DNA from: an uncultured SAR86 cluster bacterium
GTDB taxonomy: Bacteria > Pseudomonadota > Gammaproteobacteria > Magnimaribacterales > D2472
DNA length: 64,000 nucleotides
Assembly (NCBI GenBank): GCA_902528215.1
Contig: CABZRR010000001.1
Location: 14,696 to 78,695 of the forward strand
Direction: 5' to 3'
Every line of letters begins with the position of its first letter. The stretch's first letter is position 1. Positions 1 through 64,000 of this stretch are shown in pieces. The position numbers and the translations under genes were made by a program. The notes below the pieces were generated by a model. The model did not search any database and was not told where the DNA came from. It saw only the letters and a list, made by a program, of their open reading frames with translations.

Positions 1-962
1 GATTTATCTTCCTCAAGATTTTTTCCACGAACTCTTGTTCCAGCTATTGGTCTCAAGGTTACTTCTTCATTTTCTAATCTAACTAAAATTTCAGGTGAAG
101 CGCCAACTATTTGAAACTCTCCAAGATTTAAAAAGTACATGTATGGTGAGGGATTCAGTTTTCTAATTGCTTTATATAATTCAAATGGATCTTTATCAAA
201 ATTTGCTGAAAAATCCTGCGCTAATACAACCTGCATTACGTCACCCTCTTCAATATAATGCTTAACCTTTTTGACAGCTTGAAGATATTCTTCTTTTGAA
301 AAATTTGACTCAAAATCAGATGTATTTGTTATTTCATTAAATTTCTCAACCTGGTTTACTGTTGAGTTTAAAATTAAGTTTTCAATCTCATTTAACCTTG
401 CTTGTGCAAATGAATAGGACATGTTTCTTAAATTTGCATTAAAAATTATTTTTATTGAGTTTGTTAAATTATCAAAAATGATTAATTGATCTGCTTTGAC
501 CAAAAGGACATCAGGCATATGATCTGAGAATTTTGAGTTTTTTTGAGGCAAGCAAGATATTTTTTTTTCAGCATATTGGGCGCTTTCGTAAGCAAAAAAA
601 CCTACGTATCCTCCATAAAAACGTGGCAAGTCGTCTAAATTAGGTGATTGATCTTTAGAAGTTAATTTTTCAATATCTTTTAAAGGCTGATCAGAAACAA
701 ATCTTTCATTCATCCCATTGATTGATGTCTCAATTACGTTCCCATATGCCTTGATAGTATCCAAGCAACCAAAACCGATAATTGAGTATTGAGCCCACTT
801 ATCTCCACCTTCAACTGATTCAAGCAAGAAATTATTTTTTTTATCAGAAATTTTTTTGAATAAAGATAACGGGTTATCATCAGGTGAAATAACTTCTCTT
901 GCCATAGGAAGCATAGAAAAGTCATTATTTTTGAAATCTTCAAATTTTTCTTTTGTGATCAT
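1..962 (-). CDS. trpE: Anthranilate synthase component I (5' part; runs off window start)
   Basis: Not in ORF track. Read manually from ATG at 962: MITKEKFEDF...FLLESVEGGDKWAQYSIIG...PRFYGGYVGFFAYE...EGDVMQVVLAQ...LNPSPYMYF, all TrpE motifs. Confidence 0.95.
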   Translation of the reverse strand, partial: MITKEKFEDFKNNDFSMLPMAREVISPDDNPLSLFKKISDKKNNFLLESVEGGDKWAQYSIIGFGCLDTIKAYGNVIETSINGMNERFVSDQPLKDIEKLTSKDQSPNLDDLPRFYGGYVGFFAYESAQYAEKKISCLPQKNSKFSDHMPDVLLVKADQLIIFDNLTNSIKIIFNANLRNMSYSFAQARLNEIENLILNSTVNQVEKFNEITNTSDFESNFSKEEYLQAVKKVKHYIEEGDVMQVVLAQDFSANFDKDPFELYKAIRKLNPSPYMYFLNLGEFQIVGASPEILVRLENEEVTLRPIAGTRVRGKNLEEDK

Positions 963-970
963 TTTGTTTT

Positions 971-1399
971 TTAGAAATTTATTGTATCTCCAACAATAAT
1001 ATTATTCTTTTTAAACCATCCCTGATTAACTTCAACTGCCATTCGAGCTCTTTGAATTGAACAGATAGATTCTTCAGAAAAAGGGACCATATCATAAATT
1101 TCTAAAATTCTCCCATTACCAGAAATGAATGCAACGCTCAACGGAAGTGGAGTATCTTTCATCCACATACATTGTCTTTTGCTAGATGGCCAAATAAAAA
1201 TCATGCCGGTATTTTTTTCTAATATTTTTTGATTCATCAAGCCTTTACGCCTTGTTGCATCTGTATTGGATACTATTAAAGTTATAGAAACGTTTTTATT
1301 TATGAAGGTTGCATCAATCTGAGCGATCGATGAAAGAGAAAATATTATTAATAAAAAGCTAAGAAATTTTTTGTCGAAAGCTTTCAATAGTTTGCTCAT
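971..1399 (-). CDS. DUF192 family exported protein
   Basis: RRKGLM...GMIF...CMWMKDTPLPLSVAFI...AVEVNQGWF. Start moved to ATG 1399 (signal peptide follows); ORF-track start lies deep inside rpe. Confidence 0.85.
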   Translation of the reverse strand: MSKLLKAFDKKFLSFLLIIFSLSSIAQIDATFINKNVSITLIVSNTDATRRKGLMNQKILEKNTGMIFIWPSSKRQCMWMKDTPLPLSVAFISGNGRILEIYDMVPFSEESICSIQRARMAVEVNQGWFKKNNIIVGDTINF

Positions 1400-2024
1400 A
1401 ATCTGATGATCCAAAAATAGCAGACCCCGCAACAAAAACATCTGCTCCAGCCATTGAAACTCTTGAAATAGTTTCAGTGTTGATACCACCATCAACCTCT
1501 AAGTAAATTTTATGGTCTTGTTTGTCTATTAGCTCTCTAGCAGCCTGAATTTTTTCAATTGTATCCTCAATAAACTCTTGTCCACCAAATCCTGGATAAA
1601 CACTCATTAATAAAATTAAATCAATCTCATCAACAATACCATCCAAAACAGACAAAGAAGTATCAGGATTTATTGCAATGCCAACCTTGCATGAACATTC
1701 TTTAATTATTTCTATTGTATCCTTTGTACTTTCTACTGCTTCAGGATGAAAGCTAATCAGATCTGCTCCCGCACTTGCAAAACTTTTTGCTAGTTCGTTT
1801 ACAGGCTCAATCATTAAATGCACATCAATAAAATCCTTGATTCCATCGTCTCTTAATGACTTACAAACCATCGGGCCAACTGTAAGATTTGGTACATAGT
1901 GATTGTCCATAACATCAAAGTGTATCCAGTCCGCGCCAGCAGACATAACTGAATTGATCTCTTCGCCTAATCTAGCAAAATTTGCAGATAAAATAGACGG
2001 AGCGATTAAAGACTTAGATTTCAT
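1359..2024 (-). CDS. rpe: Ribulose-phosphate 3-epimerase
   Basis: IAPSILSANF, HFDVMDNHYVPNLT, DVHLM, EVDGG, VAGSAIF. Confidence 0.97.
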   Translation of the reverse strand: MKSKSLIAPSILSANFARLGEEINSVMSAGADWIHFDVMDNHYVPNLTVGPMVCKSLRDDGIKDFIDVHLMIEPVNELAKSFASAGADLISFHPEAVESTKDTIEIIKECSCKVGIAINPDTSLSVLDGIVDEIDLILLMSVYPGFGGQEFIEDTIEKIQAARELIDKQDHKIYLEVDGGINTETISRVSMAGADVFVAGSAIFGSSDYEQTIESFRQKIS

Positions 2025-2029
2025 TGTTG

Positions 2030-2701
2030 TTAATTTTGATCTTTTAGAACTGTCCTTGCAAGCTTTAATCTATAAGGAGTGCCGACATCTATCCAAAATG
2101 AATTATCTAAATGACCGGTAACTTTAGAAGTTTTTATTAACGGTATCAATATAGTGCTCCAAAGATCGAATGGATAATCTTTAGAAACGTGCTTTTCTAA
2201 AATTCTGGGATTGATAACACACACTCCCGAATAAGTGTAATCATTGAACCCTTCATTTATAAAAACTGATTCGTCATTCAGTGAAAAATCTCCTTCATTG
2301 TTATGGTCAGGGTTTTTGGTAGCTATTAAATGAACGTTATCTACCCTATCAGGAATTTTTGTTAGATCTGGACTAAACAAGATATCTGAAGTGCTTAAAA
2401 TGAAAGGGGCAGATCCAAGATAATCCTTAGCATTCAATAAAGCGCCCCCAGTTCCATAAGGAAATGGTTCATCTAAAAAAATTATATTGGATGCATTCTC
2501 AATGGATTTTAAGGCAAGTTTAATTTTTTCTCCAAGATACGAAACATTAATGATGAATTCATTGATGCCGTAATTTGTTAAATTATTTATTGTGTATTCA
2601 ATTAACGATAATCCATTTATGTCAAGCAAAGGTTTAGGAATCTCCCTAGTTAGGGGTTTCATTCTTGAGCCAAGGCCTGCAGCTAAAATCATAGCTTTCA
2701 T
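2030..2701 (-). CDS. murU: MurNAc-alpha-1-phosphate uridylyltransferase-like nucleotidyltransferase
   Basis: MKAMILAAGLGSRMKPLT..PKPL, GTGG, WIDVGTP; adjacent to amgK. Confidence 0.85.
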   Translation of the reverse strand: MKAMILAAGLGSRMKPLTREIPKPLLDINGLSLIEYTINNLTNYGINEFIINVSYLGEKIKLALKSIENASNIIFLDEPFPYGTGGALLNAKDYLGSAPFILSTSDILFSPDLTKIPDRVDNVHLIATKNPDHNNEGDFSLNDESVFINEGFNDYTYSGVCVINPRILEKHVSKDYPFDLWSTILIPLIKTSKVTGHLDNSFWIDVGTPYRLKLARTVLKDQN

Positions 2702-3672
2702 ATTTTTAATAATTCCTTATCTAAAGTTTGTGATACATCATCAAGAAGGAAATCAGCAAGCTTAACTTGATTTAATTCTTTCGATAATAAAGCAGTATTA
2801 GAAACAATTTGAGGTAAATCCTTCATCCTAAATGCGCGTTGTGAAAAAATATAAAGTTCTGTAAGGGTGCCCATGATCCTGAGATTTCTCTGGAGACCAC
2901 CCCATAATGTAGCTTTAAAAATGTCCTCTGCAGAAATATCGTAAATGGAAATTTCTGCAAAGCTTTTGCAATATTTTTTTAATGTATCTAGGTTTAAAGG
3001 AATGTAATGATCGATGAGAATCCCAGCCAAATCAATTCCAATTGGGCCGTGACACAAATCTTGAAAATCCAAAAGTGCTAACTCAGAGTTATTTATCAAT
3101 TGTATATTTCTTCTTTCAAAATCAAAGTGACAATTTGTCCATTGCTGATCCATAATTTCAGTTCGAAGATCAGGAAAAATATCTTCATATTCATCAAACA
3201 TCTCAATTTTTAAAAATTCTTGGCAAAAAATTTTAGAAAATTTCTTTGTATGAGATTCTAAACCCATCCAAAATGTTGAATGCAGATCAACATGACTGGA
3301 TTGATGCATTTTGTTGAGCAACTCTAAAGCAGAAATAACAAGTTCTTCATTTTGATAAAAATCCTTTTCATTTATTAATGAATGGTCTCCTAAATCTTCT
3401 AATATAGTTAAGAAGTTTGCTGTATCGTGCTTAAAAATCTTTGGAACTCTTACGTTTGAAGCAGCAAGCTCATTCGCCCTGTTAATAAAGACATTCTGTC
3501 CATTAATTGGTCTGTCATCAAAGGAAATGACGTAGGAAAGATTTTTAGAAGTAACTCTAAAGTATTTCCTTCCGCTTGCCTCAATTTTCAAAGGCTCTAT
3601 GGATGCTAATTCTTGATTGAATTCTTGAGCGTATTCAAGAATCTTATTTTCTAATGCTTCAGCTATTTTCAA
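2698..3672 (-). CDS. amgK: Anomeric MurNAc/GlcNAc kinase-like phosphotransferase
   Basis: EASGRKYFR, LEDLGD, HFDFERRN, LLDFQD, GLQRNLRIMG; coupled to murU. Start uncertain (TTG 3672 chosen, ORF open to 3714). Confidence 0.75.
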   Translation of the reverse strand: MKIAEALENKILEYAQEFNQELASIEPLKIEASGRKYFRVTSKNLSYVISFDDRPINGQNVFINRANELAASNVRVPKIFKHDTANFLTILEDLGDHSLINEKDFYQNEELVISALELLNKMHQSSHVDLHSTFWMGLESHTKKFSKIFCQEFLKIEMFDEYEDIFPDLRTEIMDQQWTNCHFDFERRNIQLINNSELALLDFQDLCHGPIGIDLAGILIDHYIPLNLDTLKKYCKSFAEISIYDISAEDIFKATLWGGLQRNLRIMGTLTELYIFSQRAFRMKDLPQIVSNTALLSKELNQVKLADFLLDDVSQTLDKELLKI

Positions 3673-4516
3673 TCTCCGATGGCAAAGGAGTATCTTCGGG
3701 TAAAAAGAAATCAAGAGCTAATTGAGCAAATGGTAAATCAGCATACTTTTTAAAATCTCTAACGCCTGCTTCATACAAGACTAAATCATCGATACAAAAA
3801 TTACCCGTAAAACTCGCTGGATCCTTAATAAAAATTTCATATGCTGCATCAGCCATAATCTCAGGAGTTCTGGAAATATTCATTAGCGCCTCTCCACCTA
3901 AAACATTTTTAACTGCAGCTGTTGCAATAGCTGTTCTCGGCCATAATCCATTTACAGCTATGCCATCAGACTTAAGTTCCTCGGCCATTCCTAATACACA
4001 CATACTCATTGTGTATTTTGCCATGGTGTAAGCAAGATGAGGTCCAAACCACTTGGGCTTCATATCCAAAGGAGGAGCCAAGTTTAATATATGAGCGCCA
4101 TTAGATTGCTTAAGGTGAGGAATGCAATATTTACTGACCAAATATGTACCCCTTCCATTAATTTGATGCATCAAATCGTATCTTTTCATATCCGTATCAG
4201 GCGTAGTTGTTAAAGAAATAGCTGAAGCATTGTTTACACAAATATCAATACCCCCGAAATGACTAATTGTTTGTTCCACAGCATCAATAACATTCTTTTC
4301 ATCTCGAACATCTAAAACTATAGGTAACGCTTCACCACCAGCCTCAACAATTTCATCTGCAGCAGTAAAAATAGTTCCTGGTAGTTTTGGATGAGGTTCA
4401 GCAGTTTTTGCGGCTAAAACTACTTTAGCTCCATCTTTTGCAGCTCTCTTCCCTATTGCGAGACCAATTCCTCTACTGCCTCCAGTAATAAATAATACTC
4501 TTCCTTTTAAACTCAT
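3659..4516 (-). CDS. Short-chain dehydrogenase, HSDL2-like
   Basis: ITGGSRGIG, AKTAEPHPKLPGTI, NNASAI, YTMAK, LWPRTAIATAA. Confidence 0.9.
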   Translation of the reverse strand: MSLKGRVLFITGGSRGIGLAIGKRAAKDGAKVVLAAKTAEPHPKLPGTIFTAADEIVEAGGEALPIVLDVRDEKNVIDAVEQTISHFGGIDICVNNASAISLTTTPDTDMKRYDLMHQINGRGTYLVSKYCIPHLKQSNGAHILNLAPPLDMKPKWFGPHLAYTMAKYTMSMCVLGMAEELKSDGIAVNGLWPRTAIATAAVKNVLGGEALMNISRTPEIMADAAYEIFIKDPASFTGNFCIDDLVLYEAGVRDFKKYADLPFAQLALDFFLPEDTPLPSEIENS

Positions 4517-4607
4517 TTCGTATCTCCTGTGTTAACAATAATTGTTGATTGATGTTGCATTTTTAAACTGGTTGATGCAAGTTAAAGGGTTATTATAAGC
4601 TTAAGAA

Positions 4608-5222
4608 GTGAGGACGACTATGAATGTAGATTTTATTTTTGACTTTGCCAGTCCAAATGCATATCTGTGTCATAAGGCAATTCAGAATATTGAACAAACC
4701 CATGACATAAAATTTAATTACGTACCGTGCCTACTTGGCGGTATCATGAAGTTGACCAATAACCAACCTCCAATGGTTTCCTTGGCTGAAATTCCCAATA
4801 AGATGAAATATGAATTTGAAACTGCTTTTAATCGATTCATGGAAGAGCACAACATTACAGAATTTAAAATGAATGAGCACTTTCCTGTTAATACTATTTC
4901 TCTTATAAGGGGAGCAATAGTGGCTCAAAAGCATGGATTTTTTGAAACTTACCTTGAAATAGTCTTAAGTGGGCTTTGGGAACAATCACTGAAATTAGAT
5001 ACTCCAGAAGCACTGCATGAGCTTTTAACCAAGCACAACTGTAATGCTGATCTTGTCATAGAAGAAATTGCTAAAGATGAAACTAAACAAGAATTAATCA
5101 AAAATACCAGTGAAGCTGCTGAAAAAGGTGCTTTTGGAATTCCTACATTTTTTGTTGAAGAGGAAATGTTTTACGGTAAGGATACTTTAAGAGAACTTAA
5201 AGAAATGGCATCCTCAGCCTAA
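4608..5222 (+). CDS. 2-hydroxychromene-2-carboxylate isomerase / kappa-GST (DsbA-like) family
   Basis: DFIFDFASPNAYL, P.LLGGI, GAFGIPTFFV, FYGKD; start GTG 4608 or ATG 4620. Confidence 0.85.
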   Translation: MRTTMNVDFIFDFASPNAYLCHKAIQNIEQTHDIKFNYVPCLLGGIMKLTNNQPPMVSLAEIPNKMKYEFETAFNRFMEEHNITEFKMNEHFPVNTISLIRGAIVAQKHGFFETYLEIVLSGLWEQSLKLDTPEALHELLTKHNCNADLVIEEIAKDETKQELIKNTSEAAEKGAFGIPTFFVEEEMFYGKDTLRELKEMASSA

Positions 5223-5227
5223 AATTT

Positions 5228-7546
5228 TTGAAATTCCGTAAAAAACAATTAAGCCTCATAAAGCATAAATATAAATATCTTTTTATGCTTCTTTGTGCTA
5301 CATCTGGAAATATGTATGCTATTGATGGTAGCAACTTTTTAAATTTTCAAGATCGTGTTCCGAATTGTAGTTACCCTCAATATCCATTATTAATTAACGA
5401 AGATAAATCTGATGTGCTAAATGCAAGTTCGATGGATATTAAATCAAATGGTGAAATGTATCTAAATGGAAATGTATTTATTGGACTGAATGAGGGCAAA
5501 ATAAATGCTGATAGTGCAACTTTTATACAAGAACAAAATTCTGTTAAAGATATAAAAAATGGGAGCATCTATCACTCCAATAATTATTTTAATTTTTTGA
5601 CTGGCTCTTTAGAGAAAAAATCTGGACAACTTAAGCTTGATAATGGGATAACTTTCCTGAGCGAAAGAAACCTATTAATTAGTTACGAGTCATTAGATGG
5701 GAACTTAGGAGAATTTTTGGAATTTAAGAATGCCACTCTGACCACTTGCAGTATTAGTAACCAGAGCTGGGAAATTGAAGCTGCAAGTATAAATATTGAT
5801 GAGAATACTAGTCGGGGATCTATTAAAGATATGAAGCTTAAAATTTTTAACAAAAAGGTCCTTATGCTTCCGTACCTACCCTTCCCTGCAACAACTAAAA
5901 GATTAAGCGGTTTTTTAGAGCCGGAGTTGAACCTTACATCAGATGGCTTGGACTTATTCTTACCTTACTTTTGGGTATTATCAAAGAAATCTGACGTAAC
6001 CATTGCGCCAAGAATACTTAATGATAGAGGTACTGGTATTGAAGGAAATTTTCGCTATCTTACGAACGCTGAGTCTGAGAATTATTTAGATCTAATATTT
6101 TTTCCTAAAGATAAAGAATTTAAAAAAGACTTTGGAAATAACAAAGATCAAAGATGGGCATTTCGATTCAAAGAGAATAGGCAATTATCAAAATTTTCAA
6201 CATATATTGACTGGTCTAAATCATCAGACTCTATGGTATTGCTTGATTTACCATCAAGCATTACAAATATTGCAAATCAAAGAGATCATTATCTAAATCA
6301 AACCTTTTCAATGAATTTCATATCAAAGAATTTTTACGTAAGCTTAAGTCGAGAGGGATATCAAAGCTTAAATCCATTTATAAATAATGGATACATTAAA
6401 AATCCTGGCATTCATATTGAATATTTTAACAACACCTCAAAAATTTCTTATTTTACTAAGATTGATTATGCAAGTTTTGATACTGATAAAAGTACAAATC
6501 AATTTTTTAGAAATAATTCTATTTCCGAAACTGGAAAAAGATCGATTGCTGAAATAGGAGCCGAAATTCTCTATGATTTTAAATATTTAAATATCGAAAT
6601 CAGCGGTTCAACATTACATAAAAAATATAACCTGGATAAAAAAAACTCGCAGTCTTTTTCATCCTCAATACCCTCATTTAAAATAAATCTTTCATCATTG
6701 TTAAAAAAATCAACTGCCTCAGGGATCTCGTTAATAATGCCTGAATTTGTTTATCAGAAAACCAATTATAAAGATCAAAGCTTAAATCCTATTTTTGATC
6801 TTCATCAGCGTAACTCGGGTAATCTAAATGCACTCAGAAATGAATACTTTTTTGGGAAAGATAGGGTTCCAGATACAGAATTTCTAGCTGCAAAATTGAG
6901 CTGGCAAAAAAAGATGCATAAAAATCAAAAATTTGCTTTTCAATTAATAAAAAAGAATGAACTGGAAACAAGCAGAGTAATCAACGCTATGTTGAAAAGT
7001 CCGTTAGGAAAAGATAGTCAAATTGGTTCAAAACTATCTTTTGAAAACAATAGTCTAAAAACATACGTTGCTGCGAATTATTCTCAAAAAAGAAATATTC
7101 TCAATTATGGAGAAACCGGATTAGAGATTAAATACTCAAATATGAACATAGGCATATCGAGAAATTTCCTGAGAAATATTCCTATATTAGACATAGAAAG
7201 TGAATTAGATTATGCCGAGTTTTCCTTGGAACGTCTTATGCCAAAGGGTTACAAAATTATCGGTGGAATAAGTAAAGACTTAGTATCGAAAAAAAACTTA
7301 GAAACTTATTTTGGCTTTGGTTTTGAAAACTGTTGTCTTGCTTTTAAAATATATGCGTCTGATAAAAGACTTTCGAAATATAATTTTTTGAATATTCAGT
7401 CTCAAGAATTTAATCAAATTTATTGGGAAAAAATGATTTCAGTTGAAAACAAAAGTAGAATTAACTTTGAATTTGAACTTAAAGGTCTGACTGGGTCAAA
7501 CAAAAGAATTAATAGGTTTTTCTCTAATGCTTTTTTAGATCTTTAG
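5228..7546 (+). CDS. lptD: LPS assembly outer-membrane protein LptD
   Basis: TTC...WEIEA, LPYL.FP...RLSGFL.P, PYFW, C-terminal ENCC; precedes surA-pdxA-rsmA. Start uncertain. Confidence 0.9.
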   Translation: MKFRKKQLSLIKHKYKYLFMLLCATSGNMYAIDGSNFLNFQDRVPNCSYPQYPLLINEDKSDVLNASSMDIKSNGEMYLNGNVFIGLNEGKINADSATFIQEQNSVKDIKNGSIYHSNNYFNFLTGSLEKKSGQLKLDNGITFLSERNLLISYESLDGNLGEFLEFKNATLTTCSISNQSWEIEAASINIDENTSRGSIKDMKLKIFNKKVLMLPYLPFPATTKRLSGFLEPELNLTSDGLDLFLPYFWVLSKKSDVTIAPRILNDRGTGIEGNFRYLTNAESENYLDLIFFPKDKEFKKDFGNNKDQRWAFRFKENRQLSKFSTYIDWSKSSDSMVLLDLPSSITNIANQRDHYLNQTFSMNFISKNFYVSLSREGYQSLNPFINNGYIKNPGIHIEYFNNTSKISYFTKIDYASFDTDKSTNQFFRNNSISETGKRSIAEIGAEILYDFKYLNIEISGSTLHKKYNLDKKNSQSFSSSIPSFKINLSSLLKKSTASGISLIMPEFVYQKTNYKDQSLNPIFDLHQRNSGNLNALRNEYFFGKDRVPDTEFLAAKLSWQKKMHKNQKFAFQLIKKNELETSRVINAMLKSPLGKDSQIGSKLSFENNSLKTYVAANYSQKRNILNYGETGLEIKYSNMNIGISRNFLRNIPILDIESELDYAEFSLERLMPKGYKIIGGISKDLVSKKNLETYFGFGFENCCLAFKIYASDKRLSKYNFLNIQSQEFNQIYWEKMISVENKSRINFEFELKGLTGSNKRINRFFSNAFLDL

Positions 7547-7573
7547 TGAATTAACTCGAATAAAATAAAAATA

Positions 7574-8821
7574 ATGAAATTAAAAATATTTATCTTGCTA
7601 CCATTTTTTGTGATGGCGCCTTTAATGATAGCAAAAATTGAAATCCTTGATAGAGTTGCAATTATTGTCGGGGATGGTGTTGTGCTTGAATCTCAAGTTG
7701 AAGGCATGATGCAAAATATTAAGAAAAGGTACTCTGAGCAAGGTGCTGATTTACCACCTGATGAAGTGCTATTGGAACAAGTGCATGAACGCTTAATTAT
7801 TCAAGAGTTGCAGCTCCAAATGGCTGATAGAGCTGGCATTAGAGTCAGTGATACCGAGCTAAATGCATCATTCCAAAATATTGCACAAAATAATCAATTA
7901 AGCTTAGAAGAATTCATTGAGACTGTAGAGTCTGAGGGTGAGTCTTATAAAGATTTAAGAGAACAGGTAAGAGAGGAAATGATTATTCAAAGAGTACAAA
8001 GAGGAAGGGTTGGAAGAGAAGTTGATATCACTGAACAAGAACTTAATGGCTTTCTAGCAACTGAAGGAGTGATCAATCAATTATCACCCGAGCTATTTGT
8101 GAGACAAATACTTGTATCTACTGAAAATCAAGCTTTGGAATTAATTCAAAAAATCCATGATGGCTCAGACTTTGCTGAACTAGCAAAGTCAAACTCTAAG
8201 AGCAATAATGCTTCTCAAGGTGGAGAAATGGGTTGGAGAAATTTAGCCGATATGCCCTCATTATTTGCTGGTGCACTCCAAAATAAAAAAAAAGGTTTTA
8301 TTTCCGAACCTTTGAAAGCTGGTTCTGGTTTTTATATTTTAAAGCTTGAAGATAAAAGAGGTGATTTGGTTAAATTTGAAGAGCAATGGAATGTGCGACA
8401 TATACTAATGATGGAAACCAAGCTAAGAGATAGGATGTTTACAAAAAAAGAACTTGAAGCTGTTAGAAATAGAGTGCTGGCAGGAGAAGATTTTAGTTTG
8501 CTTGCTAAAGAGTTCTCCGAAGATCCTGGCTCAGCATCACGAGGCGGTGATCTTGATTGGTTAAGTATTGGTACGACAGCTCCTGCATTTGAGAAAATGA
8601 TGCTAGCATCTCCTATTGATGAAATTTCTCCTGTTTTTGAATCAGAATTCGGTTTTCATTTTCTTCAAGTGCTTGATAAGCGGACAGAGGATCTAACTGA
8701 AGAAGTTATAAAAGATAGAGCCTATGGAATTTTATTTTCTAGAAAATTTGATGAAGCGCTTGAAAATACTCTCAGAACTATTCGCTCTGAAGCATTTGTA
8801 GAATTTAAAAAATTAGATTGA
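7574..8821 (+). CDS. surA: Periplasmic chaperone/PPIase SurA
   Basis: LDRVAIIV..GVVLES, two parvulin domains (FAELAK..S, SEDPGSASRGGDLDW). Confidence 0.95.
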   Translation: MKLKIFILLPFFVMAPLMIAKIEILDRVAIIVGDGVVLESQVEGMMQNIKKRYSEQGADLPPDEVLLEQVHERLIIQELQLQMADRAGIRVSDTELNASFQNIAQNNQLSLEEFIETVESEGESYKDLREQVREEMIIQRVQRGRVGREVDITEQELNGFLATEGVINQLSPELFVRQILVSTENQALELIQKIHDGSDFAELAKSNSKSNNASQGGEMGWRNLADMPSLFAGALQNKKKGFISEPLKAGSGFYILKLEDKRGDLVKFEEQWNVRHILMMETKLRDRMFTKKELEAVRNRVLAGEDFSLLAKEFSEDPGSASRGGDLDWLSIGTTAPAFEKMMLASPIDEISPVFESEFGFHFLQVLDKRTEDLTEEVIKDRAYGILFSRKFDEALENTLRTIRSEAFVEFKKLD

Positions 8822-9804
8822 AACAATTACTTTACTCTCCCGGTGAACCTGCAGGTATTGGAGTGGATTCAATTCTGTATATATCTAAACTAAAATTTTG
8901 GGAGGAAATGAATGTAAATTTAATATGTATTGCTGATGAAGATTTACTTCAATCAAGGGCAAAAGCGCTAAATTTGAACGTTAAATTTAAAGAACTTAAA
9001 TCATTAAATACGGCTAAGAAAAATAAAAAAGGCATTGTTCAATTCGTGCAAGTGGCTGAATGCAAAGATTTCACTCCTGGCCAATTAAATTCTGAAAATG
9101 CTCAATATATTATTAAAAATTTAAATTTTGGAATCGATCAAGCTTTAAAAAATAAAAAAATAGGTTTGGTTACCGGTCCCATACAAAAAAGCAATATCAT
9201 CGAGGGTGGATTTAAGGATTTTCAAGGTCATACAGAATGGATTAAAAAGCAAACTAAATCAAAAGAAGTAGTAATGCTCCTTGCAGCTAAAAATATAAAA
9301 GTAGCCCTTGCCACAACTCACATACCACTAGCAGAAGTTTCAAAAAATATTCAAAAATCAAGGCTTGTAGAAATTATTAAAATATTAAATTTTAGTCTTA
9401 AAAATAATTTCAAGATAAAGCATCCTCGTATAAAAGTTCTTGGTTTAAATCCACATGCTGGAGAAAATGGTAAAATCGGCGAGGATGAGCTATTAAAAAT
9501 TGATCCTGCAGTAAAAATATGTCGGGAAATGGGAATTAAAGTTTCCTATGCGATATCAGCAGATACAGCCTTTAATAGCAATCAATTAAAAGAAACTGAT
9601 GCTTATCTTGCCATGTATCACGATCAAGCTTTGCCAGTATTAAAAGCTTTAAGCTTTGGAAAGGCAGTTAATATTACACTTGGTACGCCTTTAGTAAGAA
9701 CTTCTGTTGATCATGGAACAGCCCTTGACATTGCTGGCAAAATTAAACCAAACCTAGGATCAATTAAAGAAGCTATTATGCTTGCTGAGATGCAACTTCA
9801 ATGA
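8818..9804 (+). CDS. pdxA: 4-hydroxythreonine-4-phosphate dehydrogenase
   Basis: GEPAGIG, GHTE, GLNPHAGENG, AMYHDQ, RTSVDHGTA. Confidence 0.97.
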   Translation: MKQLLYSPGEPAGIGVDSILYISKLKFWEEMNVNLICIADEDLLQSRAKALNLNVKFKELKSLNTAKKNKKGIVQFVQVAECKDFTPGQLNSENAQYIIKNLNFGIDQALKNKKIGLVTGPIQKSNIIEGGFKDFQGHTEWIKKQTKSKEVVMLLAAKNIKVALATTHIPLAEVSKNIQKSRLVEIIKILNFSLKNNFKIKHPRIKVLGLNPHAGENGKIGEDELLKIDPAVKICREMGIKVSYAISADTAFNSNQLKETDAYLAMYHDQALPVLKALSFGKAVNITLGTPLVRTSVDHGTALDIAGKIKPNLGSIKEAIMLAEMQLQ

Positions 9805-10568
9805 GTGATAGGTCTCAAAGACGAAAATTAGGTCAAAACTACCTTATCGATCCTGTAATTTTATTTGAGATTGAACAAGCGATAAATCCCCAAAAAAATA
9901 ATTTATTTTTTGAAATTGGTCCTGGTAAAGGGGCGCTCACTGAGAAATTAATGAATCAAAGTATAAAAATTATTGCAATGGATATTGATCAAAAAAATAT
10001 AGATATGCTTAAGCAGAAATATAGTACTTCTAAATACAAATTCATACATGGTGATGTATTAAAAGAATCTCTAAGTTTTTTAAATACAAAAAAGCACAGG
10101 ATCGTTGGGAATCTTCCATACAATATTTCTACTCAGATAATTTTGAAGTTTTTAAAATATTTTAATGCGATTGAAGATATGCATTTTTTGGTACAAAAAG
10201 AAGTTGCTAATAGAATTTGCGCCTCACACCTTTCAGGCGACTGGGGCAGGCTAGGAGTAAAAATTTCTGCTTTTTTCCAAACCGATATACTATTTGATGT
10301 TCCACCAGAATCCTTCGATATAAAACCTAAAGTTCAGTCTTCTTTTGTTAGATTAATACCTCGATCAGCGCCATACATTTCAAAAAACGAATATATAAAA
10401 TTTTCTACTTTAATAGATCAATCTTTTGCAAATAAAAGGAAAGGCATTAAGAATAACCTAAAGAAATTTGATATTGATTTTCAACAACTTGCTATCAATC
10501 CACTTTCAAGAGCACAAGAATTATCAATTGAGGAATTTATTTCAATTTTTAGAGTTATTGAAATTTAA
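9801..10568 (+). CDS. rsmA: 16S rRNA adenine dimethyltransferase
   Basis: LGQNYL, EIGPGKGALT, VGNLPYNIST, QKEVA. Confidence 0.97.
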   Translation: MSDRSQRRKLGQNYLIDPVILFEIEQAINPQKNNLFFEIGPGKGALTEKLMNQSIKIIAMDIDQKNIDMLKQKYSTSKYKFIHGDVLKESLSFLNTKKHRIVGNLPYNISTQIILKFLKYFNAIEDMHFLVQKEVANRICASHLSGDWGRLGVKISAFFQTDILFDVPPESFDIKPKVQSSFVRLIPRSAPYISKNEYIKFSTLIDQSFANKRKGIKNNLKKFDIDFQQLAINPLSRAQELSIEEFISIFRVIEI

Positions 10569-11372
10569 ATGAGTACATACGTTATTGGTGATATACATGG
10601 TTGTTTTGATCAGTTTACAGAGTTGCTGAAAAGGATTAATTATAAAAAAGATAAAGATAAACTCATTTTATTAGGCGACTTGGTAAACAGAGGCCCAGAC
10701 TCTCTTTCAGTCATTAATTATTGTATGGCTGATTCGAGTATTGTCACGGTTTTGGGCAATCATGATTTATATTTGCTTTATCTATTGAGCATAGACAAGG
10801 CTAGAGGAAGCTTAAAAGAAGTTATTGAGGCTGACAGAAATAAACAAATTTTTAAATGGCTCCTAAAAATGCCTCTTATGTTAGAGATTGTTGATAAATT
10901 AACTGGAAATTCCTTTCTTATTGCACATGCCGGTATTCCTGAAATATGGTCACCTAAAAAAACTAAGGAGCTTGCCTCTGAAGTGACTTCATTGCTTCAA
11001 AAAAATCCTTTGAAGGTTCTGCAATCAATGTGGGGAGATAATCCCAATGAATGGAATGAAGAATTGGTTGATGATGAAAGATGCAGAATAATTATTAATT
11101 ATCTAACAAGAATGAGATTTGTAGATAAAAATTGCAAGTTAGATCTTAAAAATAATACTGTTAAAGCTTCTGCCGGTTTCAAACCATGGTTCAAATATAG
11201 CTCCAAAGTTCATGAAGAGAAGAAACAATATTATGTATTTGGTCATTGGGCAGCTTTGAATGGCCAAACAGATGATCCTCATTTCATTGGACTTGATACT
11301 GGTTGTGTCTGGAAAGGCAAACTTACCGCTCTAAGGTTAAATGACCTAGAAAAAATATCGGTGGACTTCTAA
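10569..11372 (+). CDS. apaH: Symmetrical diadenosine tetraphosphatase
   Basis: IGDIHGC, GDLVNRGPDS, LGNHD, FGHWAAL, LDTGCVW. Confidence 0.96.
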   Translation: MSTYVIGDIHGCFDQFTELLKRINYKKDKDKLILLGDLVNRGPDSLSVINYCMADSSIVTVLGNHDLYLLYLLSIDKARGSLKEVIEADRNKQIFKWLLKMPLMLEIVDKLTGNSFLIAHAGIPEIWSPKKTKELASEVTSLLQKNPLKVLQSMWGDNPNEWNEELVDDERCRIIINYLTRMRFVDKNCKLDLKNNTVKASAGFKPWFKYSSKVHEEKKQYYVFGHWAALNGQTDDPHFIGLDTGCVWKGKLTALRLNDLEKISVDF

Positions 11373-11373
11373 C

Positions 11374-12390
11374 ATGGAAATATTTCAAGTAGGTGGATCA
11401 GTTAGAGATGAATTAATGGGTGTTCAGCCAAAGGATAGAGATTGGGTTGTTATTAACTCTAGTCCAGATGAAATGGAAAAAAATGGATTTAAACCTATTG
11501 GAAAAGATTTCCCAGTATTTTTGCATCCAAATACAAATGAGGAATATGCTCTTGCAAGAACTGAAAAAAAATCTGGTGTTGGATACAAGGGCTTTGAGTT
11601 TTATTTTGATCCAAATGTGACTCTTGAACAGGATCTTAAGCGTAGAGACTTTACTATAAACTCAATTGCAAAAGATAAGAATGGTAATATTATTGATCCC
11701 TTCTGTGGGCAATTAGACATAGAAAAAAAGATTTTTAGACATACTTCCTCGGCTTTTATAGAAGATCCACTTAGGGTAATTAGATTTGCTAGGTTTAAAT
11801 CATACGATCAGCTTTGTGACTTTGAGCTATGCAGCGAAACCATTGATTATTTTAAGAAAGTTGTAAATGCTGGAGAACTAAAGGAGCTCTCACCTGAAAG
11901 AGTTTGGATAGAAACAAAAAAAGCGCTTGAAAACAAACATTCAGATAAGTTCTTTAATGCAATAATTAAATATCGATTAATTGATCCATGGTTTAAAAAA
12001 TTAAATCAGGTTTCATGTGATGGAAGATCACCTGAACTAAAATGGGCAGATATTCAAAGAATTAATGATTTTCAACTATCTGATTTACTCCCCATCCCAA
12101 ATTCATTCCAGAGGACTCAAGACCTTTTAAGGCAGGTATTAGATTTTTTTCAATGTAACAAAATACAAGAGAGGCTTGAGCTTATAGAAGCAATGAATAT
12201 TCATAGAAATATTGAAATCTTAATGGAAATTAAAAATTATAAGTGCTTGCAAAATAAAAAAAGTTATTTAGAAGAAATATTTAAGTCTGTATTGGAGATT
12301 GATTTTTCTTGTCTTGGTGACATTCCTACTTCAGAAGTTTCCCATAAAAAACAATTCCTTTATCATGAAACTTTGAAGGGAGTCTTATGA
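11374..12390 (+). CDS. cca: tRNA CCA-adding enzyme (short form)
   Basis: VGGSVRD, DRDWVV, GKDFPVFLHP, EYALARTE, DL.RRDFTIN, EDPLRVIR.ARF. Confidence 0.93.
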   Translation: MEIFQVGGSVRDELMGVQPKDRDWVVINSSPDEMEKNGFKPIGKDFPVFLHPNTNEEYALARTEKKSGVGYKGFEFYFDPNVTLEQDLKRRDFTINSIAKDKNGNIIDPFCGQLDIEKKIFRHTSSAFIEDPLRVIRFARFKSYDQLCDFELCSETIDYFKKVVNAGELKELSPERVWIETKKALENKHSDKFFNAIIKYRLIDPWFKKLNQVSCDGRSPELKWADIQRINDFQLSDLLPIPNSFQRTQDLLRQVLDFFQCNKIQERLELIEAMNIHRNIEILMEIKNYKCLQNKKSYLEEIFKSVLEIDFSCLGDIPTSEVSHKKQFLYHETLKGVL

Positions 12391-13112
12391 GTAAAACTAT
12401 TCTAATTACTGGTGCTGCAAAACGAGTTGGGAAAGAAATGGCCCTATCATTTTTTAAAAAAGGTTGGAATATTATTATTCATTACAATCGCTCAATCAAA
12501 GATGCACAATCTTTAGCTGATGAGATGAATGCAAAAAGAGAAAATAGCGCTTTTCTAATTCAAGGAAATCTTGATAACGCAGATGATGTTTTAAGACTCG
12601 CAGAAACATCACTTTCAATCGGTGGGAGTATTGATGGATTAATAAATAATGCGTCAACATTTTATCCAACCCCAATGGGATCTTTATCTCAAGAACACTG
12701 GGACGCTTTAATGGGAAGCAATTTGAAGGCTCCTCTTTTCTTGATCCAGTCCTTGTGTGACTCACTGAGAAAGAATAAGGGTTTTGTTATTAATATAACT
12801 GATATTAATGTTAACAGAGCCTTAATAAACCATTCGATTTATCTAGCTGCAAAATCAGGGCTTCAAACAATCACACAATCATTAGCTAAAGAGTTAGCTC
12901 CAGACATCAGAGTCAATGCAATTGCTCCAGGAGCTATTCTTGAGCCACCAGATGTAACTTGGACAAAAGAACAAAAAGATAGCATTATTAAATTAATACC
13001 AATGTCTAGGATGGGGAACGAAAAAGACATTGCAGATGCTGCAATATATTTATCTGAAGCTGAGTACGTAACTGGACAAATATTAAATGTAGATGGAGGT
13101 AAATCTCTTTAA
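12387..13112 (+). CDS. folM: Pteridine reductase (FolM/PTR1-like SDR)
   Basis: ITGAAKRVG, HYNRS, NNASTFYPTP, NLKAPLFL, Y.AAK; near folB/folK. Confidence 0.75.
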   Translation: MSKTILITGAAKRVGKEMALSFFKKGWNIIIHYNRSIKDAQSLADEMNAKRENSAFLIQGNLDNADDVLRLAETSLSIGGSIDGLINNASTFYPTPMGSLSQEHWDALMGSNLKAPLFLIQSLCDSLRKNKGFVINITDINVNRALINHSIYLAAKSGLQTITQSLAKELAPDIRVNAIAPGAILEPPDVTWTKEQKDSIIKLIPMSRMGNEKDIADAAIYLSEAEYVTGQILNVDGGKSL

Positions 13113-14185
13113 TGGGTGATATTAATTTAGAGAATGCTAACAATACTTTAATTTTTTCGGGCACTAAGGAAGTTGCTGAAAATCTTAAGTTTGATGAATT
13201 AAAGCTTCAAGAATGGTTTGGAGATAATGTTCCATCTGCAGGAAAGATAGAAAAAGTGGTTCAGTTTAAAGGTGGGCAATCAAATCCAACCTATAAGATA
13301 TCCTCAACAAATCAAGAGTTTGTTCTGCGCAGGAAACCTCCAGGAATTTTACTTCCATCTGCCCACGCAGTTGATAGAGAATATAAAGTTATAACAGCTC
13401 TTCAAAATACTGAGGTGCCTGTTCCTAAAACTTATGGTTTATGTGAAGACGCAGATATTATTGGAACTCCTTTTTTTGTAATGGATTTCCTAGATGGCAC
13501 TGTTTATTGGGATCTATTATTATCAGAAAAATCTCCACAAGAAAGAATGGAGATTTATGCAAGCAAAAACAAGGTTATTGCTGAATTGCATAATGTTGAT
13601 TATGAGAGTGTTGGGCTATCTAATTATGGCAAACCTGGAAATTACATCGCGAGACAGGTTTCAAGATGGACAAAGCAATATATAGCATCTGAAACTGAGA
13701 AGATCCCGGCTATGAATAATCTAATCGATTGGTTGCCACCAAATATTCCTGATGAAGATGAAACATCAATCGTTCATGGTGACTACAGGCTTGATAACAT
13801 GGTCTTTTGTTCTAATAATAATGTTATGGGTGTGCTTGATTGGGAGCTGTCAACACTTGGTCATCCTATTGCTGATTTTAATTATCATTGCATTAGTTGG
13901 AAAAACATACCTCAATTAGCTGATCAAAAGTTTTGTAATGAAAATGGTATACCCACTGAAGAGGAATACAGAAACATGTATTCAAGACATACCGGTAAAA
14001 AGCTAGATGAAAACTGGGAGTTCTATACTATATTTAATATTTTCAAGCTTGCAGGAATTCTTCAAGGCATTATGGGCAGGGTGAGAGATGGAACCGCAGC
14101 AAGCAAACATGCAGAGGATAGGGGTAATCAAGTTGCTCCATTAGCAAAAACTGCATGGGATTTAGTTGAAAAGCACTACAAATAA
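13112..14185 (+). CDS. Phosphotransferase family protein (ACAD10/11 kinase-like domain)
   Basis: GGQSNPTY, LRRKPPG.LLPSAHAVDREY, VHGDYRLDN, LDWELSTLG. Confidence 0.9.
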   Translation: MGDINLENANNTLIFSGTKEVAENLKFDELKLQEWFGDNVPSAGKIEKVVQFKGGQSNPTYKISSTNQEFVLRRKPPGILLPSAHAVDREYKVITALQNTEVPVPKTYGLCEDADIIGTPFFVMDFLDGTVYWDLLLSEKSPQERMEIYASKNKVIAELHNVDYESVGLSNYGKPGNYIARQVSRWTKQYIASETEKIPAMNNLIDWLPPNIPDEDETSIVHGDYRLDNMVFCSNNNVMGVLDWELSTLGHPIADFNYHCISWKNIPQLADQKFCNENGIPTEEEYRNMYSRHTGKKLDENWEFYTIFNIFKLAGILQGIMGRVRDGTAASKHAEDRGNQVAPLAKTAWDLVEKHYK

Positions 14186-14187
14186 AT

Positions 14188-14565
14188 CTATAACAGTTCC
14201 TTTAAAGGCTCAGAAACAAAACTATATTTAGCTATTTCATCGCTCTCATAGAGTATCTCCTCTTCATCATCTATTTGTAAAACTATATCTATATCAAGAG
14301 TTCTGGCAGAAAATTTGGGAGCCTCTCTATCACGGCCGGCTTTATCTTCAATAGACTTAAGCTTTTTATTAAGAGATTTAAAAGACAAAGAAGAATTTCC
14401 AGAAATTACGAGATTTAAGAAGTCTTCACCCTCAAAGCCCTCTGCTATTGTCTGATGCGTTGTAGAGCAATTCATTTCATCGAGTAGTGCACCAAGTGCG
14501 CTTATAGCTAAATCTAAATTTTTTCTAGGTTCAATATTGCTTCCAAGGGAAAGATAGTACTTCAT
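14188..14565 (-). CDS. folK: 6-hydroxymethyl-7,8-dihydropterin pyrophosphokinase (short form)
   Basis: YLSLGSNI, FLNLV, IE..AGR, RTLDIDI. Confidence 0.88.
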   Translation of the reverse strand: MKYYLSLGSNIEPRKNLDLAISALGALLDEMNCSTTHQTIAEGFEGEDFLNLVISGNSSLSFKSLNKKLKSIEDKAGRDREAPKFSARTLDIDIVLQIDDEEEILYESDEIAKYSFVSEPLKELL

Positions 14566-14912
14566 TATCTATAAATTATGACTCCAACGTCTTCTGCATA
14601 TCGTAACGCGCCCGGTTTTGAGACCCTCAGCTTGATAAATGAACTTTTGTATTCATTCTTCACTAATTTAGCAATTCCCTCTGCTAGAGATTCTTGAAGC
14701 TGAAATGAAGATCCCTCAACAAACTTGATAATATTTTTTGTTATCTTTTTATAATCAATGGTATCTTCTATTGAATCAGTTTTTGCAGCTTTTTTGCAAT
14801 CAAAAGAAATTTCTAAATCAATGCTTACTTCTTGTCTTACCTCCCTCTCCCATCCAAAGATTCCTATAATCGTTTGAACTCTTAAATCTTTTATATAGAT
14901 AATATCTTTCAT
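14565..14912 (-). CDS. folB: Dihydroneopterin aldolase
   Basis: IIGIFGWER..RQ, DTIDY, E.LAE.IA, SKPGA. Confidence 0.93.
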   Translation of the reverse strand: MKDIIYIKDLRVQTIIGIFGWEREVRQEVSIDLEISFDCKKAAKTDSIEDTIDYKKITKNIIKFVEGSSFQLQESLAEGIAKLVKNEYKSSFIKLRVSKPGALRYAEDVGVIIYR

Positions 14913-14913
14913 T

Positions 14914-15912
14914 TTATTTTGTTTCTAATGGCCAACGCGGCCTAGCATAGGAGTTTAGTTTATAAGTTGCTACCTTAGCTTTAAGACTGCCTAAGTATGC
15001 AATCATTGCGGCATTATCTGTGCAATGTGCAATTGGTGGATATAAAACCTTAATTTTTAATGATTCTTGCAGGTTGGTCATCTTTTCTCTTAGAAGTTTA
15101 TTTGCTGCAACACCTCCTGCTAATATAATTCCCTCTCTTCCAGTGTCTGCAAGCGCTTTAGATATCTTTTTTGTTAATACTTCAGTTGCTGCATGCTGAA
15201 ATGATGCACATATATCTGCCTTTATTTGATCAGTCATTTTATCTAAATCTTGAACAGCATATAGCACTGCAGTTTTCAAACCACTAAAACTAAAATCATA
15301 ATCGTTACTATTTAACATTGGCTGGGGAAAAGTAAATTTCTTTGGATCTCCTTTATGTGACATCTTCTCTATTTCTGGTCCACCTGGATAACCTAAGCCA
15401 AGAAGCTTAGCAACTTTATCAAATGCCTCACCAACTGCATCATCTCTGGATTGGCCAAGGATTTTGTAATCATCTAGATTCCTTACATCAACAATTAATG
15501 AATGCCCTCCAGAGACTAGAAGTGTTAAAAAAGGAAAATCTAATTTATCGCCGCCTAAAAATGGTGCAACTAAATGGCCTTCTAGATGGTTAACAGGTAT
15601 TAATGGTTTTTTTAAAGAAAGGGCAAGGCCCTGAGCAAAATTTTCTCCAATAAGCAAGGTGCCCAGTAAGCCTGGTCCTGCTGTGTAAGCAATTTGATCA
15701 ATTGAGCTAAGAGAAATATCTCCTAAAGCTTGTCTGAAAATATAAATTATTTTTTGACAATGGTCTCGGGAAGCGAGCTCAGGAATAACTCCGCCATATT
15801 CAGCATGAATATCTATTTGAGAAAAAACTGCTTCTCCAAGTAAGCCTTTGTCGGAATCAAACAAAGCAATTGCAGTCTCATCACATGACGTTTCAATACC
15901 TAATGTAATCAT
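14914..15912 (-). CDS. tsaD: tRNA t6A synthesis protein TsaD
   Basis: LGIETSCDETA, GGVIPELASRDH, HLEGH, VSGGH, TDNAAMIA; start set at ATG 15912. Confidence 0.97.
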   Translation of the reverse strand: MITLGIETSCDETAIALFDSDKGLLGEAVFSQIDIHAEYGGVIPELASRDHCQKIIYIFRQALGDISLSSIDQIAYTAGPGLLGTLLIGENFAQGLALSLKKPLIPVNHLEGHLVAPFLGGDKLDFPFLTLLVSGGHSLIVDVRNLDDYKILGQSRDDAVGEAFDKVAKLLGLGYPGGPEIEKMSHKGDPKKFTFPQPMLNSNDYDFSFSGLKTAVLYAVQDLDKMTDQIKADICASFQHAATEVLTKKISKALADTGREGIILAGGVAANKLLREKMTNLQESLKIKVLYPPIAHCTDNAAMIAYLGSLKAKVATYKLNSYARPRWPLETK

Positions 15913-15962
15913 AAAAAGTTTTTTGCATTCCCTCAATAAAAAGAATAAACTACAACGCAATT

Positions 15963-16181
15963 ATGCCTTCTATAATAATAAAAGATACAGAATACTTCGA
16001 CGTTGGTCTTAGAAAATTTAAGCGTGCTTGTGAAAAAGCTGCAATTGTTCCTGAAATTCGTGCCAGAGAGTTTTATGAAAAGCCTACAGCTGTAAGAAAG
16101 CGAAAAATGGCTGCTGCAATTAAGCGTGCTCATAAGACTAATAGAAAATTTAGTTTCTCTAGGCAAAGATCATATCGCTGA
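15963..16181 (+). CDS. rpsU: 30S ribosomal protein S21
   Basis: [23 protein letters not shown]; divergent from tsaD. Confidence 0.97.
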
Positions 16182-16182
16182 T

Positions 16183-16626
16183 TTGTCCCTTCTAGATACA
16201 ATCAATCAAGATTTAAAAGCTGCAATGCTTAGCAAAGACGTAACAGTGCGCGACACCTTGCGAATGTTGATTGCAGATATTAAAAGATTTGAGATCGATG
16301 AGAGAGTTGAGGCTGATGATACAAAAGTATCTGATTTGATAAATAAAAATGTTAAGCAACGAAGGGATTCTATAGCTCAATTTAAGAGTGGTGGAAGAGA
16401 AGATTTAGTTGCCACTGAAGAGGAGCAGCTCAACGTAATTTTAAAATATTTACCTGAGCAGTTATCAGAAGAAGAAATACAAAAACTAGTTCAAGAAGGA
16501 ATTGCTTCTGTTTCAGCTGAAAGCATTAAGGATATGGGCAAGCTTATGGGTCACCTAAAACCAATTTTTGAAGGAAAAGCTGACATGTCAATTGTTAGCA
16601 AGCTTGTAAAAGAACTATTGAGTTAA
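16183..16626 (+). CDS. yqeY: GatB/YqeY domain protein
   Basis: DLKAAM, KQRRDSI.QF..GGREDL, YLPEQLS, KDMGKLMG; likely TTG start at 16183 directly after rpsU. Confidence 0.9.
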   Translation: MSLLDTINQDLKAAMLSKDVTVRDTLRMLIADIKRFEIDERVEADDTKVSDLINKNVKQRRDSIAQFKSGGREDLVATEEEQLNVILKYLPEQLSEEEIQKLVQEGIASVSAESIKDMGKLMGHLKPIFEGKADMSIVSKLVKELLS

Positions 16627-16633
16627 ACGCCAA

Positions 16634-17878
16634 CTAATGCTTGTAGGAGGAGGGCTTGTCCTCAGTGTTGGTATACCTTTCAGTTAATTTAGATGATCGT
16701 GAGGCCAGATCATGCAATTTTCCCTCAATCATTACGATTTTAGGAAATGATGATGGCTCTAATGGATCTCCGTCCCAGACAATAATGTCTGCAAATTTAC
16801 CAGATTCGATTGATCCTCTATTATTGAGTTGGAAGGTTCTTGCTACTGTATTTGTCATACCTTCTATCGCAGTTTCATAAGACATTCCATAAGCAACGGC
16901 ATTTCCTGATCCCTGTCTCATAAGGTGATAGTTATGACTTCTTTGAGTACTGAACATAATTGGAATGCCGGCCTCATCAAGAATCTTACCAAGATTTAAG
17001 TTTGAACCCAGCTCATCAAATGAATTGGGTATATTATCCATTGGATCTATTATCACAGGAGTATTACTATTTTTGAGCTGATCCAAAACCATCGGAGCTT
17101 CCTCGACACTCGCTAGGACAAGATTCAAGGAATACTTTTCTTTCATGGATATTGCCTGCAAGATATCTACTGCTCTATTTGTCTCCAGAACAAATGGCAT
17201 GTAATCATTCACAACTTTTCCTAAAGCAATAATGTCTTCAGTCTGCAATTCAAGTTTTTCAGCTAAAGTCATTTCCAATATTTCATCAACGGTTAAATTT
17301 TTTAACATGCTGCCTGCCTCCAGCAATGATTCAAGAATTGCAAGAGTTTCTGCTCTTGATCCATCGGAGGGCCCTAATCTTCCATACATGGCAATATCTT
17401 TTAAACCTTTTACCTCAAGACTCCCATCAAGAACAAAATAAGAGCCTAAACCAAAAATTGGAAAAGATGACGGGCTTGGAGTGCTAATTGCACTTGTCAC
17501 TCCATTGCTTCTATTCCAGGGTATGCCTGTAGAATTTGGATTGAACGCATTAAAAATACTAAATCCCGCATTTAAAATATTTGATTCATCATCACGAGTT
17601 ACATCAAGAGAATTAATTTCAACTATCCCTAAATTACTCATCGGGGAAATCAATCCAGGTGTTACATGCAGTCCATTAACTTCAATAACCCTTGTATTTC
17701 CATCAATAATTAAGTTTTTACCTACACCAACAATTCTATTATCAGCAATTAAAATATCTTTAGTTTTTGCAACCTCTCCGTTACCTTGATGAACCAAACC
17801 GCCTTTGAGTAGAATTGTTTCTGATAGAACATTTGCTGCAAACAGAATTAAAAATATATTAATTGTGAATCTTTTCAT
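16634..17878 (-). CDS. Secreted amidohydrolase-family protein with degenerate metal site
   Basis: Signal peptide; VTPGLI followed by SPMS instead of DxHxH; GSIESGKFADIIVWDGDPL. Confidence 0.8.
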   Translation of the reverse strand: MKRFTINIFLILFAANVLSETILLKGGLVHQGNGEVAKTKDILIADNRIVGVGKNLIIDGNTRVIEVNGLHVTPGLISPMSNLGIVEINSLDVTRDDESNILNAGFSIFNAFNPNSTGIPWNRSNGVTSAISTPSPSSFPIFGLGSYFVLDGSLEVKGLKDIAMYGRLGPSDGSRAETLAILESLLEAGSMLKNLTVDEILEMTLAEKLELQTEDIIALGKVVNDYMPFVLETNRAVDILQAISMKEKYSLNLVLASVEEAPMVLDQLKNSNTPVIIDPMDNIPNSFDELGSNLNLGKILDEAGIPIMFSTQRSHNYHLMRQGSGNAVAYGMSYETAIEGMTNTVARTFQLNNRGSIESGKFADIIVWDGDPLEPSSFPKIVMIEGKLHDLASRSSKLTERYTNTEDKPSSYKH

Positions 17879-17879
17879 G

Positions 17880-19283
17880 TTATTGGACCCTGTTTTCCTC
17901 TGGCTGGATAATTCCTAAATCAAAGTCAGTAATTGGTTGAATTTTGGGATCATTGATATCGAATGCCAAAGCACCATCTATCAAAACTTTTTCTGCTCTA
18001 GAGTAAACACTAAAAGGGTTACCTGACCAAAGAACTATGTCAGCATCTTTTCCAACCTCTATACTTCCAGTTTGATCAAGTATCCCTGCAGCTTTTGCAG
18101 GATTGCTCGTAATCCAGCGCATTGCATGAGCTTTCGATATATTGAAGCCTGCCCTATTACCTGCAGCCATAGCCTTGGCCGCTTCTTCATTGAGATGCTG
18201 AATTCCAACCGGATCATCAGAGTGCACAATGGCGCATCCAGTTCCATTGCGAGCTTGATCTACAATCGCAACGTTCGCTTGAACCATATCATATGCCTCA
18301 TGCTTAAAGCCCCACCAATCTGCCCATAATGCTGCACAAATTCCCTCATCAGCTAATAAATCTGCAATTTTATAAGCTTCAACTGCATGATGAAAAGCAG
18401 TAATTTTATAATCAAATTCTTTTGATAGTTCAATCATCATTGCCATCTCATCAGCACGATAACAATGATTCTGTACCAGAATTTCACCATTTAAGACACC
18501 CATCAAAGTATCTAAAGCTAGGTCTCTTTTTGGATGACGATCTTCATTAGTTTCACTCATGCCGTCAGCGTATTCAACTGCATCTATCCATGCACTTCTA
18601 TAACCTGCCATATTACCCATTCTTGTTGCAGGAGATTGCCTACGGCTACCATAAACTCTTTTTGGATTTTCGCCACAAGCCATCTTTAACGAATGCGGAG
18701 CTCCAGGAAATTTCATCGCCTGAATGGTATTTTGAGAAATATTTTTAAAAGTTGCACCTCTGCCTCCAAATAAATTTGCAGATCCAGGCAAAACATGAAA
18801 AGTAGTAACTCCTCCTTTAAGTGCTAAGGCAAATTGAGGATCCTGAGTCCATAGTGAATGCTCAGCCCAAACCTCAGCCGTCACAGGAGAAGTTGCTTCA
18901 TTTCCATCAGAACTAGTGGATACTCCTGGTGCAGAATAAACTCCCATATGCGAGTGAATATCAATAATTCCTGGAGTAATCCACTTATTGACTGCATCAA
19001 CAACCATGACTCCCGGAGCAGAGATAGATTTACCAATCTCCTTAATAGATCCATCTGAAAGTAGTAAATCATAATTTAAGAATTCATTGCCAAGACCATC
19101 ATATATGTTAGCTGACCTAAAAAGAATTGGTTGAGAGTTCATTGGCACATATGTTGACTCGAATGCGTTATCAATTCCTTGATCTGTAGAATCTGATGAT
19201 CTAAATGAAACATCGATATCAAAACTTTCGGAACACCCAACTAAGGTAATAAGCAAAAAAGATAAAAATAATTTATATGTCAT
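17880..19283 (-). CDS. Amidohydrolase-family lipoprotein
   Basis: Start moved to ATG 19283 (lipobox LVGC); PGIIDIHSH, LKMACGENPK, HCYRADE, HHAVE, HSDD. Confidence 0.88.
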   Translation of the reverse strand: MTYKLFLSFLLITLVGCSESFDIDVSFRSSDSTDQGIDNAFESTYVPMNSQPILFRSANIYDGLGNEFLNYDLLLSDGSIKEIGKSISAPGVMVVDAVNKWITPGIIDIHSHMGVYSAPGVSTSSDGNEATSPVTAEVWAEHSLWTQDPQFALALKGGVTTFHVLPGSANLFGGRGATFKNISQNTIQAMKFPGAPHSLKMACGENPKRVYGSRRQSPATRMGNMAGYRSAWIDAVEYADGMSETNEDRHPKRDLALDTLMGVLNGEILVQNHCYRADEMAMMIELSKEFDYKITAFHHAVEAYKIADLLADEGICAALWADWWGFKHEAYDMVQANVAIVDQARNGTGCAIVHSDDPVGIQHLNEEAAKAMAAGNRAGFNISKAHAMRWITSNPAKAAGILDQTGSIEVGKDADIVLWSGNPFSVYSRAEKVLIDGALAFDINDPKIQPITDFDLGIIQPEENRVQ

Positions 19284-19342
19284 TGTAGATTTTCCTTTTG
19301 ATAAAAAGATTATAGGACCATTTATAGAGATATAATATTTAA

Positions 19343-20047
19343 ATGACAAGAAAAAATAATAGGTCAAACGTTGAAATGAGACCTCTAGAAATTCAGGTTG
19401 GAGTAAATAAACATGCTGAAGGATCTGCCCTAATAAAATTTGGAGATACACATGTTATTTGTACTGCAACTATTGAGAACCATATACCCAGATGGATGCG
19501 AGGATCAAATGAGGGCTGGATCACTGCAGAATATGGCATGCTCCCACGCTCAACTCATGAGCGAATGAATCGAGAGGCTTCTCGAGGAAAACAAAGTGGC
19601 AGAACGATGGAAATTCAAAGATTGATAGGCAGATCATTAAGGCAAGCTGTTGATTTAAAATATTTAAAAGAGAAAACAATTAATATAGATTGCGATGTAA
19701 TACAGGCAGACGGTGGAACAAGAACTGCATCTATATCGGGTGCTTGCGTTGCATTATTTGCCGCTATCAAAAGCTCGCATGATGATCAAAGGGCTATCAA
19801 AGAACATGTTGCAGCAGTTTCTATTGGATTAAAAGACGGCTCTCCTCTTTTGGATTTAGATTATGATGAGGATAGCTCTGCAGAGACAGATTTAAATGTG
19901 GTTATGACCGAAAGTGGTGGCATCATAGAAATCCAAGGCACGGCCGAAAAATATCCTTTTACCAAGGAACAACTTGACGAAATGATTGAATCCGCCTCAG
20001 ATGGCATATCAAATATAATAGCTCTCCAAAAATCATGTCTAGCTTAA
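19343..20047 (+). other. rph: Ribonuclease PH
   Basis: [48 protein letters not shown]. Confidence 0.97.
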
Positions 20048-20682
20048 AAGAGCATCAGAAAATATTTATTGAATTAGCTCTTCAATCAAATGCATTGGAG
20101 TTTGGAAAATTCAAACTAAAATCTGGAAGAGTCAGTCCATATTTTTTCAATGCAGCAAAAATGCTTAATGGCTGCAATCTTTATGAACTTGCTAAATGTT
20201 ATATAGAAGCAATAAAAGATATTAATCTTGAATTTGACTGCCTTTATGGTCCTGCGTATAAAGGAATCTTTCTGGGGTCAATTGTTGCAACAGTTTTGAG
20301 TCAGGAAAGAACCCCATGCTGCCTTTCCTTCAATCGAAAAGAAATCAAAGATCATGGAGAGGGTGGAAACATTATTGGGCCTGACCCAACTGGAAACGTA
20401 TTGATTATTGATGATGTCTTGTCTGCTGGAACTGCTGCAAGAGAGTCCATAAAAATTTTAGACAATTTTAATGCAACACCTCTGGTTTTTCTTGTTGGTC
20501 TAGATAGACAAGAAAAAGGAGAAAGCGATCTGTCTGCAAAATCAGAGCTTGAGAAAGATTTTGGTATTCAGGTCTCATCCATAATAAATTTAGATGCACT
20601 AATAGAGTACTCTCAAAATAATCAAAACTTTAATAATTACATATTAGAACTTGAAGAATATAGAAAAAGCTGGGGTGCATAA
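20035..20682 (+). CDS. pyrE: Orotate phosphoribosyltransferase
   Basis: [43 protein letters not shown]. Confidence 0.97.
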
Positions 20683-21293
20683 TGTTTACTGGAATTGTTA
20701 ACGGTAAGGGAAATCTTAAAAAAATAATCAAATGTGAGGATTACATCTCCTTGATTATTCAGGCACCAAAAAGCTTTGCTAAAAATTTATCTAGAGGGGC
20801 AAGCGTATCTGTTAATGGAGTCTGTCTAACAGTCAAAAAAGGTGGAACAGATCTTTTAGAGTTTGACGTCATTGAAGAGACTCTAAAGAAAACAAATTTA
20901 AAGAATATAAGTAGATCATCAAAAGTTAATTTAGAACGCTCTATGACTGCTAATACTGAAATAGGTGGGCATCTTGTCTCTGGTCACATCCATGGAACAG
21001 GGGAAGTCTTAAAAGTAATTAACAGAAAAAAAACAAAAGACTTGCTGATAAAAATTCCTACAGAATTAAGGGAATATTTTTTTTACAAGGGTTACGTAGC
21101 TTTAAATGGGTGTAGTTTGACCATAGGAAAAGTACTTAAGTCTTCATTTTATATCCATCTCATCCCTGAAACTGTCTCAGTAACTAATTTTAAAGAGATT
21201 AAAAAAGGAGACCTTGTAAATATTGAAGTTGAACAAACAACAATAAATACTGTTGAGACTGTAAAAAGAGTTATGCTTGAGAGAAAAGCTTAG
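20682..21293 (+). CDS. ribC: Riboflavin synthase alpha chain
   Basis: MFTGIV, SVSVNGVCLTV, VNLERS, GGHLVSGH, NGCSLT. Confidence 0.96.
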   Translation: MFTGIVNGKGNLKKIIKCEDYISLIIQAPKSFAKNLSRGASVSVNGVCLTVKKGGTDLLEFDVIEETLKKTNLKNISRSSKVNLERSMTANTEIGGHLVSGHIHGTGEVLKVINRKKTKDLLIKIPTELREYFFYKGYVALNGCSLTIGKVLKSSFYIHLIPETVSVTNFKEIKKGDLVNIEVEQTTINTVETVKRVMLERKA

Positions 21294-22185
21294 TAAAAAC
21301 TGCCATTCTCATCCCTACACCATTAAAAATTTGATCTCGAATTTTACAGTTTTCCAACTCACTTGCATCTTTACTCAATTCAATACCGAAGTTTACAGGT
21401 CCTGGGTGTAATAAAATCATTTCCGGATCTGCTACTTGTAGTGAATCAACATTAATTTGATACCTATCAATATAGTCTTTAGCTCCGATAGTTAGTTTTT
21501 CAGAAAGTCTCTCATTCTGAATCCTAAGTCCCATCACAACGTCCGCATTTTGTAATGCGGTATCTAATTCAGGTTCAAAATTGCCAATTGAGCTATCTAT
21601 AAAATTTTTACAAAGATCAGGATGGCCACAAAAAGTTAAACTTTTATATCCCACAATTTTAATCGCCTCAATAAAAGAGTTCACAACTCTAGAGTGGTCA
21701 AGATCACCAACAATCGTAATATTGAGGTCCTGAAATTTTACTTTTGATTCATGAATGGTCATAAGATCAATCAATGTTTGTGTTGGATGAGAAATCGAGC
21801 CTTCTCCTGCATTAATAAATTGCATATTTGAAAAATCTTTTACAAAGTCATGAATTACTGATTCAGTATGACGCAGAATACATAAATCTACTCCCATCAT
21901 CTCTACAGCATTCATAGTATCCTCAAGGGTCTCTCCTTTGTTCATTGAGGAGTTAGTTAAATCAAAGTCTATAAATTTTGCCCCCAAATTATGGGCTGCT
22001 ATTTCAAAAGATAATTTTGTTCTGGTGCTCGGCTCGCAGAAGATCGAAACAATCTTTTTATCAGGAAACAGATTTTCACTCCGATAATCTAATGAATCCT
22101 CTGACTTAAAATTATTTGCTAGTTCAATCAAATCAAAAATATCTTTCTTAGTTAGATCAGATAAATTAATTAAGTTTTTAGACAT
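21271..22185 (-). CDS. pyrB: Aspartate carbamoyltransferase catalytic subunit
   Basis: EPSTRT, KGETL.DT, INAG.G...HPTQ, GDL.HSRV, LRIQ.ER, HPGP. Confidence 0.93.
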   Translation of the reverse strand: MSKNLINLSDLTKKDIFDLIELANNFKSEDSLDYRSENLFPDKKIVSIFCEPSTRTKLSFEIAAHNLGAKFIDFDLTNSSMNKGETLEDTMNAVEMMGVDLCILRHTESVIHDFVKDFSNMQFINAGEGSISHPTQTLIDLMTIHESKVKFQDLNITIVGDLDHSRVVNSFIEAIKIVGYKSLTFCGHPDLCKNFIDSSIGNFEPELDTALQNADVVMGLRIQNERLSEKLTIGAKDYIDRYQINVDSLQVADPEMILLHPGPVNFGIELSKDASELENCKIRDQIFNGVGMRMAVFTKLFSQA

Positions 22186-22568
22186 TACACCTCAATAGAT
22201 AAAATAGCATCAATTTCAATATCAACTCCTTTTGGAAGTTTGGAGATTTCTATGGTTGCTCTTGCTGGGAAAGGCTCAGAGAACCTTTTGCTCATGATCT
22301 TATTGACTTCATCAAATTTTGCAAGGTCAGTTAAAAAAATTGTTAGCTTAAGAATATTATCAAGCCCACCACCAGCTTCTATGCAAATTGCCTCAAGATT
22401 ATCTATTACTTGAGAGGCTTGATCGAGAAAAGTTTTGTTATTAAGCTCTCCTGAACTTGCTACTAGCGGTATTTGTCCAGAGATAAAAACTACATCTCCC
22501 CATTGAATTGCCTGTGAATATGGGCCAATAGCCGCAGGTGCCTTATTGGTAAAAATTTGTTTTTTCAT
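22185..22568 (-). CDS. ridA: RidA/YjgF enamine deaminase
   Basis: APAAIGPYSQA, ISGQIP, PFPARA, LPKGV.IEIDA; start ATG 22568. Confidence 0.92.
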   Translation of the reverse strand: MKKQIFTNKAPAAIGPYSQAIQWGDVVFISGQIPLVASSGELNNKTFLDQASQVIDNLEAICIEAGGGLDNILKLTIFLTDLAKFDEVNKIMSKRFSEPFPARATIEISKLPKGVDIEIDAILSIEV

Positions 22569-24765
22569 TTTTTGATCTTTTATCATTTACTATTCTTGAG
22601 CAACTTGTTACGTATCTTAATGAGCGCAATTTTACCATTAGTCGATTGATTGAATCGGTATTTAGAACTTCCACTTCCATGACAAATTCAATAATCATAG
22701 AATCAATGTCTCTGCTGTGGATGTTAACTATATTAAGATTAGATTTTGTAACAATTGATGCAATGTCTGCCAATATTCCTGGCCTATCTTCTGCATGAAT
22801 TTTCACATGGCCCTTGTAATGCAGCTCTTTACTGTCACTGCCCCACATTGCAGGAAAATATCTAGCTGATAATTTATCACTTCTGGATATGGTAACTTGC
22901 CTGCATCTTGAATGATGAATCACTATCCCCCTATCAGTATCCGTATGAGCTGTAATTGGATCCCCATGGACCGGCATACAACACTTTGCATATGTAACAG
23001 ACACGCCTTCAATCTGATGATCAGATAAAACCATTGATTTAAATTTTGGTTTTTTATTTTTTTTAATTCTTAACCCTGAAAAAAACCTCTCTGCAATTAA
23101 TGCTCCTGTCTTTTTTCCAGAGCCCAAGTCAATTAAAAGCTCATTTAAGGATTTAACTCCTATCATTTCTAAGATCCTAGACATTTTACTTCCACGATAT
23201 TGATCTAAAGTTACTCCACCTCTTCTCAATTCATTCTCTAACATTAATTTACCCGCTTTTCTTGATTTCGAAATCTTTTGATTTCTCAATGCAAACCTGA
23301 TGGAGGACCGAGCCTTGCTTGTTACTACAAAGTTTAACCAGTCTGGACTAACCTCTTGGCTATCAGAAGTAATAATTTCAATTGATTGACCATTCTCGAG
23401 GCTTATATTAAGAGGTGCAAACTTTCTATTAACTCGGCATGCAATTGCTTTATTACCTAGCTCCGTATGAAGTTCATAGGCAAAATCAATTGGAGTCGAG
23501 CCAGATTTTAGATTCACAATCTTTCCTTTGGGAGTAAAAACATATACATCGTCATAAATTAGATCCGTTTTAATTGCTTCAACAAATTCATGAGAATTAA
23601 TGGTTGCTTTATCTAAATCAGTAAAGCTCTCAATCCATTTTCTTGCACCAATTGCATCTAACTTCACATTATCTTTTGTCTTATATGACCAATGAGCAGA
23701 AATTCCATTCTCTGCTATTATTTCCATGCTCTTGGTTTGTATTTGAACTTCAATTGGCACTCCATCTAAAGCAATAAGTGAAGTATGAATGGCTTGATAG
23801 CCATTTGACTTTGGAATAGCAATATAATCTTTAAACCTTTTGCCAATAGGCTTATGCAAATTATGAATAACTCCTAATGCCCTGTAGGCATCGTCAACCG
23901 AATCAACGATTACCCTAAATGCGTAGACATCTAATATTTGAGAAAATGGCTTTTTCTTAATTTTTATCTTCCTATAGATACTATATAGAGATTTTTGCCT
24001 TCCTTGAACTATCGCCGCAATCTCGCTATTTTTCAGGTAATACTTAAACTGTTTTCTAAGCTTTGAGATAATTTTCTGCCTACCCCCCACTGCTTGTTTT
24101 ATAGCAGAATTGAGCATTCTAGCTCGCATAGGATACATGCATTGAAAAGCTAAATCTTCAAGCTCCACGCGAATATTTTGCATGCCAATTCTAATTGCAA
24201 TAGGTCCATATAAGTCTAGAGTTTCTCTTGATTTAGTAATTTGCTTTTCTCTTGGCAAAAACTCGATGGTACGCATGTTATGCAGCCGATCACATAACTT
24301 TACAATAATCACTCTTATATCTTTTGACATTGCTAAGGCCATTTTTTGCAAATTATTTGCATTACGATCTTCTATGCTTTCAAAATCAAGTTTATTCAAG
24401 TTACTTACTCCATCAACAATTGCAACGATATCTTTACCAAAAAGTTTTTCTAGATAAGATTTTTGAATAAAGCTATCCTCAAGAACGTCATGCATAAGCC
24501 CTGCGCAAACTGTTTCAATGTCTAGATTAAGTTCTATTAAAATTGATGCTACTGCAACAGGATGAGTTATGTAAGCTGAGCCATCTTTTCTTATTTGTTC
24601 CTTATGAGCCTGGAAGGCAACATTGTATGCAGTTTCAAGAAGTTCTAATTCTCTGTTACTAAAATATGATTTTGCTGATTTAAATAGCTTTCTTGGAACC
24701 GGTGAAAGAAGTTTTCTATTCGAGAAATCTAAGAGTACTTGATTGGGAAGGGCCCGTTCACTCAA
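22543..24765 (-). CDS. spoT: Bifunctional (p)ppGpp synthetase/hydrolase
   Basis: H..Q.RKDG..YITHP, HDVLED, KLCDRLHNMRT, KDYIAIPKSNGYQ, TGS and ACT domains; follows rpoZ. Confidence 0.96.
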   Translation of the reverse strand: MSERALPNQVLLDFSNRKLLSPVPRKLFKSAKSYFSNRELELLETAYNVAFQAHKEQIRKDGSAYITHPVAVASILIELNLDIETVCAGLMHDVLEDSFIQKSYLEKLFGKDIVAIVDGVSNLNKLDFESIEDRNANNLQKMALAMSKDIRVIIVKLCDRLHNMRTIEFLPREKQITKSRETLDLYGPIAIRIGMQNIRVELEDLAFQCMYPMRARMLNSAIKQAVGGRQKIISKLRKQFKYYLKNSEIAAIVQGRQKSLYSIYRKIKIKKKPFSQILDVYAFRVIVDSVDDAYRALGVIHNLHKPIGKRFKDYIAIPKSNGYQAIHTSLIALDGVPIEVQIQTKSMEIIAENGISAHWSYKTKDNVKLDAIGARKWIESFTDLDKATINSHEFVEAIKTDLIYDDVYVFTPKGKIVNLKSGSTPIDFAYELHTELGNKAIACRVNRKFAPLNISLENGQSIEIITSDSQEVSPDWLNFVVTSKARSSIRFALRNQKISKSRKAGKLMLENELRRGGVTLDQYRGSKMSRILEMIGVKSLNELLIDLGSGKKTGALIAERFFSGLRIKKNKKPKFKSMVLSDHQIEGVSVTYAKCCMPVHGDPITAHTDTDRGIVIHHSRCRQVTISRSDKLSARYFPAMWGSDSKELHYKGHVKIHAEDRPGILADIASIVTKSNLNIVNIHSRDIDSMIIEFVMEVEVLNTDSINRLMVKLRSLRYVTSCSRIVNDKRSKNEKTNFYQ

Positions 24766-24783
24766 TTAGCAACTCCAGGATTT

Positions 24784-25059
24784 TCATTGGCCTATAACAT
24801 CGTCTCTTGGCTTATCTCTTTCAATAGAGAATTCATCTAATAAAAGGTCTTCCTCAAGGGTCTTATCAAGAATTTCTCTTGTTATTAAGCCCTCCTCTAT
24901 CTCTCTTAAAGCAACAATAGTTGGTTTATCATCCTCCCATTCAACCATGGGTTCTCTGCTTGTTGTTGAGAGTTGTCTTGCTCTTCCAGAGGCCAGTAAG
25001 ATTAGTTCAAATCTACTATTCACCTTGTCTAAACAACCTTCTACTGTAATTCTTGCCAT
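24784..25059 (-). CDS. rpoZ: RNA polymerase omega subunit
   Basis: MARITVE.C, RFELIL.A..RARQL, DKPT.VALREI. Confidence 0.97.
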
Positions 25060-25096
25060 ATTTTTTCCTCGAGCGCGTATTTTAGTGTTTATTTGC

Positions 25097-25726
25097 CTAA
25101 TAAGACAATAGCTGAGCTAAAAACTTTTGTACTTCTTCGTCATTTGACTCATTCAGGGATTCGTTTTGAGAAATAATATTAAATAATTCCTTAGCTGCCT
25201 TATCGAAATAATCATTAATAATAATATGTTTATATTCACTTGCATGAACCAATTCGTCTTTTGCATTTTTTAATCTAAGGTCAATTGCCTTGAGATCTTC
25301 ATCTCCTCTATTTCTTATGCGTTCTTCTAAAGAATGCATCGAGGGAGGGAGAATAAAGATAGACTCATTATTCACTGACAAATCATCAATTTGTCGAAAT
25401 CCCTGCACATCAATTTCAAGTATTAAATTTATTCCCGAAGACAGTTTTGATTCTACAAAATCAATAGAAGTACCATATAAGTTGCCATGAACTTCAGCGC
25501 ACTCAAGAAAAAAATTAGAATCTTTTTTACCTAAAAAGTCTTCATTTGATATGAAAAAATAATCCTTAGCATTAGATTCTCCTTTTCTGGGTATTCTGGT
25601 TGTATAAGAAATAGATAACTCTAAGGGTAAATCAGATTTATTTGCTTTGACTAAAGCAGCATCTATCAAAGAGGATTTACCTGCACCAGATGGAGCAGAA
25701 ACTAAAAAAAGTTTAGCATCTTTCAT
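25097..25726 (-). CDS. gmk: Guanylate kinase
   Basis: [36 protein letters not shown]. Confidence 0.97.
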
Positions 25727-26577
25727 TACTCTAAATTAAGCGCTTGTTCACGCAATTCCTCAACTTTCAATTTCATTGTAAGAGCTAAATCTTTTAGATC
25801 TGATTTTTCAATCTTTACAGAAAGCGTATTTACTTCTCTGAACAGCTCCTGAAGTATAAAGTCCATTTTTTTTCCATGCGCATTTTTAAGCTTGAATAAT
25901 TTACTTAAAGATTCAATATGAAAACCAATTCTTTCGAGTTCTTCAGCTATATCATGCTTAATAGCTATATTAGAAACTTCGTTTGCGATCTCGTCCTTGC
26001 TCATATCAAGTTTTTTTTGAATAAACTTGCTCCTAATGGCTTTTTCCCGATGTCTCAACAACGAAGGCGCTGATTTGAATAATTTATGATGTGCGTTTTT
26101 TAAGAAAAGTGTCTTTGCTAATATTATTTTTTCTATTTGATAACCCTCTCTGGCTCTTGATTCAACCAATTTCTTTATTGCAATGTTCAATGCCTTCTTT
26201 CCCAGCACAGCAACGTCTTTTTTTGAAGTCTTCACTGCTAATAAACCAGGAATATCCTTAAGGTCACTTAATTTGAGATTGATATGTTTAAAATCTTTGC
26301 TGGATTTTAAGGTTTTCTTAAAGTTTCTAATACTTTCTTCATTCAACTCGTAGGAATAATCTGATTGAAAATTATCAAAAATTTTGACTTCAAAAGAGCC
26401 TCTTAAGAATTTTTTCTTTATTTGATTTTTTATATACTCCTCTAGATCATTGGGAAGGCTGTAACCTTTGAAAGAAATATCTATAAATCGGTTGTTAACA
26501 GACTTAATTTCGCACAAAACCTCCATCTTCTTTGATATAGCTTGTCCAGAGCCGTATCCTGTCATGCTAAAAAACAT
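25726..26577 (-). CDS. yicC: YicC/YloC family endoribonuclease
   Basis: SMTGYG, EIKSVNNRF, DIAEEL.R, GKKMDF..QE..RE.NTL, E.LREQ..N.E. Confidence 0.93.
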   Translation of the reverse strand: MFFSMTGYGSGQAISKKMEVLCEIKSVNNRFIDISFKGYSLPNDLEEYIKNQIKKKFLRGSFEVKIFDNFQSDYSYELNEESIRNFKKTLKSSKDFKHINLKLSDLKDIPGLLAVKTSKKDVAVLGKKALNIAIKKLVESRAREGYQIEKIILAKTLFLKNAHHKLFKSAPSLLRHREKAIRSKFIQKKLDMSKDEIANEVSNIAIKHDIAEELERIGFHIESLSKLFKLKNAHGKKMDFILQELFREVNTLSVKIEKSDLKDLALTMKLKVEELREQALNLE

Positions 26578-26602
26578 ATAACTCCTAAATATTTCTTAAT
26601 TA

Positions 26603-27382
26603 TTATCTCATTAAACCACTGTCTAATAACTTTTGTGAATCGAATGATTTGCCAACAACATCTGAACTAATAAAAAAATCTTCAAAGGAATATTCAGGAC
26701 ATATGCGAGAAAATATTTCACTGTAGCTTAGAGCTTTTTCACTGCAAATTAATGGTCCAGATATTTTTATTGATTCATAATTAGAAATGTAGTTTGCCAT
26801 AACCAAAGCAAGATTATCTCTGCTAAACATATTTGCTTCACTAAAAGGAAGAGAATATTTTTTTCCATTAAAAGCTTCAATATAGCTTTTCATCCAATGT
26901 TTGTTTTCACTATATAGTCCTGAGGGTCTGAGTATTAAAGGCTCAACTTTAGATTCTCTGAATACAAAGTTTTCAAAATCTAAGATTATTTTTCCTTGTT
27001 CATCATCAGGTATTGGCATTACTAATTCAGTAATGTTTCTTCCATTGCTCAAACCATAAACTCTGGTTGAACTCACAATAATTAATTTTTCAAAAATAAT
27101 GTTGTGATTTAAAAAATCAATGATTTTATGAGATGCCTCTAGAAAACCTGTTTGATATCCACTCACATCTGAGGACGTTGGTTTAAATATTAAAACCACT
27201 GTTGAAATTTGTTCTTTAGAAAAATTATGAATTGAGTCTTTGATCCAATCTAATTGAATAAATTCAACATTATCTTGTTGCTGGGATATGCTTCTGGAAA
27301 CTCCAATAAATTCTTGCTGTGGACACATTAGAGCTAAACGTTTACCAATATCTCCATAGCCTATAATTAAAACTTTTTTCAT
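26603..27382 (-). CDS. NAD-dependent epimerase/dehydratase-like protein
   Basis: MKKVLIIGYGDIG, VSSTRVYG, LRPSGLY; start ATG 27382. Confidence 0.8.
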   Translation of the reverse strand: MKKVLIIGYGDIGKRLALMCPQQEFIGVSRSISQQQDNVEFIQLDWIKDSIHNFSKEQISTVVLIFKPTSSDVSGYQTGFLEASHKIIDFLNHNIIFEKLIIVSSTRVYGLSNGRNITELVMPIPDDEQGKIILDFENFVFRESKVEPLILRPSGLYSENKHWMKSYIEAFNGKKYSLPFSEANMFSRDNLALVMANYISNYESIKISGPLICSEKALSYSEIFSRICPEYSFEDFFISSDVVGKSFDSQKLLDSGLMR

Positions 27383-27425
27383 ATATATGTTTCTAAAGTT
27401 CATATATTAAAAGTATTATCGGTAA

Positions 27426-29489
27426 GTGGCTAATATTGAACTAAAACAATTAAAAGGTATCGGACCCTCTGTAGTTGAAAAACTAAATCTCATAGGAATT
27501 TTTAACTTAAGAGATTTATGCTTTCATCTTCCATTTGGATATCAAGATAGAACAAAGATTTCAAATATTAGTGACCTTCATCCCGGAGATGAGAGACTAA
27601 TAAAGGTAAAAATTATTTCTGCTCAATCCATTTATAGACCTCGAAAGATGATGGTGCTTAAAGCTGCTGATTCATATTCTAATATTAATATTCGCTTTTT
27701 TTACTTCCATCCTGCTCAAACTAAACAGCTTAAAGCAGGAATTGAACTTTTATGTTATGGGAAAGTAAGCTTGAGTAGATATGGGTTAGAAATGATCCAT
27801 CCAGAGTACGAGGTTATAGCAAATGATCATGAATTAAAAGATAAAAAATTAACTCCTGTATACAGAGTGCCTAAGGGAATTGGGCAAAAAAAAATAAGGG
27901 GATTTATTCAATCGGCAATTTCAAAACTAAATTTCGAAGAAGATTTTCTTAATGTAGAAAGATATGACGCATCTTTAAATATGAAAATTATTGATGCCTT
28001 AGGAATCATCCATAATCCTGAAGCAAACATAGATATTGATGAGATCCTGCCAGGCGGGTCTCATCCAGCTAGAGTGAGGTTATTAAAAGAAGAAATGATT
28101 GCTTTTCAGGCTGGTATGACTTTCTTGAAAAGCAAACAAAAACGGAATCATGCCTTTTCACTAACTAAAGAGAGTGATTGGACAGCGGAAGTTAAATCAA
28201 ATTTTCCTTTTAAATTAACGCGAGCACAAGCAAAAGTAATAAGCGAAATCAAAGAGGATCTATCTCAAGAAGTACCCATGATGAGGTTAGTGCAAGGAGA
28301 TGTTGGATCAGGAAAAACAGTTGTAGGTGCATTAGCAGCTGCTTTAGCACTTGATTCATCATTTCAGGTCGCTTTTATGGCACCAACCACATTGCTTGCA
28401 GAGCAACATTATCTTAGTTTGAAATCTTTTTTTTGCAAACATACAGAAAAGATAATCCTTCTTACTGGCAGTACGTCTACAAGCAAAAGAAAAAAAATCC
28501 TTCAAGATCTAAAGGATAGTAAGATCAAATTAGTGATTGGAACTCATGCTTTGTTTCAAAAAAACGTTGAGTTTTCCAATCTTGCTCTAATTATCATAGA
28601 TGAGCAACATAGGTTTGGAGTGAATCAGCGTCTAGCTTTAAGAAAGAAAAATGGTTCTGAAAGGTCAGCGCCTCATCAACTAACATTAACAGCTACTCCA
28701 ATTCCGAGAACCCTCTCGATGAGCGTATATGCAAATATGGATGTCTCCGTGATAGATGAATTACCGCCTGGTAGAAAGCCAATTCAAACATCATGCTTGC
28801 CTTTAAGTGCAAAAGATAGGCTAATTAAAAGAATCTCTGCTGCTATAAAAAAAGATAGTAAGGTATACTGGATATGTCCTTTAATTGAGGAATCTGAGAA
28901 TTTAGATCTAAATGCTGTCATGGAAACTCATGAAGATTTATCAGAGCATTTCGGTCAAGACAAAGTTGGTTGCCTGCATGGAAAATTATCAGCATTAAAG
29001 AAACAAGATCAAATCCAAGCTTTCAAAGATTCTAAAACCTCAATCTTAGTATCAACAACCGTGGTTGAGGTCGGAGTGGATATCCCTGATGCTGATATCA
29101 TGGTAATTGAAAATGCTGAAAGATTTGGTTTAGCCCAACTACATCAATTAAGAGGCAGAATAGGCAGAGGATCTAAAGAGAGCTATTGCATTCTTTTACA
29201 CAAAGATAAAATTCAGGATATTTCAGCCCAAAGACTGAAAGTGTTAGTAGACTCTCAAGATGGTTTTAAAATTGCTGAAGAAGATCTTGTAATAAGAGGG
29301 CCTGGAGAAATTATGGGCGCACAACAAACTGGGATTGTACCTATGAAATATACCAATCTAGTTAGGGACAGTCAGTATCTCATGGAAACTAAAAAAGTTG
29401 CTGAGTCAATATGCAACGAAGACCCAGAACTTGCTAATCAGCTCATTGAGAGATGGATTTCTGGATCTATAGCTTTTGCTGACGCTTAA
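27426..29489 (+). CDS. recG: ATP-dependent DNA helicase RecG
   Basis: QGDVGSGKT, DEQHRFGV, TATPIPRTL, GLAQLHQLRGRIGRG, RGPGE. Confidence 0.98.
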   Translation: MANIELKQLKGIGPSVVEKLNLIGIFNLRDLCFHLPFGYQDRTKISNISDLHPGDERLIKVKIISAQSIYRPRKMMVLKAADSYSNINIRFFYFHPAQTKQLKAGIELLCYGKVSLSRYGLEMIHPEYEVIANDHELKDKKLTPVYRVPKGIGQKKIRGFIQSAISKLNFEEDFLNVERYDASLNMKIIDALGIIHNPEANIDIDEILPGGSHPARVRLLKEEMIAFQAGMTFLKSKQKRNHAFSLTKESDWTAEVKSNFPFKLTRAQAKVISEIKEDLSQEVPMMRLVQGDVGSGKTVVGALAAALALDSSFQVAFMAPTTLLAEQHYLSLKSFFCKHTEKIILLTGSTSTSKRKKILQDLKDSKIKLVIGTHALFQKNVEFSNLALIIIDEQHRFGVNQRLALRKKNGSERSAPHQLTLTATPIPRTLSMSVYANMDVSVIDELPPGRKPIQTSCLPLSAKDRLIKRISAAIKKDSKVYWICPLIEESENLDLNAVMETHEDLSEHFGQDKVGCLHGKLSALKKQDQIQAFKDSKTSILVSTTVVEVGVDIPDADIMVIENAERFGLAQLHQLRGRIGRGSKESYCILLHKDKIQDISAQRLKVLVDSQDGFKIAEEDLVIRGPGEIMGAQQTGIVPMKYTNLVRDSQYLMETKKVAESICNEDPELANQLIERWISGSIAFADA

Positions 29490-29816
29490 TTATCTTGTCA
29501 ATATTTCCATGGCTTTTTTATCATCTACTACAGGAACTATTAATGACTCACAGACTTCGCTCCATCCATTTGCAAATTCAATTACAAGAGCTGGATCATC
29601 GGCTTCAACTAAAACTATACCGCTGCCAGTCGTTAGGTCGTGATATCTAGCTAGCTTTGAGGAGCCCTCTAGAAATTGACCATCAAGTTCGTCTAAAGTC
29701 ATGGTAGCAAAAACTTTATATGCCTCTTGATCGCATTTGAAATCAATAAGATATACAGCTGCTTGTGAGATATTACAAAACAACAAAGTAATTGCTAGAA
29801 CAAAATATTTTTTCAT
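29490..29816 (-). CDS. DUF3303-like protein with N-terminal signal peptide
   Basis: LARYHDLTTGSGIVLVEADD...W...IVPVVDD pattern; RBS GGAG upstream. Confidence 0.65.
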   Translation of the reverse strand: MKKYFVLAITLLFCNISQAAVYLIDFKCDQEAYKVFATMTLDELDGQFLEGSSKLARYHDLTTGSGIVLVEADDPALVIEFANGWSEVCESLIVPVVDDKKAMEILTR

Positions 29817-29898
29817 TTTAAGTCTCCAATGTATTTAATAATAATTTATTATAAGAAATGTTTAGCAAACTGCCAGAAACTATAAATAGGTACAAAAA

Positions 29899-30546
29899 AT
29901 GAATCTTTTAGCAGGCTCAACCGGATTTTTAGGCAACCTTATCCTAAAAGAATTAGGCTTAAATAAAAGCCCAATTATAGCTTTGGGAAGAAGAGCCATT
30001 CCTAATTTGCCAGATAACGCACAAGAATTAATTATTGACTTTGATAACATCTCAGCATTGAAACTTCCTAAGTTAGAAACAGTTTATCTTTCACTAGGAT
30101 ATCCCTTGTATTATCAAAACGTTTTAGGTGTAATGAACCGAACTCTCAAAGACAACTTTTTTAAAGTAGATTTTACTTATCAACTACAGATAGCTGAAAA
30201 AGCTAAGGAGGCCGGCGCTAATAACATTGTTCTTATTTCAGCAGCTGGAGCTAATCCAAATTCTTGGAACTATTATTTAAAAACTAAAGGTAAGCTTGAA
30301 ATGGAAATAATTAAACTAGGATTTGAGAGCACAAATTTTTTTCAACCCGGACATCTCATGGGAAATAAGCCTAGACTGGACATTCTTATTGCTGATGTAG
30401 TATCTATGATTGCTGATCCTTTTTTGTATGGGCCTTTAAAGAAATTTAGAAGCATTTCAGCGAATAAATTATCTAATTCAGTTGTGCAAAAATCAGAATA
30501 TAAAAAAGCTGGAATAAACTATTATGAATTAAAAGACATCATTTAA
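29899..30546 (+). CDS. NAD(P)-binding Rossmann protein (YraR/TIP30-like)
   Basis: AGSTGFLG, FFKVDF.Y, ISAAGAN..S..YYLKTKG..E. Confidence 0.85.
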   Translation: MNLLAGSTGFLGNLILKELGLNKSPIIALGRRAIPNLPDNAQELIIDFDNISALKLPKLETVYLSLGYPLYYQNVLGVMNRTLKDNFFKVDFTYQLQIAEKAKEAGANNIVLISAAGANPNSWNYYLKTKGKLEMEIIKLGFESTNFFQPGHLMGNKPRLDILIADVVSMIADPFLYGPLKKFRSISANKLSNSVVQKSEYKKAGINYYELKDII

Positions 30547-30553
30547 ACAAAAT

Positions 30554-30574
30554 AAAAAACCCGCAGATGCGGAT
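30554..30574 (-). terminator. Probable intrinsic terminator of hppA
   Basis: Minus strand AUCCGC-AUCU-GCGGGU followed by a U run. Confidence 0.6.
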
Positions 30575-30601
30575 CATTTTTACTTTCTAATTAAGTTATT
30601 T

Positions 30602-32593
30602 TTAAAATATTCCGTTCAATGTTAACAATGGAGCAATAACTAGACTAACGATTGCCATTACATTTATTAAGATATTCATTGAAGGGCCAGATGTATCTTT
30701 GAATGGATCGCCAACAGTATCTCCGACAACAGCTGCAGCATGGGTATCAGAACCCTTTCCACCGAGGTTGCCCTTCTCAACATATTTCTTGGCATTGTCC
30801 CAAGCGCCGCCAGCATTTGCCATAAACAAGGCAAGCGCAACGCAACCTAAAAGACCGCCTGCAAGCATTCCACCCAGTGCCATAGCACCTAAACCAAACC
30901 CAACAACTGCTGGCATTGCTACTGCAATAACACCAGGTAACATCATTTTCTTTAAGGCGGCTTTGGTTGCTATCTCAACACATTTTTCTGAGTCAGGATC
31001 AGCATTGCCCTCCATTAAGCCAACAATTTCTCTGAACTGCCTTCTAATTTCGTTAATCATTTCAAACGCAGCATCTCCAACAGCCGTCATGGTAATTGAA
31101 GAAATTAAGAAAGGAATACATATTCCTATAAACATTCCAACTAATACAATTGGTTGGCCAAGAGACAAGGTAAAAGCTTCGCCGAAGTTAAGACTCACAA
31201 CTGCTGAGAATGCAGAAATAATTGCTAGTGCAGCAAGAGCTGCAGCTCCAATTGCAAAACCTTTTCCGATGGCTGCTGTTGTATTGCCGAGCTCATCCAA
31301 TGAATCGGTAATCTCTCTTACATCCTCACCCATGCCAGCCATCTCTGCTATTCCGCCAGCATTATCTGCCACCGGACCATATGCATCGATAGCCATGGTT
31401 ATGCCAACAGTTGAAAGCATGCCGACTGCAGCAACACCAACTCCATAAACGCCTGATAAACTTGTGGATATAAGAATAATGGTTGCCAATACTAAAATCG
31501 GAATTACGACAGACTGCATTCCAACAGAAAGGCCTGAAATCATAACCGTTGCTGAACCAGTTTCTCCAGACTCAGCAATTTTTTGCACAGGGGCTCCCCC
31601 GGTATAGTATTCAGTAATTAATCCAATAAGGACTCCACCAACGGCTCCGCAAACCACAGCCCACCAAACATTCATTGAAACACCAACCATGCTGTTTGTT
31701 AAAAAATAAGCCAAGATGATAAAAATGACTGGGGCTAAAAGGGTTCCTGATCTTAAAGCGCTTGCTGGAGCTTTTGCTGATTGCAATTTAACAATCATTA
31801 TCCCAATAATAGAAGCTATGAGGCCAATTGAAGTTAGTGCCAATGGATACATCATCATTTCTTTGGAGCCTAAAGTATAAGCTATAGCTATAGAAGCAAT
31901 CATTGAACCACAATAGGATTCAAAAATATCTGAGCCCATTCCTGCGACATCACCAACATTATCGCCAACATTATCTGCAATAACTCCTGGATTCCTTGGA
32001 TCATCCTCGGGAATACCGGCCTCAATCTTGCCAACCAAGTCAGCTCCAACATCTGCACTCTTTGTAAAAATGCCTCCACCAACTCGAGAGAATAATGCAA
32101 CAACTGACGCGCCCATACCAAATCCTTCAAGTGCATGAACATGAGATTCACTGAAAAAATAAAAGAGACTGCCAAGACCAATTAAGCCTAGTGAGGCGAC
32201 ACATAATCCCATTACAGAACCCCCATAGAAAGAAACACTTAATGCAGCGGCTGCACCATCTTGCTGAGCTGCAGTTGCAGTTCTAACATTAGCTTTTGTT
32301 GCTGCATACATTCCAATAAATCCTGCTAATGATGAACATGCTGCACCAACAATAACTGCAATAGCTGATTGAATTGTAAGAAAAGTTGCGACCAGAATAA
32401 CTAATACAGCAACAAAAATTAGTAGATAGGTATATTCGGTTTTCATGAATTTCATTGCACCCTTATGAATTTCGTCACCAATCTTTTTAACTTGGTCTGT
32501 TCCATCTGAATAACGCATGACCAAACTAAATACCACAAAAGCAGCAACTAAACCAATAATACCTAATGCAGGTGCAATTAATACATTCATCAT
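30602..32593 (-). CDS. hppA: Membrane-bound cation-translocating pyrophosphatase (K+-dependent type, probably Na+)
   Basis: [45 protein letters not shown] (Ala variant), [14 protein letters not shown]. Confidence 0.95.
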
Positions 32594-32650
32594 TTCTCTC
32601 CTTTTAACAAGCGTAAGATTTTATCAAATAAAATTAAGTTTAATTAGTAA

Positions 32651-33913
32651 TTAAGCCTTTGAATTAAAAATATTTTCATCCAGTTGATTCTCTGTTTTCG
32701 CAACTATACATGCAATTGCGGCATCACCGGTGACATTTACCGATGTTCTAATCATATCTAGAACTCTATCAACTGCCAAAATAATCCCTATTGCCTCAAG
32801 TGGTAAGTTAAATTGCTGCAAAATTATTATTAAAGTAATCGTTCCTGCTGATGGAACAGCAGCTGTTCCAATTGAGGTTGCAACAGCTAGCAATACAACT
32901 TGCATATACTGAAATAGTGTTAGATCAATGCCAGACATCTGAGCAATAAATACAGTTGCTAAACCTTGCATGATTGCTGTGCCATCCATATTGATAGTAG
33001 CTCCAACAGGCACCACAAAAGAAGCTACATTCTGATTAACGCCTAAATCTTGATTAGCGGTTTTGAGAGTTACTGGAATTGTTGCCGCGCTCGATGAAGT
33101 AGAAAATGCAAATAAAGCAACATCTTTCATCTTTTTGAAAAAAATTATTGGATTTAAGCCAGCTAAAGCCTTGAGAAAAAAAGAGTAGGTAAAAGCTGCG
33201 TGAAATAAAAGCAAGGTAATTAATAAAACAACATATGCAACAACGTCTTGGAATATATCAAGCCCATCAGCGACAACAAATTTTCCAATTAAACAAAAAA
33301 CACCCAAGGGTGCAAAACCCATTATCATTACAATTAATTGTAAAAATACAGTATTTAATTTAGAAAACGAATCACTTAAATTACCTGTTAAATGATTAGT
33401 CTTGTTCAGTGCTAAGCCAAATATAATACTAAAGAAAACTATTGCTAGCATTTGGTTTTCTGCCATAGCTTGAATAATATTTGATGGAAAAATTCCCACA
33501 ATAGTAGAATAAATTCCTTGACCCTCAGGCAAGGAGCTTGGTGCAACCATTGCTAATTCAGACGAGTAATTAGAGCCTGGTTTAAGTAGCGAACCTGCAA
33601 GTAAGGCTAAAGATACTGCTATGGCAGTTGTTAACAAATAGAATCCAACAGTCTTAAATGTTAACTTTCCTAAAGACTGTTCGCTTCCTAAAGAGGCAAT
33701 GCCCGATACCAAAGAAAAGAAAACTAAAGGTACAACTAACATCTTAAGGAGATTCATGAAGATATCTCCCCCAAGATTAAAAATATATTTTTCAATGAAG
33801 TCATCAACCAGGCTTGGTAAAAAATCAGTGTAAAAAAGGAAAGAACCAACAACAAAACCAAGAATCAGACCAATAAGTATGTTTCTGGTAAGGTTTTTTG
33901 GGGTATCAATCAT
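32651..33913 (-). CDS. Dicarboxylate/amino acid:cation symporter (DAACS)
   Basis: [39 protein letters not shown]. Confidence 0.93.
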
Positions 33914-34083
33914 TCAATTTCTATCATTTCAAAATCTTCTTTACCGACTCCACAATCTGGGCATAACCAATCATCAGGAACATCATCCCATGCAGTACCA
34001 GGCTCAATACCATCATCAGGCCAGCCTTGTTCTTCATCATATATCAGTCCGCAAACAATGCATTCCCATTTTTTATATTGCAT
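33910..34083 (-). CDS. rubA: Rubredoxin (57 aa)
   Basis: Not in ORF track. [57 protein letters not shown]; two CxxCG knuckles, RBS GAGG, ATGA overlap with the symporter. Confidence 0.95.
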
Positions 34084-34122
34084 TTTTTCCTCTTAGTTAA
34101 TCGGTGTTAAAAGTCTCATTTT

Positions 34123-34662
34123 ATGAAAATTAAGCAGGCTATAATATCAGATTTTAAAAAACTAATTTTAATGCAACTTACAAGAAAAAATAAATGGCTA
34201 AATTCTTCGGAATTAAAACACCGCTTGAAAGAACAAAGAATTCTTGATTGGTTGAATGAGGAGTATTCAATTACAAAAAAAATTTCATCTAAAGCCGAAT
34301 TCAAGCTAGAAATTTTGCGAGATGATATTGGAATAGCAGAAGAAGATGAATATGCGGCTCTTAAAATCTCTCCTGAAAAGGTTCGGATTAGAGAAGTATT
34401 ACTGTACGGAAATTTATTGCCATTGGTTTATGCAAGAAGCATCATCCCAAATCGTACATCATCTAAGGGATATCCAGGATTGGGATCAATAGGGTCTAAG
34501 CCACTGGGAGATCTGATCTTTCAAAGTAAATTATTTGTTAAAACTAATCGTGAATTTGCAGAATTTACTATGGCTGATAGAAGTGATGTTTGGGGAAGAA
34601 GAACACAATACCTTGTTCGTGATTACCCATTAAGTGTTATGGAGGTTTTCTTATCCCCATGA
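34123..34662 (+). CDS. ubiC: Chorismate pyruvate-lyase
   Basis: WL....S.T, REVLLYG...P.VYARSIIP, G.KPLG.L.F, WGRR, L.V.EVFL; overlaps ubiA. True start may be ATG 34171. Confidence 0.88.
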   Translation: MKIKQAIISDFKKLILMQLTRKNKWLNSSELKHRLKEQRILDWLNEEYSITKKISSKAEFKLEILRDDIGIAEEDEYAALKISPEKVRIREVLLYGNLLPLVYARSIIPNRTSSKGYPGLGSIGSKPLGDLIFQSKLFVKTNREFAEFTMADRSDVWGRRTQYLVRDYPLSVMEVFLSP

Positions 34663-35501
34663 ACAAAGCACATGCATTCTTTGAACTAATGAGACTTGAT
34701 AAGCCTATTGGAATATATCTTTTACTTTGGCCAGCATTATTAGCATTAATTGTAAGTACTGGTGGTAATTTTATATATTCTGATTTTTTAATAGTTGTTG
34801 TAGGAAGCATCTTGGTTAGATCTGCAGGTTGCGTAATTAACGACATATGGGATAAAGACTTTGATGGCGGTGTAGAAAGAACAAAATTAAGGCCGATTCC
34901 AAGCAAAAGAGTATCAATATATGAAAGCTGGGCTCTATTTTTAATTCTTGGATTTTTAAGTTTGATTTTACTCAGCCTAACTAATGCGAATACAATTTTT
35001 ATAAGTTTTTGCTTTAGTTTATTGATAATTTTATATCCTCTCACAAAAAGATTTTTAATGGGACCGCAAATATTTCTTGGTCTCACTTTTAATCCAACGA
35101 TTATTGTTTATGCCATGACAGATGAATTAAATAATTCAACAATGATATTTCTTTACTTTGCAATTGCTGCGATGACTGTTGCTTTTGATACGCTTTATGG
35201 ATTATGTGATATAGATGATGATAAAAAACTAGGCATTAACTCGACACCAATTTGGTGGGGATCAAATACTTTAAAAATTGTTGCTTGCTTTCAATTTATG
35301 GCAATTTTTCTTCTGCTGATTGTGGGATGGCAGGCTGCACTAAAGTTTATTTGGTTCTTAGGAGTATTTTTCTTAATTGGGTTTTACTTATATCAACATC
35401 ACCTTGCTAATCAAAGGAAATATTTCCTAGCATTTAAAAACAATCATTGGGCATCTTTTTATTTACTGATTCTCTCAGTATTATGTTTTCTAGTAATCTA
35501 A
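34659..35501 (+). CDS. ubiA: 4-hydroxybenzoate octaprenyltransferase
   Basis: LMRLDKPIG..LLLWP, RSAGCVIND.WD.DFD..VERT..RP, DT.Y...D..DD...GI.ST. Confidence 0.95.
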   Translation: MNKAHAFFELMRLDKPIGIYLLLWPALLALIVSTGGNFIYSDFLIVVVGSILVRSAGCVINDIWDKDFDGGVERTKLRPIPSKRVSIYESWALFLILGFLSLILLSLTNANTIFISFCFSLLIILYPLTKRFLMGPQIFLGLTFNPTIIVYAMTDELNNSTMIFLYFAIAAMTVAFDTLYGLCDIDDDKKLGINSTPIWWGSNTLKIVACFQFMAIFLLLIVGWQAALKFIWFLGVFFLIGFYLYQHHLANQRKYFLAFKNNHWASFYLLILSVLCFLVI

Positions 35502-35505
35502 TTTC

Positions 35506-36630
35506 ATGAAATCTGAAATCCAAAAAATTAATTTAAACGATAAATCTTATTCATTTAAAGCAAATAATCCTTTTGAAGATTTTGCATATCTTAGAGCGAT
35601 GGAGCAAAGTGAATCTGCTTCAGAAATCTCTGGATGGATTCCAAATCATCTAGGAGAACTTAAAGGTGAAAAATTGATCAGTTTTATGCCATTATATAAA
35701 AAGTCTAACAGTTATGGTGAATTCATTTTCGATCAGCAATGGGCAAATGCCTTACAAAGGACGGGTAGAAGTTATTACCCTAAATTACTAACAGCAATTC
35801 CTTTTACTCCTTGTGAGGGAGATAGAATTCTAGCTAAAAATAAAAAAAATAAAATTGGCCTAATTGATGCGGGTATAAAAAAAATGGAGGCAGAGCAAAT
35901 AGAGTCTTGGCATATTCTTTTTCCAAATGAAGATTGTAAAGCCATTTTGCGTGATAGAAACTTTATTGAAAGATTTAATTACAGATTTACATGGATCAAT
36001 AATAATTTTTCTGACTTTGATCATTTCTTGTCAATTTTTACATCTCGTCAAAGATCTACCATTCGAAAAGAGAGAAATAGCATTAAGAAATTAAACATTA
36101 AAATTAATTGCAAAAAATGTGACGAAATTACCATTGAAGATTGGGATTTATTTTATAAATTTTATCAAAGGACTTACTATGAGAGAGCCCAAAATCCATA
36201 TCTAAATAGAGAATTCTTTTATTTAATAAATACCGGAAATCAAAATGTTAAACCAGTTATTTTTTTTGCGGAGCTTGCAGGAGAAACAATTGGCGCATCA
36301 CTTTGTTTTGAAGGTGAAAATACCCTATATGGAAGACATTGGGGAACAATAAAAAAAATAAAAAACCTACACTTTGAATGTTGTTATTATCAAGGAATAG
36401 AATACTGCATAAAAAACAACCTCAAATATTTTGATCCAGGAGTTCAAGGTGAGCATAAAATTAGGAGAGGGTTTCAGCCACATTCAAGCTCATCATTTCA
36501 TTATTTTTTAAAAAAAGATTTTGATGAAGCTGTAATTCAATTTTGTTTATCAGAAAAAATACAAATAGATAATTATATTGATGCATGCAAATCCTATACT
36601 CCTTTTAACAAAAATTATAAGATTTCTTAA
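35506..36630 (+). CDS. FemAB-like GNAT protein (DUF482)
   Basis: SYGEFIFD..WA, YYPKL..AIPFTP, LYGRHWG, LHFECCYYQGIEY, G.QGEHK..RGF. Confidence 0.88.
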   Translation: MKSEIQKINLNDKSYSFKANNPFEDFAYLRAMEQSESASEISGWIPNHLGELKGEKLISFMPLYKKSNSYGEFIFDQQWANALQRTGRSYYPKLLTAIPFTPCEGDRILAKNKKNKIGLIDAGIKKMEAEQIESWHILFPNEDCKAILRDRNFIERFNYRFTWINNNFSDFDHFLSIFTSRQRSTIRKERNSIKKLNIKINCKKCDEITIEDWDLFYKFYQRTYYERAQNPYLNREFFYLINTGNQNVKPVIFFAELAGETIGASLCFEGENTLYGRHWGTIKKIKNLHFECCYYQGIEYCIKNNLKYFDPGVQGEHKIRRGFQPHSSSSFHYFLKKDFDEAVIQFCLSEKIQIDNYIDACKSYTPFNKNYKIS

Positions 36631-37065
36631 ATGTATAAAATTTTAAAAACAAAGAATCATCTAACAACATGCAGTGCAAATTATTCTAGACTGAGAAAAA
36701 TTCTTTGCAGCTTTAAACATGATGTTTATGTTTTTGAAATTCTTAATCATTCACAAAAAAAAAGCATAGCTGAATTTATAGTAATCTCAAGAACAAAACA
36801 CACTCTATCTATTGAGGCTAAATTTAAGAACAATGATCTAACTTTGGTGAATTTTTTATTAAGAATAAATATTTACATCGATGCAAAATTAGCTGAAGTA
36901 ATTTCTTATCAACAGGAAAAACCAGTTCCATTTTTTTCTCCTCCACAATTCAGTCACTCGCAAGATGAGAAATATCAACAAAATAGAATTCTAACTGAAT
37001 GGCTAGAGAATATTTTTACAAACGGAGCGGTTGAATTTAAGAAAATAAATTTTTTAAATGGGTAA
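36631..37065 (+). CDS. DUF1249 (YqiB-like) protein
   Basis: C..NY.RL, I.IY.DA..AEV, DEKYQ.N..L.EWL; upstream of yqiA. Confidence 0.8.
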   Translation: MYKILKTKNHLTTCSANYSRLRKILCSFKHDVYVFEILNHSQKKSIAEFIVISRTKHTLSIEAKFKNNDLTLVNFLLRINIYIDAKLAEVISYQQEKPVPFFSPPQFSHSQDEKYQQNRILTEWLENIFTNGAVEFKKINFLNG

Positions 37066-37630
37066 AATTTTATACCTGCACGGATTTGCTTCTTCTGCTA
37101 ATTCAACAAAAGCTAACTTAATAAATACTTTTATTAAAAAGAATACCAAAGCAACTCAGATTTTAATTCCAGATTTAGATAATGATATAGAAAGTGCATA
37201 CCATCAAATTGATTTAATTATAAAAAAAGAATCTCCTTCATCTATTCTTGGAAGCTCTTTAGGTGGTTTTTATGCTACATATTTTTCAGATAAGTATAAC
37301 CTTCTATGTGTAAATATTAATCCAGCCGTTCCACCAATAGATATGTCAATGTACTTAGGTGAGAATCAAAATTTTTCCACAGGTGAGAAATTTGTTGTTA
37401 GTAAACATCACCTAGATTTGCTTGAAACAATGAGTCAGAAAATTCAATCTTTAAATAGAACTAAAAATTTTTTGACCTTAATTCAATCCGGTGATGAGGT
37501 TCTGAATTATAAAAATGCAATAAAATATTTTGCTGCTAGTCGAGTTGAGATTAAATTTGGTGGGAATCATTCATTTGTGGAATTTGAAAAATACTTTACA
37601 AAAATAAAAAGATTTTTAAATTTGCGTTAA
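37058..37630 (+). CDS. yqiA: YqiA/YcfP family esterase
   Basis: LYLHGF.SS..S.KA, GSSLGGFYA, INPAV, GDEVL.Y, GGNHSF. Confidence 0.9.
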   Translation: MGKILYLHGFASSANSTKANLINTFIKKNTKATQILIPDLDNDIESAYHQIDLIIKKESPSSILGSSLGGFYATYFSDKYNLLCVNINPAVPPIDMSMYLGENQNFSTGEKFVVSKHHLDLLETMSQKIQSLNRTKNFLTLIQSGDEVLNYKNAIKYFAASRVEIKFGGNHSFVEFEKYFTKIKRFLNLR

Positions 37631-37763
37631 GTTGCTTGATTATAAAAATGCAATAAAATATTTTGCTGCTAGTCGAGTTGAGATTAAATTTAGTGGAAAT
37701 CATTCATTTGGGGACTTTGAAAGATACTTTACAAAAGTAAAAATATTCTTAAATTTGCACTAA
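37506..37763 (+). repeat. Tandem 125-bp direct repeat of the yqiA 3' end (37506-37630 and 37639-37763)
   Basis: Manual alignment: first 53 bp identical, then 10 substitutions in 72 bp, no indels. Confidence 0.95.
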
Positions 37764-37806
37764 TATTATTCATATTTTATCGTCATGCTCTATAATTAAT
37801 CTAATC

Positions 37807-37825
37807 TTGCACAAATAGTGTGCAA
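37807..37825. promoter_or_regulatory. NtrC binding site
   Basis: TTGCAC-AAATAGT-GTGCAA matches TGCAC-N7-GTGCA; upstream of the GS-ntrBC operon. Confidence 0.85.
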
Positions 37826-37830
37826 CAATA

Positions 37831-37847
37831 TTGGCATAAATGTTGCA
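37831..37847 (+). promoter_or_regulatory. Sigma54 (-24/-12) promoter of the glutamine synthetase gene
   Basis: TTGGCATAAATGTTGCA = GG-N10-GC; downstream NtrC retains GAFTGA. Confidence 0.88.
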
Positions 37848-37894
37848 TCTAGAATAAGGCACGTAAGAATTTTAAATATTTAAGGAGAAAAAGA

Positions 37895-38875
37895 ATGTCA
37901 AAATACAAAACATATGAATACATCTGGCTTGATGGTTATCAACCAGAGCCGTTCATGAGAAGCAAAGTTAAAGCAACAGATTCGGATACTCCTCCTGATT
38001 GGTCTTTTGACGGCTCATCAACACAACAAGCTGAAGGTGGAAGCTCAGATTGCCTTCTTCTTCCAGTTCAAACTTATGAAAATCCAAATGGCCATGATTT
38101 AGTTATGACCCAAGTTCAAGCAGCTGATCATACTGCTCACCCCTCCAATTTTAGGGCAGCAGCTGCCGAGGTTGTAACAGATGACTGGTGGTTTGGATTT
38201 GAACAGGAATTTTTCTTTACTGACCCTGAAACAGGCGAACCTCTTGGATGGGAAAATGGAGAGCCTAGAGCACAAGGAGAATTTTATTGTGGTGTAGGAG
38301 CCGGAAATGTTGTTGGCAGAGAAATTTCTGATCATCATCTTCAGGCTTGTCTTGATTTAGGAATCACACTTACAGGAACAAATGCAGAAGTTGCTCTCGG
38401 TCAATGGGAATATCAATGTTTTGGTACTGGAATTAAAGCAGCGGATGACCTATGGATTAGTAGATATCTTCTTTACAAAGTTGCAGAAGAGTATGGCGTT
38501 GGTGTAAACATTCATCCAAAACCAAAAACTGGTGATTGGAATGGTTCCGGAATGCACACCAATTTTTCTAACGAAGAAATGAGATCAAAAGGCTCGGAAG
38601 AATTGTTTTCGTCATTGTGCGACAAACTTGGTGAAGTTCATGAAGAAGGAATTGCTGCCTATGGCTCTGACAATGATATGAGATTGACAGGTCTTCATGA
38701 AACTCAAAGCATTGATCAATTCTCATATGGAGTAAGCGATAGAGGAGCTAGTATAAGAATCCCAGTATATACAGTAGAGCATAACTGGAATGGTTATTTA
38801 GAGGATAGAAGGCCTGCTTCAAATGCAGATCCATATAAAATTTTAGCCCACATTGTTGGAACTCTTACTAAATAG
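37895..38875 (+). CDS. glnII: Glutamine synthetase type II
   Basis: 326 aa; EYIWLDG, RSK, WSFDGSSTQQAEG..SD..L.P, WFGFEQE, NAEVA.GQWEYQ, HPKP..GDWNGSGMHTNFS, RLTG.HET, RGASIRIP, YLEDRRPASN.DPY; strong RBS AAGGAG. Confidence 0.93.
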   Translation: MSKYKTYEYIWLDGYQPEPFMRSKVKATDSDTPPDWSFDGSSTQQAEGGSSDCLLLPVQTYENPNGHDLVMTQVQAADHTAHPSNFRAAAAEVVTDDWWFGFEQEFFFTDPETGEPLGWENGEPRAQGEFYCGVGAGNVVGREISDHHLQACLDLGITLTGTNAEVALGQWEYQCFGTGIKAADDLWISRYLLYKVAEEYGVGVNIHPKPKTGDWNGSGMHTNFSNEEMRSKGSEELFSSLCDKLGEVHEEGIAAYGSDNDMRLTGLHETQSIDQFSYGVSDRGASIRIPVYTVEHNWNGYLEDRRPASNADPYKILAHIVGTLTK

Positions 38876-38914
38876 ATCATAGTTTGATCGGGTCTTATAC
38901 GGAGAGTAAACAAA

Positions 38915-38935
38915 AGCCCTCTATTCAAGAGGGCT
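38915..38935 (+). terminator. Hairpin between GS and ntrB (likely leaky terminator or stabiliser)
   Basis: AGCCCTCT-ATTCA-AGAGGGCT with a weak U tail. Confidence 0.55.
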
Positions 38936-38953
38936 CAATTTCTCTGGAAAAGT

Positions 38954-40042
38954 ATGAATTTTTCTAATTTTGAAGCATTTGATAATTTAAATACTGAAAT
39001 TATTATCTTAGATGGAAATAATTTTGACTTATTGTGGATGAATGAAGCTGCAAAAGCCGCACATTGGATTGATGATTCATCCAAACTTAGTGGTAAAAAA
39101 ATTTCATCATTACTGGATAATCAAACAAAGCATCAAATTGATCAAATTCTTCAAAAAACAAAAAAGAAATCTGGATCGGTTACAAGAAGAGATTTTGAGG
39201 TTCTTTATCAGTCTGGCAACTCAAGAACAGTTGATCTCACAATATCCTTCTCAGACAAAAAAAATCTTGTATTTATTGAAGCAGTTAATATTGATAACCT
39301 AAATAAAATTATTGATTCTACAAGAAATTTTTCAACTCAAAAAATCGCTGCAGGTTTAGCTAGAACTCTGGCACATGAGGTAAAAAATCCTTTATCGGGT
39401 ATTAAAGGAAGCGCTCAAATTCTAAAATCTAAATACGAAGATGATTTTTCAAAAAAGTTTTTAAAAATCATTGAAGAGGAGACTGATAGGCTTAACGAGA
39501 TTGTTACCAAAATATTAACTCCTGCAAAAAAACCAACTTTTGAATATTTTAATCTCCATGAATCTTTGCAGCGAGTATTAGCATTAAGCACTGCTGAATC
39601 TCAAGAAAATTTAATAATTGAAAGAGACTATGATCCAAGCATCCCCGAAATTTATGGAGATAAAAATTTATTTATTCAAGCCCTTATTAATATAACCCAA
39701 AATGCTATTCATGCCTGTTCAAACTTTGCAGAGGAACCTTGTCTTCAAATTCAAACAAAAGTTGCATACCGACAACCAATCAATGGAACTGTTCACAAAA
39801 CACTAGCTGAAATTATTGTAAGAGATAATGGGCCTGGAGTAAGCTCAGAAATTAAAGATCAAATCTTCTTTCCAATGATATCAGGTAAAGAAAATGGATC
39901 AGGAATTGGCCTTTCAATCTCTCAAGACATTGTAAGGATTCACGGAGGTGCAATATCTTTTGATCGTAAGGATAATCAAACAATATTTTCGATTTTAATA
40001 CCTATTTCTAGCAACAACATTAATGGAGCTAAAAGTGCCTAA
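38954..40042 (+). CDS. ntrB: Nitrogen regulation sensor kinase NtrB
   Basis: LAHEVKNPLSGIKGSAQ, DYDPSIPE, DNGPG, IFFPMISG, GIGLSI. Confidence 0.95.
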   Translation: MNFSNFEAFDNLNTEIIILDGNNFDLLWMNEAAKAAHWIDDSSKLSGKKISSLLDNQTKHQIDQILQKTKKKSGSVTRRDFEVLYQSGNSRTVDLTISFSDKKNLVFIEAVNIDNLNKIIDSTRNFSTQKIAAGLARTLAHEVKNPLSGIKGSAQILKSKYEDDFSKKFLKIIEEETDRLNEIVTKILTPAKKPTFEYFNLHESLQRVLALSTAESQENLIIERDYDPSIPEIYGDKNLFIQALINITQNAIHACSNFAEEPCLQIQTKVAYRQPINGTVHKTLAEIIVRDNGPGVSSEIKDQIFFPMISGKENGSGIGLSISQDIVRIHGGAISFDRKDNQTIFSILIPISSNNINGAKSA

Positions 40043-41411
40043 AATTTGGATAGCCGATGATGATGAAGCTATTCGTATAGTGCTCGAAGAAGGTCTGAAA
40101 AGTGATGGTCTTGAAATAAAGACATTTTCTGACGGCCAATCATTAATAGATAACTTAAATATAGATAAACCAGATCTTATTATTTCAGATATAAAAATGC
40201 CTGGAATGCACGGCTATGATCTTTTAAAGCACATAAAAAATAATTATGAAAAACTACCAGTGATAATTATGACTGCTTTTACAGATATGCAAGCCGCAAT
40301 TGATTCCTACGGAGGTGGTGCTTTCGAATATATTCCTAAACCTTTTGATTTGGAGGAAGCTATTGTTACTGTGCAAAAAGCTCTCGAAGAACATAAAGAA
40401 CCGAAAACAAAAAAAGTTTCTAAATCAGAAATCATTGGTTCGGCACCTTCCATGCAAATTGTTTTTAGATCCATAGGTAAACTTGCAAACACCAACGCTA
40501 CTGTTTTAATACAAGGTGAGTCTGGAACAGGGAAAGAATTAGTTTCTAAATCATTACACAAAAATAGCCCAAGGCATGATATGCCATTCATAGCATTAAA
40601 CATGGCAGATATTCCGAAGGAGCTGATTGAATCAGAATTATTTGGTCATGAAAAAGGAGCTTTTACTGGTGCAGTAGAACAAAGAATAGGTAGGTTTGAG
40701 CAAGCAAATGGTGGGACTCTTTTCCTTGACGAAATTGGAGACATGCCCCTTGAAACTCAAACACGTTTATTAAGAGTCTTATCTAACAAGGAATTTTTTA
40801 GAGTTGGTGGTGACAAGCCCATTAAGGTAGATGTTCGAATCTTAGCGGCAACACATCAAAGTCTAGAATCATTAGTTGCCTCTGGCACATTTAGAGAAGA
40901 TCTCTATTACAGATTAAATGTTATTAGAATTGATGTGCCGCCATTAAGACAAAGAAAAGAAGATATTGGCGACCTATCCTCTGCTTTCTTAAAAAGACAT
41001 GCAGATTCATTAATGGATGATCAAAAAGTACTTTCGAAAGAAGCCCTTCTTGCTTTCAAGCAATATAATTGGCCAGGAAACGTTAGACAATTGGAAAATA
41101 CATGTTATTGGATTGCCCTCATGGCGCCTACTCAAAACGTAAATTTAGAGGATCTACCTGCTGAAATTAAAAATAATGATCTGCCTGCTGAAATTGAAAA
41201 TGGAAATTGGCAATCAGGACTGTCTAATTGGCTTGGTGAGATTTATCAAAGCAACTCAGAGAATATGCTTCAAATTATTGAACCGGAATTGGATAAAGTA
41301 ATCATTGATTTTGCCTTAAAAAAAACAGGTGGAAAAAAACAAGATGCTGCTAAAGTCTTAGGCATTGGTAGAAATACTCTCTCAAAAAAAATAAAGGCTC
41401 AAAAAGCTTAA
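40035..41411 (+). CDS. ntrC: Nitrogen regulator NtrC
   Basis: Receiver domain, GESGTGKE, ESELFGHEKGAFTGA, WPGNVRQLEN, HTH LGIGRNTL; GTG 40035 has GGAG RBS. Confidence 0.96.
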   Translation: MPKIWIADDDEAIRIVLEEGLKSDGLEIKTFSDGQSLIDNLNIDKPDLIISDIKMPGMHGYDLLKHIKNNYEKLPVIIMTAFTDMQAAIDSYGGGAFEYIPKPFDLEEAIVTVQKALEEHKEPKTKKVSKSEIIGSAPSMQIVFRSIGKLANTNATVLIQGESGTGKELVSKSLHKNSPRHDMPFIALNMADIPKELIESELFGHEKGAFTGAVEQRIGRFEQANGGTLFLDEIGDMPLETQTRLLRVLSNKEFFRVGGDKPIKVDVRILAATHQSLESLVASGTFREDLYYRLNVIRIDVPPLRQRKEDIGDLSSAFLKRHADSLMDDQKVLSKEALLAFKQYNWPGNVRQLENTCYWIALMAPTQNVNLEDLPAEIKNNDLPAEIENGNWQSGLSNWLGEIYQSNSENMLQIIEPELDKVIIDFALKKTGGKKQDAAKVLGIGRNTLSKKIKAQKA

Positions 41412-41659
41412 CGCAAAGCCTTTAATAAATTTTTAGCTTCATGAAGATCATGCAAATCGTCACAGCCTCCAATATGATTATCACCAAACCAAATTTGAGG
41501 CACAGATGTTTTTCCAGCTTTTGCAGCCATTTCCGCTCTTAGCTTAGGATTAAAATCAACAGAAATTTCTTTATAAACAATATTTAATTTTTTTAATAAT
41601 CTCTTAGCTTTATAGCAGTATGGGCAAGTTTTTGTTGTGAAGATAGTTACTTCTTTCAT
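41408..41659 (-). CDS. grxC: Glutaredoxin 3
   Basis: CPYC, SVPQIW, IGGCDDL. Confidence 0.93.
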   Translation of the reverse strand: MKEVTIFTTKTCPYCYKAKRLLKKLNIVYKEISVDFNPKLRAEMAAKAGKTSVPQIWFGDNHIGGCDDLHDLHEAKNLLKALR

Positions 41660-41669
41660 TAGTATGAGA

Positions 41670-42107
41670 TTATTTTAATTTTATATTTTGTATAGAATTT
41701 CCTTTGACCTGAAACTTTGCTTGTTCAAAAGAGGGGCCAGATAGATTTCCCATTGCGTTGTTAGAAAAGCCATATTGTTCTTTTGGAATGCCAAGAAAAT
41801 TTTTATCAATTTTCATATTTTTATTTGAATCAATGAAAAGCGCAATAGCATAAATCCCCTCGGGAACATTAATAATAAACTTGTGACTTTCTTTGAGCTC
41901 AATAAAAGAATCTATGCCTGAAAAGAAACCGCCCTCTGATCTCCCCTCTCCTTTTACAGAACGGTTATAAGCTTCTTCATTATTATAAATTGCTAAATTT
42001 AATATGCCTTCTTTATTTTGTCCGGTTATATTTATAGTTAGTTCATCTGCAGAAATATTAAAAGCAATCAAAAAATAGAAGAATAAAAATTTATTATAAA
42101 AATTCAT
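41670..42107 (-). CDS. DUF2141 exported protein
   Basis: Signal peptide; G.YAIA.F.D.N.N...D.NFLGIPKEQYGFSNN, PSFEQA.F. Confidence 0.85.
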   Translation of the reverse strand: MNFYNKFLFFYFLIAFNISADELTINITGQNKEGILNLAIYNNEEAYNRSVKGEGRSEGGFFSGIDSFIELKESHKFIINVPEGIYAIALFIDSNKNMKIDKNFLGIPKEQYGFSNNAMGNLSGPSFEQAKFQVKGNSIQNIKLK

Positions 42108-42110
42108 ATG

Positions 42111-42530
42111 CTATTTTACTTTCACCAATGGAAGTCCTTCTTGTTGCCAGGTTGAAATCCCGCCCTTTAATATATGAGTTTCTTCATAGCCAAATTTCTG
42201 CATTTTTTCTCCAGCTAAAGCGGCATTTCTTCCCATTTTGCAAATAAGTACTATCGGTTTATCCTGAGCTTTCAATAATTCTTCATTTCTATTTTCTAAT
42301 TCATTGAAAGGAATATTGACAGATCCTGCAATTGCTCCAGTTTCAAATTCATTCTTAGGTCTGACATCTAATAAAAGGGCAGATTTTTTGTTAACCAAGT
42401 TAGTAAGTTGATCGCAATCCACTCTATTCCCGCCCCTTCTTGTTTCAGAGCGAAACCAAAGAATAATTGATAGAAACAATGGTACTGAAAAATACCAATA
42501 CTCCATTAAAAATAAATTGAATTCCAGCAT
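42111..42530 (-). CDS. Rhodanese-like membrane protein (YibN-like)
   Basis: N-terminal TM helix, LDVR...EF..G.I.GSVNIP, L.GG...W...GLP; start ATG 42530. Confidence 0.85.
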   Translation of the reverse strand: MLEFNLFLMEYWYFSVPLFLSIILWFRSETRRGGNRVDCDQLTNLVNKKSALLLDVRPKNEFETGAIAGSVNIPFNELENRNEELLKAQDKPIVLICKMGRNAALAGEKMQKFGYEETHILKGGISTWQQEGLPLVKVK

Positions 42531-42575
42531 TAGTCTATTATCGCTTAAAATATATTCATTGGTGAAATTTATATT

Positions 42576-43202
42576 ATGAAAGGTCAAAATTTTTTAGTGC
42601 TGGTTCGTCATGGGCAAAGTGAATGGAATGCCAAAAACCTTTTCACTGGATGGAAAGATCCTGGTTTGACATCTGATGGTAAGAAAGAAGCAATTAAAGC
42701 GGGCTCGTTAATTAAGCAAAGAAATATTCAATTCTCAATGATGTTCACTTCAGCTCTTAAGAGAGCACAAATTACAGGTCAAATAATTTTAGATGGCATA
42801 GAGCAAACTGATATTGAAGTTGTAAAAGATAAAGCTCTGAATGAAAGAGATTACGGAGATCTTTCTGGCCTTAATAAAGATGATGCAAGAAAAGAATGGG
42901 GAGAAGATCAGGTTCATATTTGGAGGAGATCTTTTGATGTATCGCCACCAGGTGGGGAGAGTTTGAAAGACACAGCAGAAAGAGTATTACCATTTTTTAA
43001 TATCTCAATCCTGCCGAAAATCGTAGAGGGTAAAAATATTTTAGTTACTGCTCATGGAAATTCACTCAGATCTTTAGTTATGAAGCTTGATAACTTATCA
43101 AAGGAAGAAGTAATAGCTTTAGAAATTCCAACAGGCGCACCAATAATCTACTCCTTTGAAGCTAATGAAAAACCAACTTTCAAAGAGAATCTTTTTGAAT
43201 AA
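42576..43202 (+). CDS. gpmA: 2,3-bisphosphoglycerate-dependent phosphoglycerate mutase
   Basis: LVRHGQSEWN..NLFTGW.D, LNERDYG.L.G.NK, WRRS, AHGNSLR. Confidence 0.96.
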   Translation: MKGQNFLVLVRHGQSEWNAKNLFTGWKDPGLTSDGKKEAIKAGSLIKQRNIQFSMMFTSALKRAQITGQIILDGIEQTDIEVVKDKALNERDYGDLSGLNKDDARKEWGEDQVHIWRRSFDVSPPGGESLKDTAERVLPFFNISILPKIVEGKNILVTAHGNSLRSLVMKLDNLSKEEVIALEIPTGAPIIYSFEANEKPTFKENLFE

Positions 43203-44196
43203 TCAAACACAACTAATCTCGCAAAAAATCGTTCAGTGGTACTCAGTTAATGGAAGACATGATTTACCATGGAGACATAAGATCACGCCATATAAAATTT
43301 GGATTTCTGAGATAATGCTCCAACAGACTCAGGTAAAAACAGCAACGCCATATTTTAAAAGTTTCATTAAAAAATATCCTACTCAAAAAAAATTATCTGA
43401 GGCAAGTGAAGATCAAATCTTAGCCTTGTGGTCTGGACTTGGCTTTTACAAAAGAGCTAGAAATATATTCAAGACTAAAGAAATCATAAAAGAAAAATAT
43501 AACAATAGATTCCCAAAAGAATTTCATCAATTACTAGAACTTCCAGGAATTGGTAAATCAACTGCTGGAGCAATTATGTCTTTAGGTTACCAAAATCCAC
43601 ATCCAATACTAGATGGAAATGTTAAAAGAGTAATAACAAGATTAATCAATCAGAACCTTGATTTAATTAAGGAAAGTGAATTATGGAAACTGTCTAGCCA
43701 ATTTCTTAATAAGGATAATTGCTTCGCTTATACTCAAGGCATCATGGACTTAGGAGCAACAATCTGCACCCCAACCAACCCATCATGTAAAGATTGCCCT
43801 TTACAAAATCAATGTAAGTCTGCTTTTAATGTAACTATCAATAAAAATAAGAAAGTTGCCAAGCTAAAAAAAATTATTCCAATGAATTTATCTTTAATTC
43901 AAACCAAAAATTCGTTATTACTTGTAAAAAATGAAGATAGCTCGATCTGGAAAAATCTATGGATCCCTTTTGAGTCAAGATCGTTAAAGAACTATGCCGA
44001 ACTTTTTAAACTAACATCGAGTCAAGAAATTCAGCATGAACTTACACACAGAGTTCTAAATATCAACTTAAATACATATCTTTCTAAAAGTGAACCTAAA
44101 ATTAACACAAATAAAAAATACAAATGGATAAAAAAGGATAGAATAGATCAGTATGGTCTTCCTAAGCCTATTAGCAAAGTAATAAATGAACTATGA
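43156..44196 (+). CDS. mutY: A/G-specific adenine glycosylase
   Basis: GR.DLPWR, WISEIMLQQTQV, LPGIG.STAGA, DGNVKRV, C-x6-C-x2-C-x5-C; start could be 43165 or 43195. Confidence 0.95.
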   Translation: MKLMKNQLSKRIFLNNQTQLISQKIVQWYSVNGRHDLPWRHKITPYKIWISEIMLQQTQVKTATPYFKSFIKKYPTQKKLSEASEDQILALWSGLGFYKRARNIFKTKEIIKEKYNNRFPKEFHQLLELPGIGKSTAGAIMSLGYQNPHPILDGNVKRVITRLINQNLDLIKESELWKLSSQFLNKDNCFAYTQGIMDLGATICTPTNPSCKDCPLQNQCKSAFNVTINKNKKVAKLKKIIPMNLSLIQTKNSLLLVKNEDSSIWKNLWIPFESRSLKNYAELFKLTSSQEIQHELTHRVLNINLNTYLSKSEPKINTNKKYKWIKKDRIDQYGLPKPISKVINEL

Positions 44197-44462
44197 ATAA
44201 AACAGTTTTTTGTAAGAAACTTCAAAAAGAATTACCCGCAATGACAATACCTCCAATGCCAGGTAGGAAAGGAATAGAGTTAATGGAAACTGTATCATCA
44301 GAAGCATGGGAATCTTGGAAATCTCATCAGACAACTCTTATTAATGAAAAACATTTAGATCTTTCAAAGGATGAAGACCGTCAATGGCTACTAGAGCAAA
44401 TGGAAAAATACTTTAATAATGAAGAAGTAGAACAAGCATCTGGATTTAAAGCATTGGATTAA
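44193..44462 (+). CDS. yggX: Fe(II)-trafficking / oxidative damage protection protein
   Basis: VFC.KL, P.PG..G, AW..W..HQT.LINE..L; follows mutY. Confidence 0.93.
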   Translation: MNKTVFCKKLQKELPAMTIPPMPGRKGIELMETVSSEAWESWKSHQTTLINEKHLDLSKDEDRQWLLEQMEKYFNNEEVEQASGFKALD

Positions 44463-44529
44463 ACCTTAAATGATAATTAAATATCATCGAAAGATTTCTA
44501 ATTGATTGGATTGAATATAAAAAACTAAA

Positions 44530-45294
44530 CTAACTATTCCACCAAGCTACATCTGAGAAGGCCCTTACATCAATTTCATGTGTCCAAGCAGAACGATGTT
44601 GTTGAGATAAATAGTAGTAGGTATCTGCAACGCTTGAAGGCAGAATCAAGCCGTCATGTTCCATTCCCTTTGTTTCACGCAGTTGTTGAAATAATTCTTC
44701 ACCAAGCATTTTTCCCAATGTATCAGGAGCATCCACCATGCCATCAACGACAATATGTACTATGTGAATTCCCTTTGGTGCAAATTCTGCATTTAAAGTT
44801 TGACATAACAACCTTCTTCCACCCATGGCCGCAGCATGAGAGTGCTGATTTTTATTGCCTCTCATTGCTGCTGTTGCTGAAGTTACAAGAAATGTTCCCG
44901 CATTCCTATCTTCCATGATTGGCATTAAAACTTTTGCTACCCTAAATAGCCCAAGATCTGCCATTCTCCAACCCCATTCGAACTCTTTTAAAGACGTTTC
45001 GTTTAGTAACTTCATTCCTGTTTGAGCACCAAGATTGTAGACAAGGACATCAATAGGACCAATGTCTTGTTCAATCTTTAAAATTAATTCTTCTAAGACA
45101 TTATCTTCAATTGCATTAATTAAATAGCCTGTTGCTGATCCACCTTCCTGTTTTATGTCAGAAACAAGTTGATCTAATCCTTTTTGATCAGATCTTCTGC
45201 ACAAACATGAATGGTAGCCTTCTTTGGCAAATTTCTTTGCAACGGTCCCACCAATGCCTGCGCCTGCTCCTAAAACTAAACATACTGGTTTCAT
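44530..45294 (-). CDS. SDR family oxidoreductase
   Basis: GAGAGIG, VYNLGA, TSATA..RG, GIH..H.VVDG.V, Q.RSAWT.E.D.R. Confidence 0.88.
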   Translation of the reverse strand: MKPVCLVLGAGAGIGGTVAKKFAKEGYHSCLCRRSDQKGLDQLVSDIKQEGGSATGYLINAIEDNVLEELILKIEQDIGPIDVLVYNLGAQTGMKLLNETSLKEFEWGWRMADLGLFRVAKVLMPIMEDRNAGTFLVTSATAAMRGNKNQHSHAAAMGGRRLLCQTLNAEFAPKGIHIVHIVVDGMVDAPDTLGKMLGEELFQQLRETKGMEHDGLILPSSVADTYYYLSQQHRSAWTHEIDVRAFSDVAWWNS

Positions 45295-45393
45295 GATTCC
45301 TAATTTAACTTTTTATTTTTAATATTCAAAGCAGAGATTAAATATTTGCGTTTTTCTGATTATTTAAAAAAAATGAAAATTTATTCATTAAAT

Positions 45394-45424
45394 AAAAAAG
45401 GAAGGTAATAACCTTCCTTTTTTT
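45394..45424 (-). terminator. Intrinsic terminator after the DUF4278-like peptide gene
   Basis: AAAAAAGGAAGGT-AATA-ACCTTCCTTTTTTT, perfect stem with A/T tails on both sides. Confidence 0.88.
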
Positions 45425-45438
45425 AACTTAAATATAAG

Positions 45439-45609
45439 TTATGCTGACCAGCTTACACCGCGATAAATACCGCTTGATGGTTTAGCTGACTTGCTTAGTT
45501 TTAAAGCATTATATTTAGCACCTCTATAATTCAATACTTTATCAACAGCTGAGCTGTGATTAGTATTGTTTTGGCGAGTTACTTTAATGCCTCTGTAGTA
45601 CGAAGTCAT
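45439..45609 (-). CDS. DUF4278-like small basic protein (56 aa, three YRG repeats)
   Basis: ATG 45609 with GGAGG RBS at 45615-45619; MTSYYRGIK...LNYRGAKY...IYRGVSW; own terminator; riboswitch leader. Confidence 0.8.
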   Translation of the reverse strand: MTSYYRGIKVTRQNNTNHSSAVDKVLNYRGAKYNALKLSKSAKPSSGIYRGVSWSA

Positions 45610-45670
45610 ATTAGCCTCCAGTTTTCGTCGATTAAAATAATATATCTTTCGATATACACCAATTAACAAC

Positions 45671-45718
45671 GCGTTCCTTCAGTATCATTACCTACTTCCG
45701 TCTCTTTCGAGATGAACG
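45671..45718 (-). ncRNA. Glutamine riboswitch (glnA motif), aptamer 2
   Basis: CGUUC-A-UCUC(GAAA)GAGA-CGGAAGUA-GGUA(AUGA)UACU-GAAG-GAACG: three-way junction with AGUA/GAA E-loop. Confidence 0.85.
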
Positions 45719-45723
45719 ATAAT

Positions 45724-45779
45724 GCGTTCCTTCGTCTTGCGACTACTTCCGTCCTAATTTGAACAAACTAGGATGAACG
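45724..45779 (-). ncRNA. Glutamine riboswitch (glnA motif), aptamer 1
   Basis: CGUUC-A-UCCUAGUUUGUUCAAAUUAGGA-CGGAAGUA-GUC(GCAA)GAC-GAAG-GAACG: same core as aptamer 2 with different P2/P3 stems. Confidence 0.85.
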
Positions 45780-45787
45780 AAATACAT

Positions 45788-45816
45788 ATATTAAATAATT
45801 TTAAAAAAAATTACAA
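45788..45816 (-). promoter_or_regulatory. Possible sigma70 promoter for the riboswitch leader
   Basis: TTGTAA-17 nt-TAATAT ending about 8 nt before aptamer 1; AT-rich context weakens this. Confidence 0.4.
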
Positions 45817-45864
45817 AATTGTAGATAAAATTTAAACATAGTTATTTTTCTCTAACATTATTTG

Positions 45865-48207
45865 CTAATATGAAAGCTTATAGGGATATCCGTGAAAAAC
45901 TATCTGATTAATTCCTGCTGCAAATGCATTGCCAGCCAACCTTTCATAATCTTCAATCTTCAGCCTATTATAATTAAAGTCTATTTTGATAAATGACTCT
46001 GAACTAACAATCTTTTTATTTGCAATATTTCCAGCTGAGGATGCTAATTTTAAGAAATCAAAACTTCCTCCTGCAAAAAGACCTTCACTTTCAGGAATAT
46101 CGGCAACGGCATATGCATCCAAATAATTACCATATCCTCCATGCGCTTGAAGCCTTAACTTAATATTTAAAGAGTTAGTCCAGTTTTTTATTGGTAGGAG
46201 AAACTCAGTCATAAAAAGCTTTTCTCTTGTATGCAGATAATCCTCATATACCCTCTCTCTAAGGTTATATTCTGACTGATATAAAAATTCTTCACCGAAT
46301 ATTGCATACAGGTACTTCGATTCTCCATTCTTTTTAAAAATTAAAGGCAGGTATGGACCAATACTATAGCCATGCATCTCCTCAAAGGTTTTAAAAAACT
46401 CTTTTGACCAGGGTAGCTCGCCAATTAGCTCAAAACTATCAATAAAAAAATTTCTTGGCTTATAAGGTTTTATTTTTTCTATCCAATTATTTCCAAGCTT
46501 CTTGATATACTCCTCAACACCTCCTTTATTTAAATGATCTAACACTAAAGATTCATCCCATGCTCCTTTATATGCAGAACCCAGCGTATTATGAGAAACA
46601 TTATTCTGATATATAAAAAACAATTTGTATTTCCCTGCAGGGACATCTAATTTCAATCCATCTTCATTCAAGGAATGGCTTACATCTAGAAACTCAGTCA
46701 AAATGTCTTTTTTTTGTGATTGTTTAACTTTTGCCAGAGTAACTTTCATTAAATCAATATCTTGATCAAACTTACCTATTGTTTTATTTACAATGAAATT
46801 TGTTTTATTTATATAAGAGGGCTCTTGAATTTTAGGAGGTTTAATTGTTCCGTTTACAGGCCCGATGATCTCTAACTCAGATTTTATTAGTTGCTTTGAG
46901 GGAAAATCTTTAATGAATGGGCCTCCGCTCGACCAACCACTTCCAAGAGTAAGATCTACATTCAATTTTAAAGCATTAGCCTGTGAAAATAGATATTTAA
47001 GATTATCAAAAAAGGGTTGTTCTCCCACTTGAAAGATTTCATTTTTATTTTGCATTAAATATTTTTTTGGCATTCCAATTGTCAATGTTTGTAGCTCAAT
47101 CGAAGAAAACTTAGCTTTTTTAAATTTCTTCAGCTCTGTTTGAATCTGAGCTTTTTCTACTGCATTTCCAGGCCACCACCATCTTAAAATTGGAAAGTAT
47201 CTATCATCTGGATTAATCCACTCATTAGCTTGAAAACAATTCTTATTATTTGAATCTGTTCTTTGGCTAAGAATTAATATTTTTGCTTTGCCTGCTCCTA
47301 TTGACATTGTTATATTTTCAAATGAATTTAGGTTAGAAAATTCATCTATGCTTCCGTCAAAAGGATCAAGAACCTTTATGTCCTTAAATGATTTATTTAA
47401 GTAAAAATTTTTTTTCTGTGCCTCATAAGAATCATTATAAAAATAAATAATTTTATGTGAGCCACATGACCTAGTGGCAGATCTAAAGTAATTTTTGTCT
47501 TTATCTAATAAAGTTATAAATGGATCAATATTTAGATCCTTTAAAGTATTAGCCAGTTCTTGGATATCATTGAGTTGAAACACGAGTTTAGAAATCTTTT
47601 CTACATATCTAACGATTTCTGCATCTCTAATTTTAAAATTAGAAAGTCCAGTTGCGCGTTGCGGAAAATCACCTATGAATATTACTTTCAGCCCTGCATC
47701 TGCAAGGGCTAGAATCTTTCTCAAAATGCTTGGAGATGTATGCTCTAAATTAGTCACAAGCAAAGCTTGATATGAGCCATTTCCAATATTTAATTTATTC
47801 CCAGAAATATTTGACGACAAAAGATTCTTCTTACTTATCCTGTCATAGGTATAACCATTTAAATTAATATGTTTACTAATTTCAGACTCTTGATAATTTG
47901 AATTTAGTCTTCGAAACTGAAAATTCGGTTCATCTGGCCATGCTCCATCTTGAAGAAACCATGCAATATTTACTTCAGGTGCTCCTAGCTGCATAACGTA
48001 CGACATCCTGGCAAAGCTTGTATTTAACTCGTTTATATTTTGCCAAATGCTTATTTGATTTAAATTGCTTGTTAAAGCGATTGGGCCTGCTGTATAGGTT
48101 TGACCAAAGAATGAGTTAGGAAAAGGATACCAATTTTTATCCTCTGAGCTACAGCTGATAAATAAGATAAGTGAAATACAGAACGAAATTTTTTTTAATT
48201 TATCCAA
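45865..48207 (-). CDS. GH106 (alpha-L-rhamnosidase-like) glycoside hydrolase lipoprotein, apparently circularly permuted
   Basis: Lipobox FISC; RWWWPGN, DLTLGSGWSSGGP, LDH, IDSFE, QAHG, DIPESE, ASSAGN...K.IVSSESF, GINQIVFHG.PY. Confidence 0.8.
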   Translation of the reverse strand: MDKLKKISFCISLILFISCSSEDKNWYPFPNSFFGQTYTAGPIALTSNLNQISIWQNINELNTSFARMSYVMQLGAPEVNIAWFLQDGAWPDEPNFQFRRLNSNYQESEISKHINLNGYTYDRISKKNLLSSNISGNKLNIGNGSYQALLVTNLEHTSPSILRKILALADAGLKVIFIGDFPQRATGLSNFKIRDAEIVRYVEKISKLVFQLNDIQELANTLKDLNIDPFITLLDKDKNYFRSATRSCGSHKIIYFYNDSYEAQKKNFYLNKSFKDIKVLDPFDGSIDEFSNLNSFENITMSIGAGKAKILILSQRTDSNNKNCFQANEWINPDDRYFPILRWWWPGNAVEKAQIQTELKKFKKAKFSSIELQTLTIGMPKKYLMQNKNEIFQVGEQPFFDNLKYLFSQANALKLNVDLTLGSGWSSGGPFIKDFPSKQLIKSELEIIGPVNGTIKPPKIQEPSYINKTNFIVNKTIGKFDQDIDLMKVTLAKVKQSQKKDILTEFLDVSHSLNEDGLKLDVPAGKYKLFFIYQNNVSHNTLGSAYKGAWDESLVLDHLNKGGVEEYIKKLGNNWIEKIKPYKPRNFFIDSFELIGELPWSKEFFKTFEEMHGYSIGPYLPLIFKKNGESKYLYAIFGEEFLYQSEYNLRERVYEDYLHTREKLFMTEFLLPIKNWTNSLNIKLRLQAHGGYGNYLDAYAVADIPESEGLFAGGSFDFLKLASSAGNIANKKIVSSESFIKIDFNYNRLKIEDYERLAGNAFAAGINQIVFHGYPYKLSY

Positions 48208-48227
48208 GTTATGAATATCTTATAACA

Positions 48228-48303
48228 TGGTGCCCAGAGGTGGAATCGAACCACCGACACAAGGATTTTCAGTCCTTTGCTCTACCGACTGAGCTATCTG
48301 GGC
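48228..48303 (-). tRNA. tRNA-Phe (GAA)
   Basis: GCCCAGATAGCTCAGTCGGTAGAGC...CTGAAAA...GGTTCGATTCC...TGGGCACCA; 76 nt, encoded CCA. Confidence 0.98.
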
Positions 48304-48419
48304 ATTTAAAGAGGAAGAATTATAACTGAACTGCGCTTGGTGGAGAATAGTTAATCAGAATATAAATTCTAACTTAAAAAATATTTCACAGACTTTTAAA
48401 TTTAACCTAAACTGAATCT

Positions 48420-49307
48420 ATGAGTATTCAACATGTAAGTGCAGATACAGACTTAGACAGTATTTTAGAAATCATTGATCATGACGCAGCAGTCGTGATT
48501 GATAATGTTTTATCTGAGGGCGATCTAATTGAAATTCAAAATGAACTTCAGCCCTTCCTCAATAATGATATTGAAGGTGACAATGAATTTACAGGATTCC
48601 AAACAAAAAGAGTTGGCGCTCTTATGGCTAGATCTCCAAAATGTCGTGAGCTTGCTCTTAATCCTAAAATCAATGCTTTATCAAAAAAGTTTTTAGAGCC
48701 TCACTGTGATGGTTATCAGCTTCATTTCACATCAGCAATACAGATAGGTCCAAAAGAAACTGCTCAAATCCTTCATAGAGATAGAGGCGTTTGGGGTGGT
48801 TATGTACCACGAAAAATTGAAACACAGTTTGCTACTGTCTGGGCAATTACAGATTTCACAAAAGAAAATGGAGCAACTCAGGTTGTGCCTGGATCTCATA
48901 AATGGGATAAAAACAGGATGCCTTTAGACGAAGAAATTGAAAGCGCCGAAATGACTGCTGGATCAGTATTTATTTATACTGGCTCTGTTATTCATGGGGG
49001 CGGAGCTAATCAAACTTCAAAAAACAGACTAGGCGTTTTTCTGCACTATGCACCTAATTGGTTACGACAAGAAGAGAATCAGTACCTGTCATGCCCTCCC
49101 TCAATTGCAAAGGATTTGTCTCCTGAATTAAGAGATTTAATGGGTTATTCTCAAGGAGGCTATGTGCTTGGATTTTTTACTGATCCAACAGATACCGAAG
49201 GTAAGTTTGAGTCAGTATCCCCGAAAAAATTATTTGGAGAAGATGTTGATCCATTTAAAATTGGATCGTCTGAAGAGCTTTTAGATAGTTCAACCAAAAA
49301 AAATTAA
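48420..49307 (+). CDS. Phytanoyl-CoA dioxygenase (PhyH) family Fe/2OG oxygenase
   Basis: Q.LHRD, WAITDFT.ENGAT.VVPGSH.W, HGGGAN, WLRQEENQYL. Confidence 0.9.
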   Translation: MSIQHVSADTDLDSILEIIDHDAAVVIDNVLSEGDLIEIQNELQPFLNNDIEGDNEFTGFQTKRVGALMARSPKCRELALNPKINALSKKFLEPHCDGYQLHFTSAIQIGPKETAQILHRDRGVWGGYVPRKIETQFATVWAITDFTKENGATQVVPGSHKWDKNRMPLDEEIESAEMTAGSVFIYTGSVIHGGGANQTSKNRLGVFLHYAPNWLRQEENQYLSCPPSIAKDLSPELRDLMGYSQGGYVLGFFTDPTDTEGKFESVSPKKLFGEDVDPFKIGSSEELLDSSTKKN

Positions 49308-49337
49308 TTACAATTTTCTTTTTATAAATTTTAATCT

Positions 49338-50297
49338 ATGACTGAACTAATAAACCTTTATCCTTCGATTAAGCCATATGATACTGGCTTCATGTCAGCA
49401 GGCGAGCATGAAATTTATTATGAGCAATGTGGAAATCCTAATGGTAAGCCAGCTGTTTTTTTGCATGGTGGTCCTGGTGGCGGTGGAAGTGAGGCGGTTA
49501 GAAGATTTTTTAATCCAGATGCTTATAGAATTATAGTATTTGATCAAAGAGGTTGCGGTAGAAGCAAACCTCACACTTGTTTAACAAATAATACAACTTG
49601 GGATTTAGTAGCAGACATTGAATCCTTAAAACAAAAATTAAACATAGATCAATGGCTTGTTTTTGGAGGATCTTGGGGAAGTACTCTGGCATTAGCTTAC
49701 GCGCAAACTCATCCTGACTCAGTTAGTGAAATGGTCCTACGTGGTATTTTCATGTTGAGAAAAAAAGAATTGGATTGGTTTTATCAAGAAGGCGCCAGCA
49801 AAATATTTCCTGATGCTTGGGAAAAATTTATTGAGCCAATTGATATATCTAAAAGAGACAACTTGATATCAGCATATTGTGAGATATTTAAAAGTGAAGA
49901 CGAGGATAAAAAACTAGAGGCAGCAATTGCATGGTCTAAGTGGGAGGGATCTACTGTTAATTTAAACTATAGTCCTGAAATGGTAGATAGTTTTTCTAAG
50001 CCTACGTTTGCTCTGGCGTTTGCGCTTATTGAAAATCATTATTTTATCAATAAGGGCTTTTTATCACATGAACAACAACTCATTGACGGTATTGATAACA
50101 TAAGAAATATCCCAGCAACTATTATTCAGGGAAGATATGATGTTTGCACCCCTGTAGAAACAGCCTGGGAGCTTCATAAAAGTTGGCCAGAAGCAAAATT
50201 TATCATCACGCCTTTTTCAGGTCATAGCGCATTTGAAAAAGAAATTACTCATGAACTGATCTTAGCAACAGATAGATATGGCGGGGTGCATAAATAA
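49338..50297 (+). CDS. pip: Proline iminopeptidase
   Basis: LHGGPGGG, FDQRGCGRS, FGGSWGSTL, LRGIF, QGRYD, GHS. Confidence 0.95.
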   Translation: MTELINLYPSIKPYDTGFMSAGEHEIYYEQCGNPNGKPAVFLHGGPGGGGSEAVRRFFNPDAYRIIVFDQRGCGRSKPHTCLTNNTTWDLVADIESLKQKLNIDQWLVFGGSWGSTLALAYAQTHPDSVSEMVLRGIFMLRKKELDWFYQEGASKIFPDAWEKFIEPIDISKRDNLISAYCEIFKSEDEDKKLEAAIAWSKWEGSTVNLNYSPEMVDSFSKPTFALAFALIENHYFINKGFLSHEQQLIDGIDNIRNIPATIIQGRYDVCTPVETAWELHKSWPEAKFIITPFSGHSAFEKEITHELILATDRYGGVHK

Positions 50298-51525
50298 ATG
50301 CCAACATATCTTTCGCATTTAGAGTGCTCTAAAACTGGAGAAATATATCCGGCAAATCAAATTTACAATCTTTCTAATGATGGAATGCCATTGTTAGCAA
50401 GGTATGATTTAAAAAAAATTAAAAATGAGCTCAATAAAGATAGCTGGTGCATAGAATCAGCTCCAGGTTTCTGGAGATATCAAGCATTACTTCCAGTCTC
50501 AAACGCTGATTCCAGAATTTCTTTAGGTGAAGTTATAACACCTTTAATTACTCTTAAAAGAACTTCTAATATGCTTGGGGGTGAAATAGGTAATATTATT
50601 ATTAAAGACGAAGGCAGGCTTCCAACAGGGTCTTTTAAAGCAAGAGGCTTAGCTCTTGCAGTTTCGATGGCACATCAATTTGAAATTCAACATCTAGCCA
50701 TCCCAACCAATGGAAATGCTGGTGCAGCTTTGGCGGCATATGCTAGACAAGCAAATATTAAAGCAACTGTCTTTTGTCCAGAAGATACACCTAAAATAAA
50801 TATTCAAGAAATACAGCTTCAAGGAGCAGATACATATCTGGTAAATGGACTGATTAATGATTGTGGAAAAATAGTTCTTGAGGGCAAAGAAAAAGTGGGC
50901 TGGTTTGACGTCTCTACCCTGAAAGAGCCATATAGAATTGAAGGCAAAAAAACAATGGGCTTTGAACTTGCGGAACAAATGCAATGGACTTTACCAGATG
51001 CAATCTTTTACCCAACTGGGGGGGGGCACCGGACTCATTGGAATGTGGAAAGCATTTTCTGAGTTAAAAGAATTAGGCTGGCTTAAAGGCAAACTTCCAA
51101 AAATGATTGCTGTTCAATCTTCTGGATGTGCGCCAATCGTTGATGCATTTGAAAAAGGCTTAAATCATGCAACTGCCTGGGATAATGCTAATACTGTTGC
51201 ATCAGGCATAAGGGTCCCTGTTGCAATTGGAGACTTTTTGATACTAGATGCTATTCGTCAATCAAATGGTTTTGCTTTTGCAGTTGAAGATGAGCACATC
51301 ATAGAAACTAGAGATATCATTTGCAAAGAAGATGGTTTATTGCTTTGTCCAGAGGGTGCTGCGACAGCCGCAGGATATCAAATAGCCTTAGAGAAAGGGA
51401 TTATAAATAAGGATGAAAAAGTTATACTCTTCAATTGTGCTTCTGGATTGAAATATCCAATGCCTGATACAAATAAAAATATTGATAAAGACTCTGATTT
51501 AGAATTCAGTAAATTTTCTATATAA
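50298..51525 (+). pseudogene. Threonine synthase-like PLP enzyme split by a +1 frameshift in a G9 run
   Basis: First frame: PTGSFKARG, PTNGNAG, KEPYRIEGKKTMG, YPTGGG. Second frame: GGGTGLIGMWKAF...PEGAA...FNCASGLKY. Junction at G9 51018-51026; may be a sequencing error. Confidence 0.8.
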
Positions 51526-51527
51526 GA

Positions 51528-52670
51528 TTAAGAAAAATTTAATACTTCTTTATGCGCATCATAATCATGGATCCTCTTGAGATCATTGCCTGGAATGTTG
51601 GTGTATTTCATAACAGAATTTCTTGCAAATACCAACATTGGATTTTTCATATGATAAATCTTTCCCTGCAACATGGACGCCTTTTGAATTTTTTTAGTGC
51701 GCTCACTTCTAATCAAATCATAGATATTTTGTGCATCACTAAAATTTCTATTCTTGTGTTTACAAAGCATTGCAAATGTATAAGCATCCTCTATCGCCAT
51801 GCAGGCACCTTGTCCTAAAAATGGAACCATTGGATGAGCAGCATCGCCCACTAAAGTAATATTTTTTAAAATCATTGATTGTAAAGGTGGCCTGATATAA
51901 ATACCCCATTTATACAGAGACACTCCATCTTTAAGCTGAGGAAAAATACTTGAGTCATAAGTTGAAAAATCGTCTAATAAATTATTAAGAGATCCTGGTT
52001 CCTTCCACGATTCTTTAAATTGAAAATCTTCCTTCCTTACAGCAACAAAACTAACATCACCATCATTATTTATTGGATAACTAACCACATGACCCCTAGG
52101 ACCTAGGGCAAAATGAATACTTTTCAGCGCTGATTTACCAATACCTCTCCATGCGCTATAACCACTATATTTTGGATTTTGATTTGCTGGAAAAAAAGTA
52201 TCACGTATCGATGATCTTATTCCATCACATGCAGCTAAATGCTTAAAGTTATATTTCTTTTTGTTTGAAAATGTTGCTTCACATTTTTTAACATCAAAAC
52301 TTACAAGAGCATGATCATAACAAATATCACCACCTAAATTTAGAAATCTAGAATGCAGAAGAGACATTAATGTTTGACGACGTGTTGTCAAAACTTCAGG
52401 TGTTCTGAATGCGCATATTTTCTTTTGCGGCCCTTGAATTGATGCTTCAGAATGTACAAATGATTTTGTTTTAAGATCACTATAAATATCCAACCTATCT
52501 AATAGACGCAATGCATTTGAAGAAAGGCTGATTGCCGCTCCATGAGAGGTTTCTTCTGACATTTTTTCAAAAATTACTACTGGGATGCCCTCCTTTAATA
52601 GAGTACAGCCAAGAGTAAGGCCTGCTATTCCTCCTCCAATAATTGCAATATATTCCAAGTAATTTTGCAT
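51528..52670 (-). CDS. FAD-dependent monooxygenase (salicylate hydroxylase-like)
   Basis: IIGGGIAGL, DGIRS, AWRG, GDAAHPM.PFLGQGACMAIEDA. Confidence 0.9.
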   Translation of the reverse strand: MQNYLEYIAIIGGGIAGLTLGCTLLKEGIPVVIFEKMSEETSHGAAISLSSNALRLLDRLDIYSDLKTKSFVHSEASIQGPQKKICAFRTPEVLTTRRQTLMSLLHSRFLNLGGDICYDHALVSFDVKKCEATFSNKKKYNFKHLAACDGIRSSIRDTFFPANQNPKYSGYSAWRGIGKSALKSIHFALGPRGHVVSYPINNDGDVSFVAVRKEDFQFKESWKEPGSLNNLLDDFSTYDSSIFPQLKDGVSLYKWGIYIRPPLQSMILKNITLVGDAAHPMVPFLGQGACMAIEDAYTFAMLCKHKNRNFSDAQNIYDLIRSERTKKIQKASMLQGKIYHMKNPMLVFARNSVMKYTNIPGNDLKRIHDYDAHKEVLNFS

Positions 52671-52698
52671 AAAAATTCTTAATCAATCCTAACGGATA

Positions 52699-52727
52699 AA
52701 AAGAAGGGAGCTATACTCCCCTCTTTT
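52699..52727 (-). terminator. Intrinsic terminator after the MAPEG gene
   Basis: Minus strand AAAAGAGGGGAG-UAUAG-CUCCCUUCUUUUU. Confidence 0.75.
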
Positions 52728-52749
52728 GTAATATTCTCGACGATTTCTA

Positions 52750-53118
52750 CTAAACCAACGCAAGCGCCATCATGATCAAAGTAATTAAAGATCCAACCCA
52801 CGAAAGAGTTCTTAATAAAGCTATACCTGCAATGTATGTAATAAGATGAGCAACTCTTAATATTAACCACCAAAAAGCTAAACCAGTCAAATCAACAGAT
52901 AAGTGCATAGAGAGTAATGCCAGCGCTAAAAAAGCAGGAAGACTTTCTTGTAGATTCGTAGCAGCCCTTATGGCTCTTCCTGCCATCAAAGAAGTCTCAG
53001 GCATCGGTTCATCCCTGTTGGTTGTGTACCATGAAAAATTTTTCATATTAAAAGCAGCAGGAACTATCCAAATTTGAATAATTGTAAGCAGTAATGCATA
53101 AACAATATATGTAGCCAT
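52750..53118 (-). CDS. MAPEG family membrane protein
   Basis: NRD, GRA.RA..NLQE.LP.F, RVAH...Y..GI...RT..W; GGAG RBS. Confidence 0.85.
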   Translation of the reverse strand: MATYIVYALLLTIIQIWIVPAAFNMKNFSWYTTNRDEPMPETSLMAGRAIRAATNLQESLPAFLALALLSMHLSVDLTGLAFWWLILRVAHLITYIAGIALLRTLSWVGSLITLIMMALALV

Positions 53119-53149
53119 AAATTTTCTCCAAAATTAATAAAATTAGATT

Positions 53150-53938
53150 TTAAACAATAGAAATGATTCCTTCAAAAAAAATAACACTTCTGCCTGATAT
53201 AAAAACTCTACTATTAATCAATTCGCAATTAAGTTTCCCTCCCCTTTTAGAGAGCTGATTTGCCTCGAGCTTATCTTTATTAAGTTCCTTAGCCCAATAT
53301 GGAGTTAGCATGGTATGAGCTGATCCGGTCACCGGATCTTCTTCAATTCCTGCTTCTGGGTAAAAGCATCGTGAAACAAAATCCATTTGCTCCCCAGGAG
53401 CAGAAATAACAAGTCCCCTAGAATCCAGTTTTGAAAGCAGAAAGAAATTTGGCTGGATTTGCTCAATCTGTTTTTGATTTTTAAAAATTGCAAGATAGTC
53501 GTCTTTTCCTTTAAGAAGTTTCAACGGCTGAATACCTAATATTTCTCTGAATATTGGATCAGAGTTTACTTCAACGGGTTGATCTTCTGGAAAATTTAAA
53601 CATAAATTATCTTTATTTTTAGTGACTTTCAAAATGCCGCTTTTAGAATCAAAAATAATTTCTTCGCCTGCAAGCTCAGGATGATATTCAAAAAGTATCC
53701 TTGCACTTGCTAAAGTTGCATGACCGCAAAGATCTACCTCAGTTGAGGGAGTGAACCATCTGATATAAATAGGACTTTGATAGATACTTACAAAGGCTGT
53801 TTCTGAAAGATTGTTTTCAAATGCTATGGATTGCATAACGCTATCTTTCAAGGAAGAATCTAAAATTACAACTGCAGCGGGATTACCAGTAAATAGTTTT
53901 TCTGAGAAAGCATCAACTTGATACATTCTTAATTTCAT
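53150..53938 (-). CDS. PhzF family isomerase
   Basis: QVDAF....F.GNPAAV, NLSETAF, RWFTP..EVDLCGHATLA, EDPVTGSAH. Confidence 0.93.
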   Translation of the reverse strand: MKLRMYQVDAFSEKLFTGNPAAVVILDSSLKDSVMQSIAFENNLSETAFVSIYQSPIYIRWFTPSTEVDLCGHATLASARILFEYHPELAGEEIIFDSKSGILKVTKNKDNLCLNFPEDQPVEVNSDPIFREILGIQPLKLLKGKDDYLAIFKNQKQIEQIQPNFFLLSKLDSRGLVISAPGEQMDFVSRCFYPEAGIEEDPVTGSAHTMLTPYWAKELNKDKLEANQLSKRGGKLNCELINSRVFISGRSVIFFEGIISIV

Positions 53939-53971
53939 AAAGATATTTTACCTATAGGAAAGCTCAAGACA

Positions 53972-54196
53972 TTAAAATCTTCCTCTTTTAAACCTCATTC
54001 GAATAGAATAAACCCTAACCAAAGCAACCAAGGTAAGAACTGTTTGAGTAAAAATTGAAATTAAAAGAGTATTTGTCCAACTCCAATTATCTATAGTTAA
54101 CCAAAGTAAGAAAGTTTGAAGAGGAAAATTAATAACCAGCCCCATCATCACAACAATAATACTTTCTCTAAAAGCAGTTTTCTCAGTTTTATTCAT
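53972..54196 (-). CDS. Small two-TM membrane protein, unknown function
   Basis: 74 aa with two hydrophobic segments, RBS-like GAG, fits co-directional gene run. Confidence 0.7.
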   Translation of the reverse strand: MNKTEKTAFRESIIVVMMGLVINFPLQTFLLWLTIDNWSWTNTLLISIFTQTVLTLVALVRVYSIRMRFKRGRF

Positions 54197-54216
54197 AATC
54201 TACTCTCTAACAAAAT

Positions 54217-54843
54217 TTATAAAAAATCGTATCCTATCTCTTTCATAATTGATTGAGACAGAAAGGAATTTATGTAATTAATTTCCGAACTTGTGAGCTC
54301 AGGAATAGTAAGTGACTGATCAATATCTTTATTGATTTCAATTCCTCTTCCATTTACATAATTACTAAAGGCAATAAATTCTGCTGATTCGATACCTATA
54401 ATTTCCGCAATCATTGCATGTATTTTGCTCTGATCTAATCTGAAATCTTCTATGCGGATATTTAAACTATATTTTACCTCTTTAGACATTCTTAAATAAC
54501 TATCATTTTTTTGATTCCATAAACAAATGGAGTTTTCATAGTCTTCAATAGAAAATTTAATAAATTCCTCAAAAGATCTATCATTAATTTTTAAGAAGTG
54601 ATGATAATAAGGTTCCTCATACATTGAGTTAAGCCATGTATATGGATTTCGAAAAAGAAAAATAAATAAAACATTATTAGTATCATGTTTACTCCATTCA
54701 ACTTCTTTAGGAGCAAGCCTATGCTTCCAGCCCAAAAATTCGTAATACTTAAATTTTAGCTCAAAATTTTCTCTTATAAAAAGGTTTATAGCGTTGGTGC
54801 CAGTATGCCGCTCTCCGAATATTTTTACCGAATCAATTTTCAA
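54217..54843 (-). CDS. Sulfotransferase-like protein
   Basis: GERHTGTN (5'-PSB-like), GWKH, FRNPYTWLNSM (3'-PB-like). Confidence 0.55.
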   Translation of the reverse strand: MKIDSVKIFGERHTGTNAINLFIRENFELKFKYYEFLGWKHRLAPKEVEWSKHDTNNVLFIFLFRNPYTWLNSMYEEPYYHHFLKINDRSFEEFIKFSIEDYENSICLWNQKNDSYLRMSKEVKYSLNIRIEDFRLDQSKIHAMIAEIIGIESAEFIAFSNYVNGRGIEINKDIDQSLTIPELTSSEINYINSFLSQSIMKEIGYDFL

Positions 54844-55150
54844 ATTTTACTGCCGTTCCATAAGCTATTACCTCTGAGGCAGCTGATGCTATGGTAGAAG
54901 TTTCGTACCTAAAATTAATAACTGCATCTGCACCCATCTCTTCAGCACTTTTAATCATTCTTTCCATAGCTTCCTTTCTTGCTTGCGTTAAAAGTATTGA
55001 ATAACTTTTAAGCTCACCACCAACAATATTTTTTAAAGTTGCTAATATATCTGTGCCTAAGTGTCTGGCTCTCACAGTGCTGCCCATAACAATCCCAACA
55101 TAAGCTTGAATTTGTTTACCCTCTATAGATGGTGTGCTAGTAACTATCAT
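54833..55150 (-). CDS. YbjQ/UPF0145 family protein
   Basis: Start ATG 55150 with GGAG RBS; G.V.G, LKNIVGGELKSY, AR..A..RM, GADAV, EV.AYGTAV. Confidence 0.9.
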   Translation of the reverse strand: MIVTSTPSIEGKQIQAYVGIVMGSTVRARHLGTDILATLKNIVGGELKSYSILLTQARKEAMERMIKSAEEMGADAVINFRYETSTIASAASEVIAYGTAVKFEN

Positions 55151-55188
55151 GATTTGCTCCAAAAATTTGATATGATTAAATAAAGTAT

Positions 55189-55533
55189 ATGGATAATATA
55201 AAACAAGAGTTAGTTGAAACAAAATTTGCAATTGGAGCAATTGTAAAACATAGGTTTTTAGATTTTCGCGGAGTCATATTTGATGTAGATCCAGAATTTA
55301 ACAATACTGAGGAATGGTATCAATCTATTCCTATATCAATCCGTCCCAAAAAAGATCAACCTTTTTATCATCTATTTGCTGAGAATGGTCACATCTTTTA
55401 TATTGCCTATGTGTCTGAGCAAAACTTACTTGACGATGTTACAGACGAATTGCCAAAACATCCTGAAATTAAAAACTTATTTTCTCACTTTGAAGATGGA
55501 AAATTTGTACCTTTAACCAGAGCGGTTAACTAA
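55189..55533 (+). CDS. hspQ: Heat-shock protein HspQ
   Basis: KF.IG..V.HR...FRGVIFDVDPEF, QPFYHL, AYVSEQNL. Confidence 0.9.
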   Translation: MDNIKQELVETKFAIGAIVKHRFLDFRGVIFDVDPEFNNTEEWYQSIPISIRPKKDQPFYHLFAENGHIFYIAYVSEQNLLDDVTDELPKHPEIKNLFSHFEDGKFVPLTRAVN

Positions 55534-55534
55534 G

Positions 55535-56737
55535 TTATTCCTGATGAGCAATCTGCAAGGCGGTGGTGAAAACCTCCATTGCTTCTTTTAAATCCTCTAG
55601 ATTCAAAAAGGTTGGCGCCAGTCTAATATTTGAATCTGCTGGGTCATTAAAGTGAGGATATGTAGACCCTGCAGGCGTTATTAAAACTCCAGCCTCTTCG
55701 CATAAAGCTATGACTCTTTTGGCAATGGGTTTATTTGTATTGTAGGAAATAAAATATCCACCCGAAGGTTTTTTGTAATTGCCTATTTTTGGATTAAGGG
55801 AATCTAATGCATTGAAGGCAACTTCAAATTTTGGTTTAACTAATTCCGCATGTTTTCTCATGTGACTCATAACATCATCCTTATTTTTAAAGAATTCTGT
55901 GTGACGCAGTTGATTCACCTTATCAGCTGAGACAATCATAGAAGTTCTCTGCCTTACCAAGAGATTAAAAAGCTTGGTTCCTGCAGCAGCAAAAGACAAA
56001 CCGCCACTTCCAAATGTTACCTTGGAGAATGAACAAAATATTGCCGTTTGATCAAGTACATTATGTTTAATAGCCAGATCCCAAACAGCAGTTTGATTTG
56101 CTGACGGCAGAAAATCATGAAGAAGGTAAGCATTATCAAAAATAAATAAAAATTCACTGGAGTATTCCTTTCCAATTTGTAAAAGCTCAGAAATATTTTC
56201 ATCTGTATAGATATCACCTGATGGATTTGAATGCCTTGGCACACAAATTATTCCTTTGACGTTTTTGTTTTCTTCAAGCAGCCCTTTGAATTTTTCAATA
56301 TCAACTCCAGATCCTGTCAGAGGAACAGTCAACATTTTGATGCCAAAATCGTCTATCAATCTGAAATGCCTATCAAAACCAGGAACAGGACAGATAAATG
56401 CCACATCTTTTTGATCCTTCCATGGCGTTACTAAGCCAAAAAGGTAATTAGCAAGTATGAGTTGGTAAATGAGCAGTAGACTTGATTGTTCTCCAACTAA
56501 GGTATTTTCTGTGGTAGCTGACATCAACTCTGCACCAAGCTCTCTAGCCTCGTCTATACCTAGTGGATGGCCGTAATTACGAACATCTACTCCACTGAGA
56601 CTTTCAGATGGAACACTTTTGGTTAAAAGCTGATTTGAAAGGTCTAACTGATCAGCTCCTGGTTTTCCTCGAGTTAAATCAATCTTGAGATTCTTGGCTT
56701 TTAAGGAAGTAAATTTAGATTCTAGAGATTCATCCAT
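55535..56737 (-). CDS. PLP-dependent aminotransferase (Asp_aminotransf, actinobacterial AspT-like)
   Basis: DLTRGKP...QLDLS, D.RNYG...G, CPVPGFDRHF, VP.HSNPSG, DNAY..H, SFSKVTF, GGYFI, LAPT. Confidence 0.85.
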   Translation of the reverse strand: MDESLESKFTSLKAKNLKIDLTRGKPGADQLDLSNQLLTKSVPSESLSGVDVRNYGHPLGIDEARELGAELMSATTENTLVGEQSSLLLIYQLILANYLFGLVTPWKDQKDVAFICPVPGFDRHFRLIDDFGIKMLTVPLTGSGVDIEKFKGLLEENKNVKGIICVPRHSNPSGDIYTDENISELLQIGKEYSSEFLFIFDNAYLLHDFLPSANQTAVWDLAIKHNVLDQTAIFCSFSKVTFGSGGLSFAAAGTKLFNLLVRQRTSMIVSADKVNQLRHTEFFKNKDDVMSHMRKHAELVKPKFEVAFNALDSLNPKIGNYKKPSGGYFISYNTNKPIAKRVIALCEEAGVLITPAGSTYPHFNDPADSNIRLAPTFLNLEDLKEAMEVFTTALQIAHQE

Positions 56738-56786
56738 AGTATCATTGAGTATATCGAAAAATATATTTTATAGGATAAATTTATAA

Positions 56787-57677
56787 GTGGCATATATATG
56801 GATTCTTTTAATCATAATAATCCTGCTTTTAGGACTATTAATATATCTTCATGTTAAAGATCGTTCGCAAAGTTCAGATTCAAAAGAGTCCTTGAGAGAT
56901 TTGGATAAAGCAGTTGAGAGACAAGAAACTAAACTATCTGATCTATCTCTTGAAATTCAATCTTTTCAAGATCCACTAGGCAAGCTTAATAGGTATTTGT
57001 CTGGAGGAGCATTAGCCGGGACATTTGGAGAATGGGCCTTAGATGCCATAATTAAAGATATTTTTCATCCCAATCAATTCATTGAAAATGCTGAGGTTAT
57101 AAGTGGATCCGGTAAAAGAGTTGAATTTGCAATTAAATTACCTGAGGGTCTTCTTTTACCAATCGATGCAAAATTCCCTTCTGGTCTTTATGATAATTAT
57201 TTGTCTGCTGTGGACAGCAGCAACTCTCAATTAACAAAAACAGCAATAGATGCAATTCGAAGACATGTAATCAATGATGCAAATGATATCAATAGTAAAT
57301 ATATTCAATCAGGAGTTACCATTGAATTGGGGATTATGTTTATTCCTAGCGAATCATTAATGCAACTCATAGACTCAATAAGTGACATTAGGGAGCAAAT
57401 ATTTAGAGATAATAGAGTATTGATTATGGGCCCAAATTCTCTTGCAGCATATCTAATTAGTGTTCATATGGGCTTTAGAACTCTTGCAATAAATGAAAAG
57501 GCCAGTGAGATTATGAAAGAATTTGGGAAACTGAAAAAAGAATTTGAAAATTTTAGTAGTTCCACTGCAGAGCTTCAAAAGAAGGCAGATGCAATGCTAA
57601 AAGTTATTAACGAACATTCTTCGCGTGAGAGACAAATGAATAAAGCGATTAAAAATATGGAAAATGTAGATAGCTAA
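56787..57677 (+). CDS. rmuC: DNA recombination protein RmuC family
   Basis: N-terminal TM helix, G.FGE..L, VEFAIKLP, PIDAKFP, KYI, MFIPSE. Confidence 0.85.
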   Translation: MAYIWILLIIIILLLGLLIYLHVKDRSQSSDSKESLRDLDKAVERQETKLSDLSLEIQSFQDPLGKLNRYLSGGALAGTFGEWALDAIIKDIFHPNQFIENAEVISGSGKRVEFAIKLPEGLLLPIDAKFPSGLYDNYLSAVDSSNSQLTKTAIDAIRRHVINDANDINSKYIQSGVTIELGIMFIPSESLMQLIDSISDIREQIFRDNRVLIMGPNSLAAYLISVHMGFRTLAINEKASEIMKEFGKLKKEFENFSSSTAELQKKADAMLKVINEHSSRERQMNKAIKNMENVDS

Positions 57678-57684
57678 AATAAAT

Positions 57685-58338
57685 CTAACGAACTATGATC
57701 TTGTTTTCTTGAAACTCTATTATTCTATCTGAAAAGTATTCAGCCTCTTCCTCATCATGAGTCACTAGAATTACTGACAAACCTTTTTCTTTGAAAATTT
57801 TCTTTGTCTCAACATGCAACTCGCGTTTAAGTTTTTTATCAAGCGCAGCAAACGGCTCATCAAGCAAAAGAATATCTGGATTGGTAATTAGTGCTCTTGC
57901 AAAAGCGACACGTTGTTGCTGACCAGCTGAAATTTCATGAGGGAATTTTTCTTCTAAATCTAGAACTTTAAACAATTCGAGATACTCACGAGCTAATGAT
58001 TCTCTATCTTCAATATTATTTATTCCAAACATTACATTTTTTTTGACACTTAAATGGGGGAAAAGGGCTCTATCTTCAACTACGAGTCCTAAATTTCTAT
58101 TTTCGGGAGGAAGTATGAAATTTTTACTTGAAACCAGCTTTTCATTTATTCTTACTTCACCTTCAGACGGTTCCTCCAATCCTGCAATAATTCTTAATAA
58201 AGTTGTTTTGCCTATGCCTGAAGAACCAATAATTGATGAGATTTCACCATCTTTTAATGAGAAACTAAAATCTGTAATTGTAAAAATTTCATCATCATAA
58301 GAGTGAGATAAATCACTTATTTCGAGTATTGTTCTCAT
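57685..58338 (-). CDS. fbpC: Fe3+ ABC transporter ATPase
   Basis: GSSGIGKTT, ALFPHL.V, ISAGQQQRVA, LLLDEPF; overlaps permease. Confidence 0.8.
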   Translation of the reverse strand: MRTILEISDLSHSYDDEIFTITDFSFSLKDGEISSIIGSSGIGKTTLLRIIAGLEEPSEGEVRINEKLVSSKNFILPPENRNLGLVVEDRALFPHLSVKKNVMFGINNIEDRESLAREYLELFKVLDLEEKFPHEISAGQQQRVAFARALITNPDILLLDEPFAALDKKLKRELHVETKKIFKEKGLSVILVTHDEEEAEYFSDRIIEFQENKIIVR

Positions 58339-59960
58339 TTCTTATCTTCCAGTCTAGATGCCCTAATCATCTTTGTTAAAAAGAAAATAGGTATTAATCC
58401 TATTAATATTATAGCTGTTGCTGGAGCAGCCGCCTCAATCATTCTTTCCTCGGAGGCGTAAATATATGTTGAAACTGCTAAAGTTTCAAAATTAAAAGGC
58501 CTCAAAATTAATGTTGCTGGTAATTCCTTTACAACTTCAGATGTTACTAAAAGAATGCTAGTAAAAAAACTAGTCTTTAAAAGAGGAAAGTGAACTCTAT
58601 AAAGTAGATTCAAGCCCTTTGATTTTAAAATACGAGCAGTATCATCAACTGTTTGGCTTATTTTTTGATAACCAGCTTCATAGGTAGAGTTTGCTAAAGC
58701 ATAAGACCTGATGATGTAAGCAAAGATCAAACCAAATATACTCCCGGTAAGAAAATATCCCTCAAAGGAATTCAATATATTGTTGTCTAAAAATACAAAT
58801 AATTGAACAATTCCTACCGCGAGAATTAGTCCCGGTACTGCATATCCAATATTTAAAAAGGGATTAGTTACTTTAACGATTGAGCTATTTTGATATCTTA
58901 TTGAAAAATTAATTAGCATTGCGATGAAGGTGCAAAGTATTGCAGAAAATACCGATAACGAAATTGTGTTAAAGGATATTCTAAAAAAATGTTTTTCAAA
59001 AAAACCTGAATTAAATCTTAATGACCAATTCAAAATTTCAAGTATTGGCAAAACAAATCCAATAAATATTGGTATAAAACATATAAGAAAACATAAGAAA
59101 GATTGTTGAGATGATAGTTTTTTTATTGGCATAGGCTTGAAATTTGATGAAATCGTTGAAAAACTGGCGTTTCTTCTAGATGTTCTTTCTATGACTAAAC
59201 AAAAAGTTACAAAAATTAAGAGCACTGATGCTAATTGCATAGCAGTAGTCAAATCATACATTCCATACCAAGTCCTAAAAATACCTGTTGTAAATGTTGA
59301 AACAGCAAAGTGGTCCACTGCACCAAAGTCAGATAAGGTTTCCATAGCAACTATCATGGTGCCCGCAATTAAAGCAGGTCTTACAATTGGAAGAGCTAAT
59401 TTCAAAAAAATTAATTTTTGAGATAAGCCTAATGTTCTTCCAACTTCAAACATAGATCTTGATTGATTCAGAAAAGCAGTACGACAAATCAAATAAACGT
59501 ATGGATAAAGCGTAAATGAAAAAACTAAAATTGCTCCATAAATATTTCTGATATTGGGAAAAAACGACTCGCTTTTTTGCAAATTAAAGATCGATCCTAC
59601 AATTTCATTCAATGTTCCATATGAATCGAATAAACCCGTAAATGTGTAAGCTAAAATATATGGTGGTATTGCTAACGGCAAGATAAGGCCCCATTCAAAA
59701 AAACGTCTGCCTATAAAGTGATAATTTGTGACAATCCAAGCTGTTACAGAACCAATGATTATCACAAGAAATGAAACCCCTGATACTAAAATAAGCGAAT
59801 TCACAATATAGTCAGTTAGAACATAATTATAAATATGCTCCCAGTTTTCGGAGTAGTCTCTAAAGAGACTAAATAGAATTATAAGTATTGGAGAAAAAAA
59901 TAGTAGAAGAATCAAAATTGGCAAAACATGCCAAATAGTTAAAATTTTAAAAAACTGCAC
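58335..59960 (-). CDS. fbpB: Fe3+ ABC transporter permease
   Basis: Two permease repeats; LPLAIP.YI.AY, YPYVYL, METLSDFG, KELPATLILRPFNF.TLA. Confidence 0.9.
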   Translation of the reverse strand: MQFFKILTIWHVLPILILLLFFSPILIILFSLFRDYSENWEHIYNYVLTDYIVNSLILVSGVSFLVIIIGSVTAWIVTNYHFIGRRFFEWGLILPLAIPPYILAYTFTGLFDSYGTLNEIVGSIFNLQKSESFFPNIRNIYGAILVFSFTLYPYVYLICRTAFLNQSRSMFEVGRTLGLSQKLIFLKLALPIVRPALIAGTMIVAMETLSDFGAVDHFAVSTFTTGIFRTWYGMYDLTTAMQLASVLLIFVTFCLVIERTSRRNASFSTISSNFKPMPIKKLSSQQSFLCFLICFIPIFIGFVLPILEILNWSLRFNSGFFEKHFFRISFNTISLSVFSAILCTFIAMLINFSIRYQNSSIVKVTNPFLNIGYAVPGLILAVGIVQLFVFLDNNILNSFEGYFLTGSIFGLIFAYIIRSYALANSTYEAGYQKISQTVDDTARILKSKGLNLLYRVHFPLLKTSFFTSILLVTSEVVKELPATLILRPFNFETLAVSTYIYASEERMIEAAAPATAIILIGLIPIFFLTKMIRASRLEDKK

Positions 59961-60006
59961 TTTGAATTACTGAGTTTAGATAAAAAGGCAGATTATCATA
60001 ATATGG

Positions 60007-61026
60007 TTATTTCCAGCCAGCCCTATCCATAAGTTTTAATGCCTCTGAATTAAATTTACCATATTCTGAAACTAAGATTTCGTCCTCTATAAAATCCAAG
60101 CCTGAGCTTGCTATATCAGGATGAGGCAGTACATTTTCTAAGATAGGATATTCAAATGAATTATTTACCATGCTTGCTTGCATTTTTCTTGATAGCAAAA
60201 ACTCTATGAATCTGTTCGCGTTATCAACATTTTTTGCATTTTTTAAGACGCCTAATCCACTTATATTAATATGCACTCCTCTATCATTTTGATTTGGAAA
60301 AAACATTTTTACCTTCCGAGCTGCTTTTTGTTGATCCTCGCCTGCTTTTCCAGATAGCATATATCCATAGTAGTAGCTATTAGCTATTGCAATATCTGCT
60401 ATTCCACTAGCTACTGCCATTATCTGAGATCTGTCATTGCCTTGTGGCTTTCTTGCAAAATTTGATACGAGTCCTTTTGCCCATAACTCTGTTTCACCAA
60501 TGCCATGAGTTGAAATTAACGATGCTACTAAAGATTGGTTGTAGATGTTATTAGAACTTCTTATAACAACTCTATTGCTCCATTTTTTATCTGCAAGATT
60601 CTCATAACGAATATCTTTAATTTCTTCATTTGATACATTATCTGGATTATAAAAAATTACTCGTGCTCTTTTAGCAATTGCAATCCATTCATTATTAGGG
60701 CCCCGATAGTTTTTAGGCACTATTGATAAAGCCTTTGAAGATGAGATGCTTTGAAAATATCCTTCTTTTTGAATTTTCCATAAGTTGCCTGCATCAACAG
60801 TAAAAAAAATATCAGCAGGAGAATTTGCCCCCTCAGACTTTAATCTTTCAAGCAAAGCACTTCCATTACCTAAAATAACATTGATTTTGATCCCAGTCTC
60901 TTTCCGAAAATATTCGTACAGCTGATCATCGGAGTCATAATGTCTTGATGTATATATATTTACTTCATTAGCAACAGACAATGAACTTGCAACCACTAAA
61001 ATTAATGAAAAAATGGATTTAAGCAT
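60007..61026 (-). CDS. fbpA: Fe3+ ABC transporter substrate-binding protein (FutA/FbpA-like)
   Basis: VNIYTSRHY..D, EG..SPAD, RSS.NIYNQSL, N.YY, G.H.NISG, EYP; Fur box upstream. Confidence 0.9.
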   Translation of the reverse strand: MLKSIFSLILVVASSLSVANEVNIYTSRHYDSDDQLYEYFRKETGIKINVILGNGSALLERLKSEGANSPADIFFTVDAGNLWKIQKEGYFQSISSSKALSIVPKNYRGPNNEWIAIAKRARVIFYNPDNVSNEEIKDIRYENLADKKWSNRVVIRSSNNIYNQSLVASLISTHGIGETELWAKGLVSNFARKPQGNDRSQIMAVASGIADIAIANSYYYGYMLSGKAGEDQQKAARKVKMFFPNQNDRGVHINISGLGVLKNAKNVDNANRFIEFLLSRKMQASMVNNSFEYPILENVLPHPDIASSGLDFIEDEILVSEYGKFNSEALKLMDRAGWK

Positions 61027-61049
61027 TCAAGACCTCTTATATTTTTTAT

Positions 61050-61064
61050 TGAGAATGATTCTCA
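61050..61064. promoter_or_regulatory. Fur box
   Basis: Perfect 7-1-7 inverted repeat TGAGAAT-G-ATTCTCA about 24 bp upstream of the iron-binding protein start. Confidence 0.85.
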
Positions 61065-61093
61065 TTTGGATTATATAGAAAGAAAATTTCTTT

Positions 61094-61762
61094 TCAAATT
61101 ATTGGCAATTTTATAACTTGCCAGCCTTTTTCAATAGAAATTTTCTCAAGTTTTGCATCGGGATTTACAGCTTTTGGGAATTCAACAGCCTCCAACAAAG
61201 GCAAGTCATTTATAGAATCTGAATAAAAAGTTACACCTTTAAAATTTTTATATTGATTATCTTTTATCCAAGAATGTACTAGTTTCAACTTGCCTTCTCC
61301 CAAAGCGGATGGAGAGATAAACTTGCCTGTGCATTTATTGTCTTTGAATTCTACTTTTGTAGCTATAACATTTTTGATTTCTAATCTTTTAGCTATTGGC
61401 TTTACAATGAGTTCATTTGTTGCGCTTGCAAGCAATATTTTGTTTCCATTTTCACAATGTTCATGCAATAGTTTTAAAGCAAATATATTTATCATTGGTT
61501 CAATTATTTTTTCTACAAAGGGATGAATTACTTCATTAATCTCATTTTGCGTCATGCCTATGTATGGCTTTAGAGCAAAATTCGTATATTGATTAAAATC
61601 TAGTTGTCCCTGCTGATAATCTAGAATAAATTCATCATTTTTTAACTTTGCATTTTTATCAAGGAGATTAATATCTATCAGGTAATTAATCATCGAATAA
61701 TCAGAATCTCCGTTTAGAATGGTATTATCTAAATCAAAAATAGCTAGGTCAGGCTTGCTCAT
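61094..61762 (-). CDS. HAD-IB family hydrolase
   Basis: AIFDLDNT, ASAT, GEGK, FYSDSINDLPLL, VNPD; divergent from rppH. Confidence 0.9.
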   Translation of the reverse strand: MSKPDLAIFDLDNTILNGDSDYSMINYLIDINLLDKNAKLKNDEFILDYQQGQLDFNQYTNFALKPYIGMTQNEINEVIHPFVEKIIEPMINIFALKLLHEHCENGNKILLASATNELIVKPIAKRLEIKNVIATKVEFKDNKCTGKFISPSALGEGKLKLVHSWIKDNQYKNFKGVTFYSDSINDLPLLEAVEFPKAVNPDAKLEKISIEKGWQVIKLPII

Positions 61763-61778
61763 AAGGGGTTAATCTAAC

Positions 61779-62261
61779 ATGAATGACAAACGTTACAGAA
61801 AAAATGTTGGCTTAATTGTATTAAATAAAAATAATCAATTGTTGATTTGCAAAAGAAAGGATAAAAGCGCTTGGCAATTTCCTCAAGGTGGTATCGATGC
61901 GGGTGAGAAAAACTTAGATGCAGCTTATCGAGAACTGTTCGAGGAGGTTGGAATTAATAAGCATCAAGTAAAAGTTGTAGCAAGAAGTAATCATTGGTAT
62001 TACTACGATATACCAAGAGGATATAAACCAAGACCTAAAAGTTTAAAGAATTTTAGTGGTCAAAAGCAAAAATGGTATTTACTCAAAGCTAAAGATGAGC
62101 TCAAAATAAATCTTTCAAATCAAATCCCTCAAGAATTTATAGACTTTGAATGGTCTTCATACTGGTTTGCTTTAACAAATGTTGTTACATTTAAACGAGA
62201 AGTTTATAGAAATGTATTAATTGAATTTCTTCCAAAATATATAAGCCTATATGATAATTGA
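61779..62261 (+). CDS. rppH: RNA pyrophosphohydrolase
   Basis: YR.NVG, WQFPQGGID.GE....AAYREL.EEVG, GQKQKW, V.FKR.VY. Confidence 0.95.
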   Translation: MNDKRYRKNVGLIVLNKNNQLLICKRKDKSAWQFPQGGIDAGEKNLDAAYRELFEEVGINKHQVKVVARSNHWYYYDIPRGYKPRPKSLKNFSGQKQKWYLLKAKDELKINLSNQIPQEFIDFEWSSYWFALTNVVTFKREVYRNVLIEFLPKYISLYDN

Positions 62262-63060
62262 AATTCTCATTTATCTATCTTTAGGGACATTTACTGGCCT
62301 TCTAGCCGGCATGTTTGGTATTGGTGGAGGCAGTATATTGGTTCCATCACTAATTTTTATTTTTTATGGCATGGGATTTGAGAGCTCCATAATATTTCTA
62401 ATGGCAATTGGAACATCGCTTGCAAGTATATTTTTCTCAGCCATTTCATCAGCACTTTCCCATCATAAAAAAAGAAGTGTTGAGTGGTCTCTAGTGGCCC
62501 CTTTGTCCATGGGAATGATTTTAGGTGCTTTTATTGGTGCAAGGTATGCAGCGACCCTCACAAATGAAAATTTAAAATGGATCATTACCATTTTTTTAAT
62601 TGTAATTGGCATAGAAATGATTTTTAACTTCACGAAGTTTCTTGCTAAAAAAAATAAAAAGCTTATTGATTTATCCAAATCTATTACTCCAATTCATGGG
62701 TCTTGGATAGGATTTTTATCTTCTATAATTGGAATTGGGGGAGGATCATTTACCACGCCACTAATGATCGCTGGAGGCTACAATATTAGAACTGGAATTG
62801 GCACAGCGGCTGCTTGTGGACTTCCAATAGCTCTCGCAGGAGCTATTGGATACATGTATTTTGGAAAATCGACAGAGGCAATTCTTCCGCCAGGCGCTTT
62901 TGGTTATGTTTTTTGGCCAGCGGTTATCTCAATTTCTTTTGCGAGCTTATTAACTGCTAGAATTGGGGCAAATATAAGTCACTCTATTTCTGAGAAAAAT
63001 CTTAAAATGTCATTTGGCATGTTTTTAATTTTGGTTGGTATTTTGGTAATAACAAATTGA
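62251..63060 (+). CDS. Sulfite exporter TauE/SafE family protein
   Basis: Repeated G..GIGGG...P, A.GTSLA, multi-TM. Confidence 0.88.
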   Translation: MIIEILIYLSLGTFTGLLAGMFGIGGGSILVPSLIFIFYGMGFESSIIFLMAIGTSLASIFFSAISSALSHHKKRSVEWSLVAPLSMGMILGAFIGARYAATLTNENLKWIITIFLIVIGIEMIFNFTKFLAKKNKKLIDLSKSITPIHGSWIGFLSSIIGIGGGSFTTPLMIAGGYNIRTGIGTAAACGLPIALAGAIGYMYFGKSTEAILPPGAFGYVFWPAVISISFASLLTARIGANISHSISEKNLKMSFGMFLILVGILVITN

Positions 63061-63863
63061 TCATTGAACTTTCAGATTTCTTCAATAACCCAAGTTTAAT
63101 TGAGATTGGCTGGTTTAGAATTCAATATTATGCTGTGACATGGATCCTTTCAGCAATATTAATCTTTCAATATTTAAAAAATCACCAAATCATTAGAGAA
63201 TTGCAGCTCTCTTCCGATCAGGTGAATGATATTGTGTTTTTGTATGGGTTAATATTTGGTGCCATGGTCGGCGGAAGATTTGGCTATATGTTTTTCTATG
63301 GCTTGGATCAATTAGCAGCAAATCCACTTAGTTTATTTTTTATATGGGAAGGCGGCTTAAGCTTTCATGGAGGTTTGATTGGAGTGATTTTGAGTTTGTA
63401 TGTCTATTGCTATAAATATAAGATTTCTTTTCTTAGACTTGCAGATTCTATCTGTATTGCCATGCCAATTGGTCTTGGTTTGGTCAGAATTGGAAACTTT
63501 ATGAACGGAGAGCTATTTGGTAGACCTACTGACGGAACTTGGGGATTTATTTTTCCGACAGATCCATATGGCTTTACACGACATCCATCGCAACTCTATG
63601 AAGCATTTTTTGAGGGTTTAGTTCTATTTATTTTACTTATGTTTGTTGATGCTAAAAACAATAAGCAAGGGATTATCAGTGGAACCTTTTTGCTTGCTTA
63701 TGGCGCAATAAGATTTTTTGTAGAATACTTTAGGCAACCTGATTCTCACATGGGTTTTGTTGCATTACAATTAAGCATGGGTCAACTTCTTAGCATCCCC
63801 ATGGTAATTATTGGACTCTTACTTTTAATTAAATCTTTAAAGAAAAATGAAGCAATATCTTGA
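63057..63863 (+). CDS. lgt: Prolipoprotein diacylglyceryl transferase
   Basis: [46 protein letters not shown]. Confidence 0.97.
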
Positions 63864-64000
63864 CCTATTAGACAACATTCTTAAAAACGGTGAAGATCGT
63901 GGAGATAGGACTGGAACGGGTGTAATTTCCTCTTTCGGCCACCAAATCCGTTTTGATCTTAAAGACGGATTTCCTGCAGTTACGACTAAATCACTTGCAT
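63847..64000 (+). CDS. thyA: Thymidylate synthase (5' part; runs off window end)
   Basis: Not in ORF track. [34 protein letters not shown]. Confidence 0.95.

Follow-up and report, generated by a model that had tools for sequence, protein, structure and literature searches.

A short cassette on the minus strand of the 64-kb window (the whole stretch of DNA analysed here, 64,000 nucleotides) probably works as a stand-alone nitrogen-status device, in which tandem glutamine aptamers share one expression platform and form a translational ON switch for a microprotein of the DUF4278 family. We give this reading a probability of about 60%. The cassette holds two RF01739 aptamers, an ORF belonging to the DUF4278 family, a conserved platform and an intrinsic terminator, and contigs from RNA libraries cover it. 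The riboswitch type is already known, and any Rfam-based pipeline would annotate the tandem correctly. The unusual part is the DUF4278 target, the spread of such units among heterotrophs and T4-like phages, and an undescribed P3 module in relatives.

Architecture of the cassette

Read in the direction of transcription, the cassette consists of a sigma-70-like promoter, two aptamers, a platform helix, a GGAGG, a 56-aa ORF and a strong terminator. The coordinates in the window are as follows:

45788..45816, minus strand: putative sigma-70-type promoter, read by eye; TTGTAA (45816-45811), 17-nt spacer, TAATAT (45793-45788)
45721..45781, minus strand: glutamine aptamer 1 (RF01739); 62.4 bits, E 2.1e-11, model positions 1-53 of 53
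45719..45724, minus strand: 6-nt linker CAUUAU between the P1 helices (C45724 to U45719), from the sequence
45668..45720, minus strand: glutamine aptamer 2 (RF01739); 59.9 bits, E 1e-10, model positions 1-53 of 53
45626..45671, minus strand: expression-platform helix; predicted fold -12.2 kcal/mol, z -2.75, 3 of 200 shuffles as good
45615..45619, minus strand: Shine-Dalgarno (SD) sequence GGAGG, 5 nt 5′ of AUG, from the sequence
45439..45609, minus strand: 56-aa ORF (stop included in the coordinates), DUF4278; PF14105, 30.1 bits (cut-off 25.3)
45388..45423, minus strand: intrinsic terminator, 13-bp stem (AAAAAAAGGAAGG / CCUUCCUUUUUU side) with a U-rich tail; -19.8 kcal/mol, z -5.5, 0 of 200 shuffles as good

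A cmscan search of the whole window against the 4227 families of Rfam 15 returned three matches at gathering level, namely one tRNA and two abutting, full-length matches to RF01739, whose gathering score is 35. By covariance-model score both aptamers are members of this family, and they are its only matches in the whole 1.18-Mb assembly. The earlier note, made from the sequence alone, had expected two hits with the Rfam glnA model; exactly two were obtained, well over the curated cut-off. It had also placed the pair between 45779, where the first CGUUC begins, and 45671, where the final GAAGGAACGC ends, and had described CGUUCAUC, GACGGAAGUAG and GAAGGAACGC as identical in both units, the units as 5 nt apart, and P2 and P3 as differing in sequence and length while still pairing. 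Each of these points is borne out on the minus strand, the 5-nt gap being the AUUAU between unit-1 GAAGGAACGC and unit-2 CGUUC.

The three-stem junction of the family is present in both units, with the cores CGUUCA, ACGGAAGUA and GAAGGAACGC exact. P1 is a 5-bp helix (CGUUC/GAACG) in both aptamers. P2 has 9 bp and a GUUC loop in aptamer 1, and 4 bp (UCUC/GAGA) and a GAAA loop in aptamer 2. P3 has 3 bp in each, reading GUC-GCAA-GAC in aptamer 1 and GGU-AAUGAU-ACU in aptamer 2; in close relatives the P3 loop of aptamer 1 is GCAA, GUAA or GAAA (all G-N-A-A) and the stem is unchanged. The pair is a tandem with a shared platform, as the aptamers are joined by a 6-nt linker and followed by a single platform helix, a single SD and a single ORF. 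The tandem RF01739 aptamers are correctly recognised and well formed.

The promoter is inferred from the sequence and would place the RNA start at about 45781, where aptamer 1 begins. Four related leaders (L105, L144, L148 and L150) carry a -35/-10-like pair equally far from the aptamer. A consensus promoter scan chose another weak site, TCTACA-16-TAAAAT at 45825-45798, and the sites it found are no more numerous than in shuffles. No NtrC or sigma-54 site was seen by eye 5′ of the cassette, and no NtcA-like box was seen at it. At the other end, the terminator was missed by the pattern scan and was recovered by its fold.

Marine metatranscriptomes give a weak hint that the cassette is transcribed. 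A contig from one run (X10) covers 45588-45738 with 1 difference, and a contig from another (X3) covers 45074-45705 with 25 differences and thus derives from a related strain; the two runs come from two studies. The X3 contig reads on past the terminator and enters the next gene. The cassette contigs of both runs have a word depth far over that of contigs from neighbouring genes, a figure to be read with care as the evidence consists of contigs, not reads, depth is a poor measure, the libraries may contain DNA and no 5′ end is visible. Two further runs (X1 and X2) were set aside: they match only about 35 nt of the aptamer core, with unlike flanks, and represent other organisms. Stretches that no contig covers carry no information.

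Relation between the two aptamers

The linker may be more than a spacer. According to Klahn 2018 (PMC6212724), which cites Ren 2015, its first C occupies the position that becomes a long-range pairing partner upon glutamine binding. The heptamer CAUUAUC is retained in 8 of 9 short-linker tandem loci, corresponding to 5 of 6 distinct leader types, and its letters would allow 7 bp with GGUAAUG in P3 of aptamer 2. This pairing consists of invariant letters and hence provides no proof by covariation; the sole linker variant (L016) retains 5 of the 7 pairs, with one compensatory change. A P3 like that of aptamer 2 (AGUAAUGAUACU) is present in single aptamers of the genus too. Judged from these sequences, a relay by which aptamer 1 acts on aptamer 2 through linker-P3 pairing is possible.

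Tandem leaders that stand before different genes share a division of P3 types: P3 of unit 1 is mostly GUC-loop-GAC, and P3 of unit 2 is mostly GGUAAUG...ACC. These position-specific types, maintained across targets, argue for one old two-aptamer module rather than a recent duplication.

Two like aptamers that serve one expression platform are also found in the tandem glycine riboswitch, for which contacts between the aptamers are documented. We know of no comparable contacts between glutamine aptamers. The present tandem resembles the glycine riboswitch in its two like aptamers, short linker and single platform, and by analogy a steeper response would be expected. It differs in fold and ligand, and the linker-P3 pairing is here a sequence observation only.

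Expression platform and regulatory sign

The platform begins at C45671, directly after P1 of aptamer 2. This C and GUUGUUAA pair with UUAA-U-CGACG (45635-45626), enclosing an inner hairpin, GUAUAUC-GAAA-GAUAUAU, at 45657-45640; AAAAC-U-GGAGG follows directly 3′ of the helix. The ORF start, preceded by the GGAGG, lies 58 nt past aptamer 2. In an alignment of six homologous leaders, the inner hairpin covaries, 5 of its pairs showing compensatory changes; CGUU:AACG does not vary and so shows no covariation, and CUGGAGG is invariant as well. CGUU...AACG-AAAACUGGAGG is conserved in all six leaders, which span two families of the order. In the window and the 5 other leaders the helix starts at the C after P1 and stops 4-5 nt before CUGGAGG. 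Other relatives build a helix from the same C in different ways: in some, C-AUAGG...CCUAUG ends immediately before AAAACUGGAGG, and in further ones C-AUUUCUUU pairs with AAAGGAGAAGUG across the SD. This design, common to the window and its relatives, supports a translational switch that would open on ligand binding.

From these elements we infer how the cassette may operate: its promoter, translational control, ON sign, cooperativity and protein target. A constitutive-looking promoter would give an mRNA whose first ~115 nt form two type-1 glutamine aptamers with a 6-nt joint. Both aptamers would feed one platform and one 56-aa DUF4278 target, with the strong terminator closing the unit. At low glutamine, the C after the 3′ strand of aptamer 2 P1 would form a helix together with its 3′ neighbours; this helix would end 4-5 nt before the SD and shut the A-rich landing zone. 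When glutamine is bound, the C would be pulled into the aptamer core, the helix would open and the ribosome would load. The upstream aptamer may steepen the response, either through two sites that have to be filled or through release of the linker CAUUAUC from P3 of aptamer 2. The microprotein would then be made when nitrogen is plentiful.

This model has precedents. In the Synechocystis gifB leader, glutamine binding to the aptamer raises synthesis of the DUF4278-bearing protein IF17 (Klahn 2018, PMC6212724). The same source, following Ren 2015, proposes that upon binding the C next to P1 takes part in a long-range pair, and that this melts a helix that blocks the ribosome-binding site. Tandem glnA RNAs have been linked to more digital control (Weinberg 2010, PMC2864571).

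Folding calculations give a less decided picture of the sign. When the aptamer fold is enforced, the mean unpaired probability of the region from -20 to +10 rises in 6 of 6 leaders, by 0.05-0.13; for GGAGG alone, accessibility rises in 4 of 6 and falls in 2. Overall, thermodynamic modelling of SD accessibility with versus without the enforced aptamer yields small effects and no clear switch in the six leaders, and the fold of the whole leader (z -0.94) is like that of shuffles. Among the six aligned leaders, the window-type platform has no conserved pairing over the SD itself. As no conserved pairing covers the SD and the change in accessibility is small and inconsistent, the sign rests on analogy.

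An opposite sign, in which glutamine would stabilise a structure that hinders initiation and the microprotein would be made under nitrogen shortage, is a rather unlikely alternative. It would fit the ligand-free model, in which the SD shows no visible sequestration, and aptamers of the same order that also precede glutamine synthetase (GS) and porin-like genes; for GS, negative regulation by glutamine is called reasonable, with the sign unknown, in Klahn 2018 (PMC6212724). Against it, nitrogen sufficiency switches on the only DUF4278 leaders that have been tested, those of Synechocystis gifB and Prochlorococcus MED4 (PMC6212724), and the associated small genes are repressed under nitrogen starvation in the account of Weinberg 2010 (PMC2864571). 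The slight opening of the -20 to +10 region in all six leaders also speaks against it. Probably both regulatory signs exist in this riboswitch family. For the present cassette, the glutamine-ON translational switch is favoured, by analogy.

The inner hairpin of the platform could also be read as part of a weak intrinsic terminator, GUAUAUC-GAAA-GAUAUAU followed by UAUUUUAAU, governed by the state of the aptamers. Such transcription attenuation would make use of the U-rich stretch 3′ of the hairpin in the window, but this tail is not conserved, homologues having GUUAAUCG or GUACGAAAUCG past the equivalent hairpin. The stem is AU-rich and has just 7 bp, it was not among the calls of the terminator scan, and RNA contigs pass through it into the ORF. 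Attenuation is thus improbable, and control at translation is retained as the working model.

The DUF4278 microprotein and its candidate target

The ORF product is a member of PF14105, with residues 2-54 aligned to profile positions 1-56 of 57; NCBIfam models gave no match. YRG motifs stand at residues 5-7, 28-30 and 49-51, and all three are invariant across 39 aligned members. Compared with the copy in the genome G005, the ORF has 3 synonymous changes and 1 conservative change. A profile built from eight members and searched against a collection of 5.8 billion proteins retrieved relatives in 349 clusters at E<=0.001, nearly all from marine assemblies and none with a functional name. The AlphaFold2 model, of low confidence (pLDDT 66, pTM 0.22), has three beta-hairpins centred on the YRG motifs. 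A PDB sequence search with the family profile gave 0 matches at E<=10.

The protein belongs to DUF4278 and is preceded by RF01739 aptamers, and it is not an IF17 (GifB) protein: it ends at residue 56, just past the third YRG, and the IF7-like C-terminal region is absent. That region is described as crucial for the interaction between IF17 and GS (PMC6212724).

The window also carries nitrogen genes of the host:

37895-38875, plus strand: GlnII-type glutamine synthetase, 326 aa; NF041605, E 5.5e-105, 351 bits (cut-off 500)
38954-40042, plus strand: ntrB; 231.7 bits, just under the cut-off of 240
40023-41411, plus strand: ntrC; TIGR01818, 639 bits, over the cut-off

The best solved relatives of the GS in the window are the type-II GS chains 4bax, 3fky and 2d3a, which are decameric. 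The glnA(GlnII)-ntrBC genes are context, lying ~7 kb from the cassette, and are not part of it. A survey of nitrogen genes covered five genomes, namely the host assembly (G000), two members of the genus (78% and 92% complete) and two members of the order. GlnE was found in 0 of these 5 incomplete genomes, with G000 itself 81% complete. PII was found in 4 of the 5, and a match of GlnD size in 3 of the 5, with none found in G000. GlnII is the sole GS-family match in G000, G005 and G010, again incomplete genomes.

Phages often target central host enzymes, and GS, here GlnII, is the leading guess for the target of the microprotein, by analogy with IF17. The idea is circumstantial, as it draws on the glutamine control, the GlnII without a GlnE found, the carriage by phages and the apparent exchange with another riboswitch-led microprotein. 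Two differences count against the analogy, in that the IF7-like tail is missing and the GS is here of type II, while IF17 inhibits type I. A complex prediction with two GlnII chains and the microprotein scored 0.00 (mark 0.32), which speaks neither for nor against binding.

Distribution in marine heterotrophs

The host assembly is AT-rich and comprises 1.18 Mb (of a ~1.2-Mb genome) in 30 contigs. The earlier note placed the tandem in a gammaproteobacterial chromosome, which receives indirect support from the mutY gene that adjoins an Fe(2+)-trafficking (YggX-type) gene in the window, from glnA(GlnII)-ntrB-ntrC and from the record titles of relatives. We take the mutY-YggX and glnA-ntrB-ntrC arrangements to be typical of Gammaproteobacteria. 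Named public records that carry these leader types bear the title Gammaproteobacteria bacterium or, in one case, Porticoccaceae bacterium. The small size and AT-richness of the genome, and the marine metatranscriptomes in which it is represented, fit a SAR86-like lineage.

The rarity outside cyanobacteria that the note implied was overstated. In a sample of 41 genomes drawn from the genus and the order, RF01739 was found in 25 (by group: f1 14/24, f2 1/6, f3 4/5, f4 5/5), with six tandem pairs in five of the 41 genomes. A pattern scan of species-representative genomes found at least 114 such stretches; among the 114 matches listed, about 32 have proteobacterial titles and the rest are cyanobacterial or untitled. 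The proteobacterial titles among the matches listed include Gamma- and Alphaproteobacteria, Pelagibacteraceae, SAR116 and Rhodobacterales. In alphaproteobacterial-titled records (including Pelagibacteraceae and SAR116) the aptamer stands before ammonium-transporter-like and GS-like genes, among others. The occurrence of RF01739 outside cyanobacteria is real and not rare, and it is ordinary in these marine heterotrophs.

Several targets are found within the order, each taken by script as the first downstream ORF with an ATG start and named mostly by reading the N-terminal sequence. A single aptamer in the genus precedes a 71-aa DUF4177-like protein. Elsewhere in the order, aptamers precede GlnII (a tandem with a 24-nt linker), GSI (a tandem, in G027), gltB and gltD, as well as a Gcw_chp porin-like protein and small basic peptides (tandem). 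Pfam supports two of these names, the 71-aa protein (DUF4177, under the cut-off) and the porin-like protein (Gcw_chp); in G027, a Gln-synt_C match lies just 3′ of one tandem pair.

A search of 266 genomes from the order at E<=0.01 found the DUF4278 gene in only 10, of which 7 score over the cut-off. The unit of tandem aptamers and DUF4278 occurs in G000, G005, G111 (leader L152), the metagenome contig L142 and L105; the L105 copy comes from a record titled Porticoccaceae bacterium and has 52% protein identity. In five other genomes (G133, G042, G081, G029 and G061), DUF4278 follows a single RF01739 match that is 135-154 nt long because P3 carries an insert of 75-95 nt. The two genomes with weak DUF4278 matches (G213 and G038) have no aptamer at gathering level. 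A metagenome scan for tandem leaders gave at least 601 pattern matches, among which 2 relatives were confirmed, one of them lacking upstream DNA. Within the genus, the three genomes with tandem and DUF4278 (G000, G005 and G111) gave no match to the 71-aa gene, and G010 and G003 have the 71-aa gene and no DUF4278 was found in them. The two look like alternative cassettes in the genus, as seen in few and kindred genomes.

Phage relatives and the P3 module

DUF4278 relatives were also found in 50 IMG/VR contigs. One aptamer is present in 47 of the 50, with a distance of 71-109 nt between core 2 and core 3 that corresponds to a long P3; of the remaining three, one lacks upstream DNA, another lacks an aptamer, and in the third the 5′ core is degenerate. 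Tandem aptamers were found in 0 of the 50. In the 8 contigs with ORFs that were scanned, the flanking genes include those for a major head protein, a tail tube protein, a gp32-type SSB, UvsY, the RNR small subunit and ribosomal protein S21, and the contigs belong to T4-like phages. Searches of GenBank phages with the window protein, the viral homologue and its leader DNA gave no match, so the phage copies are known only from IMG/VR contigs.

The P3 insert has a regular layout in 24 distinct sequences: GAAAACCUC and a covarying hairpin follow the first strand of an outer stem, AGC(U)AAGUA leads on to another covarying hairpin, and GAAC(A)GAGACCGA precedes the return of the outer stem. Aligned aptamers with this insert show compensatory changes at 10 of 20 predicted pairs, six of them within the insert. 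Rfam holds no family that matches it; the insert alone, searched at E<=10, gave two chance-level matches. Judged from the sequence, its invariant CCUC is complementary to the platform's invariant GGAGG and could pair with it. The literature searched, whose scope did not extend to Ames and Breaker 2011, contains no description of this module.

The phage copies raise the question of whether the cassette is a phage-derived moron, transferred beside tRNA-Phe and merely tolerated, with no role in host regulation. The locus has features of such an origin. The cassette and a GH106-like gene are bordered on one side by tRNA-Phe (48228-48303) and on the other by an SDR gene; in G006, G010 and G003 the SDR gene is conserved and the DNA 5′ of it has no similarity to the window, which marks the cassette region as variable, and in G010 a different gene lies 6 nt from the SDR start. 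The sparse occurrence of the gene in the order (10 of 266 genomes) and the position of its relatives, flanked by head and tail genes in T4-like viral contigs, point the same way. On the other hand, no damage is seen in the aptamer cores, platform, SD or any of the three YRG motifs, and the differences among the copies in G005, G111 and L142 are for the most part synonymous or located in loops. RNA-library contigs cover the cassette, and in the genus it turned up solely in the three genomes that gave no match to the other, 71-aa riboswitch-led microprotein, which looks like substitution. A tolerated passenger is therefore very improbable, and a functional nitrogen-status cassette is the preferred reading.

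Relation to known systems

The closest known system is the gifB leader of Synechocystis sp. PCC 6803. It shares with the cassette an RF01739 aptamer, a DUF4278 gene and a helix that starts at the C after P1, and there too the proposed control works at translation and is ON with glutamine (PMC6212724). The present leader differs in having two aptamers rather than one and a platform in which the SD is not directly paired, and its product differs from IF17 in being a 56-aa protein made of the DUF4278 part alone, without the IF7-like C-terminus. The hosts differ too, the present one being a heterotroph of gammaproteobacterial affinity with GlnII and NtrBC/PII in place of NtcA and GSI. Another related type is found in the yfr6-type leaders of Prochlorococcus, where a short protein consisting only of DUF4278 and lacking a GS-binding tail likewise follows a glutamine aptamer. 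Those leaders, unlike the cassette, use the Downstream-peptide (glutamine-II, RF01704) aptamer and belong to a cyanobacterial host (PMC6212724, PMC2864571).

Tandem glnA RNAs of marine metagenomic origin were published as early as 2010 (Weinberg 2010, PMC2864571). In that account they share with the present pair the head-to-tail arrangement, the family, the marine DNA and the links to nitrogen genes. They were unassigned reads there (PMC2864571), whereas here the genome, the neighbours and the target gene are known and the module is conserved across several targets. RF01739 is mentioned in SAR86 and Pelagibacter MAGs by a 2025 study (PMC12379486) and reported in phages of marine heterotrophs by a 2022 paper and its preprint (PMC9004378). 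Both treat it in passing, and the literature searched gave nothing further on RF01739 in heterotroph-related genomes. The supplement of Klahn 2018, as far as it was searched, has no entry for SAR86, Pelagibacter, proteobacteria or a tandem; its tables of RefSeq and metagenome hits could include non-cyanobacterial ones. In the literature searched, DUF4278 is mentioned by three papers, which all deal with cyanobacteria. Tandem glnA RNAs from marine metagenomes are reportedly also covered by Ames and Breaker in 2011.

Implications

The window and its relatives place the so-called marine glutamine riboswitches in genomes of a gammaproteobacterial order, which is SAR86-like by inference. They also give this order a concrete regulon, consisting of GSI, GlnII, GOGAT subunits, a porin-like protein and three kinds of microprotein. 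The DUF4278 peptide related to IF17 occurs beyond cyanobacteria and in T4-type phages. Two questions become testable as a result: the cooperativity of the tandem, and the role of a DUF4278-only peptide in a cell with a type II GS and no adenylylation enzyme found.

A broader and more speculative proposal, doubtful as it stands, is that the microprotein with three YRG motifs is a portable, glutamine-induced effector of nitrogen status common to streamlined marine heterotrophs and T4-like ocean phages, acting on a conserved host target such as GS (here GlnII). Its leaders would have gained a second RNA element in two ways, as a second aptamer or as a P3 module with a CCUC able to pair with the SD. 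If this effector reading is true, the inhibition of nitrogen assimilation by small proteins would not be confined to cyanobacteria.

Genomic setting of the cassette

In the window, the glutamine synthetase encoded at the glnA position of the glnA-ntrB-ntrC operon is a 326-aa enzyme of the GlnII type (eukaryote-like), which is the sole match to the glutamine synthetase family in three genomes of the genus. A search for GlnE found none in five of five genomes (three from the genus, two from the order), all of them incomplete assemblies. Between tRNA-Phe and the riboswitch-microprotein cassette lies a gene for a 780-aa GH106-like protein (alpha-L-rhamnosidase family).

37895-41411, plus strand: glnA-ntrB-ntrC operon
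45865-48303, minus strand: GH106-like gene and tRNA-Phe

In three sister genomes the DNA upstream of the SDR gene lacks the segment carrying the GH106-like gene, so we regard the region as a variable island adjoining a tRNA gene.

The riboswitch-microprotein cassette is also found in uncultured T4-like marine phages (IMG/VR contigs L203, L208, L186, L194, L168, L170 and L185), where it lies between genes for the major head protein and the tail tube or downstream of genes for gp32-type SSB or RNR. A gene for ribosomal protein S21 is present on one of these contigs as well. Searches of GenBank phages yielded no copy of the cassette.

Other small proteins behind glutamine aptamers

In sister species, a single glutamine aptamer precedes the gene for a conserved 71-aa protein (L010:1502-1795 and 11 other loci of the genus: L009, L013-L015, L017-L021). 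This protein is DUF4177-like, with a sub-threshold score of 22.8 bits (cut-off 25), and none of the three genomes with the tandem/DUF4278 cassette gave a match to its gene. In many cyanobacteria the first ORF downstream of a glnA-type aptamer encodes a protein of ~50 aa containing the motif ...QxRxLMxxxRxKQQNRQxSML... (L024, L036, L045, L071, L074, L077, L093, L099, L100, L111 and L133), a product that apparently resembles IF7 (GifA) and not DUF4278.

The two-aptamer module of the window also precedes basic peptides of 36-54 aa at L016, L046, L069 and L084, which are tandem leaders of order relatives and named Gammaproteobacteria MAGs. These peptides gave no confident family match; several end at the C-terminus in (F/P)YY(L/P). 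At L016 and L069, the ribosome-binding region, GGAGAUG, contains an AGAUG complementary to a CAUCU directly 3′ of the aptamer.

A conserved module within P3

Most relatives of the DUF4278 microprotein have one glutamine aptamer upstream, with its third stem (P3) enclosing a conserved module of 60-95 nt. Examples from relatives' contigs are listed here, and 47 IMG/VR loci among L159-L208 share the arrangement.

L144:1722-1875, minus strand: single aptamer with P3 module
L148:1304-1440, plus strand: single aptamer with P3 module
L150:1712-1850, minus strand: single aptamer with P3 module
L151:1308-1442, plus strand: single aptamer with P3 module

The module reads, in order, GAAAACCUC, a hairpin, AGC(U)AAGUA, a second hairpin and GAAC(A)GAGACCGA. 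It matched no Rfam family, and both hairpins show covariation in the aligned leaders. Judged by sequence, its invariant CCUC could be a pairing partner of the Shine-Dalgarno sequence.
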